Positions 1-64,000 of a stretch of 64,000 bases of DNA are shown piece by piece (positions within the stretch are counted from its first letter, which is position 1; each line of letters starts with the position of its first letter). The translations under genes were made by a program, and so were the position numbers. A model generated the notes under the pieces. That model saw only the letters and a list, made by a program, of their open reading frames with translations, ran no database searches and was not told the DNA's origin. Source of the stretch: a phage; the sequence record PV419677.1; one strand, 5' to 3'.

Positions 1-223
1 GTTGTACAACCATAATTTCACGACGACCTTTTGCGTTTGACACGTTCAAGTAGATACCTTTGTTCATGTCTGTTTCTTTATCATATACCGCAATTTTATT
101 GACAGTAAAGATTTTACCACGAATATTTGCAAATGCACATTCAAACGCTTCAGTCAGACCTGCTTCAGCAGCTTGAAGAGCAGACATTTCATATTGTTGG
201 CCAATTTCAAAAGAAGTAATCAT
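1..223 (-). CDS. hypothetical protein, truncated at window edge (gene downstream of dexA)
   Basis: ATG at 221-223 preceded by GAGGA Shine-Dalgarno and the conserved early leader CATCAACTACTGATGAGG; frame stays open to position 1. Confidence 0.4.
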   Translation of the reverse strand, partial: MITSFEIGQQYEMSALQAAEAGLTEAFECAFANIRGKIFTVNKIAVYDKETDMNKGIYLNVSNAKGRREIMVVQ

Positions 224-254
224 TTTGTTATCCTCATCAGTAGTTGATGAGGTG

Positions 255-295
255 ATTATGTCTCTTTCCATTGGCCTTGTACACTACTTTTTATC
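255..295 (-). promoter_or_regulatory. T4-type early sigma70 promoter (-35 TGTACA, -10 CATAAT)
   Basis: minus strand reads AAAAAGTAGTGTACA-N18-CATAAT followed by conserved leader and SD. Confidence 0.5.
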
Positions 296-974
296 GTTTT
301 TTCGGTAAAGATAACGGGTCTGCATCTTCTTCGGAAGGAACTTCATCCAAACCAAGAGCATAGCGCTGGGCATACTTAAGCATCAAAATATCTTTCGCGC
401 AGTCATGCACCGAATCGTGCGCCACAAATCCGTCTAAAGTCCCCTTCGGTAATGGAGTTTCACACATCTTACGGACGAGTGACAGGGCTTCGATTGCTGT
501 TCTGATATCTCGCTGGTTCCAGAATACAACCGGCTCCAGGCCATAGGTATTCAATTCACGCTCGGGAATACCCTCATTGCGCTGTAGGTCACGGATAAGG
601 TCAACAAACAACGGGAAGTCAAAAGACATTCCACGACACCACATAAGGCTTTCGTATTTGTTAATTCCATTACCATTCAGATAATCAATTGCCTGTTGGA
701 TACCGGTCAGAGTATCAACATCTTGCGCAGAAGGAGCCAAGTTAACACGGGCTTCTGCTGATTGCTTTTTCCACCAACCCATGGTTGTTGTATCGAACAG
801 ACGCTTACCTTTTTGGTATTCAAGGCTAAACTTGATACGTTTGCCGCGATTAACCAGGGTTTCGAATGATTCCACAATAACAGGGTCAGATTCGAATGTA
901 ATCAGGGCCAGGTCAATAACGGCTCCCTTCGAGCCGTTTCCCAGAGTTTCAAAGTCAATAATAGCATCAATCAT
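291..974 (-). CDS. dexA: exonuclease A (DEDDh 3'-5' exonuclease)
   Basis: 227 aa; near-colinear with remembered T4 DexA (IIDFETxG N-terminus, CRGMSFDFP, GFVAHDSxHDCAKDI). Confidence 0.9.
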   Translation of the reverse strand: MIDAIIDFETLGNGSKGAVIDLALITFESDPVIVESFETLVNRGKRIKFSLEYQKGKRLFDTTTMGWWKKQSAEARVNLAPSAQDVDTLTGIQQAIDYLNGNGINKYESLMWCRGMSFDFPLFVDLIRDLQRNEGIPERELNTYGLEPVVFWNQRDIRTAIEALSLVRKMCETPLPKGTLDGFVAHDSVHDCAKDILMLKYAQRYALGLDEVPSEEDADPLSLPKKR

Positions 975-1206
975 CGCACATCTCTTTTAATTTTTGAATT
1001 TCACCAGCAACATAGTCGGAGATAAAAATCCCTGGCTCTTCATTGTTAAAATATTCAATCGCGGCCATACGTTTCCGAATAAGATTCAGTTCCAGCAAAA
1101 CGTAATTACCCTGCACGACGATAGTCGGATTATCTTCGAAAAATTCAACCGCGTCCTGAATACCATAGATAAGATTATCTAAATCTTCTTTATGTACTTT
1201 ATACAT
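967..1206 (-). CDS. hypothetical small protein (dda.1 position)
   Basis: ORF trimmed to ATG at 1204-1206 immediately after dda stop at 1199-1201. Confidence 0.45.
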   Translation of the reverse strand: MYKVHKEDLDNLIYGIQDAVEFFEDNPTIVVQGNYVLLELNLIRKRMAAIEYFNNEEPGIFISDYVAGEIQKLKEMCDD

Positions 1207-2527
1207 AATATGCGTCGTACCTCGCTCGTGTGATTCCAACATAAGCCAACTGGCTCGCTAATGAAGCTTCGGCCATATGGATGCATGGAGTATAGATGAA
1301 TGCTTTGTCCACTGAAACGCCTTGGGCCTTGTGGATTGTACTGACCGGAAGAGCACGGACTTTCAAGAAGGTCCTGCGCGCTTTCCAGAAGTCTTTCCAC
1401 TCTGGACGTTTACCAGCGGCTTTCATCTGTTTGTATGTGTCAGCAACTTTCGCCAGATATGCCTGGAATTTTGGTTGCTGGTCTTCTGGTAAAACTTTAA
1501 TGCGGTCAACCTGATATTCTTCATCTTCATCAATTGACTCAACTTCCAGGTCCCAGTAATTAATCACTAACTGGTGCGATTCGCCTTTACAACGGAGAAT
1601 GGTGGAAGTGTATTTGCAATCCTTGATGCGAACCAACTGACCATTATTAAAAATGGTTTCGCTGAATTTCTTACCTTCAAATTCCAGCTCTTTCATGTGC
1701 GGCTCTTGCATAACCAGGACTTCATACGGTAAAAATGCTTTATCCGTTTCATAGAGCTTGCGACGAATAATATTGTTCAGTTTTTCAACTGATTTATTCG
1801 TGTATGCATACATCCTGTTTTCCATCAACATATCAGCATCTTTTACAATACTGAAATAGTTTACCAGGAAATCCTTTAAAGCGGTTTGTGAGGTGAAACC
1901 TTGCACGCCATGACCTTCATACATACAGTCACGGAACCAGCCGCCATTGCGAATTTCTGTCGCCACTTCAATGATAGGAGCATTGCTTCGCATGACCTCA
2001 GTCAGATGAATCTGTTTGAACTTAGGATGCGTAAAGAACGGGCTTATCTTTTGCTGTGTGCTTCCCGGGTCAACTGGCTGCAGCTGGTGCATATCACCAA
2101 TTCCAAGAATAGTGCACCATTTAGGAACAGAGTTAAGAATAATCTTAAACAGAGACCCGTCATACATACTTGCTTCATCACAAACCAGAACATTGCATTT
2201 TGACATGTCAGGCATTTCGCGCTGTTCAAAAACGTTTTGGTCTTCATATGTCGTTGGGTTAATCTTCAAGATACTATGGATTGTATTCGCTGTTTGACCA
2301 GACAATTTAGATAAAACTTTTTTCGCCTGGTGAGTTGGTGCAGCAAGCACAATTCCCATAACTCCATTACGCACTAAGTGGTCAATGACAAATTTTGTCA
2401 GAGTGGTCTTACCTGTGCCAGCTGGACCATTCAGAGTGATACATTCCCCTGAACGTCGCTGAATAGCTTCAGTAATATAATCAAAAGCTTCTTTTTGTCC
2501 TGTGTTCAAGTCTTCAAATTTAATCAT
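1199..2527 (-). CDS. dda: Dda DNA helicase (SF1B)
   Basis: 442 aa; Walker A GPAGTGKTT, Walker B CDEASM; size and position as T4 Dda. Confidence 0.9.
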   Translation of the reverse strand: MIKFEDLNTGQKEAFDYITEAIQRRSGECITLNGPAGTGKTTLTKFVIDHLVRNGVMGIVLAAPTHQAKKVLSKLSGQTANTIHSILKINPTTYEDQNVFEQREMPDMSKCNVLVCDEASMYDGSLFKIILNSVPKWCTILGIGDMHQLQPVDPGSTQQKISPFFTHPKFKQIHLTEVMRSNAPIIEVATEIRNGGWFRDCMYEGHGVQGFTSQTALKDFLVNYFSIVKDADMLMENRMYAYTNKSVEKLNNIIRRKLYETDKAFLPYEVLVMQEPHMKELEFEGKKFSETIFNNGQLVRIKDCKYTSTILRCKGESHQLVINYWDLEVESIDEDEEYQVDRIKVLPEDQQPKFQAYLAKVADTYKQMKAAGKRPEWKDFWKARRTFLKVRALPVSTIHKAQGVSVDKAFIYTPCIHMAEASLASQLAYVGITRARYDAYYV

Positions 2528-2823
2528 GCCAATTTTACTCGCTTAACATATAAAGTATCTAAAATTAATTTCAATTCTCGTGCGTGTTCTTCAGTAGGAA
2601 AAACAGTTTTTGTTTCCCACTTATCAAACCACCATTTTCTAGGTGTGCATACTGTTTCAATACGTCCCATGCGTAAATAGCGCCTTGTAGTATATGAATA
2701 GTTGGCAAGTTCATATTCTGCGCCCACTTTTGTGGTGTATAAGGTAACCTTTCCATCATACTCCAATGGGTGTTCAAAACCATCTTTATCTTTGTGGACC
2801 AGCACATATGCGTAGTACATCAC
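2524..2823 (-). CDS. hypothetical protein
   Basis: 99 aa minus-strand ORF, stop/start overlap with dda. Confidence 0.5.
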   Translation of the reverse strand: MMYYAYVLVHKDKDGFEHPLEYDGKVTLYTTKVGAEYELANYSYTTRRYLRMGRIETVCTPRKWWFDKWETKTVFPTEEHARELKLILDTLYVKRVKLA

Positions 2824-2824
2824 A

Positions 2825-3571
2825 TTAACCTCTAATCAGTTTAAAAATTGACGCGTTCAAAGGCAGACCACGTTTCAGTTTTAATTTACCAATAAAACCA
2901 ATCTTCTCAAAACGCTCAAGACCTTGAATGATTTTATCATAGCAATCAAAAAGCGTTTCAGCATTAGTTAATTTCTTGGTAACTTTCCAGTCATTACCTT
3001 TGAGCAAGACGTTCAATTTAGTAAGCTCATGACCTTCCGCAATACGGGAACCATCAATGCGAGCCTTCAGAGCAACCATTTTTAATTGGTTTTCTTTGGA
3101 CTGCTCTGATTTACTCATTTGAGCATAATGCTTAACGCGATTCTCACGTTTGTGTTGGATGTTCTTGATATGGGTATATGACTTTTTAATCTGTTCCCAT
3201 TTCTCTGCAGACAGATTTAACTTTTCAATCTTCTTGACAGATGGACGAGCAATTTTTACAGCAACATCATCACGACGTTGTTTAAGCTCATCCAGGGACC
3301 AATCAGAACGCATAGTGTTGTATTTCTTTTTAACAGGAATAACATTACCTTTGATATAACCAATGTCATTGTTAAAACGCTCTAATGATAGCTTCTCACC
3401 TTCAATAGAGTTATTAAATGTTTCACCAGAATAAGCACAAACTTTTTGGTCAAGAATGTTAACCAGGTAATTGAAATCCAGGTTAAAGTCCTTGCCACGA
3501 CGTTTAGCAGAAGCTTGAGTGTGTTCCAGGCGACGTTTAACTTTCAGCGTTTTGGTTTTTGATAAAGTCAT
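2825..3571 (-). CDS. hypothetical early protein at the T4 srd position
   Basis: 248 aa basic protein between dda and modA; identity to Srd inferred from position and size only. Confidence 0.4.
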   Translation of the reverse strand: MTLSKTKTLKVKRRLEHTQASAKRRGKDFNLDFNYLVNILDQKVCAYSGETFNNSIEGEKLSLERFNNDIGYIKGNVIPVKKKYNTMRSDWSLDELKQRRDDVAVKIARPSVKKIEKLNLSAEKWEQIKKSYTHIKNIQHKRENRVKHYAQMSKSEQSKENQLKMVALKARIDGSRIAEGHELTKLNVLLKGNDWKVTKKLTNAETLFDCYDKIIQGLERFEKIGFIGKLKLKRGLPLNASIFKLIRG

Positions 3572-3611
3572 GATATTTTTCTCATCTTACGGACGATTTG
3601 GTAACTCAGTA

Positions 3612-3655
3612 TGGATTCATTATACACCATCCATTAGGTGTGTACACTACTTTTT
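3612..3655 (-). promoter_or_regulatory. T4-type early promoter upstream of the srd-position gene
   Basis: minus strand AAAAAGTAGTGTACA-N16-TATAAT then GAATCCATACTGAGTTACC leader. Confidence 0.55.
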
Positions 3656-3706
3656 CGCCTTTAACGCTTTTATTTTTACTGTGTATAATGGTTCTAAGGT
3701 CTTTGG

Positions 3707-4321
3707 TTAGTTCAAAACAGTCAAATGCCAAACAGTATACAGGTTATTCAATGGGTGTGTTTCAATCAAGTCTACGCGGAGCGTAGTCCCAGCGGGAAAC
3801 ATAAACTCATCTTCATCATTAACCAGGTGCAAGTTTGACTTCCTGGTTGCTTCTGGATATGCACCATTGAACTCTTCAGGAGGAGCACCACAAATCATTT
3901 TGAAGATTGCTTCCTGATAGTTATACGCATATGGTGCATTGTTTATGCAGAAAATATTCCTTGTTCCATAGAAACTGTATGATGCGAAATTTCTTGCAAC
4001 CTGCCAGTCCCTGGAAAAACTCATTACACGATTGAATTCAATTGTTGCCCCAACATATCTTAAATCTTCCAGGTATTCCATAGTTTTCTTTGATATACCA
4101 CGGAACAACGCCGCTGGCGGGGCAGTATTCAGATTGTTGCGGATAATCCTGGACAAGTCTTCTTGAATCAGGTCAGGTTTATTTTCCATACACTGCCAGA
4201 GTACTGATTGCTCATTATCTGTATAAAGAGCATCAATCTCCGCTTGACATTGGTTACGAAAAGACTCACTAGAAGCGGCGGTGTCAATAATTCCATTCAA
4301 AACGTCATCAGTGTATAGCAT
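3707..4321 (-). CDS. modA: ADP-ribosyltransferase, ModA-like
   Basis: R-S-E signature (LFRG, SFS, EDEFMFP); about 204 aa after trimming start to ATG at 4319-4321 with SD; position as T4 modA. Confidence 0.65.
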   Translation of the reverse strand: MLYTDDVLNGIIDTAASSESFRNQCQAEIDALYTDNEQSVLWQCMENKPDLIQEDLSRIIRNNLNTAPPAALFRGISKKTMEYLEDLRYVGATIEFNRVMSFSRDWQVARNFASYSFYGTRNIFCINNAPYAYNYQEAIFKMICGAPPEEFNGAYPEATRKSNLHLVNDEDEFMFPAGTTLRVDLIETHPLNNLYTVWHLTVLN

Positions 4322-4352
4322 TTTATTATCCTCATCAGTAGTTGATAGGAAC

Positions 4353-4385
4353 ATCTTAACGTGTCTTATTGTTCTTGTACACAGT
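4353..4385 (-). promoter_or_regulatory. early promoter-like element upstream of modA
   Basis: TGTACA -35, 17-nt spacer, weaker -10 TAAGAT, then conserved CTATCAACTACTGATGAGG leader. Confidence 0.35.
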
Positions 4386-4926
4386 CAAGAACATAATAAT
4401 CATCAATAAATCCAGCATCAACTACCACGAATTTCTGGTCAACTGGAACAAACCATTCAAGCTCGGAATCAATCATGTCCATGTATTCTTCACGCCTTAA
4501 TGTAGCTGCCCGGTCGGAACCAGAAGCTGTATTGAAGAATTCAAGTGGAACATCAAGTGCGATTTTGCGCATCGCATCATGGTAACAAAAAGCTTTGGTC
4601 TGATTCAATCTGACGATAGTCCTAGTCACATATTCCATTGCAGCAAAATCCCTGGCAATACCATAGTCTTCTGTAAAGGAGGTTATCCGTCCAAATTCAA
4701 AAGGTTGCATTGATTCTTTTGCTTCATCTAACAAATCAATCTCTTGCTGGGTTACTCCGCGCCACAAGACTGTATCGGGTATAGACAACCTTGACTTGAT
4801 GATTGAGTTGACATTTGAATGCAAGGTCTTATCAACCTTTGATGTGCGGCATTCAAATAATGAAGCTATCTCCATTTCACTAAATTTTAACTGGTTGGGT
4901 TCGGTATCAGATTTGATGATGTTCAT
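4366..4926 (-). CDS. modB: ADP-ribosyltransferase, ModB-like
   Basis: 186 aa, similar architecture to the adjacent ModA-like gene (LWRG, SFTEDYGIARDF, acidic C-terminal E-x-E region). Confidence 0.6.
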   Translation of the reverse strand: MNIIKSDTEPNQLKFSEMEIASLFECRTSKVDKTLHSNVNSIIKSRLSIPDTVLWRGVTQQEIDLLDEAKESMQPFEFGRITSFTEDYGIARDFAAMEYVTRTIVRLNQTKAFCYHDAMRKIALDVPLEFFNTASGSDRAATLRREEYMDMIDSELEWFVPVDQKFVVVDAGFIDDYYVLDCVQEQ

Positions 4927-4982
4927 AATGGTCTCTCTGTTGTAAGAAAGACCATTATGACATTAGGAGGGGAGTAAGTAAA

Positions 4983-5252
4983 CTACTTAAATACTCCAAG
5001 TGGAACGCCAAAGACTGCAATGTCTACGGCCATACCAATCGGAGATTGATATGATGGAGATTGATATGATGAGTAAGAACTTTTCGATTTTATCGGGGTT
5101 TCGACTTTAATTGTCTCGGATTCAGTCTTAAGCCTTTGTAAACGATTAATTTTTTGTTGCTCGATTTCCTTATGAGCATGTTTACGGTCGATATCCAGCG
5201 CCGATGTGGGAATATTTGTTAACCAGTTCATTGTTTCACCCATGGTGCCCAT
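4983..5252 (-). CDS. hypothetical protein with Ser/Tyr-rich repeat
   Basis: 89 aa; contains SYQSPSYQSP encoded by an exact 15-bp tandem duplication at 5041-5070. Confidence 0.45.
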   Translation of the reverse strand: MGTMGETMNWLTNIPTSALDIDRKHAHKEIEQQKINRLQRLKTESETIKVETPIKSKSSYSSYQSPSYQSPIGMAVDIAVFGVPLGVFK

Positions 5253-5406
5253 GGAGGTGGGTCGTCGTAATATGAGGCCAGGTCGCGTAGAACTTCCAAG
5301 GGGAGGCTAAAACCGTGCTTCTGTATAATCGCATCAAGTTCGTCAACTAGGTCCACACGGGCTTCCGTAGGAGCTTTAGGCTCTTCAAAAAGTTCAAATA
5401 AATCCA

Positions 5407-5889
5407 TTAGTATCCACCGATAGGGCCGTAACCATACATACGAGCGCGCATCTTAGTATCGTGCAGAGCTTCTTCTGTTAAAGTAAAGCGCAGACCAATA
5501 TCAAAGTGTTTCCAAATCTGACGTTCAACTTCAGCAAGGTCTTCAGGTGCAGAAATCAGATATGTGCGACCTTTAAGTCGTTCAGTGGCCATTTTATCTC
5601 TATCTTTATAGAAAATGGTATCTTCGCCATAAAGGTCCGGGTGGCGATAGCCTTTGATGTGTAGAGCTTCGGAAACAGTAAACGGACACCCTTCGGCAAC
5701 ATCAACGTTTTTTCTATGAAATACCTTCAGCATAACGTTTTCTGGCATCGTCAGGTTCATTAATTTTGTTTCCAACTCAGTAACTGAATCCATGCCATTA
5801 TATGGCAAGATAAGACAGGCTGTTGCATCGTAAGGACGTGTCTGTCCAGCGGAATCACGGACATAGAATTCTAATTCATATACTTTCAT
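5407..5889 (-). CDS. hypothetical protein (mrh-region position)
   Basis: 160 aa minus-strand ORF. Confidence 0.5.
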
Positions 5890-6031
5890 AATGATTTCCT
5901 CTTACCGACTAATGGACCATCAGGAACTTTATTTTCCTTGATGTACTTTTCGTTTTCTTCCATCATTTTACTGCCAATTTTCAAAAGCAAATCCAGTGCT
6001 TCTTTTGCTCGGCGTTCAGCATCTTCTTGTG

Positions 6032-6226
6032 TCATGATTTATCTCCGTAGATATCACGCATCAGTTTAAGCGCTGCTCGTTCAGTCTTCTTTTCCTGCAT
6101 GGCTTTAAGCCCGTTAACGGCCCATTCTTCGGCTTCGCGCTGCATTTCTTCCTCGGCTCTGGCCACCCAGGAATCATCAATCCCTGGAGTAACCAACCAA
6201 TCTTTAAGCCAACTTGTAATTCTCAT
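6032..6226 (-). CDS. hypothetical protein
   Basis: 64 aa ORF abutting the next gene. Confidence 0.4.
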
Positions 6227-6568
6227 TTAATCACACGAGCTGGAAGACGAATCACAGCTTCCCGAATCATAGGAGGAATAAGACGAATCACCGGTCCACG
6301 AACTAACTGCGGCGGCGGTGACCACAATCGAAGTAGTATCGATACTACTTTGCGCTTGGGCTCTTTGTTCTTGCAGTCGAGTTAAACGTTTTTGTAAGTC
6401 TTCTTCTGACATTGTAGAATATAGGTCTTTTGATTTCGATTTGACCACTTCTTCCATCATGCCATCACCCATGTAAGCATATTCTCTTAGCTTAACATCC
6501 GGCAGGCTAACCGGAACCACACCCTCGTTTGGTTTGGTCTTGAACAAATTTTTGAGCCAACTAATCAT
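6227..6568 (-). CDS. hypothetical protein with Ser-rich C-terminus
   Basis: 113 aa; C-terminal DSSYSSYDSGSCDSSSSSCD. Confidence 0.45.
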   Translation of the reverse strand: MISWLKNLFKTKPNEGVVPVSLPDVKLREYAYMGDGMMEEVVKSKSKDLYSTMSEEDLQKRLTRLQEQRAQAQSSIDTTSIVVTAAAVSSWTGDSSYSSYDSGSCDSSSSSCD

Positions 6569-6762
6569 AGGAAACCTCGTTTAAATTCAACTTGACCATC
6601 ATCATAACGGATTTCAATATTGAATTCTAAAGAGTCATCGTCATGCATCATGAATGAATGTACGATAACTTCATCAAACACACCCAATCCGTACTTAAAA
6701 TGGACATCATGGGCAATAATTTCATCTAAAGTTTTGTTTGGTTTAATCCAACGGTTTAACAT
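6565..6762 (-). CDS. hypothetical protein
   Basis: 65 aa ORF, stop/start overlap. Confidence 0.4.
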   Translation of the reverse strand: MLNRWIKPNKTLDEIIAHDVHFKYGLGVFDEVIVHSFMMHDDDSLEFNIEIRYDDGQVEFKRGFL

Positions 6763-6838
6763 AGTATTCTCCTCTGTAATTGAAATAATTATACCGCTTC
6801 TATTAAAAGCAAAAAGGGAACCCGAAGGTTCCCTATAA

Positions 6839-7072
6839 TTAAACTACTGGGGTAGGCGTAAACATCGCCGCGTTCTTAGTTCGCCAATCAGCTGCACTAG
6901 ACGCTACGGTGACATAAGCGGCCTTTTCGGAAGGAAAAGTCTGATAGTGTGCATTCGCAATACGATGCTCATTTGAATAGATTTCAAACGGAACAGATAC
7001 TTCAACACCTTTAACTTCTTTACCTTCACCAGCTGGATGCGTAAAGGTTTTGATATTAACGAAACCACCCAT
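6839..7072 (-). CDS. soc: small outer capsid protein Soc
   Basis: 77 aa; VNIKTF...HYQTFPSEKAAY matches remembered T4 Soc. Confidence 0.85.
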   Translation of the reverse strand: MGGFVNIKTFTHPAGEGKEVKGVEVSVPFEIYSNEHRIANAHYQTFPSEKAAYVTVASSAADWRTKNAAMFTPTPVV

Positions 7073-7113
7073 AATTAACTCCTTTGTTGTTTAATTACGG
7101 GTGTATTTATAAC

Positions 7114-7632
7114 TTAATAACCCCGGTCCTGACGAGCGAAGTTTTCAGCATTTTTCAGGTAATACAGTTTAAAGATTTCTTCTGCTGACAGACCAAGACC
7201 ATGGAACATGTTCAGAACAAAGTGCAGGATGTCAATCATCTCAAATTTAATTTCGAGCTGGTCTTCAGGAGACAACTCATCAATACGACGATTACGGAAT
7301 TCAGCATGTTGGGCTTTCCACGGTTTCCAACAACTTGAGGCTGCTTTCTCGCCATTAGACATACCCCCGAGAGAAGTCAGAAGTTCACGGAATTCATCAT
7401 CGACATAATCTTTCTGGTTGCGAAGCCATGCAACAACATCACCTGCAGTAGCCAATTCATCTGGATGTGAGTTATATTCAGGTTTTTCGGTAGCCAGACG
7501 AACTTGCAATGATTTCTGCATATCAAGCATAATCTGCAGCGGGTCAATACCTTTTGTAATTGCATTGTCATAAGCCAGAGCAGCTTTATCAACGCCAGCA
7601 ATCAGTTGTGAACATTCATTAAAATGAGCCAT
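7114..7632 (-). CDS. 56: dCTP pyrophosphatase gp56 (MazG-like)
   Basis: MAHFNEC start at ATG 7630-7632 with AAGGA SD; about 172 aa; position next to soc. Confidence 0.75.
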   Translation of the reverse strand: MAHFNECSQLIAGVDKAALAYDNAITKGIDPLQIMLDMQKSLQVRLATEKPEYNSHPDELATAGDVVAWLRNQKDYVDDEFRELLTSLGGMSNGEKAASSCWKPWKAQHAEFRNRRIDELSPEDQLEIKFEMIDILHFVLNMFHGLGLSAEEIFKLYYLKNAENFARQDRGY

Positions 7633-7671
7633 TATATTTTTCCTTATCAATTCATGTTATTTTGTATGTTA

Positions 7672-7697
7672 ATTATATCATATTGGTTTGAAGCATA
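7672..7697 (-). promoter_or_regulatory. putative MotA-dependent middle promoter upstream of gene 56
   Basis: minus strand TTATGCTTCAAA (MotA-box-like TGCTTCA) 11 nt upstream of TATAAT. Confidence 0.45.
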
Positions 7698-7717
7698 AAT
7701 ACACGGAAGGGGGATAT

Positions 7718-7915
7718 ATGCTCAAACTATCTAGTCTAATTCAAGCCATCAAAGGCAGTCGTAAGCGAACGATTCTGGTCCTTTCGATACTCTGTTTAGT
7801 TCTACTCTGGAACTTCGTTGTTGCCCCTGTTGCATTGACACATGGTGTTATATTACCAGTCATTGCACTCGAATCAGTTGTAGATATTTTACTGGCATTA
7901 ATCGGCCTTATATAG
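7718..7915 (+). CDS. small hydrophobic membrane protein (opposite strand)
   Basis: ATG at 7718 preceded by GGAAGGGGG SD; 65 aa, two predicted TM helices; sits in the 56-61 intergenic gap. Confidence 0.4.
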   Translation: MLKLSSLIQAIKGSRKRTILVLSILCLVLLWNFVVAPVALTHGVILPVIALESVVDILLALIGLI

Positions 7916-7918
7916 ATG

Positions 7919-7940
7919 GAATAATGTGAATATTATTCCA
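7919..7940. terminator. hairpin between convergent gene ends (possible bidirectional terminator)
   Basis: perfect 8-bp inverted repeat GGAATAAT...ATTATTCC. Confidence 0.35.
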
Positions 7941-8033
7941 TCGGATTTGGAAATTAACCAGTAAGAAAGACAAGAAACATCATGGGCTTTTTAGCTCTTG
8001 ATGTTTTTCTGCGGAACTTACCGGAATTCCTTC

Positions 8034-9062
8034 CTAAACTTTTGCGTACTTCGAAAGTCGCATTCTCGCCATCAACCCTTGAGCAACGTTATCGGCCATA
8101 TATGATTCGATTTGTTCAGGGGTTGCGCCCTCCGATTTAACCATCTCATTTATGTCTTTCGTATGCCATGGTGCATTGTCCCAGAACATAACGGCTTCAC
8201 CCGCTTCAACGAGCTTCTTCATACGTTTAATCGTATCCGGATGTCTTGGCTCGTTGTCCATTACCCATACTCGGGTTTCAGCATAAGGAACGGCTTCCAA
8301 TGCTAATGTTCCACCAGTTATCGCAATGCTGTTAGGGATAAACAAACTATCAATCGGACCTTCCATTACCCACACGCGCTTGCGCTCATCAATCTTGTCT
8401 ACGCCATAGACTTTGGAAGCTTCTGGGTGAGCTTTGATTGTGATATATTTTTGTGGTGCATCTTTGCGAAGAGCTCGTCCTTGGAAAGATTCGATTTCTT
8501 TTTTGCCGTTGAAGATAGGAATAACCAAGCGTGGTTCATTCGTTTCATTCTTATACGTCCCAGGATTAACGGAGTTAACTAATGCAGGCCATTTGTTTGT
8601 AAACCATAACCGGTTCCAAACATTGCTCGGAATACACCGACTTTTTACATACTTAACTATCGGATGCTCTTCTGGTAAAGTATCAATTCTTTCACAAAAA
8701 GCAAGCTCTTCAATAACCGGAGTTTTTTCTGGTTCTTTCGGAGCTTCTGCAACTTCATTACGTTGTCGACCGAAGGCATTCTCCTTATACTTCTCAACCA
8801 TATATTCCCGGTGCAAATCCGGCTCAAACTCTTTTATGTATTTGCTTATATGCGTGGAGTAGTCACAGTTAAAACATTTCACGTAAACCGCACCATCAGA
8901 CGGATTGGTATACGCCCAGAATCGAGCCTTGTGCGAATCTTTCTGGGAGTCACCACAAACCTTGCAACGACAGTTTGCCTTAAATGTGCTCCCGGTGACT
9001 TCTCTATAACGTGGTTGATACGATAAAGCTCTGACTGCAAATTCTCTATCAATATATGACAT
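8034..9062 (-). CDS. 61: DNA primase gp61
   Basis: 342 aa; N-terminal zinc ribbon CKVCGDS...CFNC, TOPRIM-like core; size as T4 gp61. Confidence 0.9.
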   Translation of the reverse strand: MSYIDREFAVRALSYQPRYREVTGSTFKANCRCKVCGDSQKDSHKARFWAYTNPSDGAVYVKCFNCDYSTHISKYIKEFEPDLHREYMVEKYKENAFGRQRNEVAEAPKEPEKTPVIEELAFCERIDTLPEEHPIVKYVKSRCIPSNVWNRLWFTNKWPALVNSVNPGTYKNETNEPRLVIPIFNGKKEIESFQGRALRKDAPQKYITIKAHPEASKVYGVDKIDERKRVWVMEGPIDSLFIPNSIAITGGTLALEAVPYAETRVWVMDNEPRHPDTIKRMKKLVEAGEAVMFWDNAPWHTKDINEMVKSEGATPEQIESYMADNVAQGLMARMRLSKYAKV

Positions 9063-9094
9063 AGTTTCCTCATTTCAATGCCCCCGAAGGACCA

Positions 9095-9262
9095 TTATAC
9101 TGTAGGTTTATCGTCTTTATTCTTACGCTTTTTTGATGGGATTTGTTCAGGGCCTTTATTGACAACTGCCCCGGAAGTGGTACCTGTTGCGATATTAGTT
9201 GGGTTTCCACCTGCATCACCGGCAACCATATCTTCGTTGATAAAATCTTTGAATGTTTTCAT
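9095..9262 (-). CDS. small protein with capsid-targeting-like N-terminus
   Basis: ATG 9260-9262 with AAGGGGG SD; 55 aa; N-terminus MKTFKDFINED resembles the T4 internal-protein CTS. Confidence 0.45.
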   Translation of the reverse strand: MKTFKDFINEDMVAGDAGGNPTNIATGTTSGAVVNKGPEQIPSKKRKNKDDKPTV

Positions 9263-9278
9263 AACACCCCCTTTCCGC

Positions 9279-9286
9279 TATTTATA
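9279..9286 (-). promoter_or_regulatory. T4 late promoter-like TATAAATA
   Basis: exact TATAAATA on minus strand about 17 nt upstream of the ATG of the 9095-9262 gene. Confidence 0.4.
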
Positions 9287-9473
9287 CAACGAAGATAGCT
9301 TTATCACCATTTGCATCAGTCACTTCATAAGTGTCTTCATGATACAACGGAATAATCCAGGTAACACCATCATCAGCGATAACATGGATTGCTTCTTGGT
9401 CTTGCGACACGATTTCATATTCTTCAAAAATCTGGAAGACCGAAATCTTAGAGCCCGTACACATTGCAGTCAT
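9282..9473 (-). CDS. hypothetical protein
   Basis: 63 aa acidic ORF. Confidence 0.4.
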   Translation of the reverse strand: MTAMCTGSKISVFQIFEEYEIVSQDQEAIHVIADDGVTWIIPLYHEDTYEVTDANGDKAIFVV

Positions 9474-9474
9474 A

Positions 9475-9843
9475 TTAACCTCGCTTCATGAAAGCATTAA
9501 AAATCTGGTCATCAATATCAGTAGGCGGTTCTTGAGATTTAACCCAGCCAGCATCCAGAATGTCATTTGCTTCAGTAGATAGCATGACCCCAATTTCAGG
9601 ATTTCCGGTTATCCACGCTGCACAATCGCGTACATTCTTTTTATCAAATGGATAGCCACGAGTATCTTCATAAGGCCCATTCATTACCATAAATGAGCGA
9701 GCCTTTATGATAACGCCATCTTTAACAATAATATAACCAATCGCCTGATTATAACGAGGCTCGCGGAATTCATAATGAGCATTACCATCATTATTTTTAA
9801 CTAATTCAAAATTCAGATAAGACAAATCGCTTTGAATATACAT
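9475..9843 (-). CDS. hypothetical protein, paralog A
   Basis: 122 aa; C-terminus DDQIFNAFMKRG shared with next gene. Confidence 0.55.
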   Translation of the reverse strand: MYIQSDLSYLNFELVKNNDGNAHYEFREPRYNQAIGYIIVKDGVIIKARSFMVMNGPYEDTRGYPFDKKNVRDCAAWITGNPEIGVMLSTEANDILDAGWVKSQEPPTDIDDQIFNAFMKRG

Positions 9844-9844
9844 A

Positions 9845-10282
9845 TTAATCTCGCTTCATAAAGGCATTAAAAATTTGGTCGTCAACTGAATATACAGGGG
9901 TTTCCAGAAGTTTCAAAAGACTGTTTTTAATGTACTTACCCGGGATACCCATATTAACAATACTGTCATTCAATTCATTGTTAGGATTGATGTCTTTAAA
10001 TTCAAACCCATCAAATTCAACCTTGTCAGGAATACCATCAGCGAAAAAATAAACCAATTGGTGCATTGTATTGCATGAAAATAATTTAGACTTGACTGCA
10101 ATAAGTTCTTGCCAATGGTTTAATTCTTTGTTAAGAAGCTTATGAGCAAACGTAATTCTATCATCACTATCAACAAGAAAATAACCCAGGTATTGAATTT
10201 CGTCGCTCCAAAACACCCGGTATGCCTGTGCATTTGGATTTTTACAGCGAAGTTTTTTGATAACTAAATTTCTGTTAATCAT
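9845..10282 (-). CDS. hypothetical protein, paralog B
   Basis: start trimmed to ATG 10280-10282; C-terminus DDQIFNAFMKRD. Confidence 0.55.
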   Translation of the reverse strand: MINRNLVIKKLRCKNPNAQAYRVFWSDEIQYLGYFLVDSDDRITFAHKLLNKELNHWQELIAVKSKLFSCNTMHQLVYFFADGIPDKVEFDGFEFKDINPNNELNDSIVNMGIPGKYIKNSLLKLLETPVYSVDDQIFNAFMKRD

Positions 10283-10283
10283 T

Positions 10284-10577
10284 TTATTCACCTGTAACCC
10301 ATTGAACAATTTTGCTATTGTCAAATGAAGCATCGCAATACAGAACATAGTTATACTGCATAACGTCACCAGAAGTCAATTGGTCAGATACTTCTTTAAC
10401 CATATCAGGGTGGTCACGTTTAGTTATGTTCATGATATCAGCATAAATCTGATGTTCAACATCAGTCTGGTCGGCAGTCATAGACCACTCACAAAGGTCT
10501 TTATCAAGTCCAGCAGTAACTGGAGCTGTACCACATGATGCTACGGTAAGAATTGCCGCGATTAATAACTTTTTCAT
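10284..10577 (-). CDS. putative lipoprotein
   Basis: 97 aa; signal peptide with lipobox-like TVASCG. Confidence 0.55.
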   Translation of the reverse strand: MKKLLIAAILTVASCGTAPVTAGLDKDLCEWSMTADQTDVEHQIYADIMNITKRDHPDMVKEVSDQLTSGDVMQYNYVLYCDASFDNSKIVQWVTGE

Positions 10578-10580
10578 TTC

Positions 10581-10640
10581 AATCTCCTCAGTAGTTGATA
10601 GGGATAATATACAGCATTACCCCTTTGTTGTACACTATTT
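10581..10640 (-). promoter_or_regulatory. T4-type early promoter with conserved leader
   Basis: AAAATAGTGTACAA ... TATATTATCCCTATCAACTACTGAGGAG. Confidence 0.45.
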
Positions 10641-10874
10641 TAATGCATCTTCCAGATAAATTTTGCGGAATTTGCGTTTTGTCTGACGAATCTGACGCTT
10701 GGTAGGTTTCACAGGAAATTCGAAGAACTCTACGTATTCTTGTTCATAATCATTGTGGCCGACTGAAAGAACTAGTTCCCAGCTGCTTACGGTGCGTTGG
10801 ATAAACATATTATGCTTACCAAAAGATTTATTCCAAAAAGAACTAGGGGTAGGTTTCATTAATGTGATATTCAT
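10635..10874 (-). CDS. hypothetical protein
   Basis: 79 aa; C-terminal PTKRQIRQTKRKFRKIY motif, also seen in 35232-35465. Confidence 0.45.
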   Translation of the reverse strand: MNITLMKPTPSSFWNKSFGKHNMFIQRTVSSWELVLSVGHNDYEQEYVEFFEFPVKPTKRQIRQTKRKFRKIYLEDALK

Positions 10875-11081
10875 TTAAATTTCCTCAATGCGGCGGGCAT
10901 CATATTCAAAAACTTTATTGTCATTAACAAAGGCTTTAACCAGCGCATTATTCACTTCTGCATACTGCACTGTAACCCATTCAATCATATTTTGGTCACT
11001 AACATCCAGCGCGGTTTCTTTGGTAAACATATTACCATTTTCAAACCAACCAATAAATACTACGTTTTCTAATTTATACAT
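10875..11081 (-). CDS. dmd: Dmd-like small protein (possible antitoxin against RnlA/LsoA-type toxins)
   Basis: 68 aa; VVFIGWF...MFTKE...YAEVNNALVKAF resembles remembered T4 Dmd (gene 61.5); lies in the 61.x cluster. Confidence 0.45.
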   Translation of the reverse strand: MYKLENVVFIGWFENGNMFTKETALDVSDQNMIEWVTVQYAEVNNALVKAFVNDNKVFEYDARRIEEI

Positions 11082-11399
11082 TTAGATTTCCTCGCAGAAG
11101 GCCCAGGCAGCGTGATAAACTGTTGCGCCTTTAGTATCATTTAAACAAACCACGTCAACCGGTGCAATCACACGATAAAGACGGGGTTCTCCTCCATATG
11201 AGCGGGCTGCTCTTCCTGCATAGATACGGGCCAAACCAATATCTTCAGTAAAAAACACACGCCCTAAATTTTTCTTGCGCCCAACTTCTGACAGAACACC
11301 AGTTGCATCAGGAGGGCAAAGCATATTTTGGATTCCAGCATTAGAGCTTGAGCCATGATAATAAACTTTGTATTCCGCCTTGCAATCAATAGTTTTCAT
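11082..11399 (-). CDS. small protein with PARP-like H-G-S motif
   Basis: 105 aa; VYYHGSSSNAGIQNML and GRVFFTED resemble the PARP/H-Y-E ART motifs HGS...AGIL and GKGIYFAD. Confidence 0.35.
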   Translation of the reverse strand: MKTIDCKAEYKVYYHGSSSNAGIQNMLCPPDATGVLSEVGRKKNLGRVFFTEDIGLARIYAGRAARSYGGEPRLYRVIAPVDVVCLNDTKGATVYHAAWAFCEEI

Positions 11400-11438
11400 T
11401 TTATTCTCCAGTAGTTGATAGAGTCATTATAACATAAG

Positions 11439-11460
11439 AAAAAGGGGCTGTAAGCCCCTT
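11439..11460 (-). terminator. intrinsic terminator hairpin
   Basis: minus strand GGGGC-TTACA-GCCCC followed by TTTTT. Confidence 0.55.
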
Positions 11461-11467
11461 TGTTCAC

Positions 11468-11770
11468 TTACGCCAACTCATAGTTGTGCATAGTCAGACA
11501 ACGAATTTTCCCAGTAGTTGGGTGCATAACAGTCACACTAATTGTGTAATCATCACACACGTTAACAAAAGGTTCAGCGATAACATATACTGCCCCACCC
11601 GCCAACAGGTATTCACGAAGAGAGCTGCGAACAGATGAAGGTTGAACATCGCTTTTGAGCTTTATTAATTTACCAGTTTGAATGCCTGATGCGATAAGAG
11701 CAGCACAGTTTTCATCACGGCGAGCGAATTGTCCAAAATAGTAACGATTCATGTCGGTTTGATTAAACAT
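11468..11770 (-). CDS. hypothetical protein
   Basis: 100 aa ORF downstream of gene 41. Confidence 0.5.
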   Translation of the reverse strand: MFNQTDMNRYYFGQFARRDENCAALIASGIQTGKLIKLKSDVQPSSVRSSLREYLLAGGAVYVIAEPFVNVCDDYTISVTVMHPTTGKIRCLTMHNYELA

Positions 11771-11819
11771 ATGGTTTTCCTTTTAACAGTTGGTTTATTG
11801 TGTAACTCAGTATGGAATC

Positions 11820-11856
11820 ATTATGTCCTAAGACAAGGGGCTTGTACACCCCTTTT
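11820..11856 (-). promoter_or_regulatory. T4-type early promoter
   Basis: GGTGTACAA -35, 17-nt spacer, CATAAT -10, then GATTCCATACTGAGTTAC leader. Confidence 0.5.
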
Positions 11857-11866
11857 TAAAAATATT

Positions 11867-13306
11867 TTAAAATTTCATTTGAGCAGCAAGGTCATCCAGG
11901 TCGCTCCTGTTGACCCTGGTTTGTCGATTCATTTCGGCCTGGCGATTCATCTCACCGGTGGCTTCTTTAACCGTAGGGCCTTGTTTAGGAGCCGAATCAT
12001 CATCAACCTCATACCAGCGCTGATTACCTTTCTTAACACCCATCTTGAATTTATTATAGTAGTTCTTATCACCATAACGAGACTTAAGCTGTTTGATTAA
12101 CTGCAGCCCCATTTGAGCGAATTCTTCGGTCTCAACAACACCCAACATAAAGTCAGCCGTGTGAGCAATACCAAAGGATTCTGCAATGTCAGCCATATCA
12201 ATCTCGGCTGCAACGTTAGCGCCCCTGGTTGTCTGCGCTGCAGTCCACAAGACCACATTTTTCTCAACTGCCAACCCACGAAGTTCTTCTGCAACCATCT
12301 TAATCAGACCGTAACTGTTTTCGGTAAACGTTTTCAGTCTTGAGCTTGCACAGATTGCCAGGTAGTCAACAATAATCACATCCGGTACAAACCCTTGCTT
12401 CAGTTTGTATTCGTTCAGTAATGCACGGAAAGTATCCGCATGAGCACCACCAGTTGGATATTGTTTTATCTTCAGAGTCCCAAGAGTCCCGGAAGCACGC
12501 CATTTTTCCATCTTAGCTTTATATTCTGCCCATGATATATGACCTTCATCAATATCATCCAGAGACACATCCAGCAAGTTGGCATCAATACGTTTGGCAC
12601 ATACTTCTTCGGCCATTTCCATGCTTATATAAAGAACGTTATGACCAGTCTGAAGATAGTCAGCCGCTAACGAACAAAGTCCTAGAGATTTCCCGACGTT
12701 TGTCCCGGCCAGTAAAACGTTCTCTGTACCATACTCAACTCCACCCTTCGTGATTTTATTCAGGATGTTAATGCGGAACGGAACCTTTTTCGATTTGTTC
12801 AGATAAGTCTGGAATCGAGCTTCGTAATCGTTTAACCAGTCATGGCCCAGGGCAGAGTCAAAACAGATAGATAATGCATCACGCATGATATCAGGGATAG
12901 CACCAATATCCGGGATTCGTTTATCACGTTTATCTTTCGGAAGTTCGGCATTGCTCTGGATTTCGATAATCCTGGATGTAGCATTGAACATCGCAGACTT
13001 CTGTACATACTTCTCGGTTTCTCTAACCAACCATTCCTGGTCTTCTGGAGTATCGGCCAAGACTCCTAAGAGTTTCTTGGTGCCTTCATATTCAACTTCA
13101 GAAAGGTCAGAACTGTCGAGCGCGATATCAAGTGCAGTCTTAGTTGGCACCGCCTGATATTCTTTTACGTGTTCGTTAATCGTATTAAAAAGGGTCTTCG
13201 CTGGACCCTTTTCAAAATATGTGCTATTCAGATATGGCCAGACTTTAACAAAATATTCCTTGTTAAAGAGCAGCTGGGATAAAATAGTTTCTACCACTTC
13301 CACCAC
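11867..13306 (-). CDS. 41: replicative DNA helicase gp41 (DnaB-like)
   Basis: 479 aa; Walker A GTNVGKS; colinear with remembered T4 gp41. Confidence 0.9.
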   Translation of the reverse strand: MVEVVETILSQLLFNKEYFVKVWPYLNSTYFEKGPAKTLFNTINEHVKEYQAVPTKTALDIALDSSDLSEVEYEGTKKLLGVLADTPEDQEWLVRETEKYVQKSAMFNATSRIIEIQSNAELPKDKRDKRIPDIGAIPDIMRDALSICFDSALGHDWLNDYEARFQTYLNKSKKVPFRINILNKITKGGVEYGTENVLLAGTNVGKSLGLCSLAADYLQTGHNVLYISMEMAEEVCAKRIDANLLDVSLDDIDEGHISWAEYKAKMEKWRASGTLGTLKIKQYPTGGAHADTFRALLNEYKLKQGFVPDVIIVDYLAICASSRLKTFTENSYGLIKMVAEELRGLAVEKNVVLWTAAQTTRGANVAAEIDMADIAESFGIAHTADFMLGVVETEEFAQMGLQLIKQLKSRYGDKNYYNKFKMGVKKGNQRWYEVDDDSAPKQGPTVKEATGEMNRQAEMNRQTRVNRSDLDDLAAQMKF

Positions 13307-13635
13307 CTCTTTTTCATTTTAATCTTATCAATTTCATCTTGTATTTGCATTGTAACACACTTTTCTACATGCACTGCAAGCTCCGCTTTGCGGTCTTCAG
13401 AAGGGGTGCCGAAATCAACTGAAACTTTTCCCGATGGTTCAATTTTAATTCCGGTTACGTACACAATGTGATTGGACCCATCAGGGAGTGATAACAGAAT
13501 TTCCTGCCGTACAGTTCCCATGGATTGCCGGATAATCTCCAAACTTTTTTCGTAGTAAGGTACAGAAGGAGCCTTAGCTCCCTCCGCATCTTTCTCGAAA
13601 TTATCTAAATCAGATAAATCGATATCATTCATCAA
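13291..13635 (-). CDS. hypothetical protein at the gene 40 position
   Basis: 114 aa between uvsX and 41; called by position only. Confidence 0.4.
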   Translation of the reverse strand: MMNDIDLSDLDNFEKDAEGAKAPSVPYYEKSLEIIRQSMGTVRQEILLSLPDGSNHIVYVTGIKIEPSGKVSVDFGTPSEDRKAELAVHVEKCVTMQIQDEIDKIKMKKRWWKW

Positions 13636-14803
13636 GGTCTTCCATCATATCTAAATCGTTTTCGATATCTGCCGCAGATGGTTTTGCCTTACCTTCGGGA
13701 GCAGAGTATTTTTCAACCTTGGAGGCAATAAGCGCATCAACCTCGGCGTCAACAACAGCATTGCTATCGATTGCACCCAGCTGGTAATGTCGTTTGATTG
13801 CATCACGGAAAGGTTCGTGCTTGAACAACGGACCCCAGAATTCGGTACAGTTAGTATCTTTTGCACGCCATGATTTTTCTTCGCGGACCATTTCACCGGT
13901 CTCAACATCAAGATATTCACGGTTATACCAACCAACTTTCGGTTTCACCACAAATCCGATTTCCATTGCCATATCAAGCAGGCCAGAATACGGGTCAATA
14001 CCCCCATCGAATTTTACATCAATGAAGAATTTACTTTTCTCTTTGACCATACGAGATTTTTCGGCGTTCAGAACAAATTGGAAACCTTCAAGTTCTTTAC
14101 CGGTTTCTTTAATCTGGCGTTTGCCGATAATGAATACGGTGTCCGCAGAATACATAACACCTGTACCACCGGTCATAACGGTTTTGCTGTACATCTCAAT
14201 CGTCTCGATTGTATGGTTAACCGCGACACAAGGAATATCCTTGATACTAAAATATGGGGTAACAATACGGAACAGAGATTTCAGGGATTTAGCACGAGTC
14301 ATATCACCAACGACTTTTTCGTTCATCGCATCTTCTGTTTCTTTTTTCGACGCCATGTTACCGATTGAGTCAATAAAGATAATGACTTTTTCACCGCGCT
14401 CAATTGCTTCAAGCTGGTTAACCATATCAACTTTCAATTGTTCAACCGACTGGATTGGTGTGTGGATAACACGCTCCGGGTCTACTTTCATTGCACGCAG
14501 ATAGGCCTCTGTGATACCAAATTCTGAATCGTAGAACAAACAGATTGCGTCGGGGTATTTGTTCATATATGCAGAGACCATCGTTAAACCCATATTGGAT
14601 TTAAAGTGTTTTGACGGACCAGCAAAAATAGTCAAACCTGACTGCATACCACCATCTAGTGCACCGCTGATTGCAATGTTCAGCATCGGGATTTTTGTAC
14701 GAACTACATCTTTATCATTAAAGAACTTGGACTTGGTAAGAGTCGCGGTCATTTTGGATGTAGAAGCTTTAATCAAACGGGATTTCAAATCTGCAATAGA
14801 CAT
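13625..14803 (-). CDS. uvsX: UvsX recombinase (RecA-like)
   Basis: 392 aa; near-colinear with remembered T4 UvsX (KSRLIKASTSK, GPSKxFKSN). Confidence 0.9.
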   Translation of the reverse strand: MSIADLKSRLIKASTSKMTATLTKSKFFNDKDVVRTKIPMLNIAISGALDGGMQSGLTIFAGPSKHFKSNMGLTMVSAYMNKYPDAICLFYDSEFGITEAYLRAMKVDPERVIHTPIQSVEQLKVDMVNQLEAIERGEKVIIFIDSIGNMASKKETEDAMNEKVVGDMTRAKSLKSLFRIVTPYFSIKDIPCVAVNHTIETIEMYSKTVMTGGTGVMYSADTVFIIGKRQIKETGKELEGFQFVLNAEKSRMVKEKSKFFIDVKFDGGIDPYSGLLDMAMEIGFVVKPKVGWYNREYLDVETGEMVREEKSWRAKDTNCTEFWGPLFKHEPFRDAIKRHYQLGAIDSNAVVDAEVDALIASKVEKYSAPEGKAKPSAADIENDLDMMEDLDE

Positions 14804-14888
14804 TCATTTTTTCCATAGGCACCATTATATTTTTCTCACAGGTTTAAGATAGGATAATTATATCACTGTATTTTTAGAGCAATTAATG

Positions 14889-15419
14889 TTAGTTAATACC
14901 TTGGCGTGCTTTCTCTTTAGCTACACATTTATTAATATAGCTCAGACGGTTTTGAGCAGAACGCTGATACATATCACGATACTCATTAGCTTTTGGAGAA
15001 CCAGCCTCTGCTGCCTGATAAGCTTCCGCGCGCATGATGTTTATCTGCATATTGATGTATGACATGCAGACCTGTGAAATCTGGTTAACAGTATCCAGGT
15101 CATTTTGGCGCTTGGTTTCTGCTTCCAGTTTAGCAATGATTTCGTCATGCTTCGCAGCTTGTTCGCGTTTGTACTCAATTTCACGTTGAGCATATTTCGC
15201 GCAGTTATTTCCACATTGATTGTTGTCGCGTTTGTAGATAAGTCCAGTACCACCTTTGAAATCAAAGGAACCATTATGCACCTGACGGTCTGCAGCAATT
15301 CGCGCTTTACCAATCTCATTGGCATTAACAACATCGCCCTGGTAAGCACAACCAGATAGCAGCATAACAGCTGCGATAGCTAACTTTTTCATTGTATTTT
15401 CCTCAATTAAAACATTCAT
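14889..15419 (-). CDS. putative lipoprotein
   Basis: 176 aa; signal peptide ending LSGC; occupies the slot where T4 carries beta-gt and 42. Confidence 0.5.
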   Translation of the reverse strand: MNVLIEENTMKKLAIAAVMLLSGCAYQGDVVNANEIGKARIAADRQVHNGSFDFKGGTGLIYKRDNNQCGNNCAKYAQREIEYKREQAAKHDEIIAKLEAETKRQNDLDTVNQISQVCMSYINMQINIMRAEAYQAAEAGSPKANEYRDMYQRSAQNRLSYINKCVAKEKARQGIN

Positions 15420-15542
15420 AGCGGGCTTGGAGTCCCAAAAATATCCAACCCAAAATTAAAGTTGGAGTCATATGTGGAGTCATTATTGCCCAATAGATTG
15501 ACATACTAAAAAATGCAATCAGTACAATAATTGTAATTATCT

Positions 15543-15785
15543 TCATTTGGTTTCCTTGATGATAATTACATGTGCATTTGATTTACGCTCAGCAACGAGT
15601 GCCCAGATAAATGCAATAAACCATCCGACCATTGTCCAACCTAACAGGAGGTTAACAAAGAAGATTCCGCAATTACTTTTGGTTCCTCGCAGTAGCGCGA
15701 TAATCCACGGCAGAAAATATGCCAGTGCAGCCAGGAAGAAAGAACCAGCACCAAGAACAACAGTACCTGCAATTAATGTTTCCAT
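15543..15785 (-). CDS. imm: superinfection immunity protein Imm-like
   Basis: 80 aa two-TM protein with NLLLGWTxVGW...IWAL motif; position upstream of gene 43. Confidence 0.6.
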   Translation of the reverse strand: METLIAGTVVLGAGSFFLAALAYFLPWIIALLRGTKSNCGIFFVNLLLGWTMVGWFIAFIWALVAERKSNAHVIIIKETK

Positions 15786-15857
15786 TTTAATATCCTTAAT
15801 TTAATCATCAGTAGTTGATGGAGTAATCATACGGCAATCCTTTGCTGTTGTAAACAC

Positions 15858-17267
15858 TTAAAAATCAAACATATCAAAAAGAGATGCTTTTTTCTCGTAA
15901 TCAACCTTAGCTGCTTCAGAGAACCCTGTTAACGGTTTGACAAAAGTCTTCTGGAACAGTGTGTTGTAGTCCATCCACTGCAAGACTTGGTCACGGATTT
16001 CAATCGGGAGTTCAATCCCAGATGGCCATGCAATCACGGTTTCACCAAACGGGTTGCCGACTTTAAGAGGAAGTACATACACCTTTTCCCCTTCCATGAT
16101 TTGTGGAACAGTCTTCAGACCTTTAGTTGCACGCATATATGCAAGCACACCTTTGATATGAGCCGGGCACTTAAATCCAGGGAAACCACCCTCATTATAT
16201 TTCTGAATGTTGTTAACCGATGATACACCTGCGATGGTCATGTAGTTAAGCTCATTAAATTCCTTATTGAATTCCTTGAAGTATGTCTGCAGAGATTCTT
16301 CACCTTCTTGCAGCATGCGACGGATACATTCTTTCAGAGCTTTCTGACATGCTTTTGGTGTGCTCGACTTTTGAGTTTCCAGACCCATGATTTTCAGTTT
16401 CGGAACAGCATATCGTGTGCCTTCCATATCGTACACATTCAGAGCATAACGCTTCTTCGCTGTCCAGAATCCACCAACACCTTTAGAACCAAGCGGAGGA
16501 CATGCAATCGCTTCACGGTCCATAAACATAAGGTGCTGTTTGTTGTTCATGTATTCAGCCAGTTCACGGAAAGCTTTATCGATTGCCGGTTCCAGACGGT
16601 CTTTCGCAAACTTGTCCATGAAGTCAACCAGGTGGTTTGTATCGCGGAATTTCGATTCGCCACCAACCTTTTTAATCAGGTTATCGCACTGGATATAAAT
16701 GGAGTCAGTATCGCCATAGAATACATATGTTTCACCACTTGTACCACAAACACTATCAAAATATTCGTTAACTTTACGCTCAATCCACTGCAATGCAAGT
16801 TGTCCGAAAGATGTAATCGCGGTTGCATTTCGCAGGTCAAAGTAACGGAACCAGATATTTCCCACAATTTTGTTCAGTTGAAGTCGTTAATTTCAACCCG
16901 GAATTATATCCAGCTGCATGTTGCCATGCAGAGCAGACTATATCATCATCTTTCGATGCCATGCGCTTCCAGCCACTTGGCTGTACTCCTTTCGGATAGT
17001 CGTTGCACGTTCCTATAATAGGCTTCGCTCAGGATTGTCTCATAGAGATGTCCCCTGAATTCACATGGTTTAAAGTGCGCCGGAATACTTGGTTAACGCA
17101 CCATAACAACTGTTGATAAGCAATTTGCGGTTAATCTGTGCAGTATTTGCCGCAATTTCTGCCATTTGCGAATTATGCAAATGACTTTCCAAATCCGCCC
17201 TTGATAATGTTTTTAAATATGCAATTTGCGAATCATCAAAATCTATATTATAATCAATATTCATCAT
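15858..17267 (-). CDS. 43: DNA polymerase C-terminal subunit gp43B, two exons: join(15858..16864, 17096..17267) if the intron is spliced
   Basis: exon 1 encodes motif B KLLINSCYGAL, exon 2 encodes GNIWFRY... and motif C YGDTDS; both in the same frame, separated by 231 nt with stops. Confidence 0.75.
16865..17095 (-). other. putative ORF-less group I intron in gene 43
   Basis: exon ends in U pairing with G of an internal GCGCAC guide; R-like CAACGACUAU and S-like GAUAUAGUC can form P7; GNRA hairpin CUGCAUG-GCAA-CAUGCAG; last nucleotide G. Confidence 0.6.
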
Positions 17268-18082
17268 TTATTCCTACAGTTATCAAAATGCCAACGTTTC
17301 ATGCCTGCTAATATACCTTCTTTTCCACAATGTGGACAAACTGCTTTAACCTCTTTTGCTTGTTTCCAATATTCCTTTCTGGCATCAGAAATAGCTTGAT
17401 TGTGTTCATCTGAATTTTTGTGTCCCAATCTGGTTTTAACGATATCTGGATTTTTAGCAACACGTTCTTTCATAAACTCAGATTTCGCTGCACGCATTTC
17501 TGGTGTCCAGGCATCGGAGCATTTTTGTTTGTGGTCGTCGGATATAGTTCCATTTTTCAGCACAGACTCATTGTTCTTATAATGTTCAATTAAACTTTGT
17601 GAACGTTTTTGACAAGTTTCTACCGAGTGTTTTGTTCCAGTATTTTTAATTGAGGCGATTTTAAAATTATCAATTGAAATTTTATTGTAATAATCTGGAT
17701 TTTGGGCCCGGGTATATTTGATACTATCGGAAACCTTTTTGGCAACTACTGGATTATGCATCGCATTTGGTAAATTTAAAGAATTGACATAATCCCACCC
17801 ACCTTTACCACCTGGGGTTAAATTATATGTGTCAGTACGTGTGATAAATTCATTATCAACTAATTTGGCTTCAAGTGCATATGCATCATCTTCGTTATCA
17901 AATTCAGCAATGATTGATTTGACCAGGTTATGCTTGCCATATTTTTCTTTCGCAGCTTTCACAATGGGACCCGAACCCAGATAATCATCCAACAAATTAT
18001 AAGATTCACATTTATGAACTCCAATGTAAATCTTATCGTTCACTAAATTTTTAATTTGATAAACAGTGTATACATTTTTCAT
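17264..18082 (-). CDS. GIY-YIG homing endonuclease (seg-like) inserted in gene 43
   Basis: 272 aa; N-terminal VYQIKNLVNDKIYIG, NLTPGGKGG; C-terminal zinc finger CPHCGKEGILAGMKRWHFDNC; own SD AAGGAG. Confidence 0.7.
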   Translation of the reverse strand: MKNVYTVYQIKNLVNDKIYIGVHKCESYNLLDDYLGSGPIVKAAKEKYGKHNLVKSIIAEFDNEDDAYALEAKLVDNEFITRTDTYNLTPGGKGGWDYVNSLNLPNAMHNPVVAKKVSDSIKYTRAQNPDYYNKISIDNFKIASIKNTGTKHSVETCQKRSQSLIEHYKNNESVLKNGTISDDHKQKCSDAWTPEMRAAKSEFMKERVAKNPDIVKTRLGHKNSDEHNQAISDARKEYWKQAKEVKAVCPHCGKEGILAGMKRWHFDNCRNK

Positions 18083-18104
18083 AATGTCTCCTTAATTTAA
18101 AAAT

Positions 18105-18138
18105 ATTTTAGCGCGCTTCCTTGCGCTTGTACAACTTA
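18105..18138 (-). promoter_or_regulatory. promoter-like element upstream of the gene-43 HEG
   Basis: TTGTACAA -35, 18-nt spacer, TAAAAT -10. Confidence 0.35.
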
Positions 18139-19659
18139 AAGATGGTTTAAAAGGTCTTTAATCAATTCACTATTACGTTGTGCCGCCAACATCTTTTTCT
18201 TTTCGGTTTTTCGTTGATTAAAAACTTTCTCAACTTCTGTCGGAATAATACCTGCAACATCTTTAAAATACATCATGCCATTTGGAGCACAACTAAATGT
18301 ATCAGATGGACGGTCAGCAGTTCCTGCGATGTATTCATACATCGGCGCAGGAGCAAATGAACCGGCAATCGTTTCTGGACTGATGTTAATCTGTCGGATG
18401 ATGCTCGGATACAGAGATGTCAAGTCACAGCTCATAACGTATTTGTATGCGTTCGGAATCGGTTCCTTAACAAATGCACCAGGGAATGATTGACGAACAT
18501 GCGATTTGGTTTCCGGAATGACTTTGTTTTGAGTCTTCAGGCTGTTAAAGATAATCGCATCCCAAGTTTTGATTGGGCTGAATACAGACTGAATCTGCAT
18601 TTTTGCGTAATAACCCATTGACTGGCTAAGGTTAATAAACTGGCGCTTACGGTCAATCTGTACAACACGATAAACATCGATGATGTTATAAGAAATATAC
18701 CGTTGGTGATTTGATTCACGCAGTTTAGAAATCGGACCATCATACGGGAGTTTACCAACACCCAGCTCAGATTCCGCAACATAATCCAACGAATAAGACG
18801 GTTGGTTTGTGAAGCTGAACTTTTTATACAGGTCCAGATAATCCAGAACAGAGATACCCAGAATCTGAATGATTTCTTGTTCTTCACCAAAGCCGTTGTT
18901 AATTACTTTAACTTTTGTACGACGATGTGGGCTCAGACGTTTTGCTGTGGCTTCACCAAATACATTTTTAAGGCGGTTGTAGATATACGGAATATCAAAC
19001 TTCTCGATGTTCCAACCAGTTAACATAACCGGAGTTTTCTCGTTCCAGAATACCAAATACTGCTGGAGCATTTCTTCTTCTGAATCGAAAGCCATATAAA
19101 CAATTTTTTCCAGGATTTCTTCAGGGACTTCATCGCCGCCATCTTCTTGCAGCTTGGCAGCAATATCAATAGACCATTGCTCCACAGTGGCGTATGGTGA
19201 GCTCAAAAGGTCAAAGACATAGAATTTATCGTCTACCGAATCATAGTGCGTCAGGGCATCAATAGGGTGACGTGCTTCAGACGGCTCAGGGAACCCATCC
19301 GGAGATGTCACCTCGATATCGAAGTTAGCCACACGGATTTTACTTGAATCGTATTTGATTTCGTGTGGATAACGGTCGGACAAGTATGCGAGTTTAAAGT
19401 CATCCATACCCATAGCTTCGAGACCCATGTCATTCATTCGCTTCATCCACTGGGATGCATCACGCATGGAATCGAATTCTTTTTTCACACAACCTTTATT
19501 ATAGATGTCTGTATACTTTGCAGCCTGGTCTTCGCGAGCATGCATAAACAAGCATGGAGCATAAGGGATTTCACGAACACGTTCATGACCATTCTTGTCA
19601 ATGTATCGTTCAAGCAGATTGTCACCGATTTGTTCGATAGTTAAATAAAATTCTTGCAT
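18136..19659 (-). CDS. 43: DNA polymerase N-terminal subunit gp43A (N-terminal and 3'-5' exonuclease region)
   Basis: 507 aa; N-terminus MQEFYLTIEQIGDNLLERYID matches remembered T4 gp43; ends in-frame with stop before the HEG. Confidence 0.9.
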   Translation of the reverse strand: MQEFYLTIEQIGDNLLERYIDKNGHERVREIPYAPCLFMHAREDQAAKYTDIYNKGCVKKEFDSMRDASQWMKRMNDMGLEAMGMDDFKLAYLSDRYPHEIKYDSSKIRVANFDIEVTSPDGFPEPSEARHPIDALTHYDSVDDKFYVFDLLSSPYATVEQWSIDIAAKLQEDGGDEVPEEILEKIVYMAFDSEEEMLQQYLVFWNEKTPVMLTGWNIEKFDIPYIYNRLKNVFGEATAKRLSPHRRTKVKVINNGFGEEQEIIQILGISVLDYLDLYKKFSFTNQPSYSLDYVAESELGVGKLPYDGPISKLRESNHQRYISYNIIDVYRVVQIDRKRQFINLSQSMGYYAKMQIQSVFSPIKTWDAIIFNSLKTQNKVIPETKSHVRQSFPGAFVKEPIPNAYKYVMSCDLTSLYPSIIRQINISPETIAGSFAPAPMYEYIAGTADRPSDTFSCAPNGMMYFKDVAGIIPTEVEKVFNQRKTEKKKMLAAQRNSELIKDLLNHL

Positions 19660-19720
19660 TTGGTTTCCTTTATAGTCGAGTGATTGACTTTTGTTTTATG
19701 ACTTGATGTTATTATACTAC

Positions 19721-19741
19721 AAAAGGGACCGAAGTCCCTTT
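19721..19741 (-). terminator. intrinsic terminator hairpin
   Basis: minus strand GGGAC-TTCG-GTCCC followed by TTTTG. Confidence 0.5.
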
Positions 19742-19744
19742 GCT

Positions 19745-19972
19745 TTAAATTTCTATTGTACGTCGTTCGATGGTTGGATTACCCTTTTCATCTTTAGTTC
19801 TAACCATAGCCTGGAAGACTCTCTGTCCAGGATGCAATAATTTCTTGAGTTCCTTTTGAAATTCTATTTGAAGTTCTTCGGAAAGGTCAAAAATAGTTTG
19901 ATTTGGGGAAAGTCCATATATTTCTTTAAGGCGTTCGCATGTTTCAATTTCATGCTTCATATCAATTACCAA
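19745..19972 (-). CDS. hypothetical protein
   Basis: 75 aa ORF between regA and 43. Confidence 0.4.
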   Translation of the reverse strand: MVIDMKHEIETCERLKEIYGLSPNQTIFDLSEELQIEFQKELKKLLHPGQRVFQAMVRTKDEKGNPTIERRTIEI

Positions 19973-20330
19973 TTGTGTATTTGGCTACAAGCTTCCAGTC
20001 GTCTTTTTGTTTAAAGGAGATAACACGGAAGTTGTTTGTTACTGCGAACAATTCATTATGCTCTTCTTCTTTGATAGTGATTAAGCCCCAGTCTTCGAGC
20101 AGTTGAGCAATGGAATCACGGCGCTGATAGTCTTCACCATCAATATCCACCTGGCGACCATCCATGCGCAGCATTTCTTTGAAGTGAACAATATAATAAC
20201 GGCCTTGCTTCTGGAGGATGTGGCAGCTCTGGTACAGCACACGGTCTTTATTATTTGCGATGCCCATACGGGTCAGAGTTTCTTTAACTTTCAGGAAGTC
20301 TTCAGGTTGCTTTAATGTAATTTCAATCAT
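19962..20330 (-). CDS. regA: translational repressor RegA
   Basis: 122 aa; MIEITLKxPEDFLKVKETLTRMGIANNKD matches remembered T4 RegA. Confidence 0.9.
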   Translation of the reverse strand: MIEITLKQPEDFLKVKETLTRMGIANNKDRVLYQSCHILQKQGRYYIVHFKEMLRMDGRQVDIDGEDYQRRDSIAQLLEDWGLITIKEEEHNELFAVTNNFRVISFKQKDDWKLVAKYTIGN

Positions 20331-20331
20331 T

Positions 20332-20910
20332 TTACCATTCCAATATTTGTTTTTTAATTTCTTTTTGTTCTTTCACATTACTGGTAACGGTCTTTAAGAA
20401 TTCATCCGTCACCAGACCTTTTGTCTTTTTCAAAACATCTTTAAGACTACCTTTGGCTTTCAATGTTTCCATATACATCAAAGCATCATCTGCATTAATT
20501 GTATAATATTTCATTAAAAGCTTTAACACAAGCTGGACGCTGACTACATCCGGCTCAGCCTTCGCCCATTTACCATAACGCTTGCCTTGCGGAACTGCAT
20601 GCAGCAAATAATTATAATGCTGTTGGTCTGTTAACCCGGAACCGATTAAGTTCATCACGTTTACCTGCATGATGCAATCGACATGTTGGCTCAACGCGTT
20701 TTCCAACCAGAATTTATTGTAGTTTTCCGATTGAATCAGGTTCCGTGGTTTTTTGCTAACGGTTATGTCATTAAGAATCGCAAACAATTCATTTTCTGCT
20801 TTCTCTTTGTATGAATCGGACAATTCCTGAATTTTGTTAAAGTCGCGTGATTTCCACGCAACCTCATGTTCGTTTAATTGAACGTCATCACCAAAGAGAC
20901 TTACAGCCAT
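20332..20910 (-). CDS. 62: clamp loader small subunit gp62
   Basis: 192 aa; colinear with remembered T4 gp62 (GKRYGKWAK, LKGLVTDEFLK). Confidence 0.8.
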   Translation of the reverse strand: MAVSLFGDDVQLNEHEVAWKSRDFNKIQELSDSYKEKAENELFAILNDITVSKKPRNLIQSENYNKFWLENALSQHVDCIMQVNVMNLIGSGLTDQQHYNYLLHAVPQGKRYGKWAKAEPDVVSVQLVLKLLMKYYTINADDALMYMETLKAKGSLKDVLKKTKGLVTDEFLKTVTSNVKEQKEIKKQILEW

Positions 20911-21878
20911 TTCATTTCCCCAGCCAGTTGAGCAAACAGATAAGTCAAGTGAACTTCGGTATTGGCCGCAATGCCATGGTACTGATTATTCTCACCTACA
21001 ATCTCATACATGCGGATGATACTTGCACCAGTCAGTTTGCCATACATTTCATCAGCCAGCTTTGCAATGAAGCTTGAATAATCATTTGCATGCTTAGGAG
21101 CCAGACCACGGAGAACTTTAAAGTTACGGTCCTTAAGGGCATCAATCACATCATCAATTGGCGTGCGATTGTTTGTCACGATACTCAGAATACCAGAATC
21201 GATAACACCCTTTGCAGAGTAACGGTCAAGCTCGTTAATTGTCTTACGCAGGTCCGGGAAGTTATGCTTAACCAGAGCAGCAACAACTTTCAGGTCTTCG
21301 ATTTCAACGCCTTCGTTTTTACATATCGCAACCGCACGATGAATCATCTCTTTCATCATAGTAGTCTGGTCAGCTGGAGTTGCTTCACCAAACTTAATTA
21401 CGCGACAACGAGACTGCAACGGAGTAATGATGCCATCGATATTGTTCGCGGTCATAATGATTGAACAGTTGCTCGAATAAGCTTCCATAAAGCTACGGAG
21501 GTGTCGTTGTGATTCTGCCAGACCTGCACGGTCGAACTCATCGATAACAATTACCTTACGGCGACCTTCGATTGATTTGGATGATGCAAAGCGAGTCAAT
21601 TCATTACGCACAAAGTCAATTCGGCAATCGGAGCCGTTAACAAACAGCATATCAGAATTCGTATCTGCGCACATAGCTTTTGCAACTGTTGTCTTACCAG
21701 TACCAGGGGAACTACTGACCAGAATCAAGTTAGGAATCAAACCTTTTTTAACAATCGCCTCTAATGTTTCTTTATCGTGAGCCGGGAGAATACACTCTGA
21801 TAATGTACCTGGGCGGTATTTTTGTTCCCACATGAAGTCGGATTCGTTGACTGTCAAACCGTTAATTACTGTTGCCAT
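20901..21878 (-). CDS. 44: clamp loader large subunit gp44 (AAA+)
   Basis: Walker A SPGTGKTT, DEFDR Walker B; start trimmed to an internal Met. Confidence 0.9.
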   Translation of the reverse strand: MATVINGLTVNESDFMWEQKYRPGTLSECILPAHDKETLEAIVKKGLIPNLILVSSSPGTGKTTVAKAMCADTNSDMLFVNGSDCRIDFVRNELTRFASSKSIEGRRKVIVIDEFDRAGLAESQRHLRSFMEAYSSNCSIIMTANNIDGIITPLQSRCRVIKFGEATPADQTTMMKEMIHRAVAICKNEGVEIEDLKVVAALVKHNFPDLRKTINELDRYSAKGVIDSGILSIVTNNRTPIDDVIDALKDRNFKVLRGLAPKHANDYSSFIAKLADEMYGKLTGASIIRMYEIVGENNQYHGIAANTEVHLTYLFAQLAGEMKWL

Positions 21879-22439
21879 TATTATTTTCCTCATTAAATTT
21901 TTTAACTATTTTATTCAATTCATTGGCTGAATAATTATACCCATAGTTCCGCAAAAGCGTACTGAACTTACCGCGCTTTGGTTTATCCAGCTCTATCCAA
22001 ATTTTTAACAGTTCATCATAGTGATTCCAAACTTCAGAACGCTGCCATAACGAACAATTCAATTTATGTGTTTTACTAAATGTTCGAGATACACCAGTAC
22101 GTGATTCAGACATTTGTCTACGAGTTTCTTCTGTATGAAAATCAACTCCACCATTACCGCCTGGATGAACATTAACACATTTATTTCCATATTCAATAAG
22201 ACCTTTGGCAACAATCAAAGATTCATAGTGTTTAGCTTCTTTGAAAGTTTTTACTTCTTTAATAATTTTTGTATCGAATAACCAAAGCCCAGGAATTAAA
22301 TCATTTTCTTTTCGACAAGCTTTAATAAACGTTCCACTGCCGTGATATTCTTCACCGGTCAAACGATGTCTACCAAAATAATGATAAACATCGTTTGATG
22401 CAGTATTTGTTATTTTTGTATGATAACAAATGTATGACA
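21862..22439 (-). CDS. GIY-YIG homing endonuclease (seg-like) between genes 45 and 44
   Basis: start at ATG 22437-22439 with GGAG SD; SYICY...VYHYFG, YHGSG and NVHPGGNGG motifs shared with the gene-43 HEG. Confidence 0.55.
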
Positions 22440-22471
22440 TTTTATTCTCCATGGGGCCGAAGCCCCATTTA

Positions 22472-23167
22472 TTAATCTTGGAATTCGTGGCTAGAGCCTT
22501 GTTCCATCGCAATCACATAGCTTGCTTGTGTGCCTTCAAACTTCGTAGCAAATTTATCATCTTTCGCCCAAAGCATAACACGGTAATCAGCCGGAATCAT
22601 TTTCATGTTCAGTTTGTTAATGATAAATTTAAACGCTGCATCGCCTTCGTAGTCGCCACATACCAGGGAATACAATGGACGTGCTAATTCTTTATCTTCG
22701 AGCTGGTTATAACCATGGATAACAATCTTACCGTCTTTGTTGGTGATTGCAAAGGTGTCCAGAGACAAACCACCAGCCACACGCAGAAGCTGCTGCAGGT
22801 CACTACCTTTCAGGTCGAAAATAACCTTAGCTACCGGGAAAGGAATCTTTTTAGCAGGGAACACGATAGTGCTCGGGTCTGCAGCTGGCCAGTGAATCGT
22901 TGAACGTTGGTCTTTGATAATGATGTTTGATGCGTCTTCAGCCAGAGATACTTCAGCTTGGTCAGTTACCAGGCCCAGGATACTTAAGAAGCCGTTCAGG
23001 TCATAAATCGCAGCTTCAAAGTCAATTGTATCATTGATTTCGGCTTCGCCATATGACGCTCCAGTTACGGAACGAGTCAGGATGGTATTACCTGGCTTAA
23101 GCATAATGCCAGAGTAAATGGAAGTAAAGTTTTTCAATACCGCGATTGTGTCCTTTGAGAATTTCAT
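22472..23167 (-). CDS. 45: sliding clamp gp45
   Basis: 231 aa; MKFSKDT...LKNF...GIMLK colinear with remembered T4 gp45. Confidence 0.9.
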   Translation of the reverse strand: MKFSKDTIAVLKNFTSIYSGIMLKPGNTILTRSVTGASYGEAEINDTIDFEAAIYDLNGFLSILGLVTDQAEVSLAEDASNIIIKDQRSTIHWPAADPSTIVFPAKKIPFPVAKVIFDLKGSDLQQLLRVAGGLSLDTFAITNKDGKIVIHGYNQLEDKELARPLYSLVCGDYEGDAAFKFIINKLNMKMIPADYRVMLWAKDDKFATKFEGTQASYVIAMEQGSSHEFQD

Positions 23168-23232
23168 GTAATTACCTTTTATTCAATATTCAGTTAATGA
23201 GAATTAATTATACAACGTTTATTAACGTGCAG

Positions 23233-23658
23233 TTAAGCAATAACTGTCATTTGTTTGCGGATAGCTTCCGGAAGAGATTCAATATACTCTGGAAGTTGCG
23301 CAGCAATAATAGAACCAGCTTGCACCAGATGGTCGTCAGAGTTAACGCAATAATCATCTTCAAGACGTTCGGAACCGTCACGGTCGATAACCAGTTTAGC
23401 ACCAGCAGCCAGTGAATCGTTGTAGTGATTGCGCATCAGTTCAATCCACTTATCAGATACATCAGCATCGATAACACCATACAACATGAATTTAACTTCT
23501 TGAGGAAGTGATTTCAAACGGGTGGCAGATACTTCATCACACGCCAGGACCCAGGATTTACGGATGCGGTTTTGGTTATGTGGGTTAGCGTCAGTGCGGA
23601 TGGTTTTAACTTGGATATCTTTAGCAGTTACGTTGTTCATAATATTCTCTCTATTCAA
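23233..23658 (-). CDS. hypothetical protein at the rpbA position
   Basis: 141 aa between 45 and 46; called by position only. Confidence 0.35.
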   Translation of the reverse strand: MNRENIMNNVTAKDIQVKTIRTDANPHNQNRIRKSWVLACDEVSATRLKSLPQEVKFMLYGVIDADVSDKWIELMRNHYNDSLAAGAKLVIDRDGSERLEDDYCVNSDDHLVQAGSIIAAQLPEYIESLPEAIRKQMTVIA

Positions 23659-23895
23659 TTCAATTAATCAAAGTATTCATATGCGAACCAGGCATTGTGT
23701 CTGTTCGCGATTATTTTAACATATTCTTCACCGAAAGCGTTTTGCAAGTCACGTTCAGTGACAAGGTGTTCATCTTTCGAAAAGGTATTAACTAACACAT
23801 ACCGTTTAATTTCAGGGACAGCCAGTAAATGCTGCCCGGTTAAAAAATTGCTCATAAATAATATTATCCGTTGCAGTATCAAACAAGGGTCTGAT

Positions 23896-24612
23896 ATGAA
23901 TTATAACATCATTTACCAAAAGCTTATTAGCAGAGCATTGAATCGCAAATTAACCACATACTCTGAAAGCCATCACATTATACCCCGTTGTATGGGTGGG
24001 GCTGACGACGCTTCAAATCTTGTTGATTTAACTCCCGAGGAACATTTCGTTTGCCATCAACTGTTGGTCAAAATGCATCCAAATAACGCTTCTTTGGTCT
24101 ATGCCGCGCGCATGATGACAGTTTCTGCACCAAATGCCGACAGAAGCAAAAATAAATTATTTGGATGGCTTCGTCGTAAAAACTTGGAAGCTCAACAAAA
24201 TAAAATTTTCTCCGATGAAACCAGAAAGAAAATGTCAGAATCCGCCAAATTAAAACCGAGAGTCGAATGTCCACACTGTGGAAAAACCGGTCTCGCTGGC
24301 AATATGAATCGTTGGCATTTTGATAACTGTTCCAAAGGTCCAAACAAGGTTGTTCATACTATTCCGGAAAAGCAAAAGCAAAAAATTTCAGTAGGTTTAA
24401 AACAAGCTAAACATGAAATTTTAAATTGTGAATTTTGCGGGCTTGAAGGTAAAAAGTGTGTTATATCCACTCACCGACAATTCTGCAAATCCAATCCAAA
24501 CCGGAAGAAAAAGGTGGACCCCAAAATTCAGTGTCCACACTGTAATGTAGTCAGTACGCCAGCTAATATGAAACGTTGGCATTTTGATAACTGCAAAATG
24601 AAGCCTCAATAA
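23896..24612 (+). CDS. HNH homing endonuclease with three C-terminal zinc-finger repeats
   Basis: start trimmed to ATG 23896; HHIIPRCMGGADDASNLVDLTPEEHFVCH; three copies of a CPHCGK...RWHFDNC-type module; only large plus-strand gene in the region. Confidence 0.7.
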   Translation: MNYNIIYQKLISRALNRKLTTYSESHHIIPRCMGGADDASNLVDLTPEEHFVCHQLLVKMHPNNASLVYAARMMTVSAPNADRSKNKLFGWLRRKNLEAQQNKIFSDETRKKMSESAKLKPRVECPHCGKTGLAGNMNRWHFDNCSKGPNKVVHTIPEKQKQKISVGLKQAKHEILNCEFCGLEGKKCVISTHRQFCKSNPNRKKKVDPKIQCPHCNVVSTPANMKRWHFDNCKMKPQ

Positions 24613-24617
24613 GAGGC

Positions 24618-26312
24618 TCATTCCAGAACAGTAAATCGACCGACTTTTTTCATTTGAAGATGCTGTCCATATGCTTCTGGGTCATGGTCTCGGTGACTGA
24701 TGATAAACACGTTTTGACCTTCCAATTTATTGATAATTGCCTGGATAGCTTTGATGCCTTCGGCGTCAGTGGCTGAATCCATGACCTCATCCAGAATCAA
24801 CGTACTAATTTGCACACCAGATACTTTCGCAGCAATATCGCGCCATGTAAACAGCAATGCAATATCTATACGAGCTTTTTCACCCTGGCTAAATGATGCA
24901 TAGCTAAAGTCTTCACGTCCACGAGATTTAATCGTTTCGTTGAACTCTTCATCTAACGTAAAGCTATAATCAGCTTCCATAACTTTAAGATAAGCGTTTA
25001 TCTGCTTATTAAAGATAGGAATATATTTCTTAATAATCGCGCCCTTAATACCAGAATCTTTCAACATATCCGTTAGGATACCACGTTGATATTTTTCCAT
25101 CACAAGGTCGGATTTCTGTTTGACTATTTTATCAAGCTGGTCTTGGAGCATTTTAATGTCTGCTGCATGGTCAATGAATTCCGACTTGGCTTGCTCGATT
25201 AATGCTTTAACCTTTTTAGCTTTTTCGACAGTCTGGACTAAGGTTTGTTTCTTAGTTTGAATGTCTTGAGCTATTGTACGCTGGTTTTGTCTTGCCTTGG
25301 TATACGCATCAAATTGCTCCTGAACAACATTCTGGCGAGCTTTATGCTTATCAGCCGAAGCATTACATTCTTCAATCTTTGACTCAATCCTGGCGACAAT
25401 AGGGTCTCCTGGATGCAACTGACTGGCACAGGTCTGACAACAACCACCTTTCTCGTACAGACCAACAACCTTTCGATAATCGTCAATCTTCGACTTAATC
25501 AGGAATGATTCTTGCTTTAACTTCGTGAGTTCATGCTCAGGGTCTTCTCCCAAGATTATCTCGGTCAGTCTTGTCGTTGCTTCTTCGATAGTTGTCTTGA
25601 TTCCACGTGCTTCTGTGGCAAGTTCATCATACATCGTTTGCAGTCGCAACAGATTATCGCCTGACAATTTTCTTTGACGGTCTTCGTTGTCCTGATAGAT
25701 TTTAATCTGTTGAACAATACCATCATGCTGCACATCCATCACCTGGATTTGGCTATTGACTTCGCGGATAAGAGATTTGTTCAACTTATCCATATCGGCC
25801 AGTACAGAAACCTCTAAAAGGTCTTCGACAAGCTTTCTTCTGGCAGGAGTGGATAGGCCCATAAAAGGGGTATATCCAGCTGTGCCGAGTACGACAATTT
25901 GTTTGAAACTGGCGTATGACATTCCGATAAGCTGTTCAAATTCCGCTTGGAAGTCTTTACTGCTGGCAGATTCATCAAGACGTTTACCGCCACAAGAGAT
26001 TTCAAAAACATTGGGTTTTTGCCCGCGTTTGATATAGTATTCTTTTCCATCATATTCCATCCACAATTCAACGAGCATATCTTTTTTGTTGCTCGAGTTA
26101 ATCAGCTGACCTTTCTTTACATCACGGAAAGGCTTACCGAACATAGCAAAGGTAACCGCTTCAAGGAACGTAGATTTACCTGCGCCATTCTTGCCGGTGA
26201 CCAGAGTTTTCTGAACTTTATCCAGTTCAACAGTAATCGGTTGAGCACCAACCGACATAATATTTTTATAGATAACTTTCTTAAGCTTAAAAGTCTTCAT
26301 CGTAATAAGCAT
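24618..26312 (-). CDS. 46: recombination nuclease subunit gp46 (SbcC/Rad50-like ATPase)
   Basis: 564 aa; Walker A GKNGAGKST, long coiled-coil, C-terminal signature and Walker B. Confidence 0.9.
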   Translation of the reverse strand: MLITMKTFKLKKVIYKNIMSVGAQPITVELDKVQKTLVTGKNGAGKSTFLEAVTFAMFGKPFRDVKKGQLINSSNKKDMLVELWMEYDGKEYYIKRGQKPNVFEISCGGKRLDESASSKDFQAEFEQLIGMSYASFKQIVVLGTAGYTPFMGLSTPARRKLVEDLLEVSVLADMDKLNKSLIREVNSQIQVMDVQHDGIVQQIKIYQDNEDRQRKLSGDNLLRLQTMYDELATEARGIKTTIEEATTRLTEIILGEDPEHELTKLKQESFLIKSKIDDYRKVVGLYEKGGCCQTCASQLHPGDPIVARIESKIEECNASADKHKARQNVVQEQFDAYTKARQNQRTIAQDIQTKKQTLVQTVEKAKKVKALIEQAKSEFIDHAADIKMLQDQLDKIVKQKSDLVMEKYQRGILTDMLKDSGIKGAIIKKYIPIFNKQINAYLKVMEADYSFTLDEEFNETIKSRGREDFSYASFSQGEKARIDIALLFTWRDIAAKVSGVQISTLILDEVMDSATDAEGIKAIQAIINKLEGQNVFIISHRDHDPEAYGQHLQMKKVGRFTVLE

Positions 26313-26550
26313 CCTTGATGCATGATTCAGCCATATGAATTAATGTCTCTGGAGTATCATCTTCCATTACATTAAAACTAAATTCTACGGCCCAATCGGT
26401 GACTACATAGACTTTGATAAGTTGACCGGTTTCCCGGTCAGTGATAGCTTCAAACCAATACTTAATAGTATTTGGTTGATTATCGTCGTCAACCACATCA
26501 CATTCGCGGATATGTTCAAGCCCCGCTTCATTAAAATCATAAAGTCTCAC
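26287..26550 (-). CDS. hypothetical protein
   Basis: 87 aa acidic ORF between 46 and 47. Confidence 0.4.
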   Translation of the reverse strand: MRLYDFNEAGLEHIRECDVVDDDNQPNTIKYWFEAITDRETGQLIKVYVVTDWAVEFSFNVMEDDTPETLIHMAESCIKDAYYDEDF

Positions 26551-27593
26551 GGTTGCACCTCAAGATATAATTTGTTGGCCAATGCTTTAAGAGCTTTTGA
26601 TTCTTTCTCATTGGTGTCAGGTAATGCATCAATATATTCTGCCATCATATCAGTTAAGCGTTTTATGTCTAACTCTTCTTCGGAGTCAGTCGTATCAACA
26701 CTGTTATCAACCTTATTGACAACACGCAATTCATGTACACGCTTTTCTAATTCAGATTCGAACTTGGTCAGGTCTTTATCGACTTTTTCTACAATAACAC
26801 GGACTGATAAGTCTTTGAAGTCGTCGTAGTTAATAGTTTCGTTTGGATAGAAAATCTTCCGATGCCAGGTGGTTTCATTCGGAATAAATTTCATCTCTTC
26901 GGTTTCTGTATCAAATTCCCAGAATCCGCGCGGGTCATTCTCATCACCTGCTGTTAATGTCCATGGTGTCCCGATGTACTTAACGTTTGCAGCTTCTGAA
27001 ATGGTATGAAAGTGACCAGACCAAACTTGCTTGTACTTCTTAAGGAAATCAGGCTCAAGCCCGTGGGATTTCAATCCTTTATAGAAATAAAACCCGGTTA
27101 ATTCCCAGTGACCGATGCAATATTCAGCCCCAGAAGTTTTGATGTGTTGATGAATGTCAGTTGCGTTCTCGTCGCACATCCATGGAATCATATCAATCTG
27201 GCAACCGTCAAAATCAACAGTCGTTGGCTTATCATAGATTTTAACATGGTCATACTTATTCAGGAGTTCAGTGATAGCATTAGGATGAATCTTATTCTTC
27301 AGATTCATGTCATGGTTCCCGACTATCGTGTGCATAGTAATTCCTGCTTCACGAAGGAGTTCCATAATCTCACGGCTGAATTCCATTGTCTTATGCGTTA
27401 CGGCCTTACGGACGTCAAAAATATCACCATATTGAATCCAGACTTTAATCCCATTCGCTTTGGAATATGCAATCGCCTGTAAAATACCATCGCGTTGAAT
27501 GTTTTGAGCCCATGGGTCGTCAGCTTTGACACCCAAGTGCCAATCACCTAAATTTAAAATTTTCATAAGCCAAGCGCCGTTATCGCAGTGCAA
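26547..27593 (-). CDS. 47: recombination nuclease subunit gp47 (SbcD/Mre11-like)
   Basis: 348 aa; phosphoesterase motifs GDWHLG, GDIFD, GNHD. Confidence 0.9.
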   Translation of the reverse strand: MHCDNGAWLMKILNLGDWHLGVKADDPWAQNIQRDGILQAIAYSKANGIKVWIQYGDIFDVRKAVTHKTMEFSREIMELLREAGITMHTIVGNHDMNLKNKIHPNAITELLNKYDHVKIYDKPTTVDFDGCQIDMIPWMCDENATDIHQHIKTSGAEYCIGHWELTGFYFYKGLKSHGLEPDFLKKYKQVWSGHFHTISEAANVKYIGTPWTLTAGDENDPRGFWEFDTETEEMKFIPNETTWHRKIFYPNETINYDDFKDLSVRVIVEKVDKDLTKFESELEKRVHELRVVNKVDNSVDTTDSEEELDIKRLTDMMAEYIDALPDTNEKESKALKALANKLYLEVQP

Positions 27594-27749
27594 AATAAAA
27601 TTATTGAAATGAACCCGTCAGGAGTAGAAAAGAATCCTATCCAACAAGCTCGTGTGAATGTGTAGAATGCCATGAATAACACGACATATCCTAAAAATAA
27701 TTCCATATGTTCTCCTCAGTTGGTTCATTTTATCATCCCGAATATAAAG

Positions 27750-27776
27750 CAAAAAGGAAGCACTAGGCTTCCTTTC
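27750..27776 (-). terminator. intrinsic terminator hairpin
   Basis: minus strand AGGAAGC-CTAGT-GCTTCCT followed by TTTTTG. Confidence 0.45.
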
Positions 27777-28017
27777 CAATTAATACACCGTACAGAGGTT
27801 CGTGAGAAGACCTGAACTTGATAGGCTTATAGGTAATAGTACCTTCATTTTCTGCTTTAATGCGAGCGGCTTCAAATTGAAGTATCATCTCATTTTTGTC
27901 AGATTTAATCTTATCAAAATCCGTCGAATTCGTCATTCATAAAACCTCTTAAACTTTTTCGTATTCGTCATGCATAAGCTTAAAAATCCGGGTGTTCGTC
28001 TTCAAAGCAACCGATAT

Positions 28018-28218
28018 TCATCGCTGCCACCATTTCTTAAGTTGATGTGAATCCACCCAAACCTTGGCCACGGGCTCAATCTGAAAAATACCATCAGAAT
28101 ACTGCCCAACCATTTTATATTCGGTTTCAGTCTGCTTGATACAGATATTACCATATGAGCGAAGTCTGAAAGCGGCTCCAACAAGAAGCCGTTTAAAAGG
28201 TTTATTTACTAATGCCAT
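28018..28218 (-). CDS. hypothetical protein
   Basis: 66 aa ORF, ATG at 28216-28218 next to upstream stop. Confidence 0.4.
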   Translation of the reverse strand: MALVNKPFKRLLVGAAFRLRSYGNICIKQTETEYKMVGQYSDGIFQIEPVAKVWVDSHQLKKWWQR

Positions 28219-28513
28219 TTACGATTTCCCAAATTTGTTTGCGAGTAGTTTCCCACATCAACTTAATCAGGTCTTCCGTAACTGGTTGGCGGTAAATTCC
28301 ACGCAGTTTAACTAAAGCATATTTGTATGCTTCAAAATTGTTTTCCAGCACTGCCCCTTGAGCATGCTTATTCAGTCGTGCAATTTCACGAGCATTCTTT
28401 TTCAGAATCTTTGCTGCTTGACTCTGTGCTTCGAGTGCGTTCGCTTCTTCGAGACGTTCCTGTGCTTCTTCAATCTGCTTATCGGTCAGTTGAGAAATAT
28501 CTGGAGCTTGCAT
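28202..28513 (-). CDS. hypothetical protein
   Basis: 103 aa ORF. Confidence 0.45.
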   Translation of the reverse strand: MQAPDISQLTDKQIEEAQERLEEANALEAQSQAAKILKKNAREIARLNKHAQGAVLENNFEAYKYALVKLRGIYRQPVTEDLIKLMWETTRKQIWEIVNGISK

Positions 28514-28514
28514 A

Positions 28515-28766
28515 TTAATCCTTGGGAGTTAACTCAATTGTAAAATATAGATTAGCATTATCCACATGATAACGGTAATCAACGTTATTATCCGGTGAAG
28601 TAAATTCCAGATTCCGGACGTTTAAAGGGTCGATATCAATTGGAAGACCTTTTATGTCTCGCAGATAAAGTTTAATGAAATATGGGAGCGCAGTAAAGTC
28701 TTCCTCGATTTTATCTAAAAAATCGGTAATATCAAATTGATGTTCCATATAAAAAATCCAAATCAC
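28515..28766 (-). CDS. hypothetical protein
   Basis: 83 aa ORF. Confidence 0.45.
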
Positions 28767-29289
28767 CTTCTTTATCTTTGGCGCTCTTATCAGACCCTGG
28801 CGCTTTAACTAAAGAGGATTCGTACTGTGTCATTTTGTCATAGATGTCCTGGATAAATGTTTCATCAGCCAGAGCCACCATATCGTCGTCACGTGAATCA
28901 TACACGTTGTGAACGAAGTAGCTATATTTCTTTGCCATTTCTTTACGTTCTTTTTTGATACGCTGAACGAAAGCATTGAAGCAAGCCATTGTTATGTAAG
29001 CATGTGGATTATCGTATTTTGTTTCGTCGAAGTTATGAAGACCTTTTATTGCGGCCTCAATTCCGTCTGCAATCATTTCTTGCTTCCAGGATTGGGTATA
29101 TCCGGAGAAGTTGAAACGTTTGCTAAGACCTTCGGCTATAAGCATAATTGCCAGACCAATAACATCGTTCTGGCGAATAATTTTATTCGGGTCGGTGTTC
29201 GCATTCAGCTTCTGTTTCCACTCCGAAATAGCTTTCAGAAGCTCTTTATTATTTACATAGTTATTCTTGGTTAATTTAATTTCGTTCAT
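28732..29289 (-). CDS. 55: late sigma factor gp55
   Basis: 185 aa; NYVNNKELL...[38 protein letters not shown] matches remembered T4 gp55. Confidence 0.85.
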
Positions 29290-29337
29290 ATCGCCTCACT
29301 TAGTATATTAATATTATATCGTCCTTGATATAAAGCG

Positions 29338-29604
29338 TTAGCGAAGTAAACAGTAAGCCTGGAAGACCTTCTCCATAATTGCCTTAAATTCGTGGATGTC
29401 AATATAAGGGATAACCTCCGCATCACTAATGAATTCCATCAAACGGTCATGCTCGTTGCGGTATTGTCCTTCATTCAGCATACCGATATGGGACTCCCAA
29501 GAGCCATACCCTTCTGCATGCGGGAAGAATGTTATTTTCATGAATTCATCCACCCAAAATGTTCCCAGGTCCTGGATGGATATCATTGTATGATTGATGT
29601 GCAT
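29338..29604 (-). CDS. hypothetical protein
   Basis: 88 aa ORF. Confidence 0.4.
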   Translation of the reverse strand: MHINHTMISIQDLGTFWVDEFMKITFFPHAEGYGSWESHIGMLNEGQYRNEHDRLMEFISDAEVIPYIDIHEFKAIMEKVFQAYCLLR

Positions 29605-29870
29605 CAGTATACCATCTGGGCAGCTTCTAAAACATCATCAAGCTTATCAAACTGGTCAACATAATCAATCCCACCAACTTCATCTTTAGCATACAACCAA
29701 TACTGATGGAATTCATATTCAATAATAAAGTGGTCGCCTTCAATCTGGAGGACACCAACATCATTAAATTGAACTGCATAACCCGTCAAGCGGACATCAT
29801 TCAGGAGTTCTTCTTTCATAGTAATCATTTCCAGGTTTTTCTCATAATGAGAGAGTTTAATTTTAATCAT
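29604..29870 (-). CDS. hypothetical protein
   Basis: 88 aa ORF. Confidence 0.4.
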   Translation of the reverse strand: MIKIKLSHYEKNLEMITMKEELLNDVRLTGYAVQFNDVGVLQIEGDHFIIEYEFHQYWLYAKDEVGGIDYVDQFDKLDDVLEAAQMVY

Positions 29871-30126
29871 TTAAGTAGTCCAGGAATTCGTCTAATGTCA
29901 TGCCTTCCGCCCAAGCTTCCCAAGCATCGATTTTGGTGTACTTGGTTTTAGTACACATAGGATAGATTCTGAATTCATATCCCATTGAAATGAAATAATT
30001 TAAAGTCCTTTGTAAATAGTAACCTTGACTAATTTTATGAGCTCGGCGAATTCCATTAGCATACGTATGTTTGTATGATACTATTACCGCAACACCTTCA
30101 GGTAATTCAATAGCAGGACACATCAT
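29863..30126 (-). CDS. hypothetical protein
   Basis: 87 aa ORF. Confidence 0.4.
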   Translation of the reverse strand: MMCPAIELPEGVAVIVSYKHTYANGIRRAHKISQGYYLQRTLNYFISMGYEFRIYPMCTKTKYTKIDAWEAWAEGMTLDEFLDYLND

Positions 30127-30449
30127 TTCGCACCCTTAATAATTTTCAGGTCAACAAAACCTTTCTTGCGCTGGGACTTCATACGCTTGATAGCTTTATC
30201 AGAAACTTCTTTGTTTTCACGCAGAAGCGGCAGACCAAACGCTACTACATCAAATTCATTCAGGATATACTGGACAAGGCTTTCACGAATACGCGCTTTA
30301 CCCATTGTCTGACCTTCTGCAATAATCAGTTTCTGTACATCGCCTTCCCACTGGTCCAGAATCTCAGGGGTAACAAAACCAGATTTCATCAGAGTGTTAA
30401 CTTTAGCAAATGCGAAATTAGCGATGATGTTAGTGATAGATGCAGTCAT
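30123..30449 (-). CDS. hypothetical protein
   Basis: 108 aa ORF. Confidence 0.45.
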   Translation of the reverse strand: MTASITNIIANFAFAKVNTLMKSGFVTPEILDQWEGDVQKLIIAEGQTMGKARIRESLVQYILNEFDVVAFGLPLLRENKEVSDKAIKRMKSQRKKGFVDLKIIKGAK

Positions 30450-30521
30450 GATATATTCCTCAGTCTCATTAAATTAAAATTTTATTATCCTGGGGTCATT
30501 ATACCATGACCCCGTTGGTTT

Positions 30522-30812
30522 TTACTGCGCTTTAGCGCCTTTCCAGCCTTCATACATCATTGCAACGGACAAAAGCAGTGCGCCTTCGCATGCTGCGTAC
30601 TTATTATTCCAAAACCAGTTCAGAAAAACTTCATCCTCAATGCCAGAGTGTTTCATGTTCTGAAAAAATTTGGCACGTTCTTCTGCAATACGTTGTGACA
30701 ATTTAGATTGTGGATTCATATTTTCCTCAGCTATAGTAATAACAGATATTAGCTTTACGTTTGGCTGTTCGATGTGAAGTATTGTAATCCGGTTCGTCAT
30801 CCATGTAAACAT
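30522..30812 (-). CDS. hypothetical protein
   Basis: 96 aa ORF; overlaps the next ORF, start uncertain. Confidence 0.35.
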   Translation of the reverse strand: MFTWMTNRITILHIEQPNVKLISVITIAEENMNPQSKLSQRIAEERAKFFQNMKHSGIEDEVFLNWFWNNKYAACEGALLLSVAMMYEGWKGAKAQ

Positions 30813-31020
30813 CCTTTTTCAGCTTTCTCACTTCCCCGCGAGCAATTCGGTTCTGTTCGTTTTTAACTTCAGAAGAAATACCACCCATACGCTTCCATTT
30901 GTCTGAACGGAAGATATTTTCTTCAACTAAATCCTGACTTACGCCGTCTGGTGCTTTACGACGTCCGGAATAATAAAAATCTTTTACAGACAATTCTTTG
31001 CGACGAATAGTTTTACCCAT
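30727..31020 (-). CDS. hypothetical protein
   Basis: 97 aa basic ORF. Confidence 0.35.
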   Translation of the reverse strand: MGKTIRRKELSVKDFYYSGRRKAPDGVSQDLVEENIFRSDKWKRMGGISSEVKNEQNRIARGEVRKLKKDVYMDDEPDYNTSHRTAKRKANICYYYS

Positions 31021-31022
31021 AG

Positions 31023-31277
31023 TTACCTCAACAGTTTGTATCCAATAAGATTTTTAATGTACTGGATATCTTTGACATCCAAATCCAACTTAAGGTCTTT
31101 CAGACGGTCACCCAGGGTCAAAAAGGTTACATGCTTCCAATTCTTCACTGGGCAGCAATAAGTCTTAGGACCATTTGCAATTTCAATATTCTTATCAGTG
31201 ACGGTGAGAAAAATTAGGCGCTCATCATCCAGATTAAGGGTAATGATATTTTTCATTGAGTGTAATTTCAGGTTCAT
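31023..31277 (-). CDS. hypothetical protein
   Basis: 84 aa ORF. Confidence 0.4.
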   Translation of the reverse strand: MNLKLHSMKNIITLNLDDERLIFLTVTDKNIEIANGPKTYCCPVKNWKHVTFLTLGDRLKDLKLDLDVKDIQYIKNLIGYKLLR

Positions 31278-31528
31278 AATTTAATTTCCTTAGCTATCGA
31301 ACAAAACACTCCACGGTCACAAATCATTTTAATACCAAGGTCAATTATGGTATACCACACATCCAGGCTAGATATTTCAGTTACTAAAACAGCTTTGCCG
31401 TTGATTGAATAATACTGGTTGACTTTAATTTCTTTATCATTGATAGTCATTTTGTTTTCCTCATCAGTAGTTGATGGGATAATGATACACCGTTCAAAGG
31501 GGCTTGTACACCCCTTTTTAATCTTCAA
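31274..31528 (-). CDS. hypothetical protein
   Basis: 84 aa ORF preceded by an early promoter/leader motif at 31451-31510. Confidence 0.45.
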   Translation of the reverse strand: MKIKKGCTSPFERCIIIPSTTDEENKMTINDKEIKVNQYYSINGKAVLVTEISSLDVWYTIIDLGIKMICDRGVFCSIAKEIKL

Positions 31529-31835
31529 TTAAGTCCTGGTCATACCCCAGGGATATCAGTTTTGTTTTAAAGGCAGGAATATTTGTCATTTTTTCATCAT
31601 TGACAAAAATCACTGGGTAACGAATGTTAAGGGTAGGATATCCAGCACGCTTAGCCAAAGACACGATTAAAGGTCTGTCATAAGCGATTTCAGAGCCTTG
31701 TTTGTTAAGGACTGAATAGAATGTATAAGGAAGGTTTAAGGAGCCCAGAAGGCTCCTGACGTGCATACAACCAGGGCATCGACCGACTTCTTCGGGGATA
31801 CCATAGATTTCAATCTTAGTCGAGTTTTGGCCCAC
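31518..31835 (-). CDS. glutaredoxin/thioredoxin-like redoxin (NrdH-like)
   Basis: 105 aa; CxxC motif CPGC near N-terminus; upstream of nrdG/nrdD. Confidence 0.5.
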   Translation of the reverse strand: MGQNSTKIEIYGIPEEVGRCPGCMHVRSLLGSLNLPYTFYSVLNKQGSEIAYDRPLIVSLAKRAGYPTLNIRYPVIFVNDEKMTNIPAFKTKLISLGYDQDLIED

Positions 31836-32115
31836 AGGAAATCACTCCTTGGTAGTTCCAGGTTTTAATAACTTCTTCATCGTTGGCGGTTGCATACGGG
31901 ACATAAATCTGAATAAGGAAACCTGTGTCATCGAAAGAGAAATAAACCGTCGGTTTGATTCCATGAATCTCAGATAGAGCATAGATATCTTTAAGGTCTT
32001 CTTCTTTATCAGCAAAGAATTTCGGGTCCAAGTCACAGTCATGGAAGTACCATTCATCACCGAACTTGTCCCACGCGGTCCAATTAGTAGCTACATATTC
32101 TTCAAAACGTTTCAT
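31816..32115 (-). CDS. hypothetical protein
   Basis: 99 aa ORF. Confidence 0.4.
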   Translation of the reverse strand: MKRFEEYVATNWTAWDKFGDEWYFHDCDLDPKFFADKEEDLKDIYALSEIHGIKPTVYFSFDDTGFLIQIYVPYATANDEEVIKTWNYQGVISCGPKLD

Positions 32116-32351
32116 TCTTTCACCTTCATCATTTTTGCAATGGTACTATGAATAGTCTGGATTCTTTTGTTGAATTCAGAGCTTTCGAGGCCAGGATTGG
32201 TGCTTAACCAACCGATAATAACAAACAGTAAACCAAACGGGATAGCCAGAATAAGCAGACAAACGATGAACAACACAAGCATTATGTTTGCCAGAATATC
32301 TGCTGTAGCATTACGAAATTTATTCATATTTACCCTTAATTGATTAACCAA
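32112..32351 (-). CDS. small membrane protein
   Basis: 79 aa with two hydrophobic helices. Confidence 0.4.
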   Translation of the reverse strand: MVNQLRVNMNKFRNATADILANIMLVLFIVCLLILAIPFGLLFVIIGWLSTNPGLESSEFNKRIQTIHSTIAKMMKVKE

Positions 32352-32441
32352 GCATTGATAAACACTAAACTATACTGCGAATAAAATTCTGGACCAAAAT
32401 GAAAAATCATATCATTTATAGTATCCATAATGTAATTCAAT

Positions 32442-32912
32442 TTAATCATGTTTCCACACCCCATCGGTATTTGACCAAAGTCGCTGATTATCTGACCCTC
32501 GCCACAGTTTTTTGGTCGGAAGATTTTTCTCATACTTCCCATCAATAATAACATCAACATATTTAAGCATTTCTAGTTGTTTAATATCTTCAAACTTATA
32601 TCCTGTCCACAACCAAATGCTTTTATTGGGATAAAGATTTTTAATAGTTTGAACCACAGAGTGAATAACATCTCGGTTATCAGGATAGAGAGGGTCTCCT
32701 CCGGTTATAGTTAATCCTTCTATATAATCATTATTCAAACATTCAATTAATTGTTCTAGTGTTTCGCCAGTGAATGGAATACCATTTCTAGCGTTCCATG
32801 TTGATTTATTATAACACCCTTCGCATTTATGCAAACAACCTGTAACGAAAAGAACGACCCTGCATCCAGGGCCATTCACAAAATCGCAAGGATAAAATCT
32901 ATCATAATTCAT
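32442..32912 (-). CDS. nrdG: anaerobic ribonucleotide reductase activating protein NrdG (radical SAM)
   Basis: 156 aa; cysteine cluster CLHKCEGC. Confidence 0.85.
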   Translation of the reverse strand: MNYDRFYPCDFVNGPGCRVVLFVTGCLHKCEGCYNKSTWNARNGIPFTGETLEQLIECLNNDYIEGLTITGGDPLYPDNRDVIHSVVQTIKNLYPNKSIWLWTGYKFEDIKQLEMLKYVDVIIDGKYEKNLPTKKLWRGSDNQRLWSNTDGVWKHD

Positions 32913-34726
32913 TGGTGTTTAACCCTATGCATGATTTCTTTATTTTTGCCGAGATTAAATCCGCGTTCGTTCGGATTTCCCAAATAACCACAAGTTCTTC
33001 TTATTGTGTTCATCTTTTTAGGATCAGTTTCTCCACAAATAGAACAAACAAATCCGTTTTCAGTAGGAGTCATTTCATGGGTACTTCCACACGTAAAACA
33101 TTTATCTACTGGCATATTAACACCAAAATAATCTAAATGTTGTGCAGCATAATCCCATACAGCCTCAAGACCTTTTAAGTTATTTTTCATATCAGGAAGT
33201 TCAACATAAGAAATGTGACCACCTGTTGCAATGAAATGATATGGTGCTTCGCGAGAAATCTTTTCAAACGGGGTGATATTTTCTTCTACTGAAATATGGA
33301 AACTATTAGTGTACCAGCCTTTATCAGTAACATCCTTTACATTTCCATATTTTTCAGTATCAAGTTTACAGAAGCGATAACAAAGGTTTTCAGCAGGTGT
33401 AGAATACAAACTAAAAGCAAAACCGGTTCTTTCAGTCCACTGCTTAAGACGAGCATTCATTTTAGTTAAAATTTCTTGCCCAATATCACGACCGGCAAGA
33501 ATATTCAATTCGTGAATACCAATGTATCCCAAAGACACTGAACTTCTACCGTTTTTAAATAACTCAATTATATCATCATCAGGTTTAAGACGAACCCCGA
33601 ACGCACCTTCTTGGTAAAGAATAGGAGCAACAGTCGCTTTAACTCCTTTTAAAGAACTAATTCTACACATCAAAGCTTCAAAACATAAATCCATTCGCTC
33701 ATTGAACAATTCGATAAATTTCTGTTCATTGAACTGTGTTCCAATATAAGAATCTAATGCAATACGAGGAAGATTCAGTGTTACAACACCAAGATTATTA
33801 CGTCCATCAAGAATTTCATTACCAGTCGAATCTTTCCATACGCCCAAGAAACTACGACAACCCATTGGAGAAACAGGAATAGATGAACCGGTGATAGCTT
33901 TATTATTCTTAACTGAAATAATATCAGGATACATTCTTTTGCTTGCACACTCTAGAGCAAGCTGCTTAATATCATAGTTCGGGTCGTCTTTATAAAGATT
34001 AACACCTTCTTCAACGAACATAACAAGTTTAGGGAAAATAGGAGTTATCCCATCGCGACCAAGACCTTTGATACGATTTTTCAGAATTGCTTTCTGAATC
34101 ATTCGTTCAGTCCAGTCAGTTCCCGTACCAAATGTAATGGTTACAAAAGGCGTTTGTCCGTTTGAACTAAAGAGAGTATTTACTTCGTATTCATAAGCTT
34201 GGAATGCATCGTATACGTCTTTTTCTGTTTTAGATTGGGCATAATTCAATGCATCAGTGATTTGCCATTTTTCTGCGTCTTCAATATGTTTTGCGTATGT
34301 ACGTTTAACATAAGGAGAAAATACTTTATCTACATTCGCAAAAGTCGTTCCGCCATATTGATGGGAAGCAACCTGTGCAGTAATTTGTGCCATAATTGCA
34401 GTAGCAACACTGATTGATTTAGGAGTTTCAATCTGTGCATTACCGAGCTTAAACCCGTTCTCAAGCATTCCTTTTAAATCTACTAAACAACAATTAGTAA
34501 ATGGAAGAGCAGGGGAATAATCAATATCATGGAAATGGATAATTCCGCTTTCATGCGCTTTCATAATAAAAGATGGGACCATATTTTTGGCAATGTGTTT
34601 AGACACAATACCAGCCATAAGGTCACGTTGAGTTGGAAAAACACGAGAATCTTTATTAGCATTCTCGTTTAAAAGGTCTTTATTAGTTTTATGAATCAAT
34701 CCTTCAATTTCGTTTTCAATTGTCAT
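32909..34726 (-). CDS. nrdD: anaerobic ribonucleoside-triphosphate reductase NrdD
   Basis: 605 aa continuous ORF; C-terminal glycyl-radical motif RRTCGYLG; zinc ribbon CxxC...CxxC. Confidence 0.9.
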   Translation of the reverse strand: MTIENEIEGLIHKTNKDLLNENANKDSRVFPTQRDLMAGIVSKHIAKNMVPSFIMKAHESGIIHFHDIDYSPALPFTNCCLVDLKGMLENGFKLGNAQIETPKSISVATAIMAQITAQVASHQYGGTTFANVDKVFSPYVKRTYAKHIEDAEKWQITDALNYAQSKTEKDVYDAFQAYEYEVNTLFSSNGQTPFVTITFGTGTDWTERMIQKAILKNRIKGLGRDGITPIFPKLVMFVEEGVNLYKDDPNYDIKQLALECASKRMYPDIISVKNNKAITGSSIPVSPMGCRSFLGVWKDSTGNEILDGRNNLGVVTLNLPRIALDSYIGTQFNEQKFIELFNERMDLCFEALMCRISSLKGVKATVAPILYQEGAFGVRLKPDDDIIELFKNGRSSVSLGYIGIHELNILAGRDIGQEILTKMNARLKQWTERTGFAFSLYSTPAENLCYRFCKLDTEKYGNVKDVTDKGWYTNSFHISVEENITPFEKISREAPYHFIATGGHISYVELPDMKNNLKGLEAVWDYAAQHLDYFGVNMPVDKCFTCGSTHEMTPTENGFVCSICGETDPKKMNTIRRTCGYLGNPNERGFNLGKNKEIMHRVKHQ

Positions 34727-35196
34727 TTTAAACTCTTTCTAAGCTGCTTCTTAAATGAAGCCATTAATTGTGTTTTGGTGTCAGATTCATTATAAGTCAT
34801 ACCATTCAAAAGCATTTCCCGAATCATTTCTTCTTTTCCCAGACGACCGAACTCTTTGGCTTTGTCTGTTACAAAATTGGGGTGAATATTGTTTTCGGTA
34901 TAATCAGATTTCAGATAGACAAGCAAACTCTCTAACCATTCCAGGTAGTCAACATCACGACCTTTCAGACCCGAGCGGCTGAACTTATGCTTCATTTGCC
35001 CTTCTGTCCCATTGCACAGATTGCATAGTAACCCGCGAACCTTACCAGCTTTTGGCCCGTTCAATTCGTGGTCATGGTCAAGATGATTGGCCTGAACATC
35101 GGAGTCCAAATCACGGTGGCAAATTGGACACTTACCAGCTTGTGCATCATAAAGTTTTTGTTTTTCTTCTTTGTATAATTTGCCAGTCAACAACAT
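34723..35196 (-). CDS. 49: endonuclease VII gp49 (Holliday junction resolvase)
   Basis: 157 aa; CPICHRDLD...HLDHDH...CNLCNG zinc-binding N-terminus. Confidence 0.8.
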   Translation of the reverse strand: MLLTGKLYKEEKQKLYDAQAGKCPICHRDLDSDVQANHLDHDHELNGPKAGKVRGLLCNLCNGTEGQMKHKFSRSGLKGRDVDYLEWLESLLVYLKSDYTENNIHPNFVTDKAKEFGRLGKEEMIREMLLNGMTYNESDTKTQLMASFKKQLRKSLK

Positions 35197-35231
35197 AATA
35201 AACCCTTACCATTATTAGATAAGGGTATTTA

Positions 35232-35465
35232 TTATTTTTCGAATGTACTATAAAACGAGCGATGCAATCGTTTAAATTGACGAATCATCTTTTTGGTAGG
35301 TCGAGTATACAATCCTACACAGGTGGCCATAAACTGGTCGGTAGGACTTCCTTTGATAAGAAGTTTCCAGACCTTAGTGCCATTTAGTTTTTCAGTATAA
35401 ATCAGTTCAGTTTTCATAGTAAAACCCAAACTCCATATCGATGAAATCATTGTTTGAAGGTTCAT
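35232..35465 (-). CDS. hypothetical protein
   Basis: 77 aa; PTKKMIRQFKRLHRSFY motif shared with 10635-10874. Confidence 0.4.
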   Translation of the reverse strand: MNLQTMISSIWSLGFTMKTELIYTEKLNGTKVWKLLIKGSPTDQFMATCVGLYTRPTKKMIRQFKRLHRSFYSTFEK

Positions 35466-35539
35466 TATACTCTATTTCGGAATCGTTGTAAACAGGTTCC
35501 TCTGGCTCGGTAGTTTTCCACCGAGCGACATACCATGGC

Positions 35540-35848
35540 TTAACGGTCACACCACCAACTACTTACTTCAAAATCAGGTTCACCGTGTTCCCAGTACCAA
35601 GGACCGACTGGGTGCCAATCGCCATGTTCATCTTCTTCGTATTCTTCAGATTCGAGCCCAACGTATTGCCATTGGACTTCATAAGCAGTGCCACCGATTA
35701 CAACAGTGTTCTCGCCATATGGATGGGCTACAGCAAAGTCTATACCTTCTGCTTTGGCTAACCAAACCATATATTCGTATAGCTTATATTCCAGGTCATC
35801 TTCGGTGCCATCACCTAGAAAAATGGTTTGTTCGTTTAATTCAATCAT
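35540..35848 (-). CDS. hypothetical acidic protein
   Basis: 102 aa ORF. Confidence 0.45.
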   Translation of the reverse strand: MIELNEQTIFLGDGTEDDLEYKLYEYMVWLAKAEGIDFAVAHPYGENTVVIGGTAYEVQWQYVGLESEEYEEDEHGDWHPVGPWYWEHGEPDFEVSSWWCDR

Positions 35849-36033
35849 AATTCCACCATAAATTCAAATAGCTGGTCACGTACACAAGTATCAGTCCAAC
35901 CCCATTTGTTGGCTTCTTCTTTTAACCAATCCGGGAGATTTGTCAATACGGTTTCTTTACTAGGCGCGGGAGTATCAAACTCTCTCGTCAACTCTCTTGC
36001 GCAGGTTTTATAGGCCATATCAAATTCAGTCAT
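35845..36033 (-). CDS. hypothetical protein
   Basis: 62 aa ORF. Confidence 0.35.
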   Translation of the reverse strand: MTEFDMAYKTCARELTREFDTPAPSKETVLTNLPDWLKEEANKWGWTDTCVRDQLFEFMVEL

Positions 36034-36187
36034 TTAAAGTTCCAGAATGAAGCACCAACCAGAAATAAAGGCCAACAAATCATAGATGTCAGCCACCAAC
36101 AAAAGTCACCGGAGTCATCCAATTTAGCTAGGGTCTTAGCATAACCAATACCGATGATAAGATACAAAACAACCAACGATAATTCAA

Positions 36188-36451
36188 TCATTTGAAGTAT
36201 GCTCGCAGTTGGTCGAAGCCACCAATATGACTTCCGTCGGGGGCAAATACTTGCGGCATGGTCAAACCAATTTGGGATTCGCGGCCAAGCGCAGCCAGGA
36301 GTTGGGCAATCTTCTCATCATCAAACACACCTTTTTCTGGCATAACGTTGATGAACTCGTAAGGTTGTTTTTTAACATCCAAAAAACGTTTTGCATTATC
36401 GCAGAATACACAGCGATGAATAGATGAATCATAACCATATACTTTAAACAT
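36188..36451 (-). CDS. nrdC: glutaredoxin NrdC
   Basis: 87 aa; MFKVYGYDS...CVFCDNAK...MPQVFAPDGSHIGGFDQL matches remembered T4 NrdC. Confidence 0.85.
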   Translation of the reverse strand: MFKVYGYDSSIHRCVFCDNAKRFLDVKKQPYEFINVMPEKGVFDDEKIAQLLAALGRESQIGLTMPQVFAPDGSHIGGFDQLRAYFK

Positions 36452-36452
36452 A

Positions 36453-36710
36453 TTATTCCTTAATTCCTAATACTTGTTTGAAGGTCTCAGTATAATCGGG
36501 GTATTGACCGGTTTGTTCTTTATGTTTGACCATAATACCATAAACTCCTGAACGCATATTATTATATGAACGAGTTAAAGCAGATTTCAATACTGAATAA
36601 CTATCCGGAAGTTTACCGTGTTCTTTATAATAGGCCAGAGTTAATTCACGGACCGCCTTATCAGCAGTCTCAAGATATTCTTTACGCTTTGCCATTTTCG
36701 TCTCGCTCAA
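36453..36710 (-). CDS. hypothetical protein
   Basis: 85 aa ORF. Confidence 0.4.
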
Positions 36711-37026
36711 ATTTGTGTTTACAATGTCTGCATTTGTAACGAAGAGTACTAGTCTGCCAATGGACTAACTGGACCTGTTCAGTTCCGCATTCTGGACAGT
36801 TAGGAACGCTCTTAGAAGCACGTTCACGGCGGCGAACCATAGCCATTACCATATCCCAATCAGGAACCTGACTATAATCATCACAGCCATGAATCTTTCC
36901 TAACTGCACAAGGTCAACGCCCTCAGCGTTTTCAATAAATTTTAAAAGACCTTTATTAAACCCCGCCCCGGGTGTCCATTCTGGAAATGCAGTTTCTGCA
37001 ATATCTTCAGCTAAACGTTGTTTCAT
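36682..37026 (-). CDS. zinc-ribbon protein
   Basis: 114 aa; CPECG...CRHCKH. Confidence 0.45.
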
Positions 37027-38012
37027 TTCAGCAGCTCCAGAGCCTGTTCCAGTTTATCCAGACGATTAGTTGATTCTTCCCAAAATCGCTTGGCTTTGGT
37101 ATAGTCTTCAGTTGCCTTTTTATTAACAGCAAGAGCTTTATTATACGCTGTTTCCAGGGCAACAATTTCAGGCGCTTTTTGTTCCACTGACTCATTATTC
37201 AGATTATCAATCAGGTCTTCAAGGGTGGTTTCTTGCGGAGCGTTCATAATTTCCTCACTTTTCTTTTTATGGATTTCTGCAATAGTTGGTTGCTTTGCAC
37301 ATTTAACTTCACGCAATGTCACCACAATTTTCCAACCTTTCCAACCATGAGTACTGGTGATAGGGTCTACTTTAATTTTTTCAACAGTGCGCATATAATT
37401 AAGGGCACACTGCAGCTGATGAACAAGAACACATGCAACATCAAGATACTTTTTGACATTTTCTGGGGTAGCCACCGGCGTAAAGAATTCATACTTAACT
37501 GCAATAATTACCTGGTTTTCACCAGACTCTTTAACATTTATCATGTGCTCAGCCAAATGGGAGATAGTGCGAAAATCACCGCCCATCAATTTTGTCGCTG
37601 ATTTTATGATAGACATTTTGTTATCTCTGAATTCACGAGCCCAACAATTTGCGAATTCAGAAACAGTATAGCCTTGCTTATCAAGGTAGTATTTTTCAAC
37701 ATCACCAAACCAATGATATCCAATTGTACCTTTACCGCGTCTGGATTCAACGCCAAACTTATTAAGAAGGTCTTTATTAACCAGGTATGCCAGGACTCGG
37801 GAACCTTTAAAAGTTTTCTTGATATCATCATTACCGGCACGACTCGCAATAGTTGCAATGTCTTTCTTGAAGCGACCAGATGCAACAATCGTCGAGTCAA
37901 TCTGATTTAACCAGTAATTGATAATTAAAAGGATAGCCGATTCGCCTATCAATGGTTTTACTTTTGTGTCGATAGTTGCGTTAAAGGCCTGGATATATTC
38001 ATTACGTGTCAT
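37023..38012 (-). CDS. hypothetical protein
   Basis: 329 aa ORF. Confidence 0.5.
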   Translation of the reverse strand: MTRNEYIQAFNATIDTKVKPLIGESAILLIINYWLNQIDSTIVASGRFKKDIATIASRAGNDDIKKTFKGSRVLAYLVNKDLLNKFGVESRRGKGTIGYHWFGDVEKYYLDKQGYTVSEFANCWAREFRDNKMSIIKSATKLMGGDFRTISHLAEHMINVKESGENQVIIAVKYEFFTPVATPENVKKYLDVACVLVHQLQCALNYMRTVEKIKVDPITSTHGWKGWKIVVTLREVKCAKQPTIAEIHKKKSEEIMNAPQETTLEDLIDNLNNESVEQKAPEIVALETAYNKALAVNKKATEDYTKAKRFWEESTNRLDKLEQALELLK

Positions 38013-38070
38013 AGTGTTCTCCTCATAAAGTAGGAATTCATTATACTCCCTCCATCCTTGGAAGTAAACA

Positions 38071-38976
38071 TTATTTTAATGCTAAAATCGCCGCCTGCAA
38101 TTTATTGCGTTGCGTTTCCATATTCTTGATGCGATTCAGAACATCCTGAATACCCTTTTTCTCATCTTCAATCAGACCGTTTAAGCGGTTGACTGATTCC
38201 TGGATAGCATCAGCATGATAACTCTCAATAGGCTTCATTGGTGGGTTAAAGATTTCAAGAGAGCTATCCGGTTGGACTTTCCATTTGTACATGTTTTTAA
38301 CGTCCACTGGCGAAATTTTAGCCTGGTCGTAAGATTTAAACTGACCTGTAACTGCTGGGTTATATGTCGCAGTAGGGATATGTTCTGCCATTTCTGGTTC
38401 CTTTTTCTCTTGATAAGGTGCATAAGACAAAAGATATTCTTTAGTTAATTTAATATCAATGACTATAGTTTTAAGGAATTTTTCCGTTTGGTGGATATAA
38501 TTTGTATCTTCTTCAAACGTGTATGCTTCAACAGCATGGCGCATATAAAACAGCGCGATACCCATAACCTCTTTAAAGGTATCACAAAGAACAACGTCGC
38601 CCTTGGTGGTTGGTTTGAACTTAATCTGTATACCATCATTCTTGATATTGATAATCAAGTTACTGGAGTTAAAATTATAGTTCTTGATGTTAACCGGAGC
38701 TTTACGAATACGAAGTCCAGCTGCCAGGATTTCCTTGATGCTCTTACGAACTGTGGCACCAAACAAAAACGCCGGGCGGCGGCAGTAATCATTCAGAGAG
38801 TTAATTCTTACAATACGTTGTCCATACCCCTGGGTGGCAGAACCTGATTTGATTTTGCCAAAGTTGACCAGAGAATTCATCGCGATAAGACGGGTTGCAC
38901 GTCCTTCACGCTGTTCAAATCGAGAATATTCTTTACGTGTTTTAATGTTCATATCAAAGTCCAAATAATTTTTCAT
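38071..38976 (-). CDS. hypothetical protein
   Basis: 301 aa ORF. Confidence 0.5.
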   Translation of the reverse strand: MKNYLDFDMNIKTRKEYSRFEQREGRATRLIAMNSLVNFGKIKSGSATQGYGQRIVRINSLNDYCRRPAFLFGATVRKSIKEILAAGLRIRKAPVNIKNYNFNSSNLIINIKNDGIQIKFKPTTKGDVVLCDTFKEVMGIALFYMRHAVEAYTFEEDTNYIHQTEKFLKTIVIDIKLTKEYLLSYAPYQEKKEPEMAEHIPTATYNPAVTGQFKSYDQAKISPVDVKNMYKWKVQPDSSLEIFNPPMKPIESYHADAIQESVNRLNGLIEDEKKGIQDVLNRIKNMETQRNKLQAAILALK

Positions 38977-39154
38977 AGAGTTTAGCTAAAGGCCAAGTCA
39001 CAATAGAAACTATTCCAAATAAAGCAAGCACCGGCCAAATAAAGGTAGCGAATACTGCTTCGCCACCTGAGCTAATTTCCATATGATTTCGACCAATCAG
39101 AACAGTAATAAATCCTATCACGAGATAAGCAAGAATAAAACCAATAATTTCCAT
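38954..39154 (-). CDS. small membrane protein
   Basis: 66 aa, two hydrophobic helices. Confidence 0.4.
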   Translation of the reverse strand: MEIIGFILAYLVIGFITVLIGRNHMEISSGGEAVFATFIWPVLALFGIVSIVTWPLAKLYEKLFGL

Positions 39155-39156
39155 GA

Positions 39157-40002
39157 TTAATCCTTAAGAAGATTTAAGATATCGATATATTTCTGACGTT
39201 CAGCCTTGGCCTTAGCATTCAGACCAGAGAGTCGGAAAATCTCATCATCTTGTTGTTGAATTGTAACATTCAAGCAAGTAAGCAAATTGCTAAAATACTC
39301 GATTTGAGCTTGATGTTTCTCATTGCTGCGCACTGGAACAGGTTCCATTTTAGGAGCTTGCTCTGAAGGCTCCTCAGCCTGGTCTTTAATTTTATAAAGT
39401 TTAATACGCTGACCCACTCCAGTTTCGGCATCACCAAAACTAAGAACGCCGTGCTGTTCTAATTCAGACAGGGCCAAGCGGAGATGGAACTTCCAGTTGT
39501 CATATTGACAACCACTAAAAGTTGAAATGGTATACTCATTTTCATTTCCGGGGTGGTTAACAATATTAAAGATAATCCAATCACCTGAACCGTTAGTCTT
39601 AAATGTCATTTGTTTATCAAGACCTTTTGCAAGACGAGCACCAAGGGCCAGTAGACGACGTTGATTAGTATTAAGGTCTTTAACAACTTCGCCAAATGAC
39701 ATCGCCGGGATTAAACGACCATAAAGGTCGTAGCCTTTGTTATAATTTTTAAGAATAATTTTGGCATTAGCACGAGACAACATACCTGTTTTACGAAGAG
39801 TTTTCATGACTCGGTCTTCTAAGGTAAACGAACCTTTAGTCTTGTCAAAGATTTTAGTGAAGTCATCTTTAACAGTACAAACATTGAACTTGTCCCACAT
39901 CATATATAGGACCTTTTCAACCACTTCTTTAGTGCTTGGAATACTGTTAAATTTAACAACTTTTTTAACTTCAGAACGAATTTCATTAATTGCTTGTGAC
40001 AT
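39157..40002 (-). CDS. hypothetical protein
   Basis: 281 aa ORF. Confidence 0.5.
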   Translation of the reverse strand: MSQAINEIRSEVKKVVKFNSIPSTKEVVEKVLYMMWDKFNVCTVKDDFTKIFDKTKGSFTLEDRVMKTLRKTGMLSRANAKIILKNYNKGYDLYGRLIPAMSFGEVVKDLNTNQRRLLALGARLAKGLDKQMTFKTNGSGDWIIFNIVNHPGNENEYTISTFSGCQYDNWKFHLRLALSELEQHGVLSFGDAETGVGQRIKLYKIKDQAEEPSEQAPKMEPVPVRSNEKHQAQIEYFSNLLTCLNVTIQQQDDEIFRLSGLNAKAKAERQKYIDILNLLKD

Positions 40003-40065
40003 AATAATTTCCTCAATAGATTAATCAAAGGTCAGAACCATTATACCATCCTTGGTATAAAGCGT

Positions 40066-40656
40066 TTATGCGAGAACCGTCTTTAAACGCTCTTCAAACT
40101 TCTGAAGGAGTACCTGGCGCTCTGCTCTTTGTTTGGTATAGGTTTCAATACGCTCTGAAGTGAGATTGTATTGTTCATTAACTGATTCCCTCATGAATTC
40201 AGGAATCTCTTTACATGCTTTGATTTCATTGAACTTATCAAGCACCGCTTGTTGTTCAGCAATCAGACCATCATAATATTGGATATCTGATTTGATGTTT
40301 TGTACATCAGATTCAGTTGGCATGTTTTTCTTCGCTCTTGCTGCTTGATACTCAGCATTAGTCTCTCTTGACCAGAATAAAGAACGGTTTTTATTGGTGT
40401 TTTTATACACATCAACAATACCAACTGAATCAACAGTCACAATCCAGTTCCAGGCGTTTTTATAAGTTTGACCACCTGATACTGTAATCTCACCAGCACA
40501 AGCAACATCATTAAAGAACTTGCTTTGTGCTTCTGATTTAAAATTACCATTATTGTAATTAATCAGGTTAAAGATTGATTTGGCTTCCATTTTATTCTCC
40601 AGTATTTGGTAACTCAGTATGGGAACATTATACGCCCATCCCCATACCATGTACAC
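40066..40656 (-). CDS. hypothetical protein
   Basis: 196 aa ORF; early promoter/leader motif upstream at 40600-40660; start may be internal. Confidence 0.45.
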   Translation of the reverse strand: MYMVWGWAYNVPILSYQILENKMEAKSIFNLINYNNGNFKSEAQSKFFNDVACAGEITVSGGQTYKNAWNWIVTVDSVGIVDVYKNTNKNRSLFWSRETNAEYQAARAKKNMPTESDVQNIKSDIQYYDGLIAEQQAVLDKFNEIKACKEIPEFMRESVNEQYNLTSERIETYTKQRAERQVLLQKFEERLKTVLA

Positions 40657-40658
40657 AT

Positions 40659-40961
40659 TTAATTAAAAGTTCTTTCAGTATTTTCACCACTGAACCAGAC
40701 GCTCTTAACGGCTTGCTGGGCGCGATGGAGCTGCTCTGCCATATAAACACCAAGGGCCTCAGCTTTACGCGTTCTGTGAGCTTCTGCGGCGACCATTTGC
40801 AGCTTATCCATCATGATAAGAGCTTTGCATTTCTCCTTCAGAGCATATCGCTTCTTCTCTTCTGGAGTTTTGACCATTCCTCTTAACTTGTGCATTTTCA
40901 ACTTAAAATGGTCAGCAGATTTCAGACATGCCTCAATCATGTCAAGTTCATACTTTTTCAT
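40659..40961 (-). CDS. hypothetical protein
   Basis: 100 aa ORF. Confidence 0.45.
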   Translation of the reverse strand: MKKYELDMIEACLKSADHFKLKMHKLRGMVKTPEEKKRYALKEKCKALIMMDKLQMVAAEAHRTRKAEALGVYMAEQLHRAQQAVKSVWFSGENTERTFN

Positions 40962-40967
40962 AATTCC

Positions 40968-41174
40968 TCACTTGCGACGACGTTTTGGTAATGGTTTAGG
41001 GAAGAACATTGCTTTACCGGCAGGGGTCAAAGTCACACGCAAAGCATTACCAATACCAAGGGATGCTTTAACCAGACCTTTGGCTTTTAACTCACCAAAT
41101 GCTTGACGTTGTTCAGGGTCACGAGTGTTAACCATCAGACCTTTTTCACCAGCAGCTTTGATTAATTCTAACAT
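40968..41174 (-). CDS. hypothetical basic protein
   Basis: 68 aa ORF downstream of promoter 41216-41252. Confidence 0.45.
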   Translation of the reverse strand: MLELIKAAGEKGLMVNTRDPEQRQAFGELKAKGLVKASLGIGNALRVTLTPAGKAMFFPKPLPKRRRK

Positions 41175-41215
41175 TTTATTCTCCGTTTGTTTATTTGGTA
41201 ACTCAGTATGGAATC

Positions 41216-41252
41216 ATTATGCATCATGACCATCTGGTTGTACACTACTTTT
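41216..41252 (-). promoter_or_regulatory. T4-type early promoter
   Basis: AAAAAGTAGTGTACAA, 17-nt spacer, CATAAT, then GATTCCATACTGAGTTACC leader. Confidence 0.55.
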
Positions 41253-41260
41253 TAAAATAA

Positions 41261-41285
41261 AAAAGGACCCCGAAGGGTCCTTAGA
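41261..41285 (-). terminator. intrinsic terminator (UUCG tetraloop hairpin)
   Basis: minus strand GGACCC-TTCG-GGGTCC followed by TTTTT, directly after the 41288-42328 gene. Confidence 0.6.
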
Positions 41286-41287
41286 AT

Positions 41288-42328
41288 TTAACGATAATAG
41301 GAATTGTGGTTGTCAAGATATACCTCCTCAACAAACTTGTCCCAGAACTTCATGTCCACCTTCGCAGGCATACCATTCTTAGCAGCCTGGATGGCCAGAA
41401 CTTCAACTAAATCGACAGTATCTTCAAGAAGTTCTTGAACTTCTTTAAATGGTAATTCACCAGCTTTAATCAGCTTAATGATAGAGGCTTCACGCAATGG
41501 GAATACCAAGTCACCTGTTTGGTAGATTTCCATCAATTGATACCCTGCACGATATGCATGGCTCAGTGCTTTCCAGTCAATACCTTCATTAGCTTCAGCC
41601 TTACGAGCACGTTCACCATATTCGGCGTCGAGTTTATCCAGAGATTGCTTGAGCTCGATTAATGATAGAGTAGTTTGGTATTTACGACCGAGGACAGTAT
41701 AGAACGTTTGAGGACCTGTTTTCTCATGGTTATGAAATACCCATTCGCAGAACTCGTTTTCAGGGAGTCGATGTTTGATATCTTCTACCTTAGTGCGACG
41801 TTGCTTAGTCGAACCGTCTTCTTGATAATCAACCCACTGTTCAGGAATCTGATTAACGATTGCCAGTACACCACGCAGTGCAGCCAATCGAGAACCTTTA
41901 ACACCATATTTGGAAGCTTGCTTACGGACATACCCCAAATAGGCTTTCATGTTAGTTGTATAGAACCGCGAACGGTTGTCTTGAATAAACTTCCATACAT
42001 CTGGTAAATCGGATTTGACTACCAGGTCAGCCGGTGTGTGAATCATATCCAGAGCAACGGTTTCGCCTTCAGCAGCCAGTTTAAAGAAATATTTCAGACT
42101 ATAAAGTTCATGGTCAACATCATCTTTTGTATTTTTGGTAGCCGTGTTATTCGTGTTCAGGTTGGTATGGTTCATCGCGGTTCCGAGCAGGATATCTCGC
42201 GGATGAGGAACAAAGATTTCTTTAAAATCGACATCAGATTCCGGAGTACTTGTTCCATAAAGGTGGGAGCCAAAATATCCCTTCATAACAGTTCTCATTT
42301 TTTGTCCTCGAAGTGGATTACAGGGCAC
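41288..42328 (-). CDS. predicted nucleotidyltransferase (Pol-beta superfamily motif)
   Basis: 346 aa; N-terminal GSHLYGTSTPESDVD fits the GS-x9-13-DxD NTase signature. Confidence 0.45.
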   Translation of the reverse strand: MPCNPLRGQKMRTVMKGYFGSHLYGTSTPESDVDFKEIFVPHPRDILLGTAMNHTNLNTNNTATKNTKDDVDHELYSLKYFFKLAAEGETVALDMIHTPADLVVKSDLPDVWKFIQDNRSRFYTTNMKAYLGYVRKQASKYGVKGSRLAALRGVLAIVNQIPEQWVDYQEDGSTKQRRTKVEDIKHRLPENEFCEWVFHNHEKTGPQTFYTVLGRKYQTTLSLIELKQSLDKLDAEYGERARKAEANEGIDWKALSHAYRAGYQLMEIYQTGDLVFPLREASIIKLIKAGELPFKEVQELLEDTVDLVEVLAIQAAKNGMPAKVDMKFWDKFVEEVYLDNHNSYYR

Positions 42329-42747
42329 ATCTTAGATTTACGAGCTTTAATGTATTGAATAACGATGTTTTCTTTAGTTTCCTTTCCTTCACGTTTGGCT
42401 AGAATACGTTGCCATTCCTTTTCTTCTTTACGTAAATCATACCAGGACCATAAATTCATTAGACCATACATTAAACCAAATGCTACCGCCAGAATAAGAG
42501 CCAGTGTAGCTAGTCCTAAAATAAACCCTAAACCTAAACCAACCGGGGTACTTAATACAAAGAAATGCTCTAATACACCAGCCCCCGCGACAGTGAATCC
42601 AAAAACCACACTACCGATAAAAATGGCACAAACAAAACAGGCCCAAACCATTTTCCAAAAGTAAGCACACAATGAGTGTGGACGAGAATGGCGGTCATAA
42701 AATTTATCGTGGAAACGAGCATGCCAAGAGTTTGCATTGATAATCAT
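42295..42747 (-). CDS. membrane protein
   Basis: 150 aa, multiple hydrophobic helices. Confidence 0.45.
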   Translation of the reverse strand: MIINANSWHARFHDKFYDRHSRPHSLCAYFWKMVWACFVCAIFIGSVVFGFTVAGAGVLEHFFVLSTPVGLGLGFILGLATLALILAVAFGLMYGLMNLWSWYDLRKEEKEWQRILAKREGKETKENIVIQYIKARKSKMCPVIHFEDKK

Positions 42748-42757
42748 AATATTTTCC

Positions 42758-43318
42758 TTAAGAGTTCATAGTTGGGATAACAGAGTTCAGATAAGAGACT
42801 AAAACTTTTAGCTCGTCTTTAGTAAATACGACTTCACTTTCACCGTCATGTCTTTGGACAATGGACAACAAGTCACGACCGTTATGTTGAACAACAGTCA
42901 GTTCAGTATTATAATTCAATTCCTCTTCATCGCCTTCAAACGTTTCACTAGAACGAATCAGTGCATCTTGACCTGGGACTTTCCATTCAACTTCTGGTTT
43001 ACATTCTTCCTGGAAGAGTTTGAAAATACAATCAAAGAATTTATCAGAATCGCTAATGCTCAGGCATTCTATACCATTTTCCAGATTAAACCCATTTTCA
43101 TTTTTATAGATATAAGCGTATAGCTCATCGTTAATATCGACAGGAGCACTATGACGACCGTTAAGATATTCATCTTTATCCAAAACCATTAAATCATAAA
43201 GTGGTTTAATATCAGCGATAGTCAGTACGATTTTATCGTCTTCTTGACAAAGCTCAATTGCGTTATTAACTACTTCAGCGGTCAGTTCGCCAAACAATTC
43301 AGTTGTTTCAATAATCAT
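42758..43318 (-). CDS. hypothetical acidic protein
   Basis: 186 aa ORF. Confidence 0.5.
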   Translation of the reverse strand: MIIETTELFGELTAEVVNNAIELCQEDDKIVLTIADIKPLYDLMVLDKDEYLNGRHSAPVDINDELYAYIYKNENGFNLENGIECLSISDSDKFFDCIFKLFQEECKPEVEWKVPGQDALIRSSETFEGDEEELNYNTELTVVQHNGRDLLSIVQRHDGESEVVFTKDELKVLVSYLNSVIPTMNS

Positions 43319-43328
43319 TTTCTGTTCC

Positions 43329-43601
43329 TCAACGGTTATGTTTTAAAATACTATAAAGCTCTTCGACTTGGTCTGCATTCAGACAAATCATATCATTTTC
43401 TTGCTGGATTGTGATTCCACCTTTTTCTTCCCAATCTTTAACAAAGATGTCATCGTCGGATTCTTCATCATCTGCTAAAAGGACAATAATACCATCTTCA
43501 GAATTACCACTCGGGTCATATAACATTACAGTTTCCTCGCTAACCATGAAAAGAATAAACCAATTAAAACAGGTCCTACAGCCATTGTTAACCAAGCCCA
43601 A
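43329..43601 (-). CDS. hypothetical protein
   Basis: 90 aa ORF. Confidence 0.4.
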   Translation of the reverse strand: MGLVNNGCRTCFNWFILFMVSEETVMLYDPSGNSEDGIIVLLADDEESDDDIFVKDWEEKGGITIQQENDMICLNADQVEELYSILKHNR

Positions 43602-43617
43602 GGTTCAAGATAGTAAA

Positions 43618-43875
43618 TCATCTCATGCTCCTGTGCCAACAATTTCGTGGCTCACGTTTAAAAATTTCATCATGCATTGATTGACAACCAACACAATATA
43701 TCACACCTTTAATCGCTTGTCTCCGCGCTTCAGGAATTTTTTCGTCGCAGTCAAAACAGAATTCAGCAGACTCCCTTTCAACTGCAACTTGTGCTCTCGC
43801 ATGGGTGATAGCGGCTTGGACAACCGCTTCCATCTCTAACTGTTCAGCACCATCTTTTGCAAATCCAACAGCCAT
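43618..43875 (-). CDS. DksA/TraR-type C4 zinc-finger protein
   Basis: 85 aa; CFDCDEKIPEARRQAIKGVIYCVGCQ (CxxC-x17-CxxC). Confidence 0.5.
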   Translation of the reverse strand: MAVGFAKDGAEQLEMEAVVQAAITHARAQVAVERESAEFCFDCDEKIPEARRQAIKGVIYCVGCQSMHDEIFKREPRNCWHRSMR

Positions 43876-44057
43876 TATTCTTTCAACTCATTAAGATACT
43901 CAACCAATGCTGCTTTAGAATTCGCTAAATCTCGTTTACACTGCTCTATTCCGGAATATGAATAGCCTTCACAATGTTCAACAGCCAATTCATAAGAGTT
44001 AATTTCAACATCACGAGCGAGTTTGATAATTTTTTCAATCTGTTCAGTAGTTAACAT
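43875..44057 (-). CDS. hypothetical protein
   Basis: 60 aa ORF. Confidence 0.35.
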   Translation of the reverse strand: MLTTEQIEKIIKLARDVEINSYELAVEHCEGYSYSGIEQCKRDLANSKAALVEYLNELKE

Positions 44058-44061
44058 AATA

Positions 44062-44298
44062 TCACCAGTATTTTTTGATGGTAGAAATTAATTCTTGGAT
44101 TTGAGTGGTCTTCAGCTTACACCCACACCCCCTTAAGGTGTCTTTAAGGAGCCATGGCTCCTTGAGCTCGTCCTTTTCCATGCGGATTCTATATCCGCGG
44201 TAATCAGCAAATATGCTTCCGTCATCAAATATCTTAATTTCAAGAATATGATTATTGGTTTCATATTCCAATGAAACCATGGTATTTGTAAGTTTCAT
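44062..44298 (-). CDS. hypothetical protein
   Basis: 78 aa ORF. Confidence 0.4.
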   Translation of the reverse strand: MKLTNTMVSLEYETNNHILEIKIFDDGSIFADYRGYRIRMEKDELKEPWLLKDTLRGCGCKLKTTQIQELISTIKKYW

Positions 44299-44501
44299 TA
44301 TTCCACCACATATGATAATGAGAAAATTGCTGATGAAAGATGAGTAGCATCTTCTTCACACAGTTCAAATGGAGCTTTCTGTAAGAGTTCAACCACTTCT
44401 TCATCAGTGGCACTGTCCATAAAGATTGCATAATCATTAAGATAGATAACAACCTCATCACCAGTATTAACTGCATTAATCTTGATATTTTTAATTCTCA
44501 T
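44298..44501 (-). CDS. hypothetical protein
   Basis: 67 aa ORF. Confidence 0.4.
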   Translation of the reverse strand: MRIKNIKINAVNTGDEVVIYLNDYAIFMDSATDEEVVELLQKAPFELCEEDATHLSSAIFSLSYVVE

Positions 44502-44569
44502 TGTGTTCTCCTCAGTAGTTGATGGGATAATAGTACACCCTTTTTATGAGGATGTAAACCCCTTAATGA

Positions 44570-44599
44570 AAAAAGGTCCACCCGAAGGCAGACCTTTTG
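44570..44599 (-). terminator. intrinsic terminator hairpin
   Basis: minus strand GGTCTGCC-TTCG-GGTGGACC followed by TTTTT. Confidence 0.5.
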
Positions 44600-44601
44600 A
44601 A

Positions 44602-44985
44602 TTACTCTAATGTTAACAGATACTTAGTCTGAAAGAAAACTCCAACGATATCGTCCAGAGTCGATTGAATAGCCTTAGGTACAACTTTATAGACTCTTTC
44701 CGAGCTTTTAATCATTTCATCTAAAAACAAAATTGTATCTTTCGGCAAGTCCGAGGCGGACGGTAATGCAGCTTTGTATTGTTTCCCGCTGTAACCTAAC
44801 CATTGCTCACTGAACTGGTCGAGTGGACCTTGGATTTCTGTGAAGTAGAAATCATAAGCTTTATGGCGGGCGTAACTTTTGGTTTCAAGATGGGCGGACT
44901 TAAAATAAGCCAAAGAGACTAACAACCACCCAATATATGAATCCACCTCAGACCCACGACCCGTTACGAAATCATCAAATTTCAT
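44602..44985 (-). CDS. hypothetical protein (rI.1 position)
   Basis: 127 aa ORF downstream of rI. Confidence 0.45.
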   Translation of the reverse strand: MKFDDFVTGRGSEVDSYIGWLLVSLAYFKSAHLETKSYARHKAYDFYFTEIQGPLDQFSEQWLGYSGKQYKAALPSASDLPKDTILFLDEMIKSSERVYKVVPKAIQSTLDDIVGVFFQTKYLLTLE

Positions 44986-45268
44986 CTTCCAATTTTACCT
45001 TCATTAATTTAGCGTACTCGACTGCAGCAGCCCGGCCATCAATTTGACATGTGATTTCATTTACACATTGACTCTTATTGTTCCATTCAGTTTTAATAAA
45101 AGCCCAAAATTGTTCGGACTGCTCGACGCTGGGTTCTTTGAATTGCGAATAGATTTGCATCGCACTATCTGCATACTGGGTAAATTTACCATCTGTAGCA
45201 GAGGACATATTTGGGCCTAAACAGCCCATTAGTAATAGACTTAGAGAAAGTCCTCGAATAAGGTCCAT
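44975..45268 (-). CDS. rI: lysis inhibition regulator RI-like
   Basis: 97 aa; signal-anchor N-terminus; SVEQSEQFW and C-terminal AYARxMxxKLE resemble remembered T4 RI; located next to tk. Confidence 0.6.
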   Translation of the reverse strand: MDLIRGLSLSLLLMGCLGPNMSSATDGKFTQYADSAMQIYSQFKEPSVEQSEQFWAFIKTEWNNKSQCVNEITCQIDGRAAAVEYAKLMKVKLEDEI

Positions 45269-45340
45269 AAGGACTCCTATTGTTGGTCATGATTACGCTT
45301 TGCAGCCTTAACATAGCGGAATACTAGTTAGTAACTGTAT

Positions 45341-45616
45341 TTATAGACGTTTAAAATTAAAGCAGTACTCTGAAAATAAACCTGCAAAATTACGTTCAAC
45401 CCAGACCCGTTGTTTTGGGCTAGTGACCATTGACAAATAGTATGCTTGTTGCAGGCTTATTCCATTTTTATTAGGACACTCTTTGTTGAACGAGTGATAG
45501 GTACTTGCAACGATTTCGACTTCGCGCTCATACCTTTCCTGGTCCTGCTGCATAGGAACAAAAACCAAAACCAGGAATATCAAAATAGAGATATACGTCC
45601 AAACCTTGTATACCAT
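45341..45616 (-). CDS. small membrane-anchored protein
   Basis: 91 aa; N-terminal hydrophobic helix. Confidence 0.4.
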   Translation of the reverse strand: MVYKVWTYISILIFLVLVFVPMQQDQERYEREVEIVASTYHSFNKECPNKNGISLQQAYYLSMVTSPKQRVWVERNFAGLFSEYCFNFKRL

Positions 45617-45623
45617 GCGAACC

Positions 45624-46196
45624 TCAGCTTGTTAATTCGAGCCAATGTTTTCTGCACAAAGATACGTACGATTCATTCCCACCGACCAATACTTGCTCGC
45701 CGTCCTTTACAGCAGCACCGTCGATTACTCGAGCGGTCATGGTTGCTTTCCGGCCGCAATGGCAGACGCCCTTTAATTCAACCAGTTTATCCGAAATAGC
45801 CAGAAGTCTGGCTGAACCGGGAAATAATTGACCCCGAAAATCTGTTCTTAACCCGTAACACATAACGGGGATATTGTAATTATCGACCACTTGAGCTAAC
45901 TGGTCAATTTGCTCTGGTAACAAAAATTGAGCTTCATCGACCAGGACACAATGGATATCCTTTTGAGACTCGGCCCATTTATAGAATTCAAACAGGTTCA
46001 TGTCGGCCGTTACCAGGTTTGCTTCCTGGCTAATACCGATGCGTGATTTAATTTCAGATTCCGAGTCCCGATTATCAATAACAGGTTTTAGCAAAAGCAC
46101 ACTCATTCCACGCTCTTTATAGGAATAAGCTGCAGTCAGCAATGAAGCTGTTTTGCCTGCATTCATTGCTGCGTAATGATAAATTAAACTCGCCAT
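45624..46196 (-). CDS. tk: thymidine kinase
   Basis: 190 aa; P-loop YAAMNAGKT, conserved C-terminal cysteines; colinear with remembered T4 Tk. Confidence 0.9.
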   Translation of the reverse strand: MASLIYHYAAMNAGKTASLLTAAYSYKERGMSVLLLKPVIDNRDSESEIKSRIGISQEANLVTADMNLFEFYKWAESQKDIHCVLVDEAQFLLPEQIDQLAQVVDNYNIPVMCYGLRTDFRGQLFPGSARLLAISDKLVELKGVCHCGRKATMTARVIDGAAVKDGEQVLVGGNESYVSLCRKHWLELTS

Positions 46197-46205
46197 ATCA
46201 CCTTC

Positions 46206-46391
46206 TTAAAGCGTATTCACATAAGCTATTAATTCGTTTTCTTTCTCGTCAAATCGACTAGCAAATTCTTCCAGATGGTCGGCATCTATTGGGCCATATT
46301 CATCGTAAAAAGCGTTTGCTTCGGCATGCTCTTCCAAAAGCTCATGGATGAGCTCAAACAATCTACTTTTCTGACTAATACTTAAACTCAT
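46206..46391 (-). CDS. hypothetical acidic protein
   Basis: 61 aa ORF. Confidence 0.35.
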   Translation of the reverse strand: MSLSISQKSRLFELIHELLEEHAEANAFYDEYGPIDADHLEEFASRFDEKENELIAYVNTL

Positions 46392-46594
46392 TTCGGTTCA
46401 CCATATCGCACAAATTTAGGATGTTCGCAATAACCAGAATGAAAACCTTCACCCTTATGATTAGAACATCCTTTATTAGAACAGTACCACCAGTAATCAT
46501 ATTCGCAATTCATTTCATCATTGCATAAAGCTGCGATTACTGGCCATTCGCATTTTTCACATTTGGCCGTTTTAAGAATTCGGGCTTGGCTCAT
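46388..46594 (-). CDS. cysteine-rich small protein
   Basis: 68 aa, 9 cysteines. Confidence 0.4.
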   Translation of the reverse strand: MSQARILKTAKCEKCEWPVIAALCNDEMNCEYDYWWYCSNKGCSNHKGEGFHSGYCEHPKFVRYGEPK

Positions 46595-47045
46595 AATCCA
46601 CCACTATTAAATCAATGTCAGGAGTAAACATATCAATTAATTTAGAAACCTTTTCCCAATCTCCACCTGCAATACCACAACCAATACGCGGAATATAAAT
46701 TACCGGTTTAAACAAAAGGGTTTCTGCTTGTAGATTTAATTCTATCATACAATTTACTAAAGCACCATAATCAAGATTAGGGCCCGGTTCATATTGGGTG
46801 TACAAATTATAACACATACCAAACCCATTGGGCTTATGTTTAAAAACAATAGACATATCACCGAGTTTTTCTCTGGAACCGTATTCAGTAGTGGTTTTAT
46901 CTATTTCTAAAACTTTTGGATAAGCCTTCGCCAACTGTCCGGCAACACCAGAACCCATTGTGTGGAAGCAGTTACAACCATGGGCAATAATATTACCTTG
47001 AAGAAAGAGGGCGACGATATCGCCCTTAATATACTGGGTAATCAT
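46572..47045 (-). CDS. macro domain protein (TARG1/OARD1-like)
   Basis: 157 aa; IKGDIVALF...HGCNCFHTMGSGVAG and PRIGCGIAGGDWEKV resemble the TARG1 motifs CRMGAGIA and PRIGCGLDRLQWENV. Confidence 0.55.
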   Translation of the reverse strand: MITQYIKGDIVALFLQGNIIAHGCNCFHTMGSGVAGQLAKAYPKVLEIDKTTTEYGSREKLGDMSIVFKHKPNGFGMCYNLYTQYEPGPNLDYGALVNCMIELNLQAETLLFKPVIYIPRIGCGIAGGDWEKVSKLIDMFTPDIDLIVVDYEPSPNS

Positions 47046-47401
47046 TTAGAGTTCAATCCTCTATTATATGAATCCACTAACCTGTCAACCATACTGGTGC
47101 AGGCCGCCTTATATTTTGCACTTGACAGAATGCAATCCATTTCAAATAATTTCTTTTCATATTTGTTGGATAATACATTCTTTTTCAAAAGCGTATGTTC
47201 AACATCATTTTGGCCATCTTTATAGGCTGCAGTGAGCTTGGCACTGAACTGGATTACACAATCCACATTGCTTGCTGCGCAATAATCTTTGGCCGTCCTC
47301 GTTGCATATTCTATGATGCTGTTGTTGTCGTCGCTCTGTACTGAAGCTATTCCTCCCATGCTGAATACTAACCCTATGGCTAAAGTGATAACTCTTACCA
47401 T
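47042..47401 (-). CDS. secreted/periplasmic protein
   Basis: 119 aa; N-terminal signal peptide, several cysteines. Confidence 0.45.
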   Translation of the reverse strand: MVRVITLAIGLVFSMGGIASVQSDDNNSIIEYATRTAKDYCAASNVDCVIQFSAKLTAAYKDGQNDVEHTLLKKNVLSNKYEKKLFEMDCILSSAKYKAACTSMVDRLVDSYNRGLNSK

Positions 47402-47403
47402 TT

Positions 47404-47946
47404 TTAATCCACCGTTTTTAATAGGCCTCGTGATTTCAAGTAGTTAGCTTTTTCTAGGACCTGTGAAGCATACGTATTACCAGCTTTCACATTCCACCCT
47501 GCGTTATATGATGATAGTGTTTTTCTTATATCCCCCTTATGAATATTCAACCAGTATGAAAGCTCAATATAAGCCCAGCGTGCACTGTTCTCTCTCTTGC
47601 TTATCATCTTGATTATTTCTTTATCTGTCATTGTCCACCCAACCTGTTTCACTCGTTCGCGTACGGTTGGAAGATAATTTTGGAATATACCATATGCATG
47701 ATGCTTATCTTTATTTAATCCAGTATTAATCCCAGCAGAACTCTCCTGCCAGGTTAAACCAGCCATGATATATCCCAAACCATTATGTTGGTGCGGATTT
47801 TCTTTGTACTTACCATTTTTCTGGAATTGTTCTCCAAACGCATAAGCATATTGGAGGTTTTCCATTTGTTCATTACTGAAAGTAGGCTCTACGCTATGGG
47901 CAGACATACTAACTGTCAATAGTAAGGTGGCGATTACTTTTTTCAT
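47404..47946 (-). CDS. secreted lytic transglycosylase-like (SLT domain) protein
   Basis: 180 aa; signal peptide; LTWQESSAG...AYGIFQ resembles the SLT catalytic E-S...GLMQ region. Confidence 0.5.
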   Translation of the reverse strand: MKKVIATLLLTVSMSAHSVEPTFSNEQMENLQYAYAFGEQFQKNGKYKENPHQHNGLGYIMAGLTWQESSAGINTGLNKDKHHAYGIFQNYLPTVRERVKQVGWTMTDKEIIKMISKRENSARWAYIELSYWLNIHKGDIRKTLSSYNAGWNVKAGNTYASQVLEKANYLKSRGLLKTVD

Positions 47947-47956
47947 GAATTCCCCA

Positions 47957-48415
47957 TTAGATATAAATCACTTTTGTGCTAATTTTTCCTTCCAGACGAT
48001 TAGAGTTAACAAACGCCATACGACAACACATGGTCGGAGACTTCCCAGGAATAGCGGGGTTAACTGTCATTCCTAACCACAGGTTCTTGTCTGTGATTTC
48101 CAGACGAAGTGGACGGTAGTTCACATTCGGGTCAATTTGTGCTTCAACTTCCGGGAGTGGTTTCATTTCCAGGAATTCAACGATTTCTTTTACATGTGGT
48201 GTGATTTTTCCAAACAAGTCAAAAACATATTGTTCATCAATTTCACGTTGGATTGCACGGTCCAACAGGTGCGGACTGTACTTAATGAAGAATGCTTCAA
48301 GGCCTGCTTCTTTACAAGCCTTGTTGATAGCATTATTAATTTTGAGGAACTCCGTTTCAAAAATGCGACGAAGTTTATTGCGGCGAATGTAAACACTTGA
48401 ATCGATAGTAGTCAT
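47957..48415 (-). CDS. hypothetical protein
   Basis: start trimmed to ATG 48413-48415 with AAGGAG SD; early promoter-like motif at 48425-48480. Confidence 0.45.
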   Translation of the reverse strand: MTTIDSSVYIRRNKLRRIFETEFLKINNAINKACKEAGLEAFFIKYSPHLLDRAIQREIDEQYVFDLFGKITPHVKEIVEFLEMKPLPEVEAQIDPNVNYRPLRLEITDKNLWLGMTVNPAIPGKSPTMCCRMAFVNSNRLEGKISTKVIYI

Positions 48416-48471
48416 GATTATCTCCTTTTGTTTGATGGGATAATCATAACTCATTTCAATCTGCTTGTACA

Positions 48472-49051
<580 letters not shown>

Positions 49052-49055
<4 letters not shown>

Positions 49056-49285
49056 TTCACTTCCTCGCCAGTTGCGATATCATATTCCACCAAACGAATG
49101 CCGTCAGTCCAACCTTGCACGGAGATATAAGTAGTTGGATAAATCATTTCTTTACCATTCCACTGACCGCCATTCCAGACTTCCAGAAAGTCTTGTTCAC
49201 CGGGTCCATTAAACCATTCAACAAATCTTTTCAGAGCTGCGTCAGAACCTTCAATAGTCAATTTAGACATATTTTTTCCAGTCAC
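49052..49285 (-). CDS. hypothetical protein
   Basis: 77 aa ORF. Confidence 0.4.
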
Positions 49286-49562
49286 TAATTAATCGCACAT
49301 CCTGGTCATAGGTCAGGAGGCTACGAGTTATAATACCCTTACACGGTCCAGAAATAAATTCCAGAGTAAAGTAAGGAACCAACTTCATCAAGCGAATACT
49401 CGGAGCAGTGCAACGAAATCTGGACCCAATAAAAGGTCCAGACAAAAACACATACTCAAAGAAATTAGCTTTATTAAAGATTTCATAATTCTTTACGAAA
49501 TCCTCAGACCGAACCTTTGGGCTAAAATAGATTTGGTCAAAAAGCTCTTCATGGGTCATCAT
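49263..49562 (-). CDS. hypothetical protein
   Basis: 99 aa ORF. Confidence 0.4.
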   Translation of the reverse strand: MMTHEELFDQIYFSPKVRSEDFVKNYEIFNKANFFEYVFLSGPFIGSRFRCTAPSIRLMKLVPYFTLEFISGPCKGIITRSLLTYDQDVRLISDWKKYV

Positions 49563-50101
49563 TGCATTCCTATCACAAAGAACAGAGGACGTGTGGTTTG
49601 ATTGGTTTCTTCACATGATGCACGACAACAATGTTGCACTACCTTTATATGAGCATCATAAATCTTATCCATATCAGGCGTTTTAACAGGCTCATCAATT
49701 ATATACAGAACCCGTGAAAGTGATAATCCACGGAATTTGCATGCAGTGTTACCAATAAAACTACGAACAGAATCAGTGTACAAACGGTACTTAATACTTT
49801 CTGTATGGTTATTAAAATATTCCTTTCGGATTGCAGTAGCCGAAACATTAGCATACGCGGCGCAATTAGACAAAATAATTACAGTCCCACCACCTGCGAG
49901 CCAATCAGACGCAAAAATGGATACTGCCCTTGTTTTACCAGATTGGCGTCCACCATCAAGTTTTAGGGTGCAGTATTCTTTAAACAGGGTTTGTGAATCG
50001 GGTACATAAAACCCACTATTACAAATGTGTTCTACTCTAGCATCAGAATGGTTTGCAAAAGCATTCATCAGGGATAGATAACTACCGGTTAAAAATTTCA
50101 T
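49559..50101 (-). CDS. small P-loop NTPase
   Basis: 180 aa; Walker A GGRQSGKT, Walker B-like LYIIDEP. Confidence 0.45.
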   Translation of the reverse strand: MKFLTGSYLSLMNAFANHSDARVEHICNSGFYVPDSQTLFKEYCTLKLDGGRQSGKTRAVSIFASDWLAGGGTVIILSNCAAYANVSATAIRKEYFNNHTESIKYRLYTDSVRSFIGNTACKFRGLSLSRVLYIIDEPVKTPDMDKIYDAHIKVVQHCCRASCEETNQTTRPLFFVIGMQ

Positions 50102-50244
50102 AGTTGTCTCTTAGTTGTGGGGCCGTTCCTTGGCGCATCATTCATCCCTTCCTGCATTTACCCATTACCGCACTCGGGCTCGACCTTATTACAGGTTGGC
50201 GGGAGTCCCTCAGGATTGAGGTCCAGGTTGCTCCCATTTAATTA

Positions 50245-50508
50245 TTACGCTTTACCGCCAGAAACAATACCAAAGGTATCAAAATCCCATTCAATATTGT
50301 CAACATCAACTTTCTTACCAGCAACCACGAATGCGATTTCGCGGCGTTTTGCATAGGTAACAATTTCTTTACCATCGCCGCCAAAGAAAGAATAACCATT
50401 GCGCTTCATGGTGCCAAAGTCTTCAGCATCACCAGCGAAGGCGCGGACTTTAAAAGCACCGGTAGGAGCTTTAGCAGATTCAGTAATAAATTCTTGATAA
50501 GTTTTCAT
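50245..50508 (-). CDS. internal protein (IPII-like) with capsid targeting sequence
   Basis: start trimmed to ATG 50506-50508; MKTYQEFITE CTS; GDAEDF...KRNGYSF shared with 61805-62104. Confidence 0.6.
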   Translation of the reverse strand: MKTYQEFITESAKAPTGAFKVRAFAGDAEDFGTMKRNGYSFFGGDGKEIVTYAKRREIAFVVAGKKVDVDNIEWDFDTFGIVSGGKA

Positions 50509-50556
50509 TTTATATTCCATTGTTTGGTTGATAAAATCATTATACAACCTTTTTAG

Positions 50557-50973
50557 TTAAGCGTACACAGCTTTCCCATAGTATTTGTACCAGGTAGGCT
50601 TTTGAGAAATTTTCTCATTCAGTCTGGCTTGACTGATTTCAATTGACCAGATTGATGGTTGATAATCATTTTTCCATTCATCAGGAATATCACTTAAATC
50701 TTGGGTAGAAATATCTTTTATGTTAAACCCTCGCTTTAAACATTCTGCAATAAGTTCTTGATGACGGTTTTTAAGGAACAAAAGTTTATCATAAAAGAAG
50801 GTAACATGACCAGTCCCTAAAAGAAAAGATGATGGAATTTTAAAGTCAGAAACCTTTTTACCATTTTGCACATGCTTACGAACAGCGCCAAAAACGCGAG
50901 GAAGTTCACGATATTCAGCCATAAGATGTTGGTCAGCAAGTTCAGATACCAGGGTTAAATTAATGCGAGTCAT
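50557..50973 (-). CDS. denV: endonuclease V (pyrimidine dimer DNA glycosylase) DenV
   Basis: 138 aa; [34 protein letters not shown] matches remembered T4 DenV. Confidence 0.9.
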
Positions 50974-51028
50974 GTTTGTTCTCCGTAGTTGATAGGGTCA
51001 TTATAACCCTATCATTTGGAGATGTACA

Positions 51029-51517
51029 CTAATATGCGTCAAAAGTTCCGGTACGGAACGTTTCTATAACTCGTTTGGCTCGGTTCGGAGTCTGGACTTT
51101 ATACCATCTTGAGTCCGCCAGTTCCTTAGCAGCCGCTTCCCATGATTTAGCCTTCAGAAGTCGCATACCCTTAGGAAAACCAGCAACACCAGCAACACCC
51201 ATCTGGAATACCATATTAATGAGTGCACAACGACGAACTTCATCAAGTACATCATAAACAGGTTTTAAGACAGGGTGTCTCAAGATTCCGGCTTTAGCTT
51301 TTTCGACCGAACGATTAAACAATGTTTCAGCTTCGTGTTGGGTTATACGGCCATTACAGACACGACCCATGAGCTTGTCGAGCTCGGCGCGAGCGACATC
51401 TTTAGATGGGTTCTTAGTTATCAGTTGCCCGATACCAATGGTCCAATAGCCTTCAGTATCTTTATACAAATCCAACTTACAACCTTCATCTATGCGTAAC
51501 ATTTCGAATATATTCAT
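51029..51517 (-). CDS. e: lysozyme (gene e endolysin)
   Basis: 162 aa; [12 protein letters not shown]...[13 protein letters not shown] matches remembered T4 lysozyme. Confidence 0.9.
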
Positions 51518-51543
51518 AATACCCCCTTATATAGGGGTATTTA

Positions 51544-52077
51544 TTATCCGAAAATTTGAGTCATTACCTTGTACATCGATTTACCCATCACATACTGCCA
51601 TTGACTCGGTTTAATCAAAGCAAATGCATCGAACTCTGGAACCGAACTACCATCCGGAAAGGTATGATAGGCAGAGCATTTACTATGTCTGAACTGCTCA
51701 TGCTCGACCGGAACCGTGTACAAAAACAGGTGAAGGTTTTTATTATCTGAATAACGGAACTCACCCAGGTCCTTTAAGAATGCTGGGTCATATTGGGTAA
51801 ACCCAGTTTCTTCTTCGCATTCACGGATAGCAGCTTCAATCGGGGATTCACATGCTTCAACATGACCCTTAGGGATGTCCCATTTGTGCGCAGGCATACC
51901 TGGTTTACGAGAACCGGTAACACGACCCATGAACAACTCTTTATCTTCAGTCATGAAAATAATGCCAGCAGATAATTCTTTCACCTTGTTTTTCTTACTC
52001 ATCGTCGCGCTTCCAAGATTTTTTAAAGATTTCGGCCATAATAGTTTCAACGCATGTTTCTGTTGATGGGCTTTCAC
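51544..52077 (-). CDS. nudE: Nudix hydrolase NudE-like
   Basis: 177 aa; Nudix box GHVEACESPIEAAIRECEEETGF. Confidence 0.75.
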   Translation of the reverse strand: MKAHQQKHALKLLWPKSLKNLGSATMSKKNKVKELSAGIIFMTEDKELFMGRVTGSRKPGMPAHKWDIPKGHVEACESPIEAAIRECEEETGFTQYDPAFLKDLGEFRYSDNKNLHLFLYTVPVEHEQFRHSKCSAYHTFPDGSSVPEFDAFALIKPSQWQYVMGKSMYKVMTQIFG

Positions 52078-52231
52078 TATCAGTTATTCGAACCATATAG
52101 TCGGAAATTGGTCGGAACATATCCAAGTCAGTTTCTAAATCATCTTTGATTTTCTCTTCTGATGTACCTGTATCATAGGAATACAGATAAGAATCACACG
52201 ACTCTGATTTAATATAAATTGCAATACTCAT
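51995..52231 (-). CDS. hypothetical acidic protein
   Basis: 78 aa ORF; start uncertain (overlap with nudE). Confidence 0.35.
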   Translation of the reverse strand: MSIAIYIKSESCDSYLYSYDTGTSEEKIKDDLETDLDMFRPISDYMVRITDSESPSTETCVETIMAEIFKKSWKRDDE

Positions 52232-52815
52232 TTACGGCATTCCTCAATAAAAGAGTTCAATGTATTTTTCTTGGCGATATCGTCGTATACCTTTTTAACT
52301 TTAGAAATACGAAAAGGTACTTCAATAACCATAGTCCATAAAAGTGATGCAATAAGTCCAACAGCAGCAGAAGAAACGCACGCGCCCATTACAGCTACAG
52401 GTGCTTCATTTTTACCTGTCAGGAAAAACCACAGGATTGGTAAAAATAAGATTCCAGCCCATGCATAAAATCTGGAACAAATTAACTTATCAAATTCATC
52501 TTTCCAGGTACGAAATCCATATTTCTTGCTATAAGAAATTAATGGGTCTGGTGTCTGTTCTTTGAGTGGTTCTGGTTGATGCCCATTAATGATGTATCCC
52601 ATTTTATATTCCTTAATTAAAAGCTCTTTCATATGACGATTGCATCGCGACCAATCAACATTTTCAACCTTGATTCCTTCATCACCATCATCAAGGTTTG
52701 CCCAATATTTTTTGGTAATCATAAATTCATCTCTTGATACAATTATACCTGCATTTTCTGCCCGCCGGATGAAGTTTACATCAACACCCATACAGCCAGG
52801 TTCATAAAGGGCCAT
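52228..52815 (-). CDS. membrane protein with C-terminal FIEECRK motif
   Basis: 195 aa; TM segments in C-terminal half. Confidence 0.45.
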   Translation of the reverse strand: MALYEPGCMGVDVNFIRRAENAGIIVSRDEFMITKKYWANLDDGDEGIKVENVDWSRCNRHMKELLIKEYKMGYIINGHQPEPLKEQTPDPLISYSKKYGFRTWKDEFDKLICSRFYAWAGILFLPILWFFLTGKNEAPVAVMGACVSSAAVGLIASLLWTMVIEVPFRISKVKKVYDDIAKKNTLNSFIEECRK

Positions 52816-53558
52816 TACCAGCCCTCCATGGGGAATTCCAGATATACTTGAGCATTAACGCGGATTTCATTTGTAATCTTTTTAACACGGTCGGTATTAC
52901 GAGACACACGACCAAACCAGCGCCAGCCGTTACTTACTGCGCGGGAACCTGTATGCCATGTCTGCCAATCAAACTGGAGCAACGTGCGGTCAGGAGCATC
53001 CCACTTAGTTAATTCATTGGACTCAATTTTTTCCAGAACTTCTTTATGCCACTGTCGATAGATAAGTTCACCATCAGGAATCTGACTAAATTGCGCAGTT
53101 CCTGTTGCAAAATAAGTAGGACACACATCAGCGTTAACAAGACCAAGAATATGTTCAGAATGGTAACGAGGATTATCATAATCAGGTTGTCCTGCGGTAA
53201 TAAAGTGTCGACCAACCGGAATATCTGGGCGTGGTACATCATCATGGTGATAACCTGGGATAGCAGGATACCAACCAGGCATCAGCATATGAACCCGGGA
53301 ATCAAATACAACCTGGTCAGTGTTCCAATCATCCGGCAGACTCATGATAAAGCTACGAGTAATAGGACCGCCATTGTCAAAAGCGAAAGCCAATGAGCTG
53401 TTGAAGAACATAGTTTCGTTTTTGATTTTATCATTAGAAATTTTACCAGCGAAACTACCTACTGCATGAGCTTGGGAATTAAAAGTTTTTGGACCGTTCA
53501 TAATATTTTCCTCATTGATTGTGGGACCATTGTGTCGTAGTCCCACTTGGATATACAC
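52815..53558 (-). CDS. hypothetical protein
   Basis: 247 aa ORF. Confidence 0.5.
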   Translation of the reverse strand: MYIQVGLRHNGPTINEENIMNGPKTFNSQAHAVGSFAGKISNDKIKNETMFFNSSLAFAFDNGGPITRSFIMSLPDDWNTDQVVFDSRVHMLMPGWYPAIPGYHHDDVPRPDIPVGRHFITAGQPDYDNPRYHSEHILGLVNADVCPTYFATGTAQFSQIPDGELIYRQWHKEVLEKIESNELTKWDAPDRTLLQFDWQTWHTGSRAVSNGWRWFGRVSRNTDRVKKITNEIRVNAQVYLEFPMEGW

Positions 53559-53560
53559 AA

Positions 53561-54541
53561 TTATTTTTCGAAAGGACGAATTAAATGTTGGTTAGCCTTG
53601 AAACGTTTAACATAGTCTTCGTGACCCAGGGTGTTGTACATATTAACCACTTCCTGGTAATGTTCCCAGGCATACTCGCGGAACCATCCAGAAGTAATGG
53701 AGGTACAGACTTTTTCTAGTGCAATATGGAAGCTCACGGATGGAGAAATATTGAACTCATTAGGAACCTGCGAACGCTCCAGAGCAAGTACACATGCTTC
53801 TTCATAAACCCCAGCCAGTTTAATAATCTCAGGGAGTGCTTCAAATTTTTCACGCGAGGTCATAACTTCTGAATTATCCTTCATATAGAACTTATATGCA
53901 GGCTTATCAGCAAGCGCCACGGCCTCGTGGATGGAGTCATGGTCAAGGGTATAGATTGTATCATTAAAGAAAGCTTTCTTATCCACGTCTAGTTTAGGGT
54001 GGCTATATGACAATGTTTCTGCCTGGCGCTGCAGCATGATTTTATGCAGTTCGTCATTAAGAACAACCCCCTTATTGCGAAGGTAATTAATATGACTCAT
54101 GGTCTTCAGGAAGAATGGATTGTTCTTCAGGTAACGATGAGACAATTTAATTGCCAGACAAATATCAGGAGTCGCCCAATAGAAACCAGATAGACGGTCT
54201 TTCTGAATATTTGCCTTCGCATATTTGAGTAAACGATAACTGGAGGTAAAATCTTCCTCTTGTAGCTCATCAGTCAGCTCACGAACACTTGTCAATGCGC
54301 GGACGATGTACGCTTCAAAATAGGTTTCTTTACCATTGTGCATACATTTAAAAGCTTGAACATCTGGGTTATCCACATGCACATGTTGTCCCATCATCTG
54401 GGTTTTAAAGCTATTCCAGGAGCCCTGGTCAGCGATAAAGTCCCAATCAGAGTTTTCAATTTTCTGACTTTCAATCAGACCAGCGTTATGTAATGCACGA
54501 GAACCAATAACTAACATCATAATATTTTCCTCAAATAACAC
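53561..54541 (-). CDS. hypothetical protein
   Basis: 326 aa ORF. Confidence 0.5.
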   Translation of the reverse strand: MLFEENIMMLVIGSRALHNAGLIESQKIENSDWDFIADQGSWNSFKTQMMGQHVHVDNPDVQAFKCMHNGKETYFEAYIVRALTSVRELTDELQEEDFTSSYRLLKYAKANIQKDRLSGFYWATPDICLAIKLSHRYLKNNPFFLKTMSHINYLRNKGVVLNDELHKIMLQRQAETLSYSHPKLDVDKKAFFNDTIYTLDHDSIHEAVALADKPAYKFYMKDNSEVMTSREKFEALPEIIKLAGVYEEACVLALERSQVPNEFNISPSVSFHIALEKVCTSITSGWFREYAWEHYQEVVNMYNTLGHEDYVKRFKANQHLIRPFEK

Positions 54542-54772
54542 TTAAATTTCAGCAGCAGAGATATTAGATTCATCTATCATCTCAGAGGCGGACCCCTTAA
54601 CGATAGGAACCAATTTGCCATAGAGGTCTTCATTGTAAGGGTCGTTGATACAGTGTGCATCTTCAAAACAAACACCGTAATCAGACTTCTTATAAACGAG
54701 ACCGTAAATCTTTGTAAACTTAGCACGACTAATTTTTACAGGCTCATCAGTCATTGGGGCGTAATACCACAT
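54542..54772 (-). CDS. hypothetical protein
   Basis: 76 aa ORF. Confidence 0.4.
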   Translation of the reverse strand: MWYYAPMTDEPVKISRAKFTKIYGLVYKKSDYGVCFEDAHCINDPYNEDLYGKLVPIVKGSASEMIDESNISAAEI

Positions 54773-54875
54773 AATGTTTTCCTCATTAGTTGACGAAATA
54801 ATGATACTACATTTCTTTAGGCTTGTACACTAAATTTCTGCACATAAGTCCTCCTACCACATCCGTGTGGCTAAA

Positions 54876-55103
54876 TTATTTTCCCAACGAAATACGAGTA
54901 GGTTTTTTGCCAAAATATTCTTCATAAGAACCATCTAAACGACCTGCTTTAGACCGACAATATGAATCATACTTTTTATAATAGGTCAACTCGGTATTAT
55001 AACGTGGGTGTCTATCAGCCATAATAATACTTAACGGCCAACCTTTGGCATAATCGCGAAGACCATTTATTTTACGAATGTATCTTTTCTTTAATTTTAG
55101 CAT
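54876..55103 (-). CDS. hypothetical basic protein
   Basis: 75 aa ORF. Confidence 0.4.
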   Translation of the reverse strand: MLKLKKRYIRKINGLRDYAKGWPLSIIMADRHPRYNTELTYYKKYDSYCRSKAGRLDGSYEEYFGKKPTRISLGK

Positions 55104-55321
55104 GAGCTCGGGTACCAGATTTTACCATCGGAGCGAGCAACGAAGGTACGACCAGCTTCTTCACCATAACAAGAGCTATTCAGCCAATCTTCAAGACGAA
55201 CTTCACCGTCGTAATCATCTAGCTCAACACCAAAATCTTGAGCGTTAGCCATATCTTTTACTTTCTTATACAGCGCAGCCAGTTCAAGAGCTGCTTTTTC
55301 CAATTCATTAATATTAGACAT
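55097..55321 (-). CDS. W-x-SS-C C-terminal family member 1
   Basis: 74 aa; ends KIWYPSSC; internal WLNSSCYGEE. Confidence 0.5.
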   Translation of the reverse strand: MSNINELEKAALELAALYKKVKDMANAQDFGVELDDYDGEVRLEDWLNSSCYGEEAGRTFVARSDGKIWYPSSC

Positions 55322-55330
55322 TTTTATTCC

Positions 55331-55561
55331 TTAGCAAGACATAGAGGAGTTAAACCAGAAACCCTGGCCATCATTGATGCCATAATCACTGCGAATCCAG
55401 TCATATTCTTCATATTCTTCGCTAGAAGCCGGAATATAACGTTGGAAACGGTCTGCGGCGTGTAAATTAAAAATTTCACCGGTTTTATCGGCTAACTGCT
55501 CACCTTCACAGATTAGTGCACGGATTTGGTCTTCAATTTCTTTAACAGTTTTAGTAGTCAT
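55331..55561 (-). CDS. W-x-SS-x-C C-terminal family member 2
   Basis: 76 aa; ends FWFNSSMSC. Confidence 0.5.
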   Translation of the reverse strand: MTTKTVKEIEDQIRALICEGEQLADKTGEIFNLHAADRFQRYIPASSEEYEEYDWIRSDYGINDGQGFWFNSSMSC

Positions 55562-55570
55562 TTTATAACC

Positions 55571-55783
55571 TTAGCATTCATAAGAGGAGGACACCCAAGA
55601 GGTACCGCTAATAGTAATACAACCATTATAAAGCGTAATATGTTGTTCCAGATTACGCTGACCGTCAATATAGATATCAGCTTCTTCGCGTTCTTCTTTG
55701 CAAATCTGGATAACGTTTTCAATAGCTGCCGCGGCAGTACGGATTGCACAATCTAATTCACGAGACATATAATTCCTTAACAT
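55571..55783 (-). CDS. WVSSS-x-EC C-terminal family member 3
   Basis: 70 aa; ends SWVSSSYEC. Confidence 0.5.
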   Translation of the reverse strand: MLRNYMSRELDCAIRTAAAAIENVIQICKEEREEADIYIDGQRNLEQHITLYNGCITISGTSWVSSSYEC

Positions 55784-56058
55784 TCAGAAGAGGAGGACAC
55801 CCAACCGCCATTTTCTAGGTCGGTTGTGTAGTCATGAGTATTAACAATAGCCCATTCAGGATGACCATCTTCTTCCCAATGAGCAAGGTCAGCTTTCAAG
55901 GCGCCAGGAGAATAATAGTCACCGCCCATACCGCGAGCAGGGTATATATTAAAATGAGTCTCATATTTGTCTGCAATTTCCTCAGCACGGCGAATGGCTT
56001 CATGGATTTCTTTTACTGCGGCCAGAAGCTCTGGTTGGTTATGGTTATCATTCATCAT
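55777..56058 (-). CDS. WVSSS-x-EC C-terminal family member 4
   Basis: start trimmed to ATG 56056-56058 (GAGG SD), 1 nt after upstream stop; ends GGWVSSSSEC. Confidence 0.5.
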   Translation of the reverse strand: MMNDNHNQPELLAAVKEIHEAIRRAEEIADKYETHFNIYPARGMGGDYYSPGALKADLAHWEEDGHPEWAIVNTHDYTTDLENGGWVSSSSEC

Positions 56059-56059
56059 A

Positions 56060-56350
56060 TTAGCACACCTCAGAAGAGGAAACCCATGCACCAACAGTAA
56101 CAACACCGTTTTCAACTCGCCCGCCGTTGTTTTCAATATGGTGAGCAAACCATTCAGAACATTCATAACCAACTGGATGATATGTACGGCCGGTGCCATA
56201 ATCGCCAGTGCTGAATTCAATACCGTACTTGTCGGCAATTTCTTCACATTTGGATTCGATGGTGTCTACTTTACTCAACAGGTCATAGATGGCTTTTTCT
56301 GCAGATTTCTCGTCGGTGTATCCAGGGATTTCAATTTCAATTTTATTCAT
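56060..56350 (-). CDS. WVSSS-x-EC C-terminal family member 5
   Basis: 96 aa; ends GAWVSSSEVC. Confidence 0.5.
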   Translation of the reverse strand: MNKIEIEIPGYTDEKSAEKAIYDLLSKVDTIESKCEEIADKYGIEFSTGDYGTGRTYHPVGYECSEWFAHHIENNGGRVENGVVTVGAWVSSSEVC

Positions 56351-56700
56351 GATTTACATTCCTTAATAAAGGTTTCAAGGTCATTACGTTTTGTTTTGTC
56401 TAGGAACTTATTATACTCAGCCATTGCCAAAGCGTATCTCTTCCGGCTAGGAGCATTCACGGCGTTTGTATGACAGATATCATACACAACAGGGATAAAA
56501 TAAGCCACAACAGCCGGAGCGATTATCATAAAGAACCCCATCTCAATAGGCATGACTCCCTCGATTGCAGCCATAACCGTGGTCATTACCAGACCAACCA
56601 AACCACCGAGCATGGCGGTGACAATTCCCAATAATAAATTGCCGCCAATATCATATTCAGCCAATTGATAAACATGTGATGCAAGACTAGGCCGTTCCAT
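56347..56700 (-). CDS. membrane protein with C-terminal FIKECKS motif
   Basis: start trimmed to ATG 56698-56700 with AAGGAGG SD; two TM helices. Confidence 0.45.
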   Translation of the reverse strand: MERPSLASHVYQLAEYDIGGNLLLGIVTAMLGGLVGLVMTTVMAAIEGVMPIEMGFFMIIAPAVVAYFIPVVYDICHTNAVNAPSRKRYALAMAEYNKFLDKTKRNDLETFIKECKS

Positions 56701-57046
56701 TACGAACCTCCTTAATAAATTCTTCGGCACATTTAATTTTGTGCTCTTCTTGTAGGGAAACACATTTTTGTTCCCACTCTTTAACTCGCCCACGATATCC
56801 TTTATTCATATGATTTTGATGCCACGCATTTATCAATATCATACTCAGGACCGTAATAAAAGGAGCTGCGATTATTAGCGCCCAGGCAACTCCAACACTA
56901 ATGATATCCATATCCCCACAAAGCACCATCATTATAACCCCAACGATGCACATGGACAAAGCTCCAAATGGAGGCATAAGGTCTTTATCAATCTTGTCTG
57001 CGTATACAAATTTTTCTGGTTTACTTGGCAGATATAACGTTCGCAT
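56687..57046 (-). CDS. membrane protein with C-terminal EEFIKEV motif
   Basis: start trimmed to ATG 57044-57046 with AAGGGG SD; two TM helices. Confidence 0.45.
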   Translation of the reverse strand: MRTLYLPSKPEKFVYADKIDKDLMPPFGALSMCIVGVIMMVLCGDMDIISVGVAWALIIAAPFITVLSMILINAWHQNHMNKGYRGRVKEWEQKCVSLQEEHKIKCAEEFIKEVRNGTA

Positions 57047-57593
57047 TTTGAACCCCTTTAGCATATTCACGACATTCAGCAATAAAACGATTAAGCTTAC
57101 GTTTCCGTTTACGACTCTCTAATGTATACTCAGCCGCCAAATCAAGAAGCTCATCTTTATCATAATTTTTAATATCAGTATAAGCTGGGCGGCGGTCAAC
57201 CATTCCAAATACATCGCCATTCTCTAGCGCCACATAACATACTAAATGGTAATCATCATCGGCCACATTAAGAAGTACGCAATCGTTGCTCTCGTTTAAA
57301 GCATACACTGAATAACGTAGTCCAGCGAATTCTGCTTGTTGGATACTCAGATTTACATCAATAATTTCCAAGGCATCTGCAAAAGAAAGGTCTTCAGCTA
57401 AAGCAAAAATAAAAGGCAATTTTGTAGTATCGCCGCGGCTAGTTGTTCTTCTTAAGAAATCATTGGAATAACCCAGGTCACCACGGATTCTATAAAGAAC
57501 TGTGTTAGTTTCAGTGGCAAGACCGCTCCCACCAAACCAATCTACATTTGATATAAGGTCAGTATATAAGCTCATAATATTCTCCTCTCCCAA
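57021..57593 (-). CDS. hypothetical protein with C-terminal RFIAECREY motif
   Basis: 190 aa ORF. Confidence 0.45.
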   Translation of the reverse strand: MGEENIMSLYTDLISNVDWFGGSGLATETNTVLYRIRGDLGYSNDFLRRTTSRGDTTKLPFIFALAEDLSFADALEIIDVNLSIQQAEFAGLRYSVYALNESNDCVLLNVADDDYHLVCYVALENGDVFGMVDRRPAYTDIKNYDKDELLDLAAEYTLESRKRKRKLNRFIAECREYAKGVQNANVISAK

Positions 57594-57617
57594 TTAGGGG
57601 GCAAAGCCCCCTTTATC

Positions 57618-58211
57618 TTACTTAAGTGAATTGATGTATTCTTCAATGTCAGCGGACGTGGTATCCACACCAACCTGTGGGCCTTTGAAGGTTTCAACAC
57701 GCATCAGGGTGTCTTCAATATCAATCTTAGTCAATGCAGCGATTTCAACAACATCATCTGCAGTCGCAATACCCAGGGCAGATACCTTACGGGTTTCGCG
57801 GATGTATTCCAGTTTAACAGCTAGTTCCTGACGAGAATCATCCAGCTCTTTAACTTTCAATTTAATTTCATTACGCATTTCAACATAATCATCGGCCTTC
57901 TTACGAAGTTGTTTAGCAGTGCGGCGATACAGGAGACCCAGTTTAGCATGGACCTGGACATCCGCACCATCAGCAATCAGTTTGCGGATTTCACGCTCTT
58001 TTGAAGCGGCGAGTTGGTCTTTTTCATCGGCCAACGCACGAATGCGTTTTTCTTCATTAACAGACTTAACGTGGGCGGTCTGGAGCTCAGTAATCTTGTC
58101 AATCAGGGTAGAAGCCGCTTGAGTATATTGGTCTTCAATAGACAGGTTTTTTGCCATTGCAGTACCCAGTTTGGAGCGGATGAATTCAACAAGTTTCTTT
58201 AAAGTATTCAT
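57618..58211 (-). CDS. coiled-coil protein (possibly PspA/IM30-like)
   Basis: 197 aa, heptad-rich alpha-helical sequence; family assignment weak. Confidence 0.35.
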
Positions 58212-58286
58212 GGTATTTCCTTCAGTTGGTTAATGTTTTATTATCCAGGGAACATACTATCATGTTCCCAGAGGTATGTAAACATT

Positions 58287-58715
58287 TTATTTCATTTTTG
58301 CGAGGCAGATTTCATTGGCTTCCCATTGAGCTTGCTTAATAATAGCTTTTGATACAGGAACCTTTTGGCCATAAGTTTTTGACGTTGAGAGAACAATATA
58401 TTTGTTTGTCTCATTATGACAACCCCATGATTTTTCGCCATGAGTACCTTTAACTACAGCTGACACCTCAACAGAACAACCATCAGCTCCAATCTTGGTA
58501 TCCACAATCCATTCATTTCGCTTAATTGCTTCTTCCAATGTTGCCGCTTCCGCCATCCAGTGCGTTTCAGGGTCTATTTGTTCAATCTCACGAGTTAACG
58601 CAACTCCCAAGTCTTTTGCATATTTTTGTTGTTCAGGAGTTAATGAGTCATATAACTTTTTCATTTCTTTATCTTCAATATTCATAATATTTTCCTCAAG
58701 GGGCTTTCGCCCCAT
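58287..58715 (-). CDS. hypothetical protein
   Basis: 142 aa ORF; GC hairpin immediately upstream of its SD. Confidence 0.45.
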   Translation of the reverse strand: MGRKPLEENIMNIEDKEMKKLYDSLTPEQQKYAKDLGVALTREIEQIDPETHWMAEAATLEEAIKRNEWIVDTKIGADGCSVEVSAVVKGTHGEKSWGCHNETNKYIVLSTSKTYGQKVPVSKAIIKQAQWEANEICLAKMK

Positions 58716-58719
58716 TCAT

Positions 58720-59052
58720 TTAGATTTTGTTTTCCTGCACACCATAATAAAGTTCATCAGACACAATATCCAGGATGCGGCGAACATATTCATCATGGTA
58801 TTGGCAGTCAAAATCAAATGCAACAGTAGTTTCCGCTTTGCGAGTGAATTTAACTTGCACATTCAGGTGATTAACAACGTTAGTTAATTTATCAGTAAAG
58901 AACTCTTTTGCTACCGCCTGTTGGACTTGCACTTTAAACTTGGTGTTACGAATCATATTTTCAGCAGATGCGAAATTACCAGTTTTATCAAAGTCAACAA
59001 GTGCCAGGTTGATGATGAATTTCATTTTATTCTCCAGTGTTTTATTGTGCAA
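58720..59052 (-). CDS. hypothetical protein
   Basis: 110 aa ORF downstream of promoter 59066-59100. Confidence 0.45.
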   Translation of the reverse strand: MHNKTLENKMKFIINLALVDFDKTGNFASAENMIRNTKFKVQVQQAVAKEFFTDKLTNVVNHLNVQVKFTRKAETTVAFDFDCQYHDEYVRRILDIVSDELYYGVQENKI

Positions 59053-59065
59053 CTCAGTATGGAAT

Positions 59066-59100
59066 CATTATGCCTTAAAGCAGGGGGCTTGTATACCCCC
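59066..59100 (-). promoter_or_regulatory. T4-type early promoter
   Basis: TGTATA -35, CATAAT -10, GATTCCATACTGAGTTGC leader. Confidence 0.45.
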
Positions 59101-59107
59101 TTTTTAA

Positions 59108-59602
59108 TTAAATTTCAAATTCTTTGCGGAAGTTGGAAGCATAAGACTGAACTGATGCTTTGTTGAATCCAAACTCACGCACAATCATATCAATAACAGC
59201 TCTGCGAGCAGCACCATTAGACATATTAACAGTTTTGAACATATCATAGCATAAATCTTTGTTGCTCATACCGGAGCGTTTAGGTGCCTTACGTTCAGCT
59301 TTTGGTTCAGTCTTAGGAGTAGGTTTAACTTCTGGTTTAACCTGTCCATCATTCAGACCTTTAAAAATTTTACCTGCCAGTGTTGCCAGTTTAGCAGCTT
59401 CGCCACGAGTGATACCAAATACTGCCGGGTTAAATGAAATACCTTCAGCTGTCAGACGTTTGAAGAACATACGTGCAGCGGATTGTGCTTCAGCTTCAGA
59501 AGAGTTGTTTAATGCCAGTTTAACATACTTAACCAATTTTGAAGTTTTCATTTTATTATCCCGTTTGTTTATTTGGTAACTCAGTATGGGATAATTATAC
59601 AC
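59108..59602 (-). CDS. hypothetical protein, paralog pair member
   Basis: 164 aa; C-terminal GAARRAVIDMIV...QSYASNFRK shared with 59635-60141. Confidence 0.5.
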   Translation of the reverse strand: MYNYPILSYQINKRDNKMKTSKLVKYVKLALNNSSEAEAQSAARMFFKRLTAEGISFNPAVFGITRGEAAKLATLAGKIFKGLNDGQVKPEVKPTPKTEPKAERKAPKRSGMSNKDLCYDMFKTVNMSNGAARRAVIDMIVREFGFNKASVQSYASNFRKEFEI

Positions 59603-59634
59603 TATCCCACCTGGAAGTAAAACACTTTTCTCAA

Positions 59635-60141
59635 TTATTTTTGAGCTTTGCGGAAGTTGGAAGCATAAGACTGAACAACAGTCTTTTTGATATCATGGGT
59701 GTTAACCAGAACATCAATCAGAGCGCGACGAGCTGCACCATCTGCCATATCAATTTCTGCAAATGCCTGGAAGCAAATGTCACGAGCATTACCAGATTTG
59801 GACCGGATTTTTTCTTCTTTAACTTCTTCAATTGGGAATTCAATCATTTCAGCTTGGATTAATTCAATGATAGATTCTTTTGACTGTTTGGTGTTTACCT
59901 TCAGTTCAGAATTAAGGGACTTGGCAATGGCAACAATCTGGGTTGAAGTCAGATGAATAAGTGCATCTTCACGAATGCAGATTTCACATACTTCGTCAGC
60001 AACCATTTTGTTGGTGATGCGGGTAACAGAGAATGCAGAGGTCAGGGTCAGGAAGTTCATTTTATTTCTCCAAAGTTTTGTTTGATTCAGTGTGTAACTC
60101 AGTATGGAATCATTATGCACCCGGTCAATTCGGATGTACAC
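59635..60141 (-). CDS. hypothetical protein, paralog pair member
   Basis: 168 aa; C-terminal GAARRALIDVLV...QSYASNFRK. Confidence 0.5.
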   Translation of the reverse strand: MYIRIDRVHNDSILSYTLNQTKLWRNKMNFLTLTSAFSVTRITNKMVADEVCEICIREDALIHLTSTQIVAIAKSLNSELKVNTKQSKESIIELIQAEMIEFPIEEVKEEKIRSKSGNARDICFQAFAEIDMADGAARRALIDVLVNTHDIKKTVVQSYASNFRKAQK

Positions 60142-60148
60142 TACTTTT
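60112..60148 (-). promoter_or_regulatory. T4-type early promoter
   Basis: AAAAAGTAGTGTACA, 17-nt spacer, CATAAT, GATTCCATACTGAGTTACAC leader. Confidence 0.55.
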
Positions 60149-60188
60149 TGAAGAAAATTTCAAATTTATTCGGGGTATAAAAAAGCCC

Positions 60189-60217
60189 CAACCTTTCGGA
60201 AGGGGCTATGCCTTGCG
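60189..60217 (-). terminator. intrinsic terminator downstream of the tRNA region
   Basis: minus strand AGCCCC...GGGGCT hairpin followed by TTTTTT. Confidence 0.5.
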
Positions 60218-60269
60218 GCAACCTTGTCGGGGTTCCACCTGCTAAGGCAAGTGTTTGTACGAAACGCCG

Positions 60270-60360
60270 GGATTTGAACCCGGTTATTAAGTAGTTGACG
60301 CTACTCAATATTTTTAAAAGGCCATATCTCGACCATATCCGAACGTTCCGTCAAAAACGC
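60270..60360 (-). ncRNA. tRNA-like element (acceptor stem and T-arm only)
   Basis: 7-bp acceptor-like stem CGGAACG/CGTTTCG and T-arm CCGGG-TTCAAAT-CCCGG, but no canonical D or anticodon arm; internal 9-bp hairpin. Confidence 0.35.
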
Positions 60361-60599
60361 TGCTCGGCTTACGGCAAAGATATTCCCTCGAATCGATAAT
60401 TCTGTGCGCCGTTTCAGCTGTGATATAAGGGGACATCAACAAATCGTAAAGATTTATTAATGCCAGTCCTTAAACAGGGAACTTCAGTCCGACGACTTAC
60501 CGGTAGCGACCCGGTTTCTTGTTTGTTGCGCCGGTGAATGCTGATAATCAGTCTTCATACGACGGCTTGACTATATAATAGTCTTCATTTGGTATCCCG

Positions 60600-60674
60600 C
60601 CCTGGGATCGAACCAGGACCGCAAACTTAGAAGGATCGTATGCTATCCATTACACCAGCGGGACATAGTTGGTG
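60600..60674 (-). tRNA. tRNA-Arg (anticodon UCU)
   Basis: hand-folded cloverleaf: acceptor GTCCCGC/GCGGGAT, anticodon loop CTTCTAA, T-loop TTCGATC, encoded CCA. Confidence 0.75.
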
Positions 60675-60679
60675 ACCCA

Positions 60680-60756
60680 GACCAGATTTGAACTGGTAAC
60701 CTTTCCCTTATGAGGGGACTGCTGCTAACCATTGAGCTACAGGGCCTTAATTCTAT
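60680..60756 (-). tRNA. tRNA with anticodon CAU (Ile2 or Met type)
   Basis: hand-folded: acceptor GGCCCTG/CTGGGTC, anticodon loop CTCATAA, T-arm ACCAG-TTCAAAT-CTGGT, encoded CCA. Confidence 0.65.
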
Positions 60757-60845
60757 TATGAAAGGTTCTTTGAGGGAAGAACCTTTGGTAATAGAGGGTA
60801 CTTAATAATGATATAGTAATAATATCACATAATTCTTAAAGCATA

Positions 60846-61274
60846 TCAACCTTCATCAACAATAGTATGTGTATTGGCATTGACAATCTGCCACCAGTCA
60901 AAACGGTTGAAACCATAACAAGGCTTATTCTCGTTTTCTTTAATGATAACACGCAGTTCATCTTCGGTCGCAGCCTTTGCGATTAAGTCAGCATAACCGC
61001 CGCGAGGATAATAGTTATCACCTGCAAAAAGCAAAAAATTTGTTTTGATATTCTTGAATTCTTCAAGAGTAATAACTGTTCCACCAGGTTGAACAATATC
61101 TACATAACTATACCCTAATTTTTGAGCTTCATCTACCGCTTCAAGCAGGGTGTCATGTGCCCGCCCAATTTGACAATCTGGTTTTTCAGATGGATTTGCC
61201 TGATAATCCGCATACACTTTATACATTTTACTCACCTTTAGAGATTTTATCCATAACGAAAGAGATTGAACCAA
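60846..61274 (-). CDS. hypothetical protein
   Basis: 142 aa ORF. Confidence 0.5.
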   Translation of the reverse strand: MVQSLSLWIKSLKVSKMYKVYADYQANPSEKPDCQIGRAHDTLLEAVDEAQKLGYSYVDIVQPGGTVITLEEFKNIKTNFLLFAGDNYYPRGGYADLIAKAATEDELRVIIKENENKPCYGFNRFDWWQIVNANTHTIVDEG

Positions 61275-61413
61275 TTAAAAATGCAACTACTAAAGAGATT
61301 ATATTCTCAGAAGTTGAAAGCATATTCAACATAAAGCCAGCAAACATGCTAAAACCAAAAGCGGTAACAGCAACAAGGGCAGTAACATTTCTAATTAATT
61401 CACAACGTTTCAT
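61228..61413 (-). CDS. small membrane protein
   Basis: 61 aa, two hydrophobic helices. Confidence 0.35.
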   Translation of the reverse strand: MKRCELIRNVTALVAVTAFGFSMFAGFMLNMLSTSENIISLVVAFLIGSISFVMDKISKGE

Positions 61414-61470
61414 TTTATTCTCCTCAGTAGTTGATGGGATAATTATAATGCAGTTATCCCATCACGTACA

Positions 61471-61749
61471 CTAAATTTTTGTATATTGTCCAGCTTTAAC
61501 TTTTTTCAGTTCACGAGGGCTTACCGCATAAGTGAATGGAGCATTCCAGGAAGAACTGACTTTGTAACCTTTAGTCAACATCATTGCTGAAACTTTCTTG
61601 TTATCAGGACCGTTTTCGCCTTTAACAAGAAACAACTCAAATGCGCCACCATCAACCGGTTTGGCCTTAACCATCAGATGTCCTTTCAGGTCTTCCAGCA
61701 TGTCCGGGTGACTAATTGATTCGTTAATAAATTCTTGATAAGTTTTCAT
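61471..61749 (-). CDS. internal protein (IPI-like) with capsid targeting sequence
   Basis: 92 aa; N-terminal MKTYQEFINE; early promoter/leader motif upstream. Confidence 0.6.
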   Translation of the reverse strand: MKTYQEFINESISHPDMLEDLKGHLMVKAKPVDGGAFELFLVKGENGPDNKKVSAMMLTKGYKVSSSWNAPFTYAVSPRELKKVKAGQYTKI

Positions 61750-61804
61750 TAGTAGCTCCAGTAGTTGATGGGATAATTATACTGCAACTATCCCATCACG
61801 TACA

Positions 61805-62104
61805 TTACATTTTTGAACCACGAATTACGCCATAAGCGGCGAAGTCGTCAGTGATATTTTTAGGAGTGTTTTTACCCGTTTCAATGAAAGCAATGCTTGA
61901 TTTCTGACTAAAAGAGGTAATTTTGTTATAGTTAGAGTCAAGGAAGGTATAACCATTTTTACGCAGCTGGTCAAAGTCTTCAGCATCGCCTTTACCTTTG
62001 AAGTCAACCCATTTGTAGGTGTTTTTCTTCTGAAGGCCCAGAGGCCAGGTTTTTGCTTCCGCCAGGTAATTGTTTTCTACCAAAAATTCATGGAGCGTTT
62101 GCAT
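61805..62104 (-). CDS. internal protein-like (CTS variant)
   Basis: 99 aa; MQTLHEFLVEN; GDAEDF...RKNGYTF shared with 50245-50508. Confidence 0.55.
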   Translation of the reverse strand: MQTLHEFLVENNYLAEAKTWPLGLQKKNTYKWVDFKGKGDAEDFDQLRKNGYTFLDSNYNKITSFSQKSSIAFIETGKNTPKNITDDFAAYGVIRGSKM

Positions 62105-62112
62105 TTGAAATC

Positions 62113-62385
62113 CTATTTTAGATAAATTGCGTATTTTTTATAACCAGCTGTCTCATGACGGAGACCCTTGTCATTGGCAAAACGCTCAATGTTATTAATT
62201 TGGTTCTGGTCAAGTTCTGAAATGTCAAACGCGAAAAAGTTGCGTTTGTTGCCAATTGTTATATGGTCAGTTAAGTCAATGCTATACAGGTGATTGATAT
62301 TGTCAATCATAGCTTTGACTGCTTTACTAATTTTTACTTCTTCATTCAGTTGTGACTCGTTGAAAAATTCATTGAAAGTTTTCAT
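62113..62385 (-). CDS. internal protein-like (CTS)
   Basis: 90 aa; MKTFNEFFNES. Confidence 0.55.
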   Translation of the reverse strand: MKTFNEFFNESQLNEEVKISKAVKAMIDNINHLYSIDLTDHITIGNKRNFFAFDISELDQNQINNIERFANDKGLRHETAGYKKYAIYLK

Positions 62386-62393
62386 AAGAAACC

Positions 62394-62726
62394 TTATTTA
62401 TAAAGTTTTGCCAGTTCTTTACGTCCGCGAGCAGACATAATAAATTGTTCATCGCCAATTTTAAAATAAGCCATACCGCCGTCAACAGCGATACCAATTT
62501 CTTTAGTACCTTCTTTGCCTTTCCACTTGCCACCAGATTTCAGGACAGCTTCAACTGCAGCTTTGGAATATTTGGACGTTTGAAAACGTTCATTACCAAT
62601 CTGAAAGAAAACACCATCTGCATTTTTGGTTAAACCAAATTTCAGAGAGCCTTCACTATCATCAATTGATTTGGTCTCATTGATGGCGGATTCGGCTAAA
62701 AACTCGTTGTAAGTTTTGATGTTCAT
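62394..62726 (-). CDS. internal protein-like (CTS)
   Basis: start trimmed to ATG 62724-62726 (GGAG SD); MNIKTYNEFLAES. Confidence 0.55.
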   Translation of the reverse strand: MNIKTYNEFLAESAINETKSIDDSEGSLKFGLTKNADGVFFQIGNERFQTSKYSKAAVEAVLKSGGKWKGKEGTKEIGIAVDGGMAYFKIGDEQFIMSARGRKELAKLYK

Positions 62727-62789
62727 ATTAACTCCATTGTTCATTCGTTGGTGTAGGAACATAATACTGCACCTACACTTATTTGTACA

Positions 62790-63480
<691 letters not shown>

Positions 63481-63481
<1 letters not shown>

Positions 63482-64000
63482 TATATTACCTTATTAATTT
63501 TATCAAAAAGTTCTTCGAGTGTGCCATTGTTTTTAATAACAATGTCACTAGCTAGTGGTGGAAGTCCAGCTTCCGTAATGTGTGTATCAGTAGAATGATT
63601 TGCTTCATCGCGTTCTACAAAGATTATTGTAGCACCCATCGCCCGAAGCGAATCAAGTTCGTTCTTTTGACGAACATCTGGGACAACGTAATATTTATAT
63701 CCAGAATAGAGGTTGTCAAGATAATCGCACGCAAAAGTTTTAATCCAAAACATGCTGTCGAACTCTGTACAAACGATGTCAGTTCCAAGGGTCTGCATGA
63801 AACGTCTAACTGTCCAGGGCTCAACATTATTTAGTGTGTGAAATTCAATGATTTTACGAACCATATCTGGATTCGGAAGGTCAAGATTGTATTGTTGTTT
63901 CAACCATTCAAGAGCATCAACCAGAAGAATATAAGCTTCGGTGTTGTTCATTATCAAGGTTTTTTCACGGTCATAACCTTGTCCATCAAAATTTTCCAGG
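63481..64000 (-). CDS. 1: dNMP kinase gp1, partial (5' end beyond window)
   Basis: C-terminal region WxVRRxMQxLGTD...DTHITEAGLP matches remembered T4 gp1; frame open upstream of the listed Met to the window edge. Confidence 0.75.

Follow-up and report, generated by a model that had tools for sequence, protein, structure and literature searches.

Five small minus-strand genes of the phage in record PV419677.1, here called A to E, are best explained by analogy with T4 as internal-protein cassettes of the T4 type. Their products would each carry a capsid targeting sequence (CTS), would be packaged and injected, and are probably host-strain-specific inhibitors of defence; we regard this reading as likely. 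Host immunity encounters injected internal proteins (IPs) before any other phage product, and dozens of other Ip families are without a known target; a correct catalogue of them is raw material for new inhibitor-defence pairs. That IPs are injected anti-defence proteins is an established idea rather than a new one (Repoila 1994, as cited in PMC3012670, PMC4122927 and PMC12373910), and the principle will come as no surprise to a T4 specialist. What is new lies in the detail, namely the recognition of A, an ORFan, and of D as leader-bearing internal proteins, the existence of leaderless homologues of Ip9, and a leader-mediated junction at gene E.

Leader-bearing genes at the two internal-protein loci

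The window, by which we mean the whole 64,000-nucleotide stretch analysed, matches Shigella phage fPSFA at this locus with 100% identity, and VR20, VR7, SP18 and further Gaprivervirus phages with 94-97%; on these identities the phage is a Gaprivervirus (VR7/VR20/SP18 group; Straboviridae, Tevenvirinae). The first-pass annotation of this DNA had described four tandem genes and a fifth copy at 50245-50508. All five open reading frames are present on the minus strand, with exactly the coordinates and N-termini that it reported (a slash marks the predicted protease cut):

Gene A: 61471-61749, minus strand; 92 aa, leader MKTYQEFINE/S, mature part 82 aa, pI 9.6
Gene B: 61805-62104, minus strand; 99 aa, leader MQTLHEFLVE/N, mature part about 89 aa, pI 9.3
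Gene C (Ip9): 62113-62385, minus strand; 90 aa, leader MKTFNEFFNE/S, mature part about 75-80 aa, pI 6.8
Gene D: 62394-62726, minus strand; 110 aa, leader MNIKTYNEFLAE/S, mature part about 98 aa, pI 9.3
Gene E: 50245-50508, minus strand; 87 aa, leader MKTYQEFITE/S, mature part 77 aa, pI 8.0

For gene D, the start at 62726 is favoured over a longer reading frame from 62762, because a GGAG lies 6-9 nt upstream of it, all homologues start M-KTY, and the ATG at 62762 overlaps a promoter-like -10 hexamer.

The same annotation had likened these N-termini to the CTS of T4 IPI, IPII and IPIII, and the likeness is well beyond chance. Searching all six reading frames of the 64 kb window for the relaxed motif [KQR]T[YFL]xEF gives five occurrences, each at the N-terminus of one of A to E, where 0.28 occurrences are expected (the mean of fifty shuffles, with a maximum of 4). 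T4 IPII and IPIII start MKTYQEFIAE and T4 IPI starts MKTFKEF...ITE; all five leaders resemble MKTYQEFIAE, that of B being the most diverged and that of D having a two-residue N-terminal extension. A cleavage site of the gp21 type, [LI]xE, falls within residues 10-17 of all five proteins, a position that matches those in T4 IPI, IPII and IPIII. The sites at residues 10-12 read INE/S in A, LVE/N in B, LAE/S in D and ITE/S in E, while C has FNE/S at residue 10, with Phe rather than Leu or Ile at P3, and a canonical LNE/E at residue 15. Among the 12 aligned sequences of the D family and the 17 of the Ip9 family, neither the leader residues nor the P1 Glu ever change, while the residues just past the leader do. 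The mature parts are also like those of T4 IPs, at 8-11 kDa, free of cysteine, lysine-rich and neutral to basic (pI 6.8-9.6).

If T4 biology applies, the N-terminal CTS of 10-12 residues would direct each product into the core scaffold of the prohead, gp21 (the prohead protease) would cut after the Glu of the terminal [LI]xE, and the mature proteins of 8-11 kDa would remain with the packaged DNA and be injected along with it. Phage VR20, which is about 95% identical across the locus, encodes the proteins by which the signal is read, gp21, gp22 (the core scaffold), gp67 and gp68; in the window phage their genes would lie beyond the window.

The positions of the genes conform to the T4 arrangement, all five lying at one or other of the ip loci, 57B-trna.4 or e/denV. 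At the ipI slot the order is 1 - 57A - 57B - [D C B A] - trna.4 - trna.3 - tRNA-Met/Arg, which is identical to that of T4 except that T4 has the single gene ipI between 57B and trna.4. The neighbouring 57B encodes Acb1, a phosphodiesterase that counters CBASS (Pfam PF23474, 1.2e-59). Gene E adjoins denV and e, the second internal-protein locus of T4 (ipII/ipIII), although the order there is e-denV-E as compared with e-ipIII-ipII-denV in T4. The locus is the known polymorphic internal-protein locus of T-even-type phages; in this genus its ipI slot is occupied by four cassettes and its denV slot by a single one. To call the cluster expanded, as had been done, is correct if T4 is the yardstick, where the ipI slot contains one gene and the total is three; in the sister phage VR20, CTS genes number nine. 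Downstream of gene E there is also a GC-rich 140-nt spacer (50100-50240), which gives zero Rfam matches and has a predicted folding no better than that of shuffled sequences (z +1.1).

Existing labels of 'internal head protein', in PHROG and GenBank, apply to B, C and E. Genes B and E both match PHROG 2667, 'internal head protein' (2.9e-20 and 8.6e-21), with matches in 194 and 208 phage records, respectively; in GenBank, B is 'hypothetical' in most records and 'internal head protein' in RefSeq entries. A B-family homologue of 96 aa, gp136 of Morganella phage MP1, starts MKTFQEFINE and adjoins the MP1 57B gene. This protein was identified in MP1 virions by ESI-MS/MS, with 6 peptides and 59% coverage, an indirect experimental hint of packaging, in a preparation in which non-structural proteins were also present (PMC5384007). 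The identification of A to E as CTS-bearing internal-protein genes, already made in the first-pass annotation, is upheld by the motif statistics, the synteny with T4, the [LI]xE sites, the PHROG and GenBank labels and the mass spectrometry of this B homologue.

Mature parts and their probable function

A further claim, that the five are divergent IP paralogs, does not survive removal of the leaders. Outside the leader of 10-12 residues only B and E are homologous (BLASTP, 38% identity, E 5e-14), and the predicted folds of C and D are unlike each other. When the mature parts of A to E were compared with T4 IPI, IPII and IPIII, likewise by BLASTP without leaders, there were zero matches below E 0.1, and the PHROG assignments are separate, 4363, 7857 and 5341 for the three T4 proteins and 15565, 2667, 7673 and 3966 for A to E. 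Nor do the predicted folds of C and D agree with IPI* as described in the literature, which comprises two beta-sheets with terminal helices on their flanks (PMC3012670). Searches of PDB chains with the sequences of A, B and E and with profiles of C and D gave nothing significant. We conclude that A to E are not diverged paralogues; with the exception of the B/E pair, they are unrelated mature modules joined to a common leader.

Gene C is, by sequence, Ip9, a protein named in the original 1994 work, with 79-80% identity to Ip9 of RB15 and RB32 over 100% of its length (79% for RB15) and a match to PHROG 7673 at 1.7e-56. The mature domain of Ip9 is also found without the leader. It stands alone as a 73-aa ORF of the siphovirus Kagunavirus BCH953P1, starting at the position of C residue 19 (47% identity, E 4e-23), and a Kuttervirus protein of 755 aa has the same domain at its C-terminus (hhalign probability 96%). 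To judge from these alignments, the leaderless homologues are evidence that the leader has been grafted onto independent modules. The model predicted for C has a pLDDT of 78 and shows a small alpha-beta-beta-alpha-beta-beta sandwich; its structural matches are heterogeneous, for which reason we draw no functional inference from it.

Gene D belongs to a family represented by 56 phage records, whose T4-like phages come from a wide range of Enterobacterales, and the leader is always present; the homologue in Salmonella phage STP4-a occupies the ipIII slot. GenBank labels these proteins 'hypothetical protein', except for 'profilin' in one record. Two shared PHROGs might have suggested names for D and B, since PHROG 3966, to which D belongs, also contains Ip10, and PHROG 2667, which holds B and E, also contains Ip7; we claim neither homology, the part in common in pairwise BLAST being the leader only. 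D is predicted to have a PC4/Whirly-like fold, typical of nucleic-acid binders. Its model (pLDDT 76.7, moderate confidence) is 2x(beta-beta-beta-beta-alpha), a type I PC4-like domain as far as a predicted model can show it, and the corresponding sequence duplication is detectable (residues 25-63 against 72-110, E 2e-5). An independent BFVD model of the D homologue of PEi26 superposes on it with a TM of 0.77-0.79. Matches to the model also include SsgA-like and OspE-type proteins, neither of which binds nucleic acid, and D has no match at the sequence level with solved PC4-like or Whirly members.

What might these mature parts do? By analogy with T4 Ip1-3, their most likely role would be that of host-strain-specific, first-response inhibitors of defences that target DNA. 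T4 Ip1, Ip2 and Ip3 each inhibit a distinct GmrSD type IV enzyme, with no cross-protection (Silas 2025, PMC12373910); ten other ip genes gave no inhibition of five further GmrSD systems (PMC12373910). An anti-defence role for A to E is, on this analogy, a reasonable proposal in line with current literature on the T4 proteins. The most serious alternative is that packaged internal proteins are mainly structural or physical in their effect, neutralising charge or organising the DNA in the head or during ejection. The lysine-rich, neutral to basic character of the mature parts would suit such a role, as would the condition of the T4 head, in which about 1000 IP molecules are embedded in the DNA with their lysines contacting phosphates (PMC3012670), and the predicted fold of D, which is that of sequence-unspecific binders of single-stranded nucleic acid (PMC7549692). 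However, each of the three T4 IPs acts on a specific GmrSD target (PMC12373910), and IPIII, which is needed on ECOR17, restores infection of that strain when supplied in trans without its CTS (PMC9391042). Moreover, the mature parts are unrelated in both sequence and fold, and cassette content varies among near-identical phages, a pattern that fits better with adaptation to particular hosts. A mainly structural function thus appears unlikely, and we continue to prefer packaged and injected inhibitors of defence.

Promoter/stem-loop elements and cassette exchange

Three of the five genes are preceded by elements that resemble the promoter/stem-loop (PeSL) elements of T4-like phages, and in the case of gene A the element is repeated on the far side of the gene:

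Upstream of D: 62751-62790, minus strand; PeSL-like element, GTGTAC-N18-TATTAT, stem GTGTAGG/CCTACAC around the -10 hexamer
Upstream of A: 61761-61805, minus strand; PeSL-like element, (A/G)TGTAC-N18-TATAAT, stem GATGGGATA/TATCCCATC; upstream copy of the direct repeat flanking A
Downstream of A and upstream of trna.4: 61427-61471, minus strand; PeSL-like element, second copy of the A repeat
Upstream of E: 50526-50568, minus strand; PeSL-like element, GTGTAC-N18-TATAAT, stem GGTTG/CAACC; identical to the region upstream of VR20 ip10

The direct repeats that flank A are 46 nt long and identical at 43 of the 46 positions (93%), reading GTGTAC GTGATGGGATA..TATAAT TATCCCATC AACTACTG; each copy is like an early-type promoter and has its -10 hexamer inside the loop of the stem. 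In the window as a whole, GTGTAC-N18-TATWAT occurs 16 times, always on the minus strand, against 0.66 expected. Predicted early sigma-70-like promoters with stem-loops stand at the borders of variable ORFs, the stems being found on both sides of A, at D and at E. No such element stands directly before B or C, which come after D at 8-nt spacings, as in an operon. The same architecture precedes ip6, A, ip7 and trna.4 in VR20, genes 052 and 053 in phage P8, and ipI and trna.4 in T4.

A late promoter for the cluster was also considered. The sole nearby TATAAATA (62395-62402) overlaps the stop codon of D and lies 9 nt from the ATG of C, too close to be credited, and with 5 matches in the window against 5.1 expected this sequence is at chance level. 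Early-type elements are in any case not evidence against packaging, since an element of this kind also stands upstream of T4 ipI, a gene whose product is packaged.

Insertions and deletions among related phages coincide with the PeSL-like elements. By comparison with the window, VR20 has the extra cassette ip6 beside A, and its denV locus adds ip7, ip10 and ip5 to E; in phage P8, three different cassettes replace A and B. At a threshold of at least 95% identity, the records number 34 each for D and C, 21 for B, 19 for E and 18 for A. Krisch and colleagues connected PeSL elements with the shuffling of genes and expressly included the ip locus (PMC4122927). Gene E points to a second kind of junction. 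Its 75-nt upstream region and its leader are those of VR20 ip10, but its mature part is that of another VR20 gene, situated between ip7 and ip10, downstream of ip10; the leader DNA itself is a recombination site. Among the five genes the leader DNA is 63-93% identical, compared with 18-38% for the following 60 nt. These comparisons show that leader-coding DNA has served as a site of recombination besides the PeSL-like repeats, and the two together are the points at which cassettes are added, removed and swapped among related phages.

It might be argued from the same observations that the shared N-terminus is simply a passenger of a mobile regulatory cassette, made up of promoter, stem-loop, ribosome-binding site and first codons, and that the proteins are early, cytoplasmic and accessory. 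Early-type promoter/stem-loop elements do lie directly upstream of A, D and E, A and E share 93% identity in their leader DNA, several cassettes in relatives have identical leader DNA, and leader DNA has acted as a recombination junction. The leaders of B and C, however, which lack an upstream element, are at 63-77% nucleotide identity and yet retain both the peptide xT[YFL]xEF[ILF]xE and the protease site; for B, whose leader DNA is 63% identical to the others, the kept peptide pattern implies selection on the peptide, beyond the DNA alone. Conversely, trna.4 has a PeSL-like element but no CTS. T4 ipI, which encodes a packaged and injected protein (PMC3012670), also has the element upstream, and a member of the B family has been found in virions (PMC5384007). 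We therefore consider it improbable, and more so than a structural role, that the leader is a passenger, and take the leaders to be probable targeting sequences of packaged proteins.

Gene A is the cassette with the narrowest distribution. It occurs in 18 phage records, all of them Gaprivervirus, at 97.8-100% identity, and every one is labelled 'hypothetical'; it falls in PHROG 15565, of unknown function, and a word-indexed search of 5.8 billion proteins gave a single cluster. An exhaustive HMMER search of 1.84 billion representatives for remote homologues produced three matches, repeat proteins of 1200-2900 aa in which a 24-residue stretch was matched repeatedly, and these were rejected as spurious. 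On this sequence evidence A is an ORFan restricted to Gaprivervirus, never annotated as an internal protein and belonging to no named Ip family. That A, or any other of these ORFs, is a decaying or non-functional remnant of a cassette is scarcely credible: A is without a homologue outside one genus and, of approximately 34 related records in which D and C are found at 95% identity or above, only 18 contain it, but it is intact, has a good GGAG ribosome-binding site, its own promoter-like element and a fully canonical leader and cleavage site, and is conserved at its level of 97.8-100% over 18 records from several countries and hosts.

Possible targets and comparison with known systems

The DNA that these proteins would accompany may differ from that of T4. 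The window has no homologues of T4 gp42, b-gt or a-gt, though the syntenic flanks uvsX, imm, 47 and 55 are present, and genes 42, a-gt and b-gt are absent from the genus Gaprivervirus (PMC8056088, PMC12115623). An ORF between uvsX and imm was considered as a replacement for gene 42 and rejected, its product being a lipoprotein-like protein of 176 aa with zero Pfam domains. According to two surveys, Gaprivervirus has no hydroxymethylase but keeps dCTPase, denA, denB and alc, and both suggest an unknown base (PMC8056088, PMC12115623). Since the enzymes blocked by the T4 IPs recognise glucosyl-hmC DNA, and Gaprivervirus is without the genes for hmC glucosylation, the targets of its internal proteins may differ; going by gene content, the glucosyl-hmC-dependent enzyme blocked by IPI is not an obvious target for them.

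This leads to a more speculative proposal, which we put forward tentatively and rate as rather unlikely as a whole. The Gaprivervirus IPs may not be directed at GmrSD enzymes that read glucosyl-hmC, and could act instead on other defences or on type IV enzymes that read the unknown modification, with D as an injected ssDNA/RNA-binding protein and A as a genus-specific effector lacking relatives. If so, D would act on DNA or RNA and not as an inhibitor that binds an enzyme. The recognition of A and D, the predicted fold of D, and the presence of many IPs in a lineage without the hmC-glucosylation pathway single out proteins whose targets may fall outside the GmrSD theme.

Four known systems provide the closest comparisons. 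The T-even internal proteins have been described as a diverse counter-defence set with only the CTS in common (PMC3012670, citing Repoila 1994), and polymorphic CTS-bearing internal proteins (Ip4-Ip13) have been known since that work (Repoila 1994, EMBO J 13:4181, as cited in PMC3012670, PMC4122927 and PMC12373910). The locus in the window phage is the same polymorphic ip locus, as represented in those citations, the difference being that A belongs to none of the named Ip families. Compared with T4 IPI, IPII and IPIII themselves, A to E are alike in the leader, the [LI]xE site, the two genomic loci, size, charge and the absence of cysteine, and a similar promoter/stem-loop element lies upstream of T4 ipI; they are unlike in the sequences of their mature parts and in their PHROGs.

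For gene D, the comparison is with the PC4-like, Whirly, PUR and MRP1-MRP2 domains (PMC7549692), with which it shares a predicted fold and an internal duplication, but not sequence.

Finally, the elements between the genes are like the PeSL cassettes of T4-like phages (Arbiol 2010, PMC2839356; Comeau 2014, PMC4122927) in that a repeated early-type promoter and stem-loop border variable genes, and in that direct repeats flank a single ORF, here A. They differ in the position of the stem, which embraces the -10 hexamer in the window phage but precedes the promoter in phage PST (PMC4122927). They differ also in that the leader-coding DNA provides the window phage with an additional, second site of recombination compared with the PeSL cassettes described before.

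Ip9 domain, and known and candidate counter-defence genes at the internal-protein cassettes

The mature domain of Ip9, the T-even internal-protein family to which gene C of the cassettes belongs, is not confined to T4-like phages, and in the other settings it is found without any capsid targeting sequence:
L008, 1507-1728, siphovirus Kagunavirus BCH953P1: stand-alone 73-aa ORF consisting of the Ip9 mature domain
L009, 1-1740, Kuttervirus aagejoakim_85 (Ackermannviridae): Ip9 mature domain at the C-terminus of a 755-aa protein, which adjoins structural genes

A further variant is the 'ip7 protein' of Escherichia phage OLB35 (P0030, 77 aa), which has roughly the last 35 residues of Ip9 in common with it at 80% identity; its N-terminal half is unrelated, and the capsid targeting sequence is again absent. 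This protein looks like a chimera that arose within the ip locus.

Immediately upstream of the internal-protein cassettes lies a further gene:
62790-63245, minus strand: gene 57B, encoding Acb1, the anti-CBASS cyclic-nucleotide phosphodiesterase (Pfam PF23474, 1.2e-59)

This places known counter-defence genes side by side with candidate ones. At E, the fifth gene with a targeting sequence, a non-coding GC-rich stretch of about 140 nt (50100-50240) in an otherwise AT-rich genome separates this gene from a Vs.8-like gene. The stretch is 81% conserved in the sister phage VR20; it has no match in Rfam, and its predicted folding does not surpass that of shuffled controls.

Split DNA polymerase gene and a presumed early-promoter motif

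The DNA polymerase gene, gene 43, is in two pieces (15858-19659, minus strand), separated by a group I intron that carries its own ORF:
18136-19659, minus strand: gene 43, N-terminal part
17264-18082: GIY-YIG homing-endonuclease ORF inside the intron
16914-17127: group I intron core (Rfam RF00028, 81 bits)
15858-16865, minus strand: gene 43, C-terminal part

Most Gaprivervirus relatives lack this insert. The annotation of phage vB_EcoM_G2285 includes a related intron.

Across the whole window the motif GTGTAC-N18-TATWAT, scanned with one mismatch permitted, has 16 matches against 0.66 expected, every one of them on the minus strand; it presumably represents the consensus for early promoters in this phage.

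The uvsX-imm interval and a possible DNA base modification

Between uvsX and imm lies a gene in which no Pfam domain was found:
14889-15419, minus strand: 176-aa ORF with a lipoprotein-like N-terminus, MKKLAIAAVMLLSGC

Homologues of gp42, a-gt and b-gt were found nowhere in the window. Gaprivervirus DNA may, according to the literature, contain an unidentified base (PMC8056088, PMC12115623). In T4 the uvsX-imm interval holds b-gt and gene 42, the latter encoding dCMP hydroxymethylase, whereas here (13625-15785) the 176-aa ORF is the only one present.
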